Source of the DNA: Octopus vulgaris
Taxonomy: Eukaryota
Length of the DNA stretch: 64,000 nt
Assembly (NCBI GenBank): GCA_951406725.2
Contig: OX597831.1
Location: 33,232,001 to 33,296,000 of the forward strand
Direction of reading: 5' to 3'
Shown here piece by piece: positions 1-64,000 of this stretch (the first letter of the stretch is position 1; the number at the start of each line of letters is the position of its first letter). The notes beneath the pieces are model-generated. The model searched no databases. It was not told where the DNA came from and saw only the letters and a program-made list of their open reading frames with translations. The translations under genes were made by a program, and so were the position numbers.

Positions 1-52
1 CTGTAGAGCTTATCCCGAACGGGTAATGCATCTTGATAGCATTGCCAGGCCA
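1..52 (-). mobile_element. 5'-truncated end of a Tx1/L1-clade LINE copy (continues beyond the window start)
   Basis: Close match to 978-1030 and 15730-15779 (ORF2 WQCYR.ALPVRDKL region); abuts (GATA)n at 53. Confidence 0.8.
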
Positions 53-68
53 GATAGATAGATAGATC

Positions 69-154
<86 letters not shown>

Positions 155-230
155 GGGTAGACAGATAGAGGGATAGATAGACCGAGGGGTAGATAGATTG
201 AGAGGGAAAGAGAGACAGATAGTTAGATAG
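53..230. repeat. (GATA)n microsatellite, degenerate at its right end
   Basis: Direct reading. Confidence 0.95.
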
Positions 231-234
231 ACGG

Positions 235-3200
235 ATATGTTTCTTTATTGGCCACACTGGGCTGAACACAGTGGGGACAAAATACGAAGTAGAGCTTTTC
301 TTTTTAGGAAGAAGGAAAAAAGAAAAGGGGTATAATTTCGATCAAAAGGGATTGTGAAAACAAAAGGCCGATCAATAGGGATCGTGTATCACAGAAATGT
401 CACAATGCAAAAGGGGAAACAGATTAGGTTTATCTGTGGAAAGAAAAGCCTACGGAAAAGACCACGGTAACCTTGGGCAATAATGTCATGCAAAAAAACA
501 CATTACGGTAAGTGACTCTCTTTTTGCCTTTTTTTTTTTGGTTCATAGGATTATGCTCAAGGTGATTCCGTCATTCACACGTGCCATCCTTGCTACATTC
601 ACCCATCTGTTTTTGAAACATTCACTAGACAAAACTTCCCTCTCTACTCTCACCTTCCTCTTCAAGAAGTTGATGAGAGATTCACCAGAGAGGAAAGTGT
701 TTGTCTCTAGAACTTTCAGATGCGTCCACTATACACATTCTGTCGCCATAGCCACAAGTACGTTGAAAATGGCACTTCCTTCCTGTTTGAAGGAAGGAGG
801 CACGACAATATTCACGATAGACTCGGTTGACAAACCGACTCGTCCCACACGCGATAGCAGTCTTTCGACATAGGCCTACGGGTCGGAAATGGTTGGACAC
901 TGCATGAACGCGTGCAGAACGGTTTCGTCACTCTGACCGCATCACAGGCAAGTCGGCCCCGTGTTTCTTGAGCCATGCCTGTAGAGCTTATCTCGAACGG
1001 GTAGCGCTTCTCGATAGCACTGCCAGGCCAGGGATCTCTGGAAGTTGTCCATAGGTCCCGCCCTGAAAGTCATTTTGAACAGGCGTGTCAGGTATTCCTC
1101 GTCGACGTCCAGGTTCGCCCCAAGATCGTCGTCGTACCTTCCCTCCACTAATCCCCTATAGAATGCTTTGGTTGTGCTGAAGTCGCTCAAGGTCGACCCG
1201 GGACGGCATAGTTGCTCGAGAGCAACGCGACACCCGCGGTGCCATTCGCCCTTCCTCGGCCTCTTTTTGATCCACGACTGCAGTTCGGTCATGGAGACGA
1301 GCTGCAGTAAAGCGTGCCTCACAAACGGCGACAACACCTGTTCACCGTCGCCCACGTAGAGCCTGAGATGTCGAAGTCTCAGCGCGTGTCTGCGCATCAT
1401 CAACCACGACATGCCCAGCCCACCTTTTAACGGGTGTTGGCAGCAAACGGATGGCTTGACCATCGGAACGCATCTTTTCCACAAGAAGTGGAAGAGAATG
1501 CATTCCAGTTTGGTGATGGTAGGGTCAGGACAAGATACATCGGTCAGGCGGAAGTAGATGACGGACGCAATGTACATGTTCGCCACCTCCGCCCGACGTT
1601 TTAGGGACAGCTTCCTCTCGGCCCATAGCCGGGTGAGAGTGACCACCCTACTCGTATTCTCGTTCCAGTTCTCCGTTTTGAGGTTCGGAGCAAACCAGAC
1701 CACATGCAATTCGACCGGGCTGTCGGTTCAGCGTCCCACAACGGAGGCGCTGGTAGACGGCATGGATTTGCTTCGGAAAATGGGACCGAAACCAGCCGCT
1801 ATCAGCCTCCAAGTATCGAAAGCTTTGTATTGATCCAAATTGATCAGGATCCTACTCATGCCAGTTTCCTTAACTACCCTGTCTACGATGTAGCGCATCA
1901 GATGGAGGTTGTCATGGGTACTCCGACCCGGCACGGCGCACGTTTGCGCCTTTTCGACCGGTTTCTCGATGACAAGCCCTAGCCTCTTGGCTAACACCTT
2001 GGCCAAAATTTTCAAATCTGCATTGAGCAGAATGATGGGCCTAAAGTTATCTATTACGTCCCCCTTGTTTGGATCATTCTTCAGCAGCATTACGGCTCCT
2101 CATCTCATAAAACCAGGGATGCTTCCGTTTTGCTGCCAATTGCAGTACACTACTGCCAAGGCGTCTCCAAACAAGTCTGGCATACAACTGTAAAGCTCGT
2201 AGGGTAGACCATCCAAACCCGGTGATTTGTCCCTCGATCATTCTGCCATCGCGTCCCGCACTTCTACCGCCGTGATGGCACCTTCGCAGCACTCTGCTTC
2301 TCTTTTCGAGAATCGTGGCGGGCTGTGCAGGTAGGCACTGAAGTCCACCCTGCGTTCTCGCTCGCCACTTGTCCCGAACAGTCGGGCAAAATGCTGTTGA
2401 AAGGCCTCACACATTTTATTTGGCTCGAGTAATTTGCGCCCTTGTTCATCTACCAGAGACAGAATGGTGGCTTTGTTGCCCTGTTGCGACTCTGCCACAC
2501 CGGCCTCTCGCGCGGCTCCAACACCTTCGTTCCTTAGAGCACGCATCCTAGCCCTGACAACACATCCTTCGTGTTTGGCGTTGAAGTGTTGGTCGAGGGT
2601 CAACCTCGCCACCAAAACTCGGATACGATGCCACTTCTTATTGCCTCTTCTAGCGTCTTAACTCACTCACCCTCTACTCTGTCTCTATCTATGGCTAGTG
2701 CTTTGCTATACCTAATCGCTTCTGCTTTTATTGCACCCTTGAGGGCAAACTCCCATTTGTTGCTGATGATGGCTCCCGTCGAAGCCCTCTTTACTAGCGT
2801 GATAATCCGGTCTCTGAAAACCTGTCTCGGCGTGAAAGACGTATTTAGTTTCCAGTACCAGGGTCCCTGCCTATGTGCCTTATCTAATTCTTGCGTGCAC
2901 GTCACAATTTTGTGATCCGTGTGGCTGACTATGTGGAATTGTGGACACCCTACGCTATCTCTATCTACTATCCTACACAGTATCCTATCTAGATACGAAC
3001 TCGACGACCCGATGCGGTTGCTCCATATCCACGTAGGCGCATTCGGGTGGTCAGATAGTTGAAAGCAACTGAGCAGGTTTCTGAGGCATTTGCATCCCCG
3101 TGTATTCCTATTTCTGCCCACGTAATCTAGATGCGTGTCCAAGGTAGCATTCGAATCCCCACTAAAAGTAAAGGATGAGACGTTCCTAAGAATACTTCTA

Positions 3201-3265
3201 GACGTCGAAAGAAATCTGGCCGACCTGTTAAAGGCGGTGCATAGACTGATACGAGTCGAAAAGCG
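235..3265 (-). mobile_element. Decayed Tx1/L1-clade LINE: C-terminal half of APE endonuclease, internally deleted RT, zf-RVT/CCHC domain, 3'UTR
   Basis: ORF pieces: FSGDSNA..SYLDRIL..HTDHK..YWKLN (APE); NFRPIILLNADLKILAKVLAKRL..GRSTHDN..INLDQYKAFD (RT motifs 1-3; motifs 4-7 missing near 1768); HPLKGGLG; C-x2-C..ETVLH..C zinc knuckle; several frameshifts and stops. Confidence 0.9.
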
Positions 3266-3990
<725 letters not shown>

Positions 3991-4312
3991 GAAGGCGCGT
4001 GGCTTAATATTTCTAGTATTCGATTCACCATCGTAATGTCGTGAGTTCAATTCTCGGCGACGCGTTGTGTCCTTGAGCAAGACACTTTATTTCCCATTGA
4101 TCCAGTCCATTCAGCTGATAAAAATGAGTTGTACCTGTAATTCACAAGGGCTAGCCTTGTCACATTCTGTGTCATGCTAAATCTCTATGAGAACTACGTT
4201 AAGAGTATGCATGTCTGTAGAGTGCTCAGCCACTTGCACATTAATCCACGAGCAGTTTGTTCCGTTGATCGGATCAACTGGAACACTCATCATCGTAACC
4301 GACGGAGTGCCA
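3991..4312 (+). mobile_element. tRNA-derived SINE, family B (tail type B1), inserted into the RTE remnant
   Basis: Head ggcgcgtggctta..gagttcaattc (A/B box-like), body ccttgagcaagacact; homologous to 23385, 28837 and 46493. Confidence 0.85.
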
Positions 4313-5600
4313 TTCATTTCAGTCGCTTGTACTCGAACCGTTCACTTTCGATCATTACTTCACCTTCATGACCACAGACGTGGATAGGCACGGAAACCGA
4401 ATTGAAGACAGCTAGTTCGGCGTTTTTACCAGCCTCATCTCTTCTGAGGACGGAATGCCAGGGCAGGCTCTTAACTGTGCCAGCGCCTGCAATTCTGGCT
4501 TCCAATCCAGGCCCCTGCTTCCCATCACTCGTGAATGCGGTCCGGAGGTACGTAAACGTCTACAGTGGTCTCAGTGATTTTTTAATAACGTGCAGGGTGC
4601 ACTGGGAATATTTTTTCGAAAAGACCAATGTGTGTCTTCGTAACACTAATTTTCATCTCAGCCTTAAGGCCCTCGACAACAAACTCAGTACATGCTAGAG
4701 ATCATCTTCTGATGATCCAAGTGGCACCACGTCGCATTAAATACAAGCTGACCGATCCTACACTCACCGGTTGTGATTTCACTTCCACAACCGCTGCGCA
4801 TGTCAATCCAGTTCATAAAAATTATCAAAAGGATAGGTGACAATACACACCCCTGCCAATGTCAAAAACCAACCTTCAAAAGGTTTCGACTTAGCATCAT
4901 ATACCCTGACACAGACATCTAGGCATTCGTATAGGGACTTCACGGCAAAATGTTGTCCATTAATCTCAAACTCCTGCAAAATCTTCCACAGCATCTCCCA
5001 CAGTCATATGCTTTTCGAGGTCTACAAAGCAAGCGTACACCTCTTGACAGTATTCTCACAAGTTCTCGAAGATCTGCCGCTGAGTGAATATCTGGTTGGT
5101 TGAGCTGCGCCCGAAACGAAAGCCACACTGTTCTTCAGCTAGCTTGTGTTCAGCAATATACCTACATCTCTTTTAACAAACATCTAGCGTACTGGGGTGG
5201 GGGGAGGCTCTACAAAGACGTTCCTCTATAAATAAAGCACTCATTCTTATCTCCCTTTTCAAAAATTGGGATTATCGCCCCAGGTCGCCAATGCTTTGGT
5301 GTCTTTCTATAGATCTAAGACACCAGATTTAAAGCTGCTTTTAACATCTCAGGCCGCATTTCATCCTCTCCAGCGGCCGTACCATATTTGAGCGTTTTAA
5401 TCGCATCTATGACTTCAGCCTAGGTGAGATTAGCCTTCGCCCTTAGATGAACTTCGTGACAGCCGGAAGATTTTATTATGAGTGGATTTAGACCAGCAAA
5501 GAATGAAGAACATCAGCCGAGTTCTTAATAACTGGTGTTCTTAACAGTAGAGCTTCTTGTTATGGAGTTGGTGGACGACCTGCCTAACTAATTTCAGAGT
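4313..5600 (-). mobile_element. Decayed RTE-clade LINE, RT region
   Basis: Fragments AEVIDAIKTLKYGTAAGEDEMRPEMLKA, ..FVDLEK(A)YD..LWKILQEFEI..VKSLYECLDVCVRV..SKPF; many stops. Confidence 0.75.
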
Positions 5601-5751
5601 TCAGCTTAGCTCAAAAGTCCTTTCATGAGGACTTGGGTGTTTTACAATCTCTGCTGCAACGTTTAGGCCTCAATGTACCGCATGTGCAAAGACCCTGTGC
5701 ACCCGCACGAGAAACGCAGAGTAGCAAATGACTGACTCGACCAATATACGC

Positions 5752-5812
<61 letters not shown>

Positions 5813-7343
5813 TAATACAAAAAATGGGATAAGAACGTAAAACATCGAGACAGATGATACAAAAAAAAAAGAGACAAGAAAAACAAGGACGGGTCATTCG
5901 GAATTTTCTTTCGTCAGTCGAGTTCCAGATTATCTTTGCAATGTCGGATGGTTATACTCGAGATTGCTCCAATCTGGCCAGCACCAAGGAAAAACTAAGC
6001 TAAGAGTACAAGATTCCTTGGAAGAAAGCAGCGAATGTATACGAAAACAAGGACAGAAAAAAGTGGAGAAATGGTACACAAATACAAATGCAAATATATA
6101 TATATATTGATAGTTAGATAGACGTCTTGACGTGATAAGAATTTTATAAGCTTTCGAGAAAAAATGACACGATATTTTGGGGGAATAAAGGTTCTCGAAG
6201 AACATCACATACAACTATAAAAATAGTATGTAGATAGATATTAGGTTGAGAAAACCTTTAGGATAGGAAAAGTCGAAAGTTGCCTGTTGATTTCGAACTC
6301 GTGTCTCTTTTAGACGTGGCAGACGTTCTACCATTGGACCAATGCAACCACATGAATCGATCCACTGTAGAAACTTTATTCTTATCAGCGCTTCGGACGT
6401 TGCTGTTTTCCATAATTTATTCATAGAAAACATCTCTCTGTGATGTACTCACCGTTTCTACCCCACGGAATATCATCAGGAAAAGATAAATCAGTTCCAC
6501 TATGTAAAACATTACAACAAACCTTTATGTATTCTCATTGCTATGATACTCTCGATAACGAATCTTTTTTATTAGAGGGGGTTTTTTGTAATGGTTTTAG
6601 GTGTTCTGGGGGGTTCGTTTGTATAGGGATTTTCGTTTACTTGTTTATCTTTCGCATTGTTTTTATTTGTTTCGTAAAGTTAAGTAGATTTATCTTTTCC
6701 TGATGCTATCAAAATGGTTTCAAATGAAGGGCGTTTTGTAACGTGATACATGTCCTGTACTCGTATGTATATATTATATGTTGGTATGTACATATATGTA
6801 AGTATATATGCATATATTTATGTATTATTTATATTATATATATATATAGTTTTGTAATGTATAGTAGACGTTGAAGACATCGCTAATTGTTGCTCCGAAT
6901 ATTGTGAAATTGATCTTAGGGCGGAAGATCTGAAATTAGAACTCCAGACCAATCCTGAAATATCCATTTTACATAAACCAACACACCACTTCACCTACGC
7001 CATATAAATATATGTATGTGTGTGCGTAGCAGTGTGGTCTATGAGTGTATCTCTCTTTCTCTGTCTCTCACTCGCTCTCTCGCTCTCTACATACACACGC
7101 ACATATATGTGTGTGTGTGTGTATCTATGTATTTATGCATTTATATATACAACACACAGGGCACACCACACACACACATACATACACACACATTATCTCG
7201 CATTTTCAGGATGCTACAGAATTTAAGTGCATACAAACAGAAAAATATATTTGAGTAAACATTTAATATACGAAATAAAAAGTTATAGACGCTTCGATAT
7301 TTGAACGTAATATGTATTAATGTATGCATACATATGTAAGTAC

Positions 7344-7422
<79 letters not shown>

Positions 7423-7515
7423 TGTGTGTGATGTGTGTCATTGTTTCTGCCATAAAAGCTTGACAAAATATCTACATCGCTTGTTTATATACAAATAAAC
7501 AGTTGCGTGCACATT

Positions 7516-7575
<60 letters not shown>

Positions 7576-7989
7576 CATATATATACATATATATACAACA
7601 CACATATATACATATATATAAATATGTATATATATAGATATATACAGATATAGGTATGTATATAAACATATATACATACATACTTGCGTGTGATTGCAGG
7701 TATTAGTGTGAAAGTGTGTGTGTGTGTGTGAAGGTACGAAAACGTCATCAGCAAATTCGACGTAATTACAAATAACTATAAAAAAGTATATAAAATGAAT
7801 AAAATACAAATATAATATTAAAAATATTTCCTAATAAAACAACTTTAAATTTTCATATTTCTTATTTTATTTTCTATAAAATTGGTGAAAATAAATTAGA
7901 ATCTACCTCACAGATGTCACCTCGAACACACCTATACTAAAAGACACCGGTATGTCACCTTAATACATACATACATACATACATATATG

Positions 7990-8045
<56 letters not shown>

Positions 8046-8064
8046 CATACATACATACATATAA

Positions 8065-8113
<49 letters not shown>

Positions 8114-8135
8114 CAAATATATGTATGTATGCATG

Positions 8136-8172
<37 letters not shown>

Positions 8173-8302
8173 TGAGAGACTTAGATGAGTAGATATAAAG
8201 ATAGTTAGTTTTCCTGATAAGTGGATGCACGTCCATTTATAGATATTTACACAGACACACACACACATATATATTCATATATATATACACCTATATACAT
8301 AT

Positions 8303-8359
<57 letters not shown>

Positions 8360-8624
8360 TGGTGTGCGGGTGTGGATAAACCATTTACTTTTCTCTGCAA
8401 TAATTCTTTCTTTCAAGTAATTATTTTAGAATTAAAAAAAAAGTAACTAATTTTATATACACTACTCATTTAAAAATTTCATTTATTAAAAATCTTGGTT
8501 AAAAAACTGAAATCATCATTATCATCATCATTATTATTAGTTTTTGCTGCTGTTATAAAATTATTAATTTGGCATATTACTATTTTTGCCACTCCAGCAA
8601 TCTTCAATAATAATAATTTCTAAT

Positions 8625-8785
8625 TTTGACACAAGGCCAGTAATTTTAGGGGCGGGGACTAGTCGATTACGTCACTGAAAGGATGAAAGGCAAAGTCGAA
8701 CTTAGCGGAATATGAACTCAGAACGTAGCGGTAGACGAAATGCCGCTAGGTATTTTTACCGGCGTGCTAACGTTTTTGCCAGCTC
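8625..8785 (-). mobile_element. tRNA-derived SINE family C (decayed)
   Basis: Minus strand: gagctggcaaaaacgttagcacgccgg..gagttcatattccg..tttgcctttcatcc; homologous to 57727-57957. Confidence 0.8.
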
Positions 8786-8793
8786 ACCGATTT

Positions 8794-8839
8794 AATAATA
8801 ATAAAAATAAAAATAGTGATAATAATGATAATGATGATG

Positions 8840-8934
<95 letters not shown>

Positions 8935-8964
8935 AAGAAGAAGAAGAAGAAGAAGAAGAAGAAG
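8794..8964. repeat. (AAT)n followed by (AAG)n microsatellite
   Basis: Direct reading. Confidence 0.95.
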
Positions 8965-9106
8965 GCATTCACTAGTACAACACTAAGTACAAAACCAAAT
9001 ATATGGCACCCTAGACATAACACCAACACGAACTTCCAACTTGTATCTTGAGGTCTCTGGGTGAGACTTGGAGCCAGCTTGTGCAAATGTAAAGCAAAAG
9101 TCAAAC
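8965..9106 (+). mobile_element. Probable 3'UTR-only remnant of a Dong/R4-like retrotransposon
   Basis: Ends in (TAA)n; has hairpin aggtctc-tgggt-gagactt (9051-9069) in the same position as the hairpins in other Dong 3'UTRs here. No coding part, so the assignment is inferred. Confidence 0.5.
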
Positions 9107-9203
<97 letters not shown>

Positions 9204-9216
9204 TGATGATGATAAT

Positions 9217-9601
9217 AGCCAGACATAGTGTTAATTGAGAAAGAGAACAAACTATGTTGGATCATAGATATAGCATGCGCAGCTGACAACTGGGTATTCG
9301 ATAAGGAAGAAAGAAAAGTCTTAGATATGATAGATTAGGTTGGGAGGTTAAGTAGTTGTGGTCGATGAAAAAGGTGGTAGTAGTACCAATAATTGTCGGA
9401 GCCCTGGGGACAGTGAGAAAAAAGTCTTGAGAATTACATGGAACAAATAGGGGCTGCAATAAGGGTGGAGCACTTGCAGAAAACAGCACTGATTGGAACC
9501 GCTCGAATACTCCGGATGGTGCTTGAAAACTAAGAGATGTTACCTGGTAGTGAACAGCAGACACTGTAGTACATCTCCAGCGTTAGAAGCTGTGCAAAGG
9601 C
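9217..9601 (+). mobile_element. Dong/R4-clade retrotransposon 3' fragment (family 2), restriction-like endonuclease
   Basis: Reads PDIVLIEKENKLCWIIDIAC..DKE..VVVVPIIVGALGTV..EHLQKTALIGTARILRMVLEN* with frameshifts; flanked by (TAA)n. Confidence 0.85.
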
Positions 9602-9687
<86 letters not shown>

Positions 9688-9699
9688 TAATAATAATAA

Positions 9700-10410
<711 letters not shown>

Positions 10411-11308
10411 TATAATAATAATAATTATTATTATTATTATTATAGTCCTTTCTTGTGTAGGCACAAGGCCTGAAATTTGGGGTTGCCGTTTTGATGTATT
10501 TTGTCCGTTGTTCCAACCATTCTGGCAATCTACCGCTTCCTGTTTTCCGCCCTTAATAACTTCTACAATTAGCGCAAGGTCACACGTTTAGGAGGGATAA
10601 CAGTGCAGGCAGTTTAATTTACCCCAGTACTTAAGTTCCCTCTCTCCCTCCCCCTATCTCTCTCTATCTATCTCTCTATCTATTTCCCTATCTCCATCTC
10701 TCTTTTTCTGTGCCATGTCTACAAGTGTCAGCGATCATGAACATTGACACCGAAGTCTGGAAATTCTTGAGTTTCCTTGGGAAAAATACCGCATTGGTTT
10801 TCTATTTCCTTCTGTCTGATTATTCAGAGCTTAATCTGCTTGACCCTTGCTCTCCAGAACAAACTCTTCTGGCACTAAGCTTATTTAATCTTTGACAGAG
10901 GAATTAGTTCGTGGCACTTGGGTCATATATTCACAGTGATGGATCTGCGTGACACATTGTCTAAGGAGCCATCCTGTATACCGTCGCCGCAGAGTCACCT
11001 TATATTATTTGACCCATTACTATGAACCCATGGTGTGGCACAGTGTACTTGGGCCAAAAGGGTGATTTCAAAAGAAAAAGAACTGAAATAGTGGTAGTAA
11101 AATTTTAAAATAGTGCATCCCACTCCGCAATTTTTGCCTCACCACAGCGCGCTGGCAACCTGCGCTGCACTACTGGGACCCTGGTAAGTAATATCATCCT
11201 GTAGCAGAACTGACTCGGGAGTGGTACTAGATAATGAGTAATTACATACTCTCCCAAATCTTAATTCGCTATGGCTATATATTCCCTATGGTCACATAAA
11301 GAAACAAA

Positions 11309-12140
11309 TGTGGTCTGATCAATAAGTATCCGGACTGTTGCCATAGTAATGAAGCCAAAGCACACAAAATGAAGCTGCTTGGCACAGATTGACCTTCAGC
11401 TCTGCTGCACATGCATACTAAGTTTTAATGTTCTACATCACTTCCGCTGTTTACAGTAGAGCTTGGAAGTAACGTGTGTAGGGTATGTTCGTCGCATTGA
11501 CTATGACAGAGAAAGCGGAGCAAGGAATCTGCATCAAATTTTGCCAAAAGCTTGGCGTATCCTGCTCCAAGGCTTACGCAAAGTTTTCAAAAAGTTTTCA
11601 TCATTATTGACACAATTAAGGAGGTCTTGTGCAATTGAAACTCAAGTGTCTTTTTGGTCAGCTTTGGCACAAAGTTGTAAAATCGCGTCTCGTACCCAAA
11701 TCTTCAGTGACAATGGACTGAACTGAACCGTAACTAATCTACAGATCTGATAACTCACAGATGGTGATTCGACGATTTCGTATCACAGCTGCGAGCATAT
11801 CTGCGATGTTTTTCTCAGTTCTGCTAGTTGCGGGTCTCCCAGAACATTCATCAAAATCGACATTTTTCGGCGATCTTCGAAACTTGTGAACCACTCGTAC
11901 ACTTGTGTACGGCTCATACACTCCTCTCCATACGCTTTCTGCAACTTTGCATAGGCCTCCGAGCAAGTATCACCATGGCAACTTTCTCTGTCATGGTCAA
12001 TGCGAGGATCACACGCTACACACGTTACTTCCAAACACTGCTGTAAACAGTGGAAGAGAGGTAGAACGTTCAAAACTTAGTGCGCATGCACAGTAGAGTT
12101 CAAGGTCAATCTGTGCCATACGGATTTACTCTGTGTGCTT
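11309..12140. mobile_element. Mariner/Tc1 remnant made of two 5' ends in inverted orientation (foldback)
   Basis: Plus arm: TIR-like tggtctgatcaataagtatccgga, then MTEKAEQGICIKFCQKLG. Minus arm: GDTCSEAYAKLQKAYGEECMSRTQVYEWF..SGRPATSRTEKNI..RNRRITICEL (mariner HTH region). 11360-11515 is the reverse complement of ~11980-12140. Confidence 0.88.
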
Positions 12141-12144
12141 GTAT

Positions 12145-12308
12145 CTTTGATACAATTTTTTGGCGGGGTGTAAAGAAGGAAATAACCCTCATCTGCAATT
12201 TTGAGGAAATTCGAAACATAGATATTCCAGTTCATTAGAGAAAAAATAACAGAAAAGTCTAATTCTTCAATTGTATGTAACACGGGCAACGCCGGGTATC
12301 TCTACTAG
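12145..12308 (+). mobile_element. Helitron 3' terminus
   Basis: cgggcaacgccgggtatctctaCTAG|T: GC-rich subterminal motif, CTAG end, followed by T. Confidence 0.65.
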
Positions 12309-12319
12309 TATACATATAT

Positions 12320-12644
12320 ATACATTTATAAATAAGGATAATATCAATATTTAAATATCGATATTATCAAGTGGCCAGCATGGGAATAAATTCCATACAA
12401 AGGTAATAATTTTTTTACAACTATAAATAAGGGTGTCTGAGAGACACCACCATGCCGAGATAGCAGTCAAATCCCTGACTCTAAAAACCACCTTAAATGT
12501 TCATATCCCATCATGAGATAAGACAGAGGGACAAAATAAACTAGCAAAAAGATATTACTGGATAATTCAAGATCCTGGATTTCTAGCTTTGCTTCAAATA
12601 AGCTCTGCCTTCATCAGTTGAATATATCAGATGAGCACATAAAT

Positions 12645-12696
<52 letters not shown>

Positions 12697-12909
12697 CACA
12701 CGTTATACTTACATATACGAACGTACATACATACATATATATGCACGTATGTACAAGGCCAGTTCAAATTGCCCGCCAACCATCTCATAAGCACGATATG
12801 GTCAAAATAAACACCGCAGTGAATATAGTGACGAATTATATAAATATTGTACATACGTGCATATATATGTAGGTATGGACGTTCGTATATGTGAGTATAA
12901 CGTGTGTTA

Positions 12910-12910
<1 letters not shown>
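12320..12910 (+). mobile_element. Penelope-like non-autonomous repeat with a terminal inverted segment and a degenerate hammerhead motif
   Basis: Reverse complement of ~44205-44700; 12848-12908 inverts 12695-12755; hammerhead-like motif at 12430-12476. Confidence 0.55.
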
Positions 12911-12966
<56 letters not shown>

Positions 12967-12968
12967 TT

Positions 12969-13225
12969 ATTTATTGGACACCCTGCGGGATGGAAAACAA
13001 AACCCGTCAAAGGGCGGAGGAACTCTTGAGAGTCAACGGCCATCCAATAAATGTGTAATTTTTTTTTCTTAATGCGCGGGGACATAGAAATAATCGGCCT
13101 GAATACCCGATCGCGCGGTTAAACCATTGGGAGTGAAGGACTCCTATCCTTTGTTAGGGCATCCTTCTAGAAGAAGGTAACTCAGGTAACTGGGATAACT
13201 CCGACATAAAACCTGCGACTCAGTG
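12969..13225 (+). mobile_element. Repeat resembling an RTE-type 5'UTR with a structured 5' end
   Basis: gggcatccttctagaagaaggtaactc..aaacc resembles a motif I recall from RTE 5'UTRs; a 10-bp closing stem pairs 12969-12978 with 13043-13052. Confidence 0.35.
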
Positions 13226-13767
13226 ATTACCGTTGATGTTGACTTGTTCTTCTTTTCGGATAATGGCTGCTGTTGCTTAGTGAGTGGGATTGACTCAGTG
13301 CACAGCCTTTCCTCACTTTAAAAATCTTCTTGCACAGGAATTGCACGATAACAACATTGTTCATGATTGTTGATGGTGCTGTGAGTCTCAACTGAATGGC
13401 TGGCTGGCTGTAGCCTTAAAAAGCAAATAAAAGTCACATTCGATCACAGCACCAATAACAGTTAAGCTTCGTGCAATGGCCATACTCGATAACGAGGGGG
13501 CAGCCATCATATATATATTTGTATTTATGCTCCCCCACTACTTCTGCTTGTGGTCAGATATGCACATATTGTCAGCCACTAAGGGACATGCTCAACTGAT
13601 TAAGGTCAAACAACTGATAAGCAAATCTGTGGTATTGAGCAGAATATTTGCTGTAGCCCATCTTTTAAACCAAGACAAAACAATGTGCATGATAACATTT
13701 CCAATCAGTTAAGATCAGCAGCCATGAAAGCCACTGCCTGGTACTCTATCAGTTCATTTATTTTTAC

Positions 13768-13857
<90 letters not shown>

Positions 13858-14492
13858 CCTTTGAATTTCAAAGAATATTTATGTTTAAACTATTTCTACA
13901 GTCTGTCGTTTCAGAAATTTCCCATCAATATGAGCCACCTTCCGAACCCACCACCACCACCACCACCACCACCACCTTCACCTCACGCTTCAACAGGAAG
14001 TAGAACCACCGACATTACAACTTCATTACCATCCATCATACAAGCAGAAAGGCTAACTAACGCGAAGCTTTTCAGGAATTATTAAGCCTATTAATACCCA
14101 AGAGTTTTACAATTTGACTGATTTTGAGAGAACGGAAGATAAAGAGGAAAGTTTGTTCAATTGTCTTCAGAATCTATTAGATTCTATAACAGACCAGCTG
14201 CTTTCCTGCATCCATTTCTGACGTTTTCACGGCAAATCTTGCTGTCGGTCAGTGAAGTCTGTATCTGACTGAAGTGTGAGGAATTTTGCGATTGGAAGAT
14301 TCTGTTCTGTTCAGTTGTAGAGTTCAGTAAATGAAGGTGGGAGATTTTACACGTCTGACCAACAATATACATACATCACTACAGCGGTACTTGCTTCCAT
14401 GTGTGTGTGTACGTGTGTGTGTGTAGACACGTTACCGGCATGAGTATCTGCGCACAGAGATATATGAATGCATGCCTACATATTTACGTCGA

Positions 14493-14664
<172 letters not shown>

Positions 14665-14770
14665 CACATACATATATATGTGTATATCTATATGTATGTA
14701 CATAAGTATCTATCTATACACACATATATATGTATGTATTAATATATACATACATGTGTGTGTGTGTATG

Positions 14771-14811
<41 letters not shown>

Positions 14812-14838
14812 TGGAAGCAAAAAGAAATAGACAGATAA

Positions 14839-14930
<92 letters not shown>

Positions 14931-14933
<3 letters not shown>

Positions 14934-16159
14934 TGTTTCTTCCTTAGCCACACAGGGCAGCACACAGACGGGGCAGATTACAGAGTAGAGCTTTTCTTTT
15001 TGGGGGAAAAAAAGGTGGGGTAGGTATTCGATCAAAAGGGATCGTAAAAGGGAAAGAAGAAAAAAAAAAGAAAAAAAGGAAAAGAAACAAAAGAAAAAAA
15101 CGATCATTAGGGATCGTGTATCAAAGTGTCGTGATGTAAGGTGTAAAGGGGGAAGCAGATAAGGTTTATCCGTGGGAAGAAAAGCCTGCGGAAAAGACCA
15201 CGGTAACCTCGGTCAATATTGTTACATGTTACCACATTTGTTTGCAAGTAGGTAACCCTCCGTTTTAAATTTCCGGGTTCATAGGATTATGCTCAAAGTG
15301 GCTTCGTCTTTCATACGTGCCATCCTTGCTACATTCACCCATCTTTCTTTAAAACATTCGCTAAACAAAACTTGCCTCTCTACTCTCACTTTCCTTTTCA
15401 AGTGATACTTGAAGAAGTTGATGAGAGATTCACCAGAGAGGAAAGTGTTTGTCTCCAATCCTTTCAGACGTGTCCACCAGATACATTCTTTCGCCATAGC
15501 CACATGGATGATGAAAATAGCTCTTCCTTCCCGTTTGAAGGAAGGAGGCGTGACAATATTGACGATAGACTCAGCTGATAAACCGACTCGTCCCACACGT
15601 GATAGCAGTTGTTCGACATAAGCCCACAGGTCGGAAATTGTTGGACACTGCACGAGGGCGTGCAGAACGGTTTCCTCGCTCTGACCGCATCTCGGGCAGG
15701 TCGGCCCCGCGTTTCTCGAGCCGTGTCTGTTGAGCTTATCTCGAACGGGTAGCGCTTCTCGGTAGCACTGCCAGGCCAGTGATCTCTGGAAGTTGTCCAT
15801 GGGCCCTGGCCCGAAAGTCGTCCTGAACAGGTGGTTAAGGTATTCCTCGTCGACGTCCAGGTTCGCCCCGAGATCGTCGTCGTACCTCCCCTCCACTAAT
15901 CCCCTATAGAATGCTTTGGTTGTGTTGAAGTCACTCAAGGTCGACCCGGGACGGCATAGTTGCTTGAGAGCAACGCGACACTCGCGGTGTCATTCGCCCT
16001 TCCTCGGCCTCTTTTTAATCCGCGACTGCAGTTCGGTCATGGAGTCGAGTTGCGGGAAAGCGTGCCTCACAAACGGCGACCACACCTGTTCACCGTCGTC
16101 TACATAGAGCCTGAGATGTCGCAGTCTCAGCGCGTGTCTGCGCATCATAATACCACGGC
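14931..16159 (-). mobile_element. 5'-truncated Tx1/L1-clade LINE (ORF2 C-terminus plus 3'UTR) embedded in (GATA)n
   Basis: ORF 15279-15938 with CPRCGQSEETVLHALVQC; homologous to 235-1405; (GATA)n at 14838-14930 and 16160-16230. Confidence 0.92.
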
Positions 16160-16230
<71 letters not shown>

Positions 16231-16334
16231 CAGACAGACAAAGAAATTTGCCGTAAAAATTTCATATATATATATTTGAAGTGGTGTTTTTGATGTCCAT
16301 TCTTCTCATATGTTTAATTCACATAGTATATATA

Positions 16335-16495
16335 TTTCTTTATTACCCACAAGGGGCTAAACATAGAGGGGACAAACAAAGACAAAGTATTAAGTCGATT
16401 ATATCGACCCCAGTGCGTAACTGGTACTTAAGTTATCGACCCCGAAAGGATGAAAGGCAAAGTCAACCTCGGCGGAATTTGGACTCAGAACGTAA
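16335..16495 (-). mobile_element. SINE family C, partial
   Basis: Homologous to 57730-57895. Confidence 0.85.
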
Positions 16496-17235
16496 TAGTA
16501 TATAGTCGTAATGCTGACTACCAGTTAACGATTTGTGCGCTGTCACTGACTCAATAGCTTACTTAGATGAACTAAAATTGCACTACCAAAGTTTATACAT
16601 ACATAAATACATACATAAATACAGGCATATAAACGTACATACATACATACATGCATGTATGCATGCATACATACATGCATACATATATAAATGCATACAT
16701 ACATGGATGCGTTCATGGATATAGTGTCATATTGCAGTATTCGTTAGAATCTAGTTATTTCAACGTGTGTGACGCAAGGAAAGGTCGGGTACTGGGCGTA
16801 TAATACTCAGGAACAATTAACGCTATTGTTAGCTGAGTGTATGTTGTAAGTGCGCATATATACATCTATACGTCTATCTATATATAAGTACACAGAAAAA
16901 ATGTATATATACACGTTGGTACACGATTAGTACAAACTGTAGATGGTTTCCTATGCAGTGTGTGTATAAAAGAAGAACTACAAATGGGGTTCAAAATACC
17001 CAACAGCTGTTTCGGCAGCATTTTATGGATGAATTCTGAGATAAGCTATCTAGTGGGTAGTGTAGGTTGGTGAGCAAGTCATTATATCTTCCGACTTATC
17101 TGTTTCTTTGTTCAATATCTCCTGAAGATGGCGGATTTTTGCCACGATGTAATATGAGAGTGCCGAAACGGCAGTTGTGAAATTTGCACTTCATTTGTGT
17201 TCTACTTTTATACATACATACATACATACATACAT

Positions 17236-17292
<57 letters not shown>

Positions 17293-17559
17293 TACATACA
17301 TACATACATACATACATACATACATGTATACAAATACATACCCGCATACACATGCACATAGACACACATACATTCAAACTCTCTCTGATTCTCTCACACA
17401 TACACATACACACATGCTGTGTCTCACATGCTCTCTCTTTCTCACACTCACTTTCTCATATACATACACACACTTTTGCGCTCTCTCTCTCTCTCACTCT
17501 TTCTCTCTCCTTCTCTATCTATATCTCGCGCATACACATACATACATCAAAATGGTGTC

Positions 17560-18335
17560 GAAAAAGAAAGTGGAAAGAGAGAAAGACAGCTGTCTGAGTG
17601 TTAGAAGATATTTCCATTGGTGAGAGAGAGAGAGAGATTAAGGTGGAGAGACATTGAGAAAGAGGGAGAGAGTATGACATGAGAAAAAGACAGAGAAATG
17701 GTAAAGAGGAGGTGTGAGTAGAAGGCAGACTGAGAACAAGTAGTATCAAAGGTAAGGAAGGGAACACGAGACCTCCAGAAGAAACAAAAAAGATGGGGTA
17801 TAGGTATGAAGAAGAAAATGCGAAAGAGACGAGGAAGAGAAGAGGGAGATCTGAGTAGGGAAATGTTGGAAAATGAGATGGGAGAGAGGGAGAGAGAGGG
17901 GGGAATAATAAAGCGATGTGAATACCGCATAGATAGATAGAGTGGAAGAGAGAGGGAAAGAAAATAAGGTGGGGGAGAGTAAATGGAGAAAATAAAGTGA
18001 GGGAGAAAGGAAGAAAGATAGATAGAAAGAGGGAGAGAGAAAGAGAGAGAGGGGAGAAAGTAGAGAGAGGAAGATAAATTGATAGAAAGACAAACATAGA
18101 TAGACAGAGAGAGAGACAGAGAGAGAGAGAGAGCGGAAAAAGAGAAAATGGAAGTTGAATAAAGAGAAGTAAATATCGCATAGAAAGATAGAGGAATAAA
18201 GAGAGAGAGAGAGAGGGGGGGGATAGGGAATGAAAAAGGGAGAGTGTATGTGTGTGAATGGAGAAAATAGACAGAGAGAGAGGGGGAGAACGAAGCTAGG
18301 AAGAGAGAAAGATATGGTAGTGATAAAAGAGGCAT
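17560..18335. repeat. GA-rich low-complexity tract
   Basis: Direct reading. Confidence 0.85.
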
Positions 18336-18789
18336 AAAATAGAAGACGTTATAGACTATAGATTAAAAAGTAAATAACAAAATAAATAAATAACAAATAC
18401 AAATAAACAACTCTGACATTACATGATTAAAAAACAAGACAATATTAAACAAATATTTTTTTTTTTAAAAAAACCTAAAAAAAATGAACATCAATCCAAG
18501 ACGAACGAACAAACAAAATATTCTAAACTTTCGCCATACGAGATGGTGTCGTCTGCTTCTTTACATAATTTTTCCTCCATTTGCTCTTCATAATATTATT
18601 GTCGCTTGTTTTTACTCGAGTGACGAAAAGAGAATAAAAAGCAAAAGAGACAAAAAATTTTAAAAAAACAAGCCAATTGGAAAAACATATTCGGAGGAAA
18701 AATGGTTGCGTTTTAATCCAATTGGTGTTGGTTTTACTTATTCATGATTTATAAGTATCTTCTACTAGTCATTATTTTTGATCTCACCC

Positions 18790-19361
18790 CCGTCTTTTTC
18801 TTTCTTTCTTTCATTCTTTCTTTCTTTCTTTCTTTCTTCCGCTCTTTCTTTCTTTCACACTCTCTCTCTTTCTTTCGTTCTTTCTTTCATACACACTCTC
18901 TCTTTTTCTTTCTAACTTTCTTTCTTTCACTCCCACTCTTCTCTCTTTCTCTCACTCTCTCACTCACTCTCTTTCTTTCTTTCTTTATTCCTTTCACACA
19001 CTCTTTCTTTCTTTCTTTATCTCTCTCTCTCTCCCACTCTCTCTCTCTTTCTCTCACTCTCTTTCTCTCACTCTCTCACTCACTCTTTCTTTTTTTCACA
19101 CTCTTTCTCTCTTTCTTCTTTCTTTCTTCCTTCCTTTCACACTCTCTCTTTCTTTCTTTCTTTCTTTCTCTCTCCCACTCTCTCTCTTACTCTCACTCTC
19201 TCACTCACTCTCTTTCCCTCAACCCACTTGCTTGTCTCTATCTCCATGTTTTTTTTCCTTTTCTCCTTTCTCCTATTTCTCTGTCGCTCACGTTGTTGTA
19301 TTCTCTCTTTTTTATGATCTCATATCTTATACTCTACCCTTCTGCCGGATATCTGTCTATC

Positions 19362-19433
<72 letters not shown>

Positions 19434-19449
19434 AATCTATCTCTCTGTG

Positions 19450-19498
<49 letters not shown>

Positions 19499-19501
19499 GT
19501 G

Positions 19502-19587
<86 letters not shown>

Positions 19588-19588
19588 C

Positions 19589-19642
<54 letters not shown>

Positions 19643-19730
19643 GCCTCTGTCTTTTTGTCAGTTTGTTTATCTATCTGTCTGTCAGTTTGTCTGTCTGTTT
19701 ACGTGCCTATCTCTCTACTTATCTTTCTAT
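18790..19730. repeat. CT-rich low-complexity tract followed by (TATC)n
   Basis: Direct reading. Confidence 0.9.
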
Positions 19731-19976
19731 AGATGAGCTGGACACGTCGCCCGGCTCACCGATAATCGGTGGACGCACGCAGTTGTAGAGTGGTACCCGC
19801 GTGAGCGGAAAGACCACCCGGAAGACCTCCACGACGGTGGAGTGACGATTTCAAGAGGACAATAGGGATCACGTGGATGAGAAAGGCGCGATCCAGAGAG
19901 GAGTGGACAGCGTGCTGTGACCAGCGGTGTCAAATGGACGCCTGACGGACTGGTCGGTCAAAGTGATCAAAGTGAT
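19731..19976 (+). mobile_element. RTE-clade LINE 3' end
   Basis: R*AGHVARLTDNRWTHAVVEWYPRE / RPPGRPPRRWSDDF..WMRKARSREEW (one frameshift); short tandem tail (caaagtgat)2. Confidence 0.85.
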
Positions 19977-20001
19977 ATATATAAATACGGCTGCACATTT
20001 A

Positions 20002-20213
20002 TTTTCAATCGCTGCAATTGTTTCTGCGCAACGTAGTTCTCCAGGTGTTCAGATACTTCATTATGGAACCATTCCCCGCATTATGAGATCTAGTTGTATT
20101 TCCTCAGGTGATATGTAAATATTGTTTCCGTAAGTTCAATTCCTCGGGTTCAAGAGCATCCTCTGTGTTGTGGCCGAGAATTTGAACTTACGGAGTCAAT
20201 ATTTAAATATCAC
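20002..20213. mobile_element. Partial copy of the palindromic hammerhead-bearing element
   Basis: Matches 32391-32606; hammerhead-like motif on the minus strand at 20008-20112. Confidence 0.8.
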
Positions 20214-20370
20214 ATAATGCAGGTAAATAGTTGTATAATCAGGTAGATAGATGTAGATAGATAGATAGATAGCTATGTAATTGTATATTTATACATATAT
20301 ATACACATTTATATATATTTACACATATACAAAACTATCGGTTCTAAATTGCGAATAACTACCTTAATAA

Positions 20371-20420
<50 letters not shown>

Positions 20421-20424
<4 letters not shown>

Positions 20425-20735
20425 ATTAATGATGGAGACGGAAGATAGAAGGTACGAGAATGTTTGTTGATCACTACAGTTGTTTCGACCCATCTAGCAT
20501 CGATCCCTCACCAGTGGGACACTGAACATCTGGCTTAGGTGTGTCCGTTGGTGTAGATGTTTCTCCTCGGGTGATTACAAGATGTACCCTGTTAAAATAA
20601 CGTCAGTTCCACAAGACTTCTTTTTAGTATGTGTTTATAAAAGCAGAAAATTAAGGGATACAGCTAGATGGGTCAAAACAATTGTAGTGATTAATAAACA
20701 TCCTCGTATCTTCCATCTTCCGTCATTAACCAAAT
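20421..20735 (-). mobile_element. Penelope-like remnant with inverted terminal segments and a hammerhead motif
   Basis: 20421-20498 and 20663-20735 are inverted repeats. Minus strand 20575-20470 reads ATCAC CCGAGGA GA..CATCTA...TAGATG..TC GAAAC AACT GTA GTGAT. Confidence 0.6.
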
Positions 20736-20838
20736 ACTCTCATTAACCAAATACCCAACGGACACTGAGAAAGTGAACGTGTTTTACGGGTAAACTACCA
20801 GGCGTATAACATATGATTAATTAACTAACGTGTGTGTG

Positions 20839-20909
<71 letters not shown>

Positions 20910-20913
<4 letters not shown>

Positions 20914-21110
20914 ATCCAAACAATGAAGAAGAAACAAGAAAAAACAATAACGCGAGGACATGGTACAAGTACTGTATTATCAGACGCTCAGGAAAGGGAG
21001 GAAAGAGGATTTAACGTTTCGAGCCAAGCTCTTCTTCAGAAATAGAGGAAAGTTCAAAAGAAGGGAAGGCGGAGAAAGAAAGCCACCGAAGATACACATG
21101 CGGTTACATT
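20910..21110 (-). mobile_element. ~200-bp hammerhead-bearing repeat (Penelope-like), copy 1
   Basis: Inverted homolog of 23157-23365; flanked by (TA)n. Confidence 0.7.
21009..21043 (-). ncRNA. Minimal type-I hammerhead ribozyme motif with intact core
   Basis: ATTT CTGAAGA A GAGC ttg GCTC GAAAC GTT AAAT: stem I, CUGANGA, extra A, stem II, GAAA, palindromic ACGU in place of stem III. Confidence 0.75.
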
Positions 21111-21355
21111 TCGAAATATATATACATATATATATATATATAGTATTGCTGCCTGGGAGATTTTCTTATGATAGCGAAATACTTAACTGCTATTTCTAAA
21201 TTTCGGTATGTGGTGAAGCAAATTTTTGCTGAACCCTAATTATAATTATACTCATAATTATAAAATTTTTGTTTGAGTTTACCGATAATGGTTATTTTAA
21301 CATACTGAACTACTTAGTAAAATTATTAATTATTAACTAATTAATTAATTATACC

Positions 21356-21424
<69 letters not shown>

Positions 21425-21427
<3 letters not shown>

Positions 21428-21625
21428 AGAGTTTACGAAAAATACAAAAGACGAAGACAGGTGATATACAAAACAAACAGATGTATTAGTATAACGCTCA
21501 GGAATAGAAAAAGTATTTTACGTTTCGAGCCTACGCTCTTCTACAGAAAGGGACACAGAAAAAACAAGGAGAGAAACAAGGAGAGAAAAAAAGGAGAGAA
21601 AAAAAGGAGAGGGAAGAAAGGAGAG
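21425..21625 (-). mobile_element. Sister hammerhead-bearing repeat (motif 21516-21549, core CTGTAGA)
   Basis: TTT CTGTAGA A GAGC gtag GCTC GAAAC GTA AAA; homologous to 47520-47645. Confidence 0.65.
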
Positions 21626-21649
21626 ATGTATATATATATACATATAAGC

Positions 21650-21765
21650 GACAGGCTTCTTTGAGTTTCGTCAGCTCAAGGCTATAGTAGAAGGTATATG
21701 CCTTAGTTGCCGCATAGTGACTGAACCCAAGGCCGTATGGTTCGGAAGCAAACTCCTTAACCAAG
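21650..21765 (-). mobile_element. SINE family A head, decayed
   Basis: Similar to the reverse complement of the 28321 head. Confidence 0.6.
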
Positions 21766-22291
21766 GGACCACTATTCTAGTACTTCACCGGTCTATCCGA
21801 TGTAACAGCTTAGTGTCCTGAGGTTTGCAGCTTTACTAAATGAAACCATGGGCTAAGAAGTAGTGTTTAACGTGGCCCCGTTATGTATCTGCCAATAAGA
21901 AAAGAGGAACGGCCGGTGTTTACACCATAAACAGCAAGAAAACACACAGCAGCAGTTTTATAAACAACAATGTCTCGGTAGGGACGGGGTAAGACGACAC
22001 ACTGTATGATAATGACTAGGGTGGTGGTGGTGGTGATGGTTGTAGTTGTGGCAGTAGCTGTGATGGTGGTGATAATGATGAGGATAAGGATAATCATGAT
22101 GTTGGTGATAATGGTGTTGATGGTGATGGGTTCTAGTTGCGGTGGGGAAGGTGGTGGTGAGAATGAAAATAAAGAAACGGGTGCTCTATGGTGCCAAGAA
22201 TGTAGAAAGATTACTCGATATATTTTAGACAAATAACTGAGAGTAAAGAAGTAAATATGTATACACGTGAGTGCATATATGTATGTATATA

Positions 22292-22343
<52 letters not shown>

Positions 22344-22437
22344 TACATGTATAAGTATATCGATACATACATACAAATATATATTATTAGATGTACATAC
22401 ATGCATAAATATTATATGTATATATATATATATATAA

Positions 22438-22483
<46 letters not shown>

Positions 22484-22534
22484 CTATCTATGTGTATATA
22501 TATGTGTGTGTGTGAGTGTGAGTATACATATATG

Positions 22535-22584
<50 letters not shown>

Positions 22585-22585
<1 letters not shown>

Positions 22586-23102
22586 CTATTATATAAAATC
22601 TGTTTTGTCTATCTGTGTGTGTGTCTTCTAGGATCTCGGGCATCCTCCATCCGATTGCGGTCAAATTTCACATGTAGATACCGACGGTATCAGGGCATGT
22701 ATATAAGTCTTGAAAAAAATTACAAAAATCGATTCCAGGTGAGAATGCGATCGATAAAACCGTGGGAACGTGCATTTGTATGCGCAAGTATATCAGTTGT
22801 TGCGATCGATACTACGCGTACACGAGAAAAATGCACGTGCAGTTTGCGTAAAAAAAGCCGGCTGGCTTATAATAATGCCACAAAATGCTATATATTTAAG
22901 AAACCAAAAAAGTAAAATGCAAAAGAGATATTTTCTTCAAACTTAGCATGAAGGAAGGAAAGACTATTGGCTTCTCAAGAAGTTTTTTTCTTTTAGCCTT
23001 AACTTTATTGAAATAAAGGCATGCTTAATTATTTTTTAATGAAAAGAAAACACTGATTGCCTTTTATTCAGCACCGTCCATTGGACGGAAGGGGGCGTTT
23101 TA

Positions 23103-23105
<3 letters not shown>
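22585..23105 (+). mobile_element. Putative non-autonomous Helitron
   Basis: Starts A|TCtattatataaaa..gtctatctgtgtgt..ccgattgcggtcaaattt (Helitron-like 5' end); perfect hairpin ccgtcca-t-tggacgg at 23074-23088; no clean CTRR end. Confidence 0.5.
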
Positions 23106-23156
<51 letters not shown>

Positions 23157-23160
<4 letters not shown>

Positions 23161-23365
23161 ACCGCGTTTGTACCGTTGTCGATTATTTTTCCCTCCGTCT
23201 TCCCTTCTCTGGATCTTTCCTTTTCCTATGTTTCTGACGAAGAGCTCCGCTCGGAACGTAAAACCCTCCTTCTTCCCTTCCTTCCTGAGCGTCCAATAAC
23301 ACTATATTTGTTCCACGTCCTCGCGTTGTTGTGTTTTCTCTTTGTGTTTTCATGTTTGGATTAAC
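23157..23365 (+). mobile_element. ~200-bp hammerhead-bearing repeat, copy 2 (motif 23230-23264)
   Basis: GTTT CTGACGA A GAGC tcc GCTC GGAAC GTA AAAC (one core substitution). Confidence 0.7.
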
Positions 23366-23384
23366 TTTATATATATATATAAAA

Positions 23385-23762
23385 CCAGTGGTTAGGGCAG
23401 CGGACTCGCGGTCGTAGGATCGCGGTTTCGATTCCCAGACCGGGCGTTGTCAGTGCGTTGTGAGTGTTTATTGAGCGAAAACAACTAAAGCTCCACGAGG
23501 CTCCGGCAGGGATGGTGGTGATCTCTGCTGTACTCTTTCACCACAACTTTCTCTCACTCTTACTTCCTGATTCTGTTGTACCTGTATTTCAAAGGGCCGG
23601 CCTTGTCACTCCCTGTGTCACGCTGAATATCCCCGAGAACTACGTTAAGGGTACACGTGTCTGTGGAGTGCTCAGCCACATACACGTTAATTTCACGAGC
23701 AGGTTGTTCTGTTGATCGGATCAACCGGAACCCTCGTCGTCGTAACCGACGGAGTGCTTCCA
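23385..23762 (+). mobile_element. SINE family B (B1 tail)
   Basis: cagtggttagggcagcggactcgcggtcgtaggatcgcggtttcgattccc head; tail shared with 3991-4312. Confidence 0.85.
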
Positions 23763-23799
23763 TCCCTCATATATATATATATACATATGTATATGTATG

Positions 23800-23845
<46 letters not shown>

Positions 23846-23893
23846 TGTGTATATAAACTTATGTATATTTATATAATGTACGTATACACACAT

Positions 23894-23928
<35 letters not shown>

Positions 23929-24177
23929 CATGCATACACACATACGCACACACGCATACATATACACACGCACATATGCATACGATATGTGCACTGTGCG
24001 TTTGTTGGGGCTGTATTGAAAACACGATCGTTACATTCATGGTAAAAGCTGTGCTAAAACAAAGACACTCTCTCTTTCTCTCCCCTTTTCTCTCACTCTT
24101 TCTTTCTTTCTCTTTCACTCTCTTTCTCATCTATCTATCTATTTATCTATCTGTCTATCTATCTCTTTCTCTCTCTT

Positions 24178-24299
<122 letters not shown>

Positions 24300-24452
24300 C
24301 GTACATATATTTACATATATTTAAGAATTTTATACTTTTTCTATGCGTTCATAGTCAGTGTGCCTCTGTGTGTGTATGTATATATATACATATAGATGTA
24401 TGTGTGTGCGTTTGTATATACATACATATAAAACATATATATATACACTGAC

Positions 24453-24489
<37 letters not shown>

Positions 24490-24550
24490 CAAACACACAC
24501 ACATATATTACATGCATATAGCTATGCATGTATGCATGCATTTAGATATG

Positions 24551-24639
<89 letters not shown>

Positions 24640-24937
24640 GCTAGATGTGTATAAAGTGAATCACCAGTGAATTTGACATCAACATTGAACTGTATTAGAT
24701 TATTTTCTGATTTTAATGTCGACATTCGCCTTCAATGGAATCCCATGGAACCGTTCTTTATTGTGATCATGGCTCGAGCTGCATGCATGCATATATGTAT
24801 ACAACCAGGCGTATATGTACCTATGTATCTATCGATGTGATTTGAAATATATCTTTCTGTGACAAGAATATTTCATACTGTATGTGTGTGTATGTGTGTG
24901 TAGAAATGTACATATATATATACATATATATACATAC

Positions 24938-25028
<91 letters not shown>

Positions 25029-25120
25029 TATATACCTATATGCGCACAGACACACACATGCTTATTCATGTGATTTTACTAACGTGTTTCTTATGTGTAT
25101 TTGTTTTCGTGTGCGTGTTT

Positions 25121-25173
<53 letters not shown>

Positions 25174-25316
25174 AAGAAAGAGAGAGAGAGAGAAAGAAAG
25201 AGATAATAGAGAAAGAAAGAAAGAGAGAAATAGAGAATGAAAGACAAAGACAGAAACAGAGAGAGAAAGAAAAAGAGACAGAAAGATTATACATATATAC
25301 GCAAACACACACATCA

Positions 25317-25351
<35 letters not shown>

Positions 25352-25980
25352 AAACAATATATACTCATATATAATTATATATAAATATATATATATATAG
25401 TTTTATATACACATATAATGAATATATATATATATGTGATATGTATATATATATATATCATACATCCATATAATATATATATATAGATATATACACACAA
25501 AATCTTTTTTAAATATGATTGAGTGCATATGTATGTTTTATATCGGTTATATATGAGAAAACCGCATATTTATACTTATATACATTTATCCCAACAAACC
25601 TCCCTACCTACCTACCAAATTACATACATACATACGTACGTACATACATACATACATACATACATACATACATACATACATACATACATACATACATACA
25701 TGTATACATACATATATATATATACACACACAATAATATATGAGTACACATACACATTTACATATATAAGCAAATGTATATGTATATATACATATATATA
25801 AAATATATATATATGATATATATATATGTATGTATATATGTGTGTATGTTGATAAGTAGATAGGTAGGTATGAATCTATATTTACATAAATATGAAAAAT
25901 GTATGTATGTGTATATACATACATAGATACATACATACACACATACATATATATATATATATACATTTATACAAATATGT

Positions 25981-26080
<100 letters not shown>

Positions 26081-26642
26081 GAAGTACACACTGACAAACT
26101 ATTTCATACATACATAAGAACACACACACGCACACACATACACACACACAGATACATGCACACACACACACACACATATATGTATATGACACATTTTCTT
26201 GTATATTTATCAAGAGAGCAACGTGTAACGGTAAATGTTGATTCTTTTTTTTTTTATCTTATATAGGTGAGATAATTAATTTAGAAAATATTCAGGTAAG
26301 AAATATGAAATTTCTAATTTCTCTTGTTTCAAGACTGAAATAATTGCTCTGGTTCTGGTTTTCAGAAGATTCTAAAAGAATTACCAAAATCTGGCATAAT
26401 CTCTGACGACAGAAATCTCATCGAGAAATAACAAGGGGAATTACGTGTACATATGATGCGCACAATTATATACACTCCTATTTATATACGTTCTTAGGTA
26501 CATTTATTCGTATATATGTTCTTACATGCACACCTACGTACAAATATACGTATATATATATATATATATATCAAAAAATATGTATGTGTATGCATCTGAT
26601 ACATAGATACGTGCATGTATACATATATATATATATATATAG

Positions 26643-26796
26643 AGTGTTTGTGTGGTAAGAAGCTTGCTTACCAACCACATGGTTCTGGGTTCAGTCCCAC
26701 TGCGTGAAACCTTGGGCAAGTGTCTTCTACTATAACCTCGGACCGACCAAAGCCTTGTGAGTGGATTTGGTAGACAGATACTGAAAGAAGCACGTC

Positions 26797-26871
<75 letters not shown>

Positions 26872-27220
26872 TTGTATGTATGTATGTATGTATGTATGTA
26901 TGTATGTACGTACGTAGGTACGTAGGTACGTAGGTACGTATGTATGTACGTACGTAGGTACGTAGGTACGTATGTATGTATGTATGTATGTATGTATGTA
27001 TGTATCTGCGTTTCTGTGTTTGTACACCCACCACCATCGCTTGATAACCGATTCTGGTGTGTTTATGTCGCCACAACTTAGTGGATCGGCAAAAGAGACC
27101 GGTGGAATAAGTACTAGGCTTACAAAGAATAATTCCTGGGGTCGAATTGTCCGACTAAATGCGACTCTCCAGTATGGCCGCAGTCAAATGCCCGAAACAA
27201 AGGAATAAAAAGATAAAAGA
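26643..27220 (+). mobile_element. SINE family A, full length, with internal microsatellite
   Basis: Head gtggtaagaagc..gggttcagtccc..ccttgggcaagtgtc (CORE-like); internal (TA)n/(TATG)n; tail ..ggccgcagtcaaatg..gaaacaa. Confidence 0.9.
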
Positions 27221-27231
27221 CTATGTGTGTG

Positions 27232-27304
<73 letters not shown>

Positions 27305-27619
27305 GCGCGCGTGTGTGTGTGTTTGTGTATTTATATATATCTACATATGTATATATGCATGTATCTGAATATGAGAGGCGTATATATACATTCGTACGAA
27401 TATATGTACAGTGCATGCATATATACACATACGTACACACGTATGTAAATATATACATTCACCTTTATACGTATGTTCATGCAAAAATACACATTTACGA
27501 GAAGCATATAAACATGCATGCAAACACCCATACACACACACATATATACACACATACACACACACACACATATATACGAATACATACCTGCATATATACA
27601 TAAATGAATATATATATAT

Positions 27620-27773
27620 TCTTTTTACTCTTTTACTCTTTTACTTGTTTCAGCAACTCGACCCCGGGACTTATTCTATCGGTCTCTTTTGCAGAACCGC
27701 TAAGTAACGGGGACATAAACACACCAGCATCGGTTGTCAAGCAATGCTAGGGGGACAAACACAGACACACACA

Positions 27774-27819
<46 letters not shown>

Positions 27820-27980
27820 TATACGACGAGCTTCTTTCAGTTTCCGTCTACCAAATCCACTCACAAGGCTTTGGTCGGCCCGAGGCTATAATAGAAGACA
27901 CCTGCGCAAGGTGCCACGCAGTGGGACTGAACCCGGAACCATATGGTTGGTAAGCAAGCTACTTACCACACAGCCACTCC
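27620..27980 (-). mobile_element. SINE family A
   Basis: Reverse complement of 28321-28728 with a deletion in the tail. Confidence 0.9.
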
Positions 27981-27990
27981 TATATATATA

Positions 27991-28043
<53 letters not shown>

Positions 28044-28283
28044 AGTAATATACATTTATTACACATAGGCATACAGGTATACATATATACCCACATATAC
28101 ATATAGATACATGCATCATACATACACAAATGCATACATCCATCCATCCATCCATCCATACATACATACATACATACATTAACAAGACAGGACACCCAGT
28201 CAGACCCTTCAAACTGGAACATTCAGTTTGAAGCTTATATAATACACACACACACACACACATACACACACACACATACATAC

Positions 28284-28833
<550 letters not shown>

Positions 28834-28836
28834 GTG

Positions 28837-29215
28837 GAGGCGCATTGGCTCAGTGGTTAGGGCAGCAGATTCGCGGTCGTAGGATCACGGTTTCAATTAT
28901 GGGCATTATGAGTTTTTATCGAAAACACCTAAAGCTCCACGAGGCTCTGGCAGGGGGTGGTGGTGAACCTTGCTGTACTCTTTCACCACAACTTTATCTC
29001 ACTCTTTCTTCTTGTTTCTGTTGTACCTGTATTTCAAAGGACCAACCTTGTCACACTCTGTGTCACGCTGAATCTTCCTGAGAACTACATTAAGGGTGCA
29101 CGTGTCTGTGGAGTGCTCAGCCACTTGCACGTTAATAAATGAGCTGCAACGTCACTGGTGCCAAGCTGTATCGGGCTTTGATTTCCCTTGGATAACATCA
29201 GTTGTGTGAAGAAGC
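28837..29215 (+). mobile_element. SINE family B, chimeric (B1 body switching to B2 tail at ~29140)
   Basis: Matches 23385-23690, then 61255-61325. Confidence 0.8.
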
Positions 29216-29314
29216 GCTTATCGTTCTTCGATAAAAGATTGATTGAAGCTAACTATCTTCCTACACCTCGATCCCTTGATCATACATTCATCCACACACA
29301 CACACACATAAATA

Positions 29315-29520
29315 TCTTTTACATGTTTCAGTCATTAGACTGAGGTCATGCTGGGGCACAGCCTTCAAGAATTCTTAGTCGAATGTATTGACCTTAGTAC
29401 TTATTTTTTTAAAGCTTGGTGCTTATTCTATCGGTCTCTTTGCCGAACCGCTAAGTTAGAGGGATGTAAACACAGCACCGGTTCTCAAGCGCTGGTGGGA
29501 GACACACACAGACACAGACA
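29315..29520 (-). mobile_element. SINE family A tail
   Basis: Homology to 28530-28710. Confidence 0.75.
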
Positions 29521-29538
29521 AATGCGCACACACATATA

Positions 29539-29595
<57 letters not shown>

Positions 29596-29961
29596 ATAAT
29601 ACAATATAATATAATATAATATAATATAATATAATATAATATAATACAATATAATATAATATAATACAATATAGTATAATATGAATAATACATATATATA
29701 TTCATATGTGGGCACAGGATGTCACGCAACGTGTACAACAAGAAATACGAAGTGCGTGTACATGGAATATGAACTATTTTTCGAACAACGAAAGACACAA
29801 GTGGAAAACAAGACAAACAACACAAAAAATGACCCTTCATCAGTTGTTGGTGGCTGTTTTTCTACTCTCGTATTTCGAGTATTTATATACATATGTCCTC
29901 AGCTTAACACCCAAACACTCTGAAATGTTCATATATATACATACATATACGCACACACACA

Positions 29962-30004
<43 letters not shown>

Positions 30005-30057
30005 ATATATATTTATGTGTGTATATATATATACGTATATATATATATGTGTGTGTG

Positions 30058-30114
<57 letters not shown>

Positions 30115-30129
30115 GGATGTATGCATTTA

Positions 30130-30318
30130 TGTGTGTGTCTGTATTTGTCCCTCACCCCGCCATCACTGGACAACCAATGCTGGTGTGTTTATGTCCCCGT
30201 AACTTAGTGGTTCAGCAAAGCCAAGTACCGATAGAATAAGTACTTGGCTTATAAAAAATAAGGCGGTACTCCAGCATGGCCGCAGTCAAGTGGCTGAAAC
30301 AAGTAAAAGAATAAAAGA
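30130..30318 (+). mobile_element. SINE family A tail
   Basis: Homology to 28520-28720. Confidence 0.8.
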
Positions 30319-30374
30319 ATATGGAAAGAGTAAGGAAAGAGAGAAAGAGAGAGAGAAAGAAATATGCATACTTG

Positions 30375-30428
<54 letters not shown>

Positions 30429-30515
30429 AGTCTCTATAAATATACATACATGTGAATATATATATATATATATATATGTATTTGTATATGTATATGTGTG
30501 TGTATATTTATGTAT

Positions 30516-30598
<83 letters not shown>

Positions 30599-30848
30599 CA
30601 TACAGATACATACATATATTATTTACATATTTATTAAATTTTTTTTATATTCCATTTATTATATATATATATATATATATATATTTCTGCGCCATCTTTG
30701 GTTACGCCACCCGACTCTGCTTTCCTGCTAACCCCATCGCCCACCCCCATTCTACTTGCTCTCCTTACTTCCCATTACCCAGTTCAATCAAGGTGTTCTA
30801 AATAGTCTTGGGAAAAGTTAGTGCCACATAATTTGATCTATAACTTAC

Positions 30849-30887
30849 TGATTTCTGACACAAACCAAGAGAATTCAGTGGAATCGT
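30849..30887 (-). other. Candidate 39-nt micro-exon of an unidentified gene
   Basis: Minus strand: pyrimidine-rich ..ttcccaaaattttCAG|39 nt|GTAAGT; length divisible by 3; two open frames (TIPLNSLGLCQKS or DSTEFSWFVSEI). Confidence 0.4.
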
Positions 30888-31013
30888 CTGAAAATTTTGG
30901 GAATATTACAGGAAACGACATGAAGACTGGAGAAATTTAATCAATAAATATTACAGAAAGAAAAAAAAACAACAGATATTTGAAACTATGAAACTATATA
31001 CATGTGTATGCGG

Positions 31014-31046
<33 letters not shown>

Positions 31047-31176
31047 TGTATGTATGTATGTATGTATGTATGTATGTATGTATGTATGTATGTATGCATG
31101 TATGTATGCATGTTTGTATGTATGAATATATGTATGTATATGTGCATGTATGTGTCTCTCTCAATATGTATGCATG

Positions 31177-31239
<63 letters not shown>

Positions 31240-31437
31240 GTAGATAGATATATTTATTTATACGTATAAAGATATATACGTGTATATAAGTATATAACCG
31301 TGAATATGCATGTATAATATATATAAATAAATATATATATATTATATTTGAATACACACACACACATATATATGTATATATGTACATATTTATATATATA
31401 TATATACGTATGCATATGCATATATGAATATTTATGT

Positions 31438-31566
<129 letters not shown>

Positions 31567-32023
31567 ATATATATACATATATATATACATATGTATGAAT
31601 ATATATATGTGTGTGTGTGCATATATGAGAATATCCATCTATCCACCTGTCTATTTGTATGTGTGTGTGTGTGTGTTCAACAACTCGGCTGATAGTGCGT
31701 GCTATAACTATGAAAAATAAACAAATAGGGATAATGGATCAAAGATACAACATCAAGGAAATATGAAATATTTACCACAATTTTTGCGGAACATTTTGAT
31801 GTATCTTAAAGAACATCTTGCTGTTTCGATGACTTTTCTTCTCATCAGCCGGTTCTGAATTAAAGGCTTTTAATGAATCTACATTTAAAGCAGTTACTGA
31901 CATCAAGTGAGAGTAGTGTATGAATCAACCAGGATGGACAAAGTAACGAATATGTCACTTCCTGTAACAGAGAAAAAATACAGCGTTGGAAAGATAGTTT
32001 AAATTACTTTAAAAAGATCAACG

Positions 32024-32061
<38 letters not shown>

Positions 32062-32087
32062 GTATATATATATTTATTTATTTATTG

Positions 32088-32133
<46 letters not shown>

Positions 32134-32139
32134 ATTTAT

Positions 32140-32197
<58 letters not shown>

Positions 32198-32395
32198 ATG
32201 TTAGTTATGGTATATTTTGTTTAAAACGTAGTAGAGTACAATATAAAGCTTTTCCACTTTCAGATTTCATCCTACACTATCAGGTAGTAGTATTATACGT
32301 TCTTGTAGGTATGCGTTTGGATTTCTGTCATGTGTGAATCGATAATTGAAAAATTTTTAGATTCAGCAAGGAGTACAGTTGGACATATACTTTCA

Positions 32396-32501
32396 ATCGC
32401 TACAATTGTTTCTACGCAACGTAGTTCTCCTGGCGTGTAGATACTTCACTATGTAATCATTTCCCTGCATTATGAGATCTTGTTGTGTTTCCTCAGGTGA
32501 T
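32396..32501 (-). ncRNA. Type-I hammerhead-like motif, opposite polarity
   Basis: ATCAC CTGAGGA [hairpin] GAAAC AATT GTA GCGAT. Confidence 0.55.
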
Positions 32502-32602
32502 ATGTAAATATTGTTTCCGTAAGTTCAAATTCTTGGCTTCAAGAGCATCCTCTCTGTCTGTCGTGGCCTGAAAGACAGAACTTACGGAAACAATATTTAG
32601 AT

Positions 32603-32708
32603 ATCGCCTGAGGAAACACAACTAGATCTCATAACGCAGGGAAACAATTGCATAATTAAGTACCTGCACGCATGGAGAACTATGTTGCGTGGAAACAATT
32701 GTAGTGAT
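32603..32708 (+). ncRNA. Type-I hammerhead-like motif with long stem II
   Basis: ATCGC CTGAGGA [77-nt imperfect hairpin] GAAAC AATT GTA GTGAT; the stem II closing pair is a mismatch. Confidence 0.6.
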
Positions 32709-32819
32709 CAAAAATTCTATGTCCAACCGTACACCTTGTTGATCTAGATTTTTTCAATTACATATAAGTGTGCGTGTGTGCAATGTGCGTGTGTGCAATG
32801 TGCGTGTATATGCATATAT

Positions 32820-32850
<31 letters not shown>

Positions 32851-32854
32851 CATA

Positions 32855-33190
32855 TTCTTTTATTGTTTTATTTGTTTTAGTCATTTGACTGCGGTCATGC
32901 TGGAGCACCGCCTTTAGTCGAGCAAATCGACCCCAGGACTTATTCCTTCTAATCCTAGTACTTATTTAATCGGTCTCTTTTGCCGAACCGCTAAGTGACG
33001 GGGACGTAAACACACCAACATTGGTTGTCAAGCGATGGTGGGGTACAAATACAGACACACACAAATACATTTCCGTCTACCAAATCCACCCACAAAGCTT
33101 TGGTCGGTCCGAGGTTAGAGTAGAAGACTCTTGCCCAAGGTGCCACGCAGTGGGACTGAACCCAGAGCCATATGGTTGGTGAGACCACTC
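32855..33190 (-). mobile_element. SINE family A (internal deletion)
   Basis: Reverse complement of 28340-28720. Confidence 0.88.
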
Positions 33191-33248
33191 CTACGCCTAT
33201 ACATATATACATATGTATATATATATACATGTGTGTGTGTCTACATGC

Positions 33249-33286
<38 letters not shown>

Positions 33287-33315
33287 GTATATGTGTGTGT
33301 CTATGAGTGTGTGTG

Positions 33316-33355
<40 letters not shown>

Positions 33356-33372
33356 AGTGTGTGTGTGCTTAC

Positions 33373-33798
33373 GCGCATGAATTTAGGCAGTTCAATACTT
33401 GCTGATCGAAACGAGATGCTTAATCTTTGAGAGAACTCAACAGTCCAAGTGGTAGCGGGTGCTATGAGTTTCTGCGTACGTGAATGGAACAAGCAGGAAG
33501 AAAGTGGTTATGTTTGTGATCCATTCTTCCCATGAGTTTAATTCACAAATACATGAAATAATAGCACCGTTTTCCTGTTGAGCCGTTGAGTACTCTCAGA
33601 GATGGTAGACGTCAGATCAGGTGATGTAGGTATGGGGTGTAGGGACTGCGCTGTTGCAGCGCATCGCTGCATCTACCATTCGTTGGTATCTGCTCGGGTC
33701 GTCTCGGACCATCCACCGGGCAGTCTCCTTGTTCTCATCTCCGCGACCATGTAGACATGGTAGAGAGAGGCATAAAAAATATCATGGAATGTGGAAGA
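33373..33798 (-). other. Candidate 5'UTR/first coding exon of an unidentified gene
   Basis: Unique, balanced-composition island; ends ..ATG CGC|GTAAGC; possible acceptor ttttatAG at ~33800; only short uORFs inside. Confidence 0.25.
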
Positions 33799-34534
33799 CT
33801 ATAAAATTGGTAGAATGTCAGAGAAATGATCATGTTGTATGGTAGATTGGTAGATGTGGTTGAACGTCGTCAGACATGTAATACTTTTGGCATAATGTAC
33901 AGAAAGATACAAACAACAGACTGGCAGATTTGGTTGAGGGAGAGAGAAACGGTCGTTTTTTGACGGACAGAGCAACGTACAATACGATAAACAGAATTGC
34001 CACAGCATCAAACCGAATTCCTTGCAATATATTCATAACATACGGCTTAGGTTCCGAGTTCGAATTTCACTAGTTAATTTAACCGTTCACTCTTCGTAGA
34101 TCCATAAAATTAAAATGCCAGTGAAATAATGGGGTCGACACAATAGGCTGTGACATTTGAAACCCCAACATTTTAGGCGTTTTGCCTAATTAAGAAGTCA
34201 ATATTTTTAGCTACGACTCTTTAAATTATGATTTTTATCTTCCAACATAATTCGCCTTCAATTTTCACCTCCTGGGGCCGATAAAATGAAGTATCGAGTT
34301 CAATGAAATCAAGCATAAATCTCGATTTCTAATGTGTAGCGTTTTGCTAACGGTGGTGGGGGTGGGGGTATAGCGGTAGTAGTGGTTGTGATGGTGATGG
34401 CGATGGTGGTCGTAATGGAGGAAATGGTTATGCTGGAAGAGGTGGTAGGTGGTGGTGGTATGGTAGTGATAGTGGTGATAGCAGTCGTAGTGTTGCTGTT
34501 GTTGTTGCTGTTGTTGTTGTAGTTGTTGTTGTAG

Positions 34535-34569
<35 letters not shown>

Positions 34570-35317
34570 GCTGTTGTTGTTGTTATTGGTGGTGGTGGTG
34601 GTGGTGGTGGTGGTAGTTGTAGCAAAGTATTCTAATTATTATCTGAAAGATTACATTATCGTATTGCTGTTGCTGTTTAGCCCCAGGTAATTAGTTATCG
34701 AGCAAAAGGCCTACCATCAAACGTATTCCAGCCGTGACCACGCTCATTCTTTTTCTCTCTTCTTCTTTAGTACAATAACCCCCAAATATGCCCTTTTTTT
34801 TACGATTTAATAGGTCATTTTTATGATTTAAAGGCGATTTTGCTGCTATTTTTAGCCAATCTAGCGACCACATAGTGGCTCTCTCATTGTCCTACATGTT
34901 ATCCTGTGGCTTGGTTAGTCTCTAACCTCCGACATCATTTTTTTTTCAAACAAAACCAACAAAACAAATAGGGTTCGTTTCGTTCAGATTTATGCCCTTC
35001 ACAGCAGTCATTTTTGATGTTCTTAGATTTTTATGAGCAGTCAAGGTCGACACTGTTTTTTAATTAGGCGTTAGTTTATGCCTTTCACTAATCGCCATTG
35101 ATATATTTACCTTTCTTGGAGTGTGGAGAGAAGAATTGCTTGAAGCAGACGACAGGCTTAGCTGCCTTGCTGTCTGACGTCACTTTACTGCCTCACCCCC
35201 GCCCCGTCATCTCTCTATCTCTATTTCTATCGCTCACTACCTCTTGTTTCACTACGCTGTCTTTCTCCCCCTCCCTTTCTCTAGCTTCCTCTTGTTTCAC
35301 TACTCTCTCTCCCTCTC

Positions 35318-35387
<70 letters not shown>

Positions 35388-35689
35388 ACATTGTCTTGTT
35401 TCACTACCCAATCTCTTCCACTCTCCCTCTCTCTCCTCTCTTTCCCCTCTCCCCTCTCATGTATTCTCCTCCTCCTCCTACTTCCCCTCTTTCTTTCTCT
35501 CCCAATCACTCATTTTCTTTCTCTTCCCATTCTCTTCTATGCATGCAATTCTTTCTCTCTCTTTCACACTTACTCTCTCTCATTCTCACTCTCTCTCTCC
35601 CACTCTCTTCTTTTATATCCTTATTCCCCTCTTCTTCGCATCCTTCTTCCCAAACTTTCCATTCACTTCAGATCGCCATTTGACACTAT

Positions 35690-36125
35690 CACCACCACCA
35701 CCACTACCACCACCACCACCACCACCACCACCACCACCACCACCTCCACCACTATAAATACAGTTATCACCACTTCCACTACAGCCTGCACCTCTATAGC
35801 CATCACAACTACTATCGTCATAACCACTACTACAACCGCCACAACCATTTCTACACTACAACTTCTACCACCACCATTACAACTACCGCCAAAACCAATA
35901 CCACACTTAACACAACTACCATCACCACTACCACCACCACCACCACAACAACAACATCAACAACAAACGCTACCACCACCTCCACCATCACTGCTACAAC
36001 ATCAACTACCACCACCTTCACTACTACCATTACCACTACTACTACAAACGCCACCACCACCACCATCACTACTACTACTACTACTACTACTGCTACAATC
36101 GCCACCACCACCACCACCACCACCA
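35690..36125. repeat. (CAC/CTA/CAA)n trinucleotide low-complexity tract
   Basis: Direct reading. Confidence 0.9.
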
Positions 36126-36399
36126 GAGGTCACTACATCACTTCCATCTCTATGATTAGGTAATAAAAATGTGTTTTGATTGGTTGTGGTGTAATTGACG
36201 TTGCCATTTACGAGAGGTCACATGACATTTTATTTGTGTCGTCGGCTGGGACTGAACCATCGTCAGCAAAATAACGAGGTGACTATGTGTGAAGGGCAGC
36301 ACTTAATGGCTGGCCCATTATTAGGATAGTTGAGGGTGGTGAGATGGTGGCGGTGTTAGTGGCGTTGGTGTCTGTTGCAGTGGTAATGCAGGGAGTGGT

Positions 36400-37340
36400 G
36401 GTGGTGGTGGTTGTGGTGATGATAATGATGTTGGTGATGGCAGTGGTGGTGGTGGTGGTGGTGGTGTGTGGTGATGGTGACGGCGACGATGGTGGTGGTT
36501 GTTGCAGTTGTTGTTAGTGGTATGTAGGTGGTAGTGATGGTGATGATGGTGATGATGGTGGTGGTGGTGGTGATGATAATGATGTTGGTGATGATGGTGG
36601 TGGTGGTGGTGATGGTGACGGCGACGATGGTGGTGGTTGTTGCTGTTGTTGTTGGTGGTGTGTAGGTGGTAGTGATGGTGATGATGGTGATGATGGTGGA
36701 GGTGGTGGTGATGGTGACGGCGACGATGGTGGTGGTTGTTGCTGTTGTTGTTGGCGGTGTGTAGGTGGTAGTGATGGTGATGATGATGGTGATGTGGTGG
36801 TAGTGGTGGTGATGGTGACGGCGACGATGGTGGTGGTTGTTGCTGTTGTTGTTGGTGGTGTGTAGGTGGTAGTGATGGTGATGATGGTGATGATGGTGGT
36901 GGTGGTGGTGGTGGTGGTGGTGGTGGTGATGGTGACGGCGACGATGGTGGTGGTTGTTGCTGTTGTTGTTGGTGGTGTGTAGGTGGTAGTGATGGTGATG
37001 ATGGTGATGATGGTGGTGGTGGTGGTGGTGGTGGTGATGGTGACGGCGACGATGGTGGTGGTTGTTGCTCTTGTTGTTGGTGGTGTGTAGGTGGTAGTGA
37101 TGGTGATGATGGTGTGATGGTGGTGGTGGTGGTGGTGGTGGTGATGGTGGTGATGGTAGTGGTGGTAGTGGTGGTCGTCGTGGTGGCGGTTGTGGTGATG
37201 ATAATGATGTTGATGATGGTAGTGGTGGGTGGTGGTGGTGGTGGTGGTGGTGATGGTGACGGCGACGATGGTGGTGGTTGTTGCTGTTGTTGCTGGCGGT
37301 GGTGGTATAGGTGGTAGTGGTGGTGATGGTGATGGCGACA
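36400..37340. repeat. Higher-order minisatellite (~100-135-bp unit, ~7 copies) built from GGT/GAT/GTT triplets
   Basis: Anchor gatggtgacggcgacgatggtggtggttgttgc recurs at ~36474, 36611, 36710, 36811, 36928, 37036 and 37252. Confidence 0.9.
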
Positions 37341-38099
37341 ATGTTTGTAGTAATAACGTAGGGAGCGATGGTTTTGGTGGTGGTTTTGATATTGGTGGTG
37401 GTGCGGTGATGATGTTAATGGCGGTGGTGGTATGATGCTGCAGTATTGGTTGCAGTGGTGGTGAAATAGTTTTAGTGGTAGTTGTGGCGTAGTGATGATT
37501 GTAGCGGTGATAGTACGACAGTGGTACGGCAATGTAATGGTGTTGTAGTAACAGTAGAAGTATGCTAATGGTATGGTATGATGTTATATAGTAGTGGCGA
37601 GGTGGTCGTTGATAATGGTGGTCGTAGTGCTGATGGTGGTGGGATGGTCTTGGTAGTAGTAGTGTGGTGGTGCTCTCGTTAGTGATAAGTGGTGTCATGG
37701 TTACTGATAGTAGTGGTGGCGGTGGCGATGGTGGTGGTAGTGATAATGGTGGTGATGGTTATGGAGGTGGTGGTTGTGATGGTGGTGGTGCTCGTAGTGG
37801 TGGTAATGGTTATGCAGGTGGAGGCGGCGGTGACGGTAGTGGTAACGGTGTTAGTGTGGATGATTGTGATGGTGATGGCGACGATTCTAGTAGCGGTGGT
37901 GGTAGTGACGGTGGCAGTGGCAGTGGCGGCGGCGGCGGTAGTGGTGGTGTTGCGTGGATGGTATTAGATGACGGTGCTAACGCTGCTGATGAAAGCGGTG
38001 ATGCTCTTAGGCGTGTTGGTGGTGTTGAAGACGTTTTAAGGGTGATGGTCGTGGTAGGATTGGTGTCTCGGTCTACATTTATAAGAAATCTTTATTACT

Positions 38100-38250
38100 G
38101 TAGGCGCAGAAGTGGCTGTGTGGGAAGAAGCTTCCTTATTAACCACATGGTCCCGGGTTCAGTTCCATTGTGTCTTCTACTAAGACCTTGCGCCAACCAA
38201 AGCCTTTTCAGTGAATTTGGTTGGCGGAAACTGGAAGAAACCCGTCCGGC
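38100..38250 (+). mobile_element. SINE family A head
   Basis: ggcgcagaagtggctgtgtggg..ccgggttcagttcc. Confidence 0.75.
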
Positions 38251-38498
38251 TATCGCGGGTGTTACGTTCCAAAACTCCAAGCGATAGGTGAAGATCCACG
38301 AAGTGGAAACTGTACTGTATATGTATATTTTGTATATATTTATTTTATTATAAATGCAAAACAGCACAACACACTCGCCTCCCAAGTTTCGTTTTCCATA
38401 CAGTATGTGCGATTCTTTGTTTACACATCTACGGTACACTACGTATTTTCTTTTAATATATTTTAATTAATGTACTGTATTTTTATTTATTAATTTAA

Positions 38499-38800
38499 CT
38501 AGCTGTCCCCGTGCCGTAAAAAAATTACGGCTAATTGTAGTATTTTATCTGTAGATAAGGTACACAACCAAGTTTTTAGTTTAATAATTCCTTTATTACC
38601 AATTTTTTTGTGAAAAATCTATCCGCAATTAACATCCCTTGACTGCTTATTTCCTTTAAAAGAATTTTTAGAGTTTTCTTCCTTCTTGTACAACACGAGG
38701 CCCACATAAAGCTGGCCGTGATTAAATACAGGAGCTGGCAAGTAAATACCAACATTTTCGAAGCGGCGTTTCCTTTCAATTGCGTTCTCCATTACTGAAA
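38499..38800 (-). mobile_element. Helitron 3' end with a PIF1-like helicase C-terminal remnant
   Basis: FENVGIYLPAPVFNHGQLYV (RepHel helicase motif VI region); terminal hairpin ccgtaa..ttacgg, then CTAG|T. Confidence 0.85.
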
Positions 38801-38933
38801 CCAACCTAAATTCATACGACCTAAAGCCACAAAAAGCAGTCCATGTCTTATAGCTGATGTAAAACTTTGGAAGTTTTCTAAGCAAAAAGAAGGGGGGAAA
38901 ATAGTAAAGTTTGGTATTCCATCTTGTCTCAGA

Positions 38934-39007
38934 AACTCCCTATTCAAAATAAATTAGGTACATGTATGAACTCCCTATTCAAAATAAATTAGGTACATGT
39001 ATGAACT
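38934..39007. repeat. 35-bp tandem duplication
   Basis: aactccctattcaaaataaattaggtacatgtatg occurs twice. Confidence 0.95.
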
Positions 39008-39314
39008 GTTAAATGTGTATTTATAATATACTTTTCAACTGCAGTCGTTTTATATTTTTGGTACACTCAGGCGATAATTATTTTCTCTAATGAGTTTGTA
39101 TATGTTTGTGTATGTGTGTGTGATTGTAATAATTATTTTTAACAAAACAAATGAATATGGATGATAAATGAAATTAATACACTTGTCAATGTTATCTGGT
39201 GGTTGTCTTTTGAGATGTGACATCGATCATCTTTCGTTACTGAAAGAACGCTGGTTCACACATACACACACATGCTTCCCTTGTACATACACACACATTC
39301 ACACATGTACTTTT

Positions 39315-39521
39315 CTACTCGAGGCAGAAGGCCCGACATTTTTGGGGAGGGGCCCAGTCGATTTGATCGACCCCAGTACGCAAATTGTACTTAATTTATC
39401 GACTCCGAAAAGATGAAAGGCAAAGTCGACCTCGGCGGAATTTGAACTCAGAACGTAAAGACAAACGAAATACTGCTAAGCATTTCTCCCGGCGTGCTAA
39501 CGCTTCTGCCAGCTCGCCGCC
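39315..39521 (-). mobile_element. SINE family C (alternative tail)
   Basis: Head and body match 57800-57957; tail is cccctccccaaaaatgtcgggccttc. Confidence 0.88.
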
Positions 39522-40149
39522 TTCACATACTCACATATACTTACACAGAACTGAAACACTCTTTGATTTTTTTCACCCTTTCACCCTTTCCTTTTTTATT
39601 CATCTATCACCCCTTCCTTTCTCATTCATATGTTGTGACGGAGAAAAACACAAGAGTATTATCATAGCAGAAGATACACGACGCTCTCTTTGCCACTTCC
39701 TCTCTTTCATTATTATTACTTTCTCTCATTCCCTCTCAGTCATGGCTATTACTCTCACTACTTCTCCTTCACTGAATTACAATTTTCTCTCCTCTCTTCA
39801 CTTACGACTACTGTTTCTCCTAGTCCCTCCTACTGCGTGATTTTGGACATATATATATCAAAACACTACGCTCATTATTATATTGGATTTTAGGCGTGAA
39901 AATGCTTATTTTACCACAGAAATAATTAAAATCTAAAGAAATATAAATACTTATCGGCTGCAGAAACCTGCGATATAGATTTACATATATTAGCCAGAAA
40001 AATCCGCGATATACTGTGAGCGTGATTGGTGAACCGCGACATGGTGAGTAATTACTGTATACATATACACGTTTGTGTTTGTGAGTGTGTGTATGTGTGA
40101 GTGTGTGTGAGTGAGTGAGTGTGTGTGTGCGTGCGTGCGTCTGTGTTAC

Positions 40150-40365
40150 TTTATGTCTGTGTTTGTCCTCCACCACTGCTTGACAACTGGTGTTGGTGTG
40201 TTTACATCCCTCGCGACTTGCGCTTTGGCAAAAGAGACCGACAGAGCATTACCAGGTTTTAAAAAAAAAAGATAAGATGCAATGGGATCGATTCATTCGG
40301 TTAAAAATTCTTCAAAGCCGTGCTCCAGCGTGGCCACAGTCGAATGACTGAAACAAATAAAAGGT
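40150..40365 (+). mobile_element. SINE family A tail
   Basis: Homology to 41490-41690. Confidence 0.8.
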
Positions 40366-41282
40366 TAGAGATAAAGCCTTCATTAAGATGTCGCTAAACG
40401 CATTACAGTCGGCGAAACGGTTTTGATCCCAATAAGAGCCACAAGTCTTAACCATTGTATTTTGCTAAATTTCTGAGACAAGATGGAATACCAAACTTTA
40501 CTATTTTCCCCCCCTTCTCTTTGCTTTGAAAACTTCCAAAGAGAAAATTCTCTCCAGCCATGACTACCACCTCTGTTACTACCTCCGCTACTACCACAAC
40601 CGCTACTATCTTCATTTGACTTGGACCCGCTGAAAATAGCAGTCAAATCTAAATCAAATCACCCCCTCCTGTTCTCAAAACTGACACATTGGATAATGTA
40701 GTCTAAGGTTCCCATTAAATCTAGAAAAGACAAAATGGTCACGACCGGAACGCCTTCAGTCACAAGTCTACTATATCAGTTTGGGTCCTAAACTAAACAG
40801 CAGCAACAAGAGGAACAGCAGTACTGTTGTTGTTGTTATTGTTGTTGTTGTGGTTGTTGTTGTCGTTGTTTGGGGGGGGGGTCATTGTTTAGCTCCAGCT
40901 TGGCCTTGGTTATACAGTTCTATACAATCAAAAGCGTTCCATCCTTGACTGTCTATTTGTCTTTTTGTCCACTCATACTCCTGTGTGTCCTTCCCTTCTT
41001 TTTATTTCAGCATAAGATGCAATTTGGTTTAGATTTGTCCGCTATTTCTTGCAAATTAATCGACCACGTAATGGTCCCTTCATTGCATTGACTTCAAGAT
41101 GCTTCTGTTGCTGTTGTTGTTGCTGTTGTTTCTGTTCTTTAGCCCTTGGTCCATCCTGCTTGAGTAAATCTTTGAATAAAGAAGACCAAAGACGTTCCAA
41201 GTATTTAGGACCATATTATCTAATATGGCCTTCTTTGAAAAGAACCGTACAGTAAGATTAGACAGACCTTACTGCTATTTCT

Positions 41283-41690
41283 AGGCGCCGGTGTGGCTGT
41301 GTGGTAAGAAGTTTATTTCCCAACCACATGGTGCCCGGTTCAGTCCCACTGAATGGCATCTCGGGCATGTATCTTCCGCTATAGCCTCGGGCCGACCAAA
41401 GCCTTTTCAGTGGATTTGGTAGACGGAAACTGAAAGAAGCACGTCGTGTGTGTGTGGGTGGGTGGGTGTTTGCGTGTGTGTTGTGAGTTTTTGTCCCCAC
41501 CACTACTTCACAACCGATGTTGGTGTATTTGCGTCCCCGTAACTTAACGTTTCAGCAAAAGAGACCGATAGAATAAGTGCCAGGCTTTTAAAATAAGCAC
41601 TGGGATTGATTCATTCAACTAAAAATTCTTCTAGGCGGTGCCCCAGCATGGCCGCAGTCAAATGACTGAAACAAATAAAAAAAAAAGATA
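41283..41690 (+). mobile_element. SINE family A, full length
   Basis: Head, short internal TG tract, tail. Confidence 0.9.
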
Positions 41691-42299
41691 AAAAGAAGGG
41701 TCGTACGAAAACTGTCGAAGTTTCCCGATCGGTTCGAAATAATGTTGTTGTCGCTGCTGTCGTTATTATTCTTAGTATTGTTGCTATTTAGCCACAGGTC
41801 AGCTCTCGTTGAACAAATCTTTAATAAAGAAATGTTCTCGATATCTCTCATCTGTCCTACTTTCCGACACTGTTTACCTAGAACTACATTATCAAATGCA
41901 CTTTGCTCTAAAAAAACCTCAAAAGAACAGATAGCAAAATTTTAATGAAATCTTGTTGCTTTTTCTAACAAACCAAATGACCACAAAGCTACTTCTATGA
42001 TCCCCCATCTTGACCCCTAAACCCCTGCATGATTGGAAAATACTGAGTAAGTGGTTTAATATAACACAACACAGCTATAAAAGACCTAAATCAGTCCCCG
42101 GGGGGACTTATATTACGTATTGATGGAGAGCGATTGGAGGAGGGAGTGTTCAAACTATAATCCCTCAGATAGAGTGATTTCTGATTGGTTGGCATTAATT
42201 AATTAATTAATTAGGTAGTCAACTGTTTGGCATTAATTAAGCAAGAGAAACTGAAAACTGGCTGATTAATGAATTATAATCTGAGAAGCATTGAATTAA

Positions 42300-42985
<686 letters not shown>

Positions 42986-43206
42986 AAAGTGGTGTGTATG
43001 AGCATGCGTGTGTGTGTGTGTGTGTTAAAGAGGATAGTAGTGTGAAGTAGAGAGAGAAAGTGAGAAAGAAAGTAGGGAGAGAGATAAAGAGAGAGAGGGG
43101 CAAAGACAAAGAGAAAAGTCTTCTAAACCGTGTTAGTCTTATCTTCGCAATTCTACCAGTCAAAATCTCTCCAACGTCTTCCATCCCCGCCTCCACCCCT
43201 ACTAAC

Positions 43207-43238
<32 letters not shown>

Positions 43239-43629
43239 CACAATCACCTTCTTATTTGCATCACAAACATTAATTTAATCATTCATTTCGTTTAGTATTT
43301 TGTTTATATTTAACTGTTGTTAGCTATTTACAATTATTTATTCCATCTTATTCGTTTGTTTTAGCTTACCTCCCTTTAATCACTCTTCTTTTATTTTATT
43401 TATTTCTCTTTTTCCAGTTATTTCCACAAAATGATTCTCTTTGCAAAATCTAACTGATGGCTGCATAATTACGCTCTCTAGACTTTGAAAGATAAATGGA
43501 ATTTAAAATTCTTTGCCTTTAAATTTTACTAGTGCGATTCTGTTTTCGAATGTCTTAGAATTAACGCGACAATAAGTGGCCTCGAAGAGTCTTTTAGTCT
43601 TCGGAAAGTTATGAGTTATGGTTTCTATC

Positions 43630-43830
43630 TTTGTACCAGTTCCAGTCATCAGACTGTGGCCGTGCTGGGGCATTGCCTTGGAGATTTTAGTCGAATAAAT
43701 CGGCTCCGGTACTTTTTTAGAGTCTATTATATATTCTGTTGATTTCTTTTGCTGAATCACTGCTCAGTTACGTGGACATAGACAAACCACCACCGGTTGT
43801 GAAGCGGTGCTGCTGGACAAACACATTATT
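43630..43830 (-). mobile_element. SINE family A tail, decayed
   Basis: Homology to 29315-29520. Confidence 0.7.
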
Positions 43831-43851
43831 CAAAAACACACACACACATGG

Positions 43852-43913
<62 letters not shown>

Positions 43914-44073
43914 CCGAGTTAGTAAATGTTTTTATCTTCTTTTCACTAAATTTATCTAGCTTCTGTGTTCCTAGCACATATTTCGCCTTAATGTACTGAT
44001 ATATGGAAAATATATGGCTTGTGTTAGAAATACCAGCGATTATAATTATTTTTATTTTATCGCAATTTGATTT

Positions 44074-44119
<46 letters not shown>

Positions 44120-44124
44120 GTATA

Positions 44125-44697
44125 TTACCTTTGTATGGTATTTATTCCCTTGCTGGCCACTTGATAATATCGATATTTAAATATCGATATTATCCTTATT
44201 TATAAATTTATATAATTCATTACTATATTCACTGCTGTGGTTATTTTGACCATATCGCGCATATGAGGTGGTTGACGGGCAATTTATCTGGTCTTGTACA
44301 TACGTGCATATATATGTATGTATGGACGTTCGTATATGTAAGTATAACGTGTGTTCTATATATATATATTTGTATTTATGTGCCCATCTGGTATATTCAA
44401 CTGATGAAGGCAGAGCTTATTTGAAGCAAAGCTAGAAATTCAGGATCTTGAATTATCCAGTAATATCTTTTTGCTAGTTTATTTTGTCTCTCTGTCTTAT
44501 CTCATGGTGCGATATGAACATTTAAGGTGGTTTTTAGAGTCAGGGTTTTGACTGCTATTTCGGCATGGTGGTGTCTCTCAGATACCCTTATTTATAGTTG
44601 TAAAAAATTATTACCTTTGTATGGTATTTATTCCCATGCTGGCCACTTGAAAATATCGATATTTAAATATCGATATTATCCTTATTCATAAATTTAT

Positions 44698-44700
<3 letters not shown>
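44125..44700 (-). mobile_element. Penelope-like non-autonomous repeat with ~90-bp direct terminal repeat (pseudo-LTR-like)
   Basis: 44125-44212 is repeated at 44610-44700; reverse complement of 12320-12845; degenerate hammerhead motif at 44542-44588 on the minus strand. Confidence 0.6.
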
Positions 44701-44790
<90 letters not shown>

Positions 44791-45036
44791 TACACTTTTT
44801 AAAATGGAGACGGAATCCCATTGGCATATGTCAGGAATCTTTCTGCAGAATACAAGATGGTTCTACGCACTGAAAGAGTTCAAAGAAGCAGAAGAGATGT
44901 CGAGGCTTTAACCAATTTAGAAGCGGAAACTGAAGAATTTAAATTTTTAACAACAACCACCACCACTACTACGACTACAACCCTACAGCCACGAATACTA
45001 CTTTCATCAGCTCAACTACTACTACTACTACTGCTG

Positions 45037-45125
<89 letters not shown>

Positions 45126-45901
45126 ACTACAGCAACAACCACGGCAATCATTAACACAATAACGACCACTAACATCACCACCACCAACCACTACCGCCAC
45201 CACCACCACCACCACTACCACCACCATCACCACTACCACCACTACTACTACTGCTATTATACCATTCACAGCAACGACCAGTAGCACATTGACCACTACC
45301 AGTACCACCACCAATACTACTACTACTACTACCTCAACCACAGCAGCTACCCCCACAGTGTATCACCGTCACCACTACTACCTTCGTTGCCGCCATCACC
45401 ACAACTTTTACCGCAAACTTCACCATCACCAAAACTAATACTACCACCACTACTACAACCGTTACCACTTCCACTGCGACCATCACCCTCACTTCACCTA
45501 CTTCTTTTACAACCACAGTAACCACCAGTGCAATGGCTCACCATCACCACCATTACAACCACCACTGCGACCATCACACGACGACGACGACCACCACCAC
45601 GACCACCACCGCCACCACCGTCTCTACTACCAGATTGTCGTAGGCTTCTTTACTGTTAGTAAAATATCACCAATAGATTATTTAATGGTGTGAAGTTTTT
45701 AAGGGAAATTTATAAATATTTAATCACCTATCCAACCCACTTCTCCCTCTTCTACTTACCTCTTCCCCTTCCTATGATTCTACCTACTCCCACTCCTATT
45801 TTCTTCTCTTTATTTCTTTCTGCATCTCTCTCTCCCCCTCTCCTTCAATTCTCTATTTTTCATTTCTTCTCTCTACTCTGTCTCTACCTCTCTTTATCAG
45901 T

Positions 45902-46063
45902 TTTCTTCTTCTTCATCATCTTCTTCTTCTTCTTCTTCTTCTTCTTCTTCTTCTTCTTCTTCTTCTTCTTCTTCTTCTTCTTCTTCTTCTTCTTCTTCTT
46001 CTTCTTCTTCTTCTTCTCCTTCTCCTCCTCCTCCTCCTCCTCCTCCTCCTCCTTCTTCCTCCT
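45902..46063. repeat. (TTC)n/(CTC)n microsatellite
   Basis: Direct reading. Confidence 0.95.
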
Positions 46064-46492
46064 CATTCATATTTACCTTAATGTATTTCCTTCCAGCCTT
46101 CATTATTTCATATTTTATTGTATATTATTCCTTCTTTCTTACTCTCCCTTCCTTCGTATTTCCCTTCAATTCTTCATATTTTTTTTTCTTTCTTCATTCA
46201 AGCCAGACCTACATCCGGGCCACACTCTACTATCTACTAAATAAGACGGACGTCTTCCCAGACAGACATTCAAGGAAACTTTCTTACTTGCGCGGTGAAG
46301 AACCGTGAAGAACCGTGAAGAACAAACATTAACCGCTTAGCTAAAATCTCGTCCAAATTCCATAATTCTCGTCTTCAGCTCCATAATTCAAGGAATTATG
46401 AAACAAATATTTGTTCACAGTGGCACTTCTGTTTTCGTCCTTGTATCGTAGAATCAACGTTGGCTGTCAATTGTTGCAAGCAGACATCTAAC

Positions 46493-46792
46493 TGGCACTC
46501 CGTCGGTTAATACGACGAGGGTTCCAGTTGATCCGATCAACGGAACAGCCTGCTCATGAAATCAACGCCCAAGTGGCTGAGCACTCCACAGACATGTGTA
46601 TCCTTAACGTAGTTCTCGAGGAGATTCAGCATGAGGCAGAATGCGACAAGGCTGGCCCTTTGAGACACATCTGAGTGGACTGGACCAACGTGAAATAAAG
46701 TGTCTTTCTCAAGGACACAACGCGCCGCAGGGAATCGAACTCACCACCCTACAATCGTAAACTGAATACTCTAACCACTAAGCCACACGCCT
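46493..46792 (-). mobile_element. SINE family B (B1 tail)
   Basis: Reverse complement of 3991-4312. Confidence 0.88.
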
Positions 46793-46927
46793 GCAGACAT
46801 CTACAAAGACAGGAACTAACGAAATCTTAGATGTTTGTATCTATCCAAACATGAGCCAAGGTTCATCCTTTAAACCTCGACTTGCTGATTCTCGTAAGAA
46901 TCAAGGATACTTTTAAATGTTTGTATG

Positions 46928-47237
46928 GAGAAGTTCTTAAGCAGATCAGGCCGAAAATGTCGCTAGAAGCTAGGATCACCAAGCATAGATTGGCATATTT
47001 CGGTCATGTTATGCGGATAAAATCCCTGGAGAAGGACATCATGCTCGAAATGGTCAGTGGCAAGAGAGGAAGAGGCCGACCAAGAACCCGCTGGCTTGAC
47101 ACCATCAAGAGGGATACCGGAATGGACATAGCCAATCTGAAAGAAGCAGCCCAGGATAGAACTGACTGGAGGACACTGATCCAACGAGTAACCGAGAGTC
47201 GACTTCGACTGAGCGGATAGATAGATAGATAGATAGA
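46928..47237 (+). mobile_element. RTE-clade (BovB-like) LINE 3' end with (GATA)n tail
   Basis: SLEARITKHRLAYFGHVMR..SLEKDIML..GKRGRGRPRTRWLD..AAQDRTDWR. Confidence 0.9.
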
Positions 47238-47519
47238 CCGTGAGGTAAAAAGTCTACTTCTCAACCACTTGGTTCTAAGTTCAGTTTCGATATAGAATAC
47301 AGAGTTGCTATATATTATGCCATCGGTAAGCCAATCTGATGATTTACATTATAGTTACTTCATTGGTACCGTAAGGAATTCCTTTACAATTCTCTATATG
47401 TATTATACATATGGCTCCGCAACATCTCAGGATGTGGACGACGAGCTCTGAGTTCACGAAATTGTTAGTAATGAAAAGTTGGGTAAACCTGTTATTAAAT
47501 ATTGATATGCATGTATTTA

Positions 47520-47642
47520 TAGAAAAATACAGGTGTAGGAACAAGTAAATGTATTAGTTTGACGCTCGAGAAAAATGGAAAAGTCTTTTACGTTTCGAGC
47601 TTACACTCTTCAACAGAAAGGAACACGCGGAAATAAATAGAG

Positions 47643-47645
<3 letters not shown>
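47520..47645 (-). mobile_element. Sister hammerhead-bearing repeat (motif 47586-47620, core CTGTTGA)
   Basis: CTTT CTGTTGA A GAGT gtaa GCTC GAAAC GTA AAAG. Confidence 0.65.
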
Positions 47646-47688
<43 letters not shown>

Positions 47689-47723
47689 ATGTGTGTATGT
47701 GTGTGTGTGTATGTGTAGATAGG

Positions 47724-47776
<53 letters not shown>

Positions 47777-47967
47777 GCGTGCGTGTGTGTACAAATATAT
47801 ACCTACAAATGTTGAGATTGACTGATAGATAGGTACATAGATAGACAGACAGACAAGGATATATATATATATATGTATGTGTGTATACATAATGTGCATA
47901 TGTGTATGTGTGTGTGTGTGTAAGTGTGTGTGTATATATGTGTGTATATATGTATATATGTATTATG

Positions 47968-48012
<45 letters not shown>

Positions 48013-48292
48013 AATGTATGTATGTATGTATGTATGTATGTATGTATGTATGTATGTATGTATGTATGTGTATGTATGTTCAGTCTATAAATATAGGTAA
48101 ATTTTCCTTCTATTTGTATAGAATTTCAAGAGTTTTGAATATTATTTCCAAAAGCGTCCTTCTTCGGTGTTTGATTAAAGTCGTTTTCCCCTCTTCAGTT
48201 GCACAATGTCTTGGATTCTGTTTACCATTCACCCCTCTTCACACCCATCTCTCGCTCTCCCATCCGTCTCCCTCTCCCACTTTCTCACAATA

Positions 48293-48335
<43 letters not shown>

Positions 48336-48584
48336 AAATGCACAGGCGAATACACGAGTGTATTTATAAATATTTTCGTTTGTATTCAAACAGAAACATG
48401 TATTCTACATGCATATGTCCCTTAGCATCCATGTGTGTGTGTATGTATGTATGTATGTACGTGTGTATGTATGTATGTGTGTGTATATATTATTGACTTA
48501 TGTTCAAAATTAGAAGCATATGCTCTTATTTACATATGCCCGTGCATCTGATTATCCACGTACACTCGCATTAATACGCATGCG

Positions 48585-48680
<96 letters not shown>

Positions 48681-48697
48681 TATATATATATATATAT

Positions 48698-48774
<77 letters not shown>

Positions 48775-49148
48775 AGTGTATATATGTGTATCTTTTGTTG
48801 TTTTTGCAGTTGCTTTTCATTATGCATTCTCCTCTTCTAATTCTGTTTCCTTCGCTCCCTTGTTCTTCTTCTTCCACTTCTCCTCTTCGTCTTTCTAAAA
48901 ATGCCCGTATGTTCAAGACTTCATTAATTAGTAAAACACGAAAATATATGAAGCAAAACTGTATTTCTGAGTTCACCGGCGAAAGCTGAAGATGGCGGTT
49001 CGGAGGAAGGCGAAACGTCGCACGGATAGAAATACGCTCTCCCTTCCTCTCCTTCATTCTACTGCATCATCCTCGTCCTCCTCATTATCCCTCCTCCCCC
49101 GCCTCCTCCCTCCCTCTTCTTCTTCTTCTTCTTCTTCTTCTTCTTCTT

Positions 49149-49179
<31 letters not shown>

Positions 49180-49274
49180 TATGATAAAAAATTGATTATA
49201 ACATTGTAAAAGTCTTTGAATTCTAATAAACAGAAAAGTTTCTTATCGCAGAATCAATATTCCCATGATGTTTT

Positions 49275-49275
49275 T

Positions 49276-49325
<50 letters not shown>

Positions 49326-49334
49326 TACTATTAC

Positions 49335-49379
<45 letters not shown>

Positions 49380-49517
49380 CATCAACATCATCATTATTGT
49401 TATTATTATCATTACCATTACTATTATTATTATTATCATCATCATCATCATCATCATTGTTGTTGTTACTGTTGTTATCAATATTATCATTATCACTATC
49501 GTTATTATTATTATTAC

Positions 49518-49565
<48 letters not shown>

Positions 49566-49620
49566 CATTATCATCATTATCGTCATCATCATCGTCGATA
49601 TTATTAGTAGTATTATTACG
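49275..49620. repeat. (CAT)n/(TAT)n compound microsatellite
   Basis: Direct reading. Confidence 0.95.
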
Positions 49621-50366
49621 ACTACTGCTATTACGCTTGTATTTTATTCATTTTTCCCGTTTTGTTTTTGCATTTTTCAATTTTTGTCATTTTTTTATTT
49701 TCTGCTTTTTTTTCTTTCATTTTATTATATTTTTTTTCTTTTTTTTTTCTTTTGGTTCTAACCAAAAATTCAATTTAAGCATCTATAGCTTTCTCGCCGA
49801 AGATCAAATTTATAAACTGCAATAATAATTGAGTTAGCAGCAGAAATTAAAGCAGCATTTTCGTAAAACTTATTTCATATCAATTTTTCGTTGATATTCC
49901 ACCGTATTTTTACATCTGTTTCCAAACATTGATGCCACTGACGAACAAGAATTTTCCTTATCTTTTCAATGTAACCAATTCACAGAAGGGCCATCTCTAT
50001 TCCTTCCTTCCTGCCCACTTTCCCTTCTTTCTTTTCTTTTCTTTTCTTTCCTTCCTTCATATCATCTTTCCTCATCCCAACCCCCAACACCTTACCGTCT
50101 ACATCATTTTCTTCTTTGCTTTTTTGTTTTCATTATTTTAACATATTTTTTTCTTCTGTTTCTTCTTCATATTCCTCGTAACTCTTTTTCAACTTCTCTT
50201 CTTCTTCCTCCTCCTCATCTTCCTTCTTCTTCTTCTTCTTCTTCTTCTTCTTCTTCTTCTTCTTCTTCTTCTTCTTCTTCTTCTTCTTCTTCTTCTTGTG
50301 TTTATATATTCTTATTTAGCTATCTTCCGACTTGTTATTAATACCATCATCATCATCATCATCATT

Positions 50367-50404
<38 letters not shown>

Positions 50405-50741
50405 TGTCGTCGTTGTTGTCGTCATCATCATCATCATCATCATCATCAACAGCATCAACATCAGCATTGTTATTATCATCGTCGTCGTCATCATCATCGC
50501 CATTTTATATTTTAAATACACTACTACAACCCCCACAACAACCCCATTCAGTGCCACATCCAGCGCCACATCCAATGCCACATTCAGCCCCACCACCATC
50601 AACACTTTCTCCCCCAACAACTTCACCACCGCCAATACCAACCCAATATAACAAACACCCACACCACTAACAACAACAACAACGGCGACTCTACCACCAA
50701 CACTACAACCATCATCATTCTCACCATCACCACCGCTACCA

Positions 50742-50963
50742 CCTATTTCTTTACTACCCACAAGGGGCTAAACACAGAGGGGACAAACAAGGACAGACAA
50801 ACGTATTACGTCGATTACATCGACCCCAGTGCGTAACTGGTACTTAATTTATCGACCCCGAAAGGATGAAAGGCGAAGTCAACCTCGGCGGAATTTGAAC
50901 TCAGAACGTAACGGCAGATGAAATACCGCTAAGCATTTCGCCCGGCGTGCTAACGTTTCTGCC
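50742..50963 (-). mobile_element. SINE family C with Tx1-like tail
   Basis: Near-identical to 57727-57950. Confidence 0.9.
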
Positions 50964-51269
50964 ACCGTCGCAGCCACCACCACCACCACTACCATCATCA
51001 TCACCATCACCACCACTACGAAGATCATCATCACCATCACCAACACCACGAAGATGACTACCACGACCACCAACATAGCCAACACCACCACTACCACTAT
51101 TATCATCACAAGTCTGCTGCTGCTATTACTACTACTGCTGCCACCACCTGAACCTCCACAACCATTTCCCAGGACAAAGGCAGTATATTTATATACACCT
51201 TGTATATGACCGTCAATGTGTTCGTGCGTAAGTGCACGTATGTTCGTATATGTATGTGTGAACATGTGC

Positions 51270-51300
<31 letters not shown>

Positions 51301-51462
51301 GATTAATACTTCTGCATTGGTCTCAATAAAGTATAGTAGGGCGGTGGTACCCAATAAATGTGGACCAAAGACCTCATTGTGCTCTATACCAATGATCCGA
51401 TGACTCACTGCAAGTTCCATTTCAGGAATTCGCTAAACTTTTGTACTTAAGGTAATCTAAAT

Positions 51463-51765
51463 CAGAAGTTCTCAACCAGGGTCCCTTAAGGGTTCCGTTT
51501 ATGACCCTTAAGGGCCGCTTTTACGTTCCTTAAGGATTCATAAAAGAGTTTGTTAAAATTTATGTAACACATTGGTTACATTTCTACAATTCGCAAAACG
51601 TTTTAACATTTTCTTTCTTTTTTTTTTTTTGCACAGTTCTTAATAATATTTAATTATAAAAATATCGGATTGTTTTGAAACATCGATCAGCTAAGAGGAT
51701 CCATCGGAGTGAAACAGGAATCAAAATCCAAAGGTTGTTAAATAAATAATAGGTGAGAAACACCA
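51463..51765. mobile_element. Decayed hAT/Charlie-like MITE
   Basis: cagaagttctcaacc..aggtgagaaacac termini; homologous to 59540-60212. Confidence 0.55.
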
Positions 51766-52294
51766 ATCTATAGTTTGAGTCAACCAAAACTACTGTCTCT
51801 TTACACAACACATAATTCCTTTCTTGACCCCATTAACTGCTAATTTTTTTTTTTTTTTTTTCATATTTTTTGGCTTTGCCAGGTATCTTAGGAGTTAAAA
51901 TAATATATAATATTTAAATTTTCTTAATCTGGGAATTATTTTGGAAATATAAATTTTTCGAAAAGTCCCAAATGGAGATTGCTGAAGAAAAGTATGTTTA
52001 TCCTTTTCTATTCAATTGCAATAATAAACATTTTAGCCTTTTTGAAACTATAGTATCAAATGCGAATGTGTATGAAATATCACTGAATGATATAAATGGC
52101 AAATGCAAAATAGAAAACAAAAAACGTTTTCAAAAAGTCAATATTTTTGTAGTTCAAAAATTGCGATTTATGACATAAAATGTCCTCCAGAATTAGCCAG
52201 AGTTAATAATGACAAACTTTCACTAATAAATATTGTTCAACACATCTCTGCAAATGCAATGTAAATAAGCAATACACACTTTAAATACAAGAAA

Positions 52295-53561
52295 CAACCA
52301 GCAGGTGTTTATACCATTTGTCAGTGGTTTTGATTTTATAATGCCGACATATTGTCCAGTGTAAATACTGGCCGACTTTGTCATATCTTGCTTTATATTC
52401 TACAGGTGCTAAGACGCTACACCCTGAGATTAGGCGGTCTATAGTTTCAATCTCATCGTTACAGAATCGGCATTTTTTATCACATTGGCTTGATAGTTCC
52501 GGGTTAATAAGCTTTGGTCTTGAGCAGCTAATTTGAAACCTTCACTCTCTGCTTTTAGCCCTGAGCTTCGTAGCCATTGATGCGTGTGTTTCTGGTCAAC
52601 ATCAGCTTGTTTGCTACGGACCACATACTTGCCATGCAGAGGAATCTGTTCCCATCTACTAGCTAATTTTTCATGCGCTTTTGTCTTTGCAATTAATTTT
52701 ATTTTCTTTGCAGCAGCAGTTGGCGCATTTCCTTCAACCTGATCAACCTGGTAGGTATCTAAGAGATCAGTAGCGAATTTTTGCTCTCTTTGAGAATAGA
52801 GTGAAGTTTTTTCGGTCTTTCATGTTTTTCAACAAGTTTTAGCATCCAATCGTTGGTTGCTTCAAGGTATTTGGCCAGTCCGATTGTGGTGGTTTTGTAT
52901 GTAAGTTCAAGCTGGATCAAGCCTCGACCTTCCTGAGCTCTGGGAAGGTAAAGACGATCCACGTCTGCCTTTGGATGGTGCATCTTATTACAAGTCAGTA
53001 GCTTGCGGATTTTTCTGTCAATTTTCATTATTTCACTGGTATTCCAGTTAAGCACATTGAAGCTATAAAGAACAACTGGTACTGCTAAGGAATTTATGGC
53101 TAAAACCTTATTATATGCATTCAGCTCAGACTTCAGGACTGCTCGAACTCTTCTATAACATTCTTTCCTAACCTTCTCTTTCATGCTTGCATGCTGGATA
53201 CCAGAGCCTTCATTTATTCCTAGGTATTTATAGGTTTGTTCCTGCTCAAGTTTCTTTATTACTATTTCGACATCTAATTCGATTGAACTAGACTTTACCA
53301 ATTTCCCTTTCTTAAAAGTGGCTTTGGCACACTTTTCAAGGCCAAACTCCATCCCGATATCATCACTGAATCCTTTCACAGTATGTAGTAATCCTTCAAG
53401 CTCTTCATCATCTTTGCCATATAGCTTTAAATCATCCATATAAAATAGCTGGCTTATTTTCCTGTTGTCAATTTTGTAGCCATATCCTGTTCTATTCAGT
53501 TCACTTGAGAGTGGTATTAGAGCTATGCAGAAATGAGAGTGGTATTAGTGCTATACAGAAA
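52295..53561 (-). mobile_element. Dong/R4-clade retrotransposon fragment (RT C-terminal half to zinc-finger region)
   Basis: SQLFYMDDLKLYG..DIGMEFGLEKCA..YKYLGI..RLYLPR..GRGL..WLRSSGLKAESEGF..AAQDQSLLTRNY; 5' end abuts (TAA)n. Confidence 0.92.
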
Positions 53562-53577
53562 TTATTATTATTATTAT

Positions 53578-54050
53578 GTTTTTTCCTTCTTTCTTCAAAT
53601 TTTCTTCCGTTTCTCGCCGAGTGTTTTCCGTACACCTAGGGCAGAGAAGCTCATTGTATGCATTCCCAGATTACACACGCAAATTCACAGATAAATATGT
53701 ATTTAAAAATTAATAAATATATAAATTCATGAATGGATGTTGTTTTCACAGCTCTTCTCTTCTCAGTACATGAGCCGTTCCAGTTAATACGATTTTTTGC
53801 ACTTCCTGTAGGGATGGTAAACCTGGAATCATTTTCAAATAGGTTTCAGTACCTTTTTTTATCATTCCTAGAGATCCTACAATCACTGGTACTGTAGTCG
53901 CCAAGATGCCACATTTTTTCAGTTTCTATTAGCAGGTCTTTATATTTACTAATCTTGTCAAATTCTTTCGCCGCTATATTGTGATCGCAAGAGATACTCA
54001 TGTCAATTAATAAACACATCTTTTTTGTCTGATCTTTTATAATAATATCC
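53578..54050 (-). mobile_element. Dong/R4-clade 3' fragment (further family), endonuclease C-terminus plus 3'UTR
   Basis: KEFDKISKYKDLLIE..VPVIVGSLGMIKK..VQKIVLTGTAHVLR; (TAA)n on both sides. Confidence 0.85.
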
Positions 54051-54067
54051 GGTTATTATTATTATTA

Positions 54068-54111
<44 letters not shown>

Positions 54112-54113
54112 GA

Positions 54114-54335
54114 ACGGCGAGCTGTCTCTGAATTGTCAGCACGCTGGACAATATGCTTGGCGGCATTTGGTCCGTCTTTACATTCTGACTTCAAATTGCA
54201 CCGAAGTCGACTCTAACTTTCATCCTTTCGGGGTCGATAGAATAAGTACCAGTTGAGCGCTGAGATTGATGGAATCGACATACTGCCCCGCCCCTGACCA
54301 CCACGAACTTTCCGGCCTTGTGCCAAAATTTGAAA
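54114..54335 (+). mobile_element. SINE family C (alternative tail), decayed
   Basis: ggcgagctg..ctttcatcctttcggggtcgatagaataagtaccag..ggccttgtgcc. Confidence 0.8.
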
Positions 54336-54559
54336 CCCTTAATATCATTACTGTGCGGGGTCACTTTCAAGTACCATGTCAAAGTCGGAAACAAATATTA
54401 CAACACGAAAAAGAAAACATCAACAACATTCTCTCTCAAACTTTCTATACAATAGATCAACGACTTCAACAACATGTTCCCTCTCTCTCTCTCCCTACTT
54501 CTTCCCCCCTCTCTCTCGCTATTCATTTTTCCCTCTCTATCCCTCTCTGTCCCTCTCAC

Positions 54560-54612
<53 letters not shown>

Positions 54613-54856
54613 CACACACTTCTCTCAATCTTGTGAATCTTCTATAGAATTAACTAATGCTTTCATTTTCAGTTTTCACTACATATACACACACAAGTAC
54701 ACACAGACACACACAAACACACACACACATATGTATATATATATATATATATGTATATGTATATATATGCATACATGTAGGAATGTATATATATATATAT
54801 ATATACATATATATACGTATGTACGTATGTGTATATATATATATATGTAGGCAATG

Positions 54857-54893
<37 letters not shown>

Positions 54894-55123
54894 GATATGC
54901 TTGTATATATATATACATACACATATATATATACACACATACGTACATATGTATATATGTAAATATGAATATATATATAAATATATACATACATACACAT
55001 ATATATATATACATATATATAAATACATACATACATATATATGTATATATATATCGATACATATATATATATATACATATATACACATATATATATATAC
55101 ATATATATATATACATACATCAT

Positions 55124-55226
<103 letters not shown>

Positions 55227-55557
55227 TAACGTTTACCAATGTACGTTATTCCTTTCCTTTGTTTACCTTTCAGTTTCCGTTTCCATTTTTTGAGGAATTT
55301 CATTTTTCCTTCTCTTCCTTTTGTTTTTTTTGCTTTTGTCTTTTTTTATTACTTTTTTTAAACGTTTGGGAAGAGAAAGAATCATGTTTAGTTTTGCTTT
55401 TGCAAGCTAAATAAATATTTTATCTCTCCTGTGTGTCATACCGAGAGAAAGAAATGTAAAACAAAGAAAGATTAGCCAGAGAGAACACACAAAACGAATA
55501 CATATAACAATATATATACATATAAATGTACACACACATATATACATATGATATATA

Positions 55558-55606
<49 letters not shown>

Positions 55607-55625
55607 TATATACATATGATATATA

Positions 55626-55668
<43 letters not shown>

Positions 55669-55680
55669 TATTTACATATA

Positions 55681-55798
<118 letters not shown>

Positions 55799-56068
55799 AA
55801 GTGACAAAATATAAATATTGTGCTTATTACCTTCTAGTTTATCTGAGTTGTTTATTTTTTTTAACAAAAAAATATCTTTAGTTTAAAAAAAGGAACGCCA
55901 TATTGGTTTTTTGTTTAGAGTTTTAAAAAAAATCCCCCAAATAGTTCGAGAAAGAAAATAAGTGTAAATATAGCAATTTAATTGTAAATGTTAATATGTT
56001 AACATAAACGTATAAATACGTGTTTAAACACAAGTGTTTGTGTATAGGTGTGTGTAGATATATATATG

Positions 56069-56099
<31 letters not shown>

Positions 56100-56731
56100 A
56101 TGCATATATATGTTAACAAATATAAATATAGAAGGCAACATATATATGTTCAAATATACATATTAACATTAATATATAAACACAAATATATATATATATA
56201 TATATATATACTCACACACATATATAAAAGATAAAATAAATGCTTATTTAAATATAAATATAAACATTAATTCAAATATATAAAAATATAAATTAGAAAA
56301 CATGCGAACGTAAATTTTAATATAGAAAGTAAAAATTGATATTTAAATACATATTTAAATATATGAACATATCGATACAAATTTAACTGTAAAAAAAACA
56401 GATTTAATTATTAAATTTAAATAGAAATTCTGGCGGACGTAGATATCAAACTTGAGCTGTAAGTGTAGAAGCTGTACTTGAAATATATAATAAAAGAAAT
56501 TTATACATGTGTGTATGTGTGTGTGTATGTGAATGTGTGCGTGCGCATGCGTGCATGTATGTGCATGCATATGCATAAATTTACATATAGATTTTAAACT
56601 AAATATATAAATACAAGATTAATTATAAAAGCTTTATAAATACGATTTTTAATCTATTAAGTATAAATGTGAACATACATAAATATGTATATGTGTATAT
56701 GTATACGTATATATATATATAGATATGTATG

Positions 56732-56783
<52 letters not shown>

Positions 56784-57726
56784 CATATATATATGTATAT
56801 ATTTGTATACATGTATATATGTATGTATATATTTATATATGTGTATATATGTATATATACGTATATGTATGTGTGTATGTATATATATATATATTAATGT
56901 ATACCTATATATGCATCCATGTATATATGTCCCTGTGTCTCGCTATATATAAGTTTGTGTATGTTTATGTATGTACATTCATGCATACATGCTTACAGCC
57001 GTATGTATGTACTTACGTACATACGTATGTATGTATGTATGTATGTATGTATGTATGTATGTATGTATGTATGTATGCATGTATGTATGTATGCATGCAT
57101 GCATGCATGTATGTATATATATGTATGTATGTATGTAGGTATGTATGTATGTAATGACTTACCATTTCGTTCTTAATATGTTCAGGCTAATTCGAACGTG
57201 AAAACCTGATTGCTGTTGTTGGTTGATCATCGAAGCACACTTCCTTCCTTTAAACAATAAACATTCATGACACATGCTACTGACCGGTGTCAAGGGACTT
57301 TGAGACACGGCAGGGTTTTGACCTCATTGCGTGTCTCCACAGTGAAAGCTACTTCCCCGGAACTATGACTGCCATGAGCATGTGCAACCAGCAAAACAAA
57401 TTATTTGCTGGTACGTGCTGATGTCTTCCAAACATTTAATAATTCAAGGGTTGGACCTCTGAATCCCAATTCAGCAGGGGTGACCAAATCACTACTCATT
57501 TCTTAATAACTTCCAGCTTAACTAATCAGTCCTGCTCCTATAAGGCATTATAAGGATAATATATTTCATAATGTATGTCGTAGGGTTCACTCTAACATTT
57601 GCAGAGACCTTAAGGGTCCTCCTCGATGCTGTTATTTAGTTCTCAGACTTGTCCAGATAGACCATTGTGTTAGCAGAGGAGTCCGGTCTACTGTAGGTAT
57701 TCGGATCAGGAATCTAGTTCAAATAT

Positions 57727-57957
57727 ACCTATTTCTTTACTACCCACAAGGGGCTAAACACAGAGAGGACAAACAAGGACAAACAAACGGATTAAGTCGA
57801 TTATATCGACCCCAGTGCGTAACTGGTACTTATTTAATCGACCCCGAAAGGATGAAAGGCAAAGTCGACCTCGGCGGAATTTGAACTCAGAACGTAACAG
57901 CAGACGAAATACGGCTACGCATTTCGCCCGGCGTGCTAACGTTTCTGCCAGCTCGCC
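57727..57957 (-). mobile_element. SINE family C, full length, with Tx1-like tail
   Basis: A-box-like tggcagaaacgtt, B-box gagttcaaattcc, central tttgcctttcatcctttcggggtcga (resembles the Meta-type SINE domain, from memory). Confidence 0.9.
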
Positions 57958-58134
57958 TAGTTCAAATATACCACCTCCACTGCACTCCACTCCACTTTCT
58001 GTCTTTGTGACCCTATAAACAGACAAGAGGTCTGCTCTTTCTTCTTGGCTGGAAGATTTTTAAAATGTTTCCCATCTATAGTCTACATTTGTCGCACATA
58101 TTTTATTACAATGAACTGGACGTTTCCTCTATAG

Positions 58135-58435
58135 CAGTGGTTTCCAAAGTGGATGGTTCTTCCCTCTTGGAGCAGTGGAAAAGTGTAGTGGGGAGAGCAT
58201 TGAAGAAAAGTGGGACGATAATGGGATGGTCCAAAAGTGTGTGCGTGTGCGTGTGTGTGTTTTTTGTAACAAAAAAACCCCAAAATAATGGGTTGATTAG
58301 GTTAAGTTTCATTTGTGAAATACAGTTGTTTTAAATTTGTGACAGAAAAAGGTCTATGTTTGTGTTAGTGATTGGCGAAGGTGGGGGGCGTTAGGAATAT
58401 GGGGGCAGGAACCTGAAAAAGTTTGGGTATCATTG
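58135..58435. mobile_element. hAT/Charlie-like MITE with perfect 8-bp TSD
   Basis: TIRs cagtggtttccaaa / tttgggtatcattg; TSD ctctatag at 58127-58134 and 58436-58443. Confidence 0.88.
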
Positions 58436-58699
58436 CTCTATAGTGTAGAGCTCTCGACGTTCTCTTCTCTTAACTGCAGAGGACCCCACGGTTCGGTAAT
58501 GCTTGCAACATAATTAATACTCTATATTGATTCCTCACATACAGACCAAATCCTCACATCTAGAGAATTGGTGTTATTGATTATATCGATCCTAGCGCTT
58601 CGGTTCGTGATAAATTATTTCATTCTATCGACTCTCGGAAGGATGAAAGGCAAAGTTTATTTTGACGGTATTTGAACTCAGAACATAATGAAGAGAGGT

Positions 58700-58928
58700 A
58701 ACTGTTGGGTTGTCAGATCAATTTGTTCGTAAATAAACCCGTATTTATTCAAATTGTTTTGAGTTAATCATGCGTTAACTCATAGCTTCGCGATTTCAAT
58801 GACGTGATTGTTTATTTTTAGAATGGCATTGTAGGGTAGGTGTGAGAGGCTGGATATGGATGGTTTGAATATAAAACAGATGAAATGGTTGGGCCTGATA
58901 TGGCCGATTGAAATTCTTAAAGGGTTAA
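58700..58928. mobile_element. Probable decayed MITE ending in aaagggTTAA
   Basis: One clear piggyBac-like terminus; the other end is decayed. Confidence 0.35.
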
Positions 58929-59084
58929 CACACAGAAAAACAATAGCATGAATAGCTTAACATCCTAAAGCTTTGGTGAAGTGGAAGAATAACTGAAATG
59001 TATACGAGCTTATCGCTGTATCAAGGTATCAACCAGATAATCGAATGTTGTTATATATCGCTAGTCACGATGCACTTTCTTTCG

Positions 59085-59315
59085 TTTTAGCTTTCGAATG
59101 GTGTCACCCTGTTGGCTGGGCGAGCTGGCCAACATTCCCCCGGATTGGAAGGTTTTTCCGCTGCAGAGTGTACCCATTTGCAGCTGAGTGGGCTGGAGAG
59201 ACGTGAAATGAAGTGTTTTGTTCGAGAACACAATGTGCAGCAGGTCTGGGAATCGAAACCACAATCTCACGATCGGGAGCGCAATATCCCCGACCACCAG
59301 GTCACGCGCCCTCAC
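59085..59315 (-). mobile_element. SINE family B-related, decayed
   Basis: cagctgagtgggctggag..tgaaatgaagtgt..gggaatcgaaacc..gaccaccaggtcacgcgcc. Confidence 0.7.
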
Positions 59316-59539
59316 ATGCTAGTTCATCGTTCATAAAACATAGTAATTCTATTTCATATGAAATTATTCACTGCACGTTACGATGGCGTTCCAACGACTC
59401 CATCACAGAGTTATGGACCCATAGCATAACATTGCATGGCAAGCGTGGAATAAAATGACAGATTCCTAAATACTATGGATGGAAAATGAAATAGTCATAG
59501 TTGGAATCACTCTACTGATAGATGTTTGCTCTCTCTAGA

Positions 59540-60212
59540 CCCGCGGATCTAAACCGGGGTCCACATGGCCCTCGGTGGTCTATTTAAGATTTTGTTGTTA
59601 AAATTTATCCGCGATAAATTGATTATGATTCTACAATAGGAGGAGGAGGAGGAGGAGGAGGAGGAGGAGGAGGAAGAGGAGGAAGAGAAGGACACCCCTT
59701 TCGGTCATGAATGACCATTGGATTGCACCTAGAAAATTACCTTCCGAGGCACAAGTCTGGGCAAGGTTGTTTTGTGGAAGACCAGCAGTCGCCCATGAAT
59801 ACCAGCCTCCCCTCTCCACATCACCGATGTTATCCAAGGGAAAGGCAAAGACCGATACCGCTTGGCACCTGTGACGTTGCAACTCATTTCTACAGCTGAG
59901 TGAACTGGAGCAACATGAAATAAAGTGTCTTGCTCAAGAACACAACACGCAGCCCGGTCCGGGAATCGAACTTACAACCTCACGATCGTAAGCTCGACGC
60001 TCTAACCACTGAGCCATGCGCCTTCTACAATGCACAAAATATAATTCTATAATACACAAAACAACTTTTTTGATACAAGTACTAATAATACTTAATAATT
60101 AAAAAAAATATGATAGGATTTGAAAAGAAATTTGAATGGCTTATAAGGGTCCAGTAGAGTAAAAGCAGGAATCAGAGAGATGCACAGGGCAAAAAAAGGT
60201 CGAGAAACTCAG
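59540..60212. mobile_element. hAT-like MITE interrupted by a SINE
   Basis: The two halves align to 51463-51765. Confidence 0.55.
59638..60022 (-). mobile_element. SINE family B (B2 tail plus (CCT)n) with 9-bp TSD
   Basis: TSD ttctacaat at 59629-59637 and 60023-60031; reverse complement of 61117-61452. Confidence 0.92.
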
Positions 60213-61116
60213 ACTTAGAGGGAGCTGAGAACTAAACAACATGTACAACGACGACGACGACGACAACGACCCCTAAAGTCCCTCATAACAGGCTAAACTC
60301 AATCACATAAATTATGAAATACGATGTCGTATTTATGCCTTGCTATAATGAATTACCAAACATGATATCCTTGTTTTACTGATATATAAAACGACGATAC
60401 ATAGCAATGATATCGTTATGTGATGCTGATATAGAAATTACCGATATCATCGCTGTGATGGTGTTATGCAGTAATGGTATCAATGTATAAAACGTAATGA
60501 TATCGTTTGGTGTTTTTTATATATCATATTGATAACAATTATGAAATGTATCGTTGTAATGTCTCATGTAAAGATAACGTGTTCGTTATATAATGAAACA
60601 GATGATATCGCTATTATATAGGAGAAGTGGAGGTGGTGATGGCGGCAGTGGAAATGGTCTTAGTGGTAGTAGTTGTGGTGGTAGTGGTGGTGGTGGTGGT
60701 AGTGGTGGTGGTGGTGGTGGTGGTGGTGGTGGTGGTGGTGGTGGTGAGTGCCAAATGAACAGCGAGTATCAGAACGATGACATACATATTCATTCTTAAC
60801 ACGTTCTAGCAGATTCGAACGCGAATGGGCTGATCGCTGTTCTTTCGTCATGGGAAAATACTTCTCACTTCAGACTAATTTGTGTTCATGACATACTCAA
60901 AATCATTAGTGTAAGGAAACTTTGGAGCAACCGGTGTTTTCCGCCTCGTTGTGTCTCCTCGATAGACGTGGATCCATCTAATGACATTGTCACTGATGAG
61001 AAACAAATTAGGTTTGAAACCGGTTAGGTGAATATAATTTTTCTGTTTACGGAAAGAATGAAATAAAGAAAGAATACACGTTTGTAAACAATTTTCATAA
61101 TTTAATGATAGTACGT

Positions 61117-61455
61117 GAAGGCGCATGGCTCAGTGGTTAGAGCGTCGAGCTTACGATCGTGAGGTTGTGAGCTCGAATCCCGAACCGGGCTGCGTGTTGT
61201 GTTCTTGAGCAAGGCACTTAATTTTCACGTTGCTCCAGTTAACTCAGCTGTAGAAATCAGTTGCGACGTCACTGGTGCCAAGCTGTATCGACCTTTGTCT
61301 TTCCCTTGGATAACACTGGTGGTGTGGAGAGGGGAGGCTGGTATGCATGGGCGACTGCTGGTCTTCCATAAACAACCTTGCCCGGACTTGTGTCTAGGAG
61401 GGTAACTTTCTAGGTGCAATCCCATGGTCATTCATGACCGAAGGGGGTCTTTACC
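61117..61455 (+). mobile_element. SINE family B (B2 tail)
   Basis: A box tggctcagtgg, B box gagctcgaatcc. Confidence 0.92.
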
Positions 61456-61897
61456 CTTTTTACGTGTATGCCATGATAAATTGGTGTACCTTACACCTCA
61501 GTACAAATATATTTCATTCTTATCCATTGGATGTGACCTTCCATTTTTAAAAATATTAGTATTGTTTGTAGAAGATTTGGCTGGTGTAACTGACTGGTCA
61601 AGTAACCGCATAGCCGGCGATGATTGTTTATATAAGAGAGAGACATTATGTGTAGACAGGAATTTGTTTTGAAATACTATGTTCCGGGTTCAAATCACGC
61701 CAAATTTGATCTTCACTTACATAAATGGGTAAACACACACACAAAGGCACCTGCACACACACATACACACACATCCAAAGACACATGCACAAATGCACAC
61801 ACACACATGCACACAGACACATGCACATATGTACACACAACACACGCACACACACACGCGCACACACACGCGCACACACATATATATAAGGTGATGT

Positions 61898-62210
61898 AGG
61901 GAGCATGACACAGTGATTAGAGTGTCGGGCTCACAATCATGTGGTAGTGAGTTCGATTCCCAGACCAGGTTGTGTGTTGTATTCTTGAGCAAGACACTAT
62001 TTCATGTTGCTCCAGTTCACTAAGGTGTAGAAATGAGTTGTGACGTCACTGGTGCCAAGCTATATCGGCCCCTTTGCCTTTCCCTTGGACAACATCAGTG
62101 GCATGGGTGACTGATGATCTTGTATAAACAACCTCTCCCAGACTTGTGCCTCGGAGGGTAACTCTGTAAGTGCAAACACATGATCATTCATGACCGAAGG
62201 GGGTCTTTAC
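61898..62210 (+). mobile_element. SINE family B (B2 tail), decayed
   Basis: Homology to 61117-61455. Confidence 0.85.
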
Positions 62211-62725
62211 CGTTATATGTGTATATATATATATACATATATATATAGGTAGGTAAGTAGGTAGGTATGTAGGGAGGTAGGTAGGTAGGTAGGTAGGTAG
62301 GTAGGTAGGTAGGTAGGTAGGTAGGTAGGTAGGTAGGTAGGTATAAAATATTTAACGTATGTGTATCGTGTAAAAAGCCAGAAGCTATAGTTTCCGATGT
62401 GACAAAAATCCCTTTATATCTGTATTGTATTAAAAACGCTCTCGCGCCGGAAGAGATAGTGAGAGTGACAGATGCACATTTCGCCGTTGATGCGGTTAAT
62501 CAGCATCACGGACTAACAGCGAAATGCATATATGTCATTCCCGCGGTCAATTCTGTAGCGATTTCATTTCGGCTACCAATGGAATATCTGTGTATGTATG
62601 TATGTATGTATGTATGTATGTATGTATGTATGTATGTATGTATGTATTACTCTACCTCCGGTATTCGAGTACTATATTTTTCTACCTTCTTTCACATATA
62701 TGTTATAATAATAGTAATAATAATC

Positions 62726-64000
<1,275 letters not shown>

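Follow-up and report, generated by a model that had tools for sequence, protein, structure and literature searches.

The palindromic stretch described here is very probably a decayed, 5'-truncated insertion of a Penelope-like element (PLE) that bears Hydra-clade motifs, made up of two head-to-head 3' pieces of its pseudo-LTR (pLTR), each with a predicted type I hammerhead; the 77-nt stem II of this motif was likely functional in the ancestral element when it was active. The insertion lies in the window, the 64,000-nucleotide stretch of Octopus vulgaris DNA that was analysed, and the family to which it belongs is called family A. Its parts are listed in Table 1.

Table 1. Family A features in the window (positions counted from the first letter of the window).
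Feature	Position	Strand	Remarks
Whole insertion: two head-to-head 3' pieces of family A (Hydra-clade Penelope-like element)	32200..32760	.	blastn of natural copy L029 on window
Tail, ~140 bp beyond end A	32200..32342	-	Present in other copies
pLTR 3' part up to end A	32343..32570	-	Positions 331-560 of the L029-based reference
Hammerhead layout, type I, minus	32396..32501	-	Core intact, A.A at 10.1-11.1, one stem I mismatch
Inversion junction, private to the window site	32571..32577	.	Gap of 8 between both matches in L001
Tailless, inverted, 5'-truncated copy that stops at end A	32578..32760	+	Reference positions 375-565
Hammerhead layout, type I, plus	32603..32708	+	Stem I, CUGAGGA, 77-nt domain II, GAAA, palindromic stem III
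Second family A fragment: one arm, upstream sequence and 39-nt inverted piece	19986..20211	-

The insertion sits in a (TA/TG)n tract, as read directly from its flanks, and its layout recurs at 20 of 73 family A sites. The inverted repeats (32343-32526 and 32576-32760) are 86% identical over 182 aligned bases, and the whole palindromic stretch folds in silico as a rod (-250 kcal/mol); in both respects the preliminary description of this locus was correct. It placed the start of the element at 32343, but family sequence goes on to about 32200. The left arm extends to that point (end B, the tail end), while the right arm stops at end A (the arm end). The left end of the insertion is therefore 140 bp outside the inverted arm, and the true ends are not inverted repeats. 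The stretch between the arms, formerly set apart as a spacer, is ordinary upstream pLTR sequence; the left pLTR part takes in the left arm and most of this spacer. Signs of a transposase were looked for at the ends, which carry no terminal inverted repeats, and no target-site duplication is visible at the insertion, where the flanks are microsatellite. The copy near 20 kb was previously taken as a second palindrome, but it has one arm (19986-20168) and only 39 inverted bases (20173-20211), with a junction unlike that of the window palindrome. Its cleavage triplet is GCA, as had been pointed out, so this copy is predicted to be inactive.

Microsatellites and broken retroelement ORFs are abundant in the window, and a whole-window repeat search was dominated by microsatellites. 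No host gene was seen by eye near the palindrome among the 87 stop-to-stop frames of the window. Broken pieces of non-LTR retrotransposon ORFs, RT-like or endonuclease-like by eye, occur at 942-3682, 15279-15989, 52439-53544, and 62333-63427. A 3' fragment of a sister family (family B) with the decayed second half of its hammerhead is on the plus strand at 20664-20736.

The type I hammerhead core (CUGANGA, GAAA, and UH) is present with stems I, II, and III on both arms. On the plus strand, C3 is at 32608, G12 is at 32692, and the GUA triplet ends at 32703, after which the cut is predicted; stem I is ATCGC/GTGAT, pair 10.1-11.1 is A.G, and domain II spans 32615-32691. On the minus strand, C3 is at 32496, G12 is at 32412, and GUA ends at 32401; pair 10.1-11.1 is A.A, stem I (ATCAC/GCGAT) has one mismatch, and domain II (32413-32489) is decayed. 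The proposal of a hammerhead on both strands is supported for both layouts and their positions, with the mismatch in minus-strand stem I as a reservation, and the reported purine mismatches at 10.1-11.1 are confirmed. The 77-nt stem II hairpin is supported in the plus arm, where 1 of 200 shuffles folded equally well (z -3.1), but not in the minus arm, where the fold is no better than chance (z -0.43; 61 of 200 shuffles). A loose type I descriptor had matches in 3 of 2000 dinucleotide shuffles of the arm. Rfam gave no match at the gathering score within the window. In E-value mode on eight loci, no hammerhead family was among the 150 of 197 weak matches listed, which were microsatellite-driven miRNA-type matches and other weak ones. 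RNA contigs (four runs, 85% likeness) mix family copies, with RNA ends and strand beyond their resolution, and no listed piece spans the palindrome.

Walking 5' from family A copies through (TG/TA)n tracts led to a GIY-YIG endonuclease (EN) and then to a reverse transcriptase (RT). The EN and the hammerhead arm are collinear at three loci (L097, L098, and L103), and at L120 an inverted full 3' UTR adjoins truncated RT-EN. Locus L296 carries a hammerhead-bearing pLTR, RT, EN, and a second pLTR in this order, with the pLTRs in direct orientation. It is a near full-length decayed element (L296:1067-1207 and 5011-5195), and its domain II looks intermediate between those of family A and a second sister family, family D. 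At L295 and L299, the order is an inverted piece, the pLTR end, the tail, and then the ORF start; the L295 tail stops about 80 nt upstream of the ORF start. From such pieces, the length of the family A element is estimated at about 3.5 kb.

The RT piece matches three proteins, one of which (P0002) is a 698-aa ORF (44%, E 3e-19), and the decayed family A ORF follows P0002 collinearly from its first residue as far as the EN. Pfam reported no PLE family in seven broken ORF fragments. The motifs RWK and DKT (in place of DKG) were read in L272, L267, L281, and also L280, and the CxCx5C linker was read in L092, L112, L115, and others; CxxC and CxH occur around a conserved E and N. RWK, DKT, and CxCx5C are Hydra-clade motifs (Craig et al., 2021, PMC8557442, section 11 and Fig. 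S2). Judged by its sequence, family A is a Penelope-like retrotransposon with Hydra-clade motifs. The Penelope connection raised earlier is upheld by the Penelope-type type I hammerhead, its palindromic stem III, and the continuation of the family into an ORF with RT and GIY-YIG. The accompanying idea of a new non-coding class, with the palindrome as its unit, is contradicted by a protein-coding parent, with pLTR, RT, EN, and pLTR in order at L296.

Two other PLE clades were considered and rejected. The Neptune-type EN has CxxC and CCHH motifs; the Neptune rows of Fig. S2 differ from family A, and the Hydra-1_Ajap row matches. Cephalopod Naiads are marked "HHR_half_core", but the EN of family A is C-terminal; by eye, one published octopus Naiad consensus has the core halves in another order at its 3' end. 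Elsewhere in the genome, 316 stop-free codons (L124:8551-9498) form the N-terminal part of another Hydra-type ORF with 39% identity to P0002. This ORF is far better preserved than that of family A, indicating that a younger family exists in the genome.

Orientation and ends of genomic copies are useful for separating a mobile palindrome from a retrotransposon insertion. With the palindrome as query, the 2.8-Gb genome gave 1527 candidates, 40 of which were scored, and most of these 40 match query positions 1-230 only (one arm plus the former spacer). In the copy flanks, the repeat extends 5', and some copies also extend about 140 bp 3', indicating two 3' ends, A and B. Loci L001-L164, a set biased toward palindromes, were reduced to 84 sites (53 with a single orientation, 20 inverted pairs, and 11 without a 3' end). 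Among the 73 sites with a 3' end, the 3' ends point outward in all 20 inverted pairs. The tail is on one side only in 17 of these pairs, absent in two, and on both sides in one, and the inverted junctions fall at different positions among sites. With non-palindromic queries, both orientations were present at 8 of 30 loci in family A, 4 of 30 in family B, and 8 of 30 in family D. With such a minority in family A and junctions that vary by site, the earlier suggestion that the palindrome is a family trait does not hold.

Private non-CpG variants are common to paired arms at a mean of 4.8 (10 pairs), compared to 1.13 in 2404 random pairs. This agrees with both arms having been copied in a single event from one template lineage, and gene conversion could also yield it. 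One pair (L011, G000:C3:89627112-89627514) has arms that are 97% identical, compared to 86-91% in other pairs, possibly reflecting gene conversion. TA repeats follow end A in 24 of 37 cases, which indicates (TA)n insertion. Family A copies are dispersed and break off at different 5' points of the parent, and the mapped sites include no arrays of a fixed short unit. Mean pairwise identity of their hammerhead regions is 82%, and every copy seen is broken. A single 5' end is present in three near-identical copies (L268, L269, and L272, C18:44.9-45.0 Mb) that lie no more than about 130 kb apart, likely a segmental duplication. In the family A 3' UTR (for example L060, L064, and L070), (TAA)n and (TG/TA)n tracts differ among copies, so family A spreads microsatellites.

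Sister families allow comparison of the hammerhead beyond family A. An EN protein search gave 14627 candidates, of which 150 were scored; 30 were taken as loci, and 40 more were added. Family B (L205-L234; 2201 search candidates) has about 51-53% EN amino acid identity to family A, and family D (L235-L264; 438 search candidates) has about 60%. Both keep the hammerhead at the 3' end and the G10.1-C11.1 pair. Domain II is 77 nt in families A and B and 93-94 nt in family D. Family B has a perfect 9-bp proximal stem and U4C, and its free positions N7 and H17 vary within the family. Family D domain II forms a long hairpin, and this family is the least decayed (89% pairwise), which makes it the best test case.

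The commonest letters of the three families agree at 24 of 29 positions of stem I, core, and stem III, compared to 11 of 50 flank and 9 of 42 inner positions in an ungapped comparison. When gaps are allowed, the flanks and interior of families A and B show about 60% likeness, versus 25 of 29 positions in the skeleton, so the ungapped 11 of 50 overstates the contrast. At the level of sequence comparison, the hammerhead skeleton is conserved in the three families. Across the three families, both bases differ in stem II pairs 3, 7, and 8, which gives only three independent two-sided changes. No domain II structure emerged when RNAalifold was run on all copies with its default settings. Domain II was recovered with relaxed settings from the 12 least-changed copies of each family, where 1, 3, and 0 of 200 column shuffles were equally good. 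In eight hand-picked sequences, the paired cells were equalled in 0 of 500 shuffles and the covariation score in 3 of 500, scores that relatedness inflates, while the count of two-sided pairs was matched in 377 of 500 and is not above shuffles. As to a coding constraint on the 77-nt length, the alignments by eye contain no open frame common to A and B.

Genomic copies were collected as proposed. The core is kept in 35 of 70 family A copies, 18 of 53 family B copies, and 23 of 34 family D copies, but family A core columns are barely more conserved than other columns (0.93 versus 0.91), so there is no sign of selection after insertion. Of 70 family A copies, 35 have A.A and 30 have A.G at pair 10.1-11.1, compared to G-C in families B and D, and stem II pair 4 is an A.C mismatch in 58 of 69. 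Family A otherwise retains all core letters, as well as stem I and the palindrome of stem III. A further family (L193 and L197) has, by eye, a degenerate hammerhead with a short stem II near its 3' end. Several other families of short type I hammerheads with palindromic stem III were seen next to these insertions, within their TA tracts (flanks of L008, L013, and L029; L014, L017, L031, L038, L147, L170, L185, and L191). These short hammerheads are probably ends of other PLE families.

Target-primed synthesis on both strands could account for the layout of the insertion. In vitro, two RT start sites of a PLE define the tail, and both strands are extended (Frangieh et al., PMC11167929). In family A, the RT/GIY-YIG protein may have nicked both strands of a (TA)n target and primed cDNA on each, one cDNA beginning at end A and the other about 140 nt further 3' at end B. 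Both cDNAs would have stopped early and been joined at their growing ends, which would leave 3' ends outward and the tail on one side only. The counts (20/20 outward and 17/20 with one tail) and the arm-shared variants fit this two-start-site, two-strand priming, which was described in another PLE clade (PMC11167929).

The ribozymes may have acted on tandem pLTR-ORF-pLTR transcripts, in which two motifs would pair through palindromic stem III. The predicted cleavage behind GUA, upstream of the ORF start by about 80 nt plus the tail, would trim RNA to unit length. The predicted form of domain II is a long, imperfect hairpin that stacks on the core, and the ancestor may have cleaved as a dimer. 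The two window copies would be neutral fossils and would mask each other in read-through RNA. A rod whose antisense arm masks the ribozyme had been proposed; the rod is an apparent insertion by-product, and no evidence of its transcription or selection was found.

Several other explanations of the palindrome were weighed. The preliminary description favored a non-coding palindromic element mobile as a unit, with a rod RNA carrying a ribozyme on each strand. This model draws on the very stable in silico fold and on seven distinct sites, including the window, with near-adjacent arms of similar size, but those sites came from the palindrome used as query. The junction differs per site, 53 of 73 sites have a single orientation, and 8 of 30 copies have both strands with an unbiased query; moreover, the palindrome does not include the tail, and family A possesses an ORF. 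The model is largely refuted and hardly credible. A DNA-transposon foldback MITE whose resemblance to a hammerhead arose by chance is next to impossible: it would explain long inverted arms and TA-rich flanks, but inverted repeats are absent from the true ends, the parent encodes a collinear RT-EN, and three families retain the motif, with a chance rate of 3 in 2000. Non-LTR retrozymes, short tandem non-autonomous units, have a proposed descent from pLTRs (bioRxiv 10.64898/2026.07.22.740005). Derivation of such a unit from a PLE pLTR would suit the type I hammerhead and the lack of ORF sequence in most copies, but dispersed copies with variable 5' stops along the parent, and no fixed-short-unit arrays among mapped sites, make it very unlikely.

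Whether the family A hammerhead was functional is a separate question within the PLE explanation. U.U is the best tolerated mismatch at 10.1-11.1 (PMC3088659); family A has A.A or A.G there, so it may have been a weak or dead ribozyme during its spread. A doubtful but distinct possibility is that its hammerhead was already an inactive relic and only the sister families were active. The purine mismatch seen in 65 of 70 copies points this way, as does A.C in stem II, and the Anolis element did not need ribozyme cleavage for insertion in vitro, so cleavage was dispensable in another PLE (PMC11167929). However, the rest of the core is kept, along with stem I and the palindrome of stem III, and many Hydra hammerheads have U.U or another non-G-C pair at this position (PMC8557442 File S2). 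Conversely, the motif could be an active Hydra-PLE hammerhead variant in which a structured domain II of 77-94 nt was under selection for its own job, such as binding of the protein encoded by the element or compensation for the absent loop I contact. This reading is tentative and rather unlikely. If it is true, such motifs escape Rfam and short-spacer descriptors, and some PLE families recorded without a hammerhead may have one.

Comparison of the insertion in the window with known PLEs separates the expected from the unusual. Craig et al. (2021; PMC8557442) described an inverted 5'-truncated PLE copy with a one-sided tail, as well as direct and inverted pLTRs, and File S2 of that paper lists Penelope-13_HM, in which an inverted 5'-truncated copy places a hammerhead on both strands. 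In Schistosoma, motif pairs on opposite strands are 100-700 bp apart (Cervera and de la Pena, 2014; PMC4209133). A palindrome with the motif on both strands is what PLE insertion is expected to yield, and it matters little.

The Hydra clade, which includes Penelope-13_HM and Hydra-1_Obim from Octopus bimaculoides (PMC8557442), shares with family A the motifs RWK, DKT, and CxCx5C, a C-terminal GIY-YIG EN, (TA)n targets, and a hammerhead near the 3' end with palindromic stem III. Differences are in size: Hydra elements are mostly <3 kb versus about 3.5 kb as pieced together for family A, and the tail is usually 30-40 bp (PMC8557442) versus about 140 bp. The family A hammerhead is unlike that of Hydra-1_Obim, and domain II of 77-94 nt contrasts with all 26 rows of File S2 (stems of 3-7 bp and loops of 3-10 nt). 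Domain II is about 25 nt or less in those Hydra rows, and the stem II arm here is 3-4 times longer. Selaginella PLE-X1 also has an enlarged domain II, at about 45-55 nt the largest in File S2, but it is marked there as deviating from the canonical form and belongs to another lineage, endonuclease-less plant elements.

Minimal hammerheads in metazoan PLEs are also type I, with a stem I of 4-5 bp and a palindromic stem III suited to dimers, but their helix II has 6-8 bp with G10.1-C11.1 (Cervera and de la Pena, 2014), compared to about 20-30 predicted pairs in the families described here, and family A differs from them in being without G10.1-C11.1. Non-LTR retrozymes have the type I hammerhead and a PLE relationship in common with family A, but they are tandem non-coding units (bioRxiv 10.64898/2026.07.22.740005), and the window insertion is a truncated piece of a coding element. 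In the open-access literature, no report was found of families A, B, or D or of a 77-94-nt PLE domain II. What is apparently new is the length of domain II as read in family A and its two sister families. Three families with a natural hammerhead of such long domain II extend the range known for PLE ribozymes and reveal a gap in what current hammerhead descriptors detect, and families A, B, and D offer a ready series with and without G10.1-C11.1.
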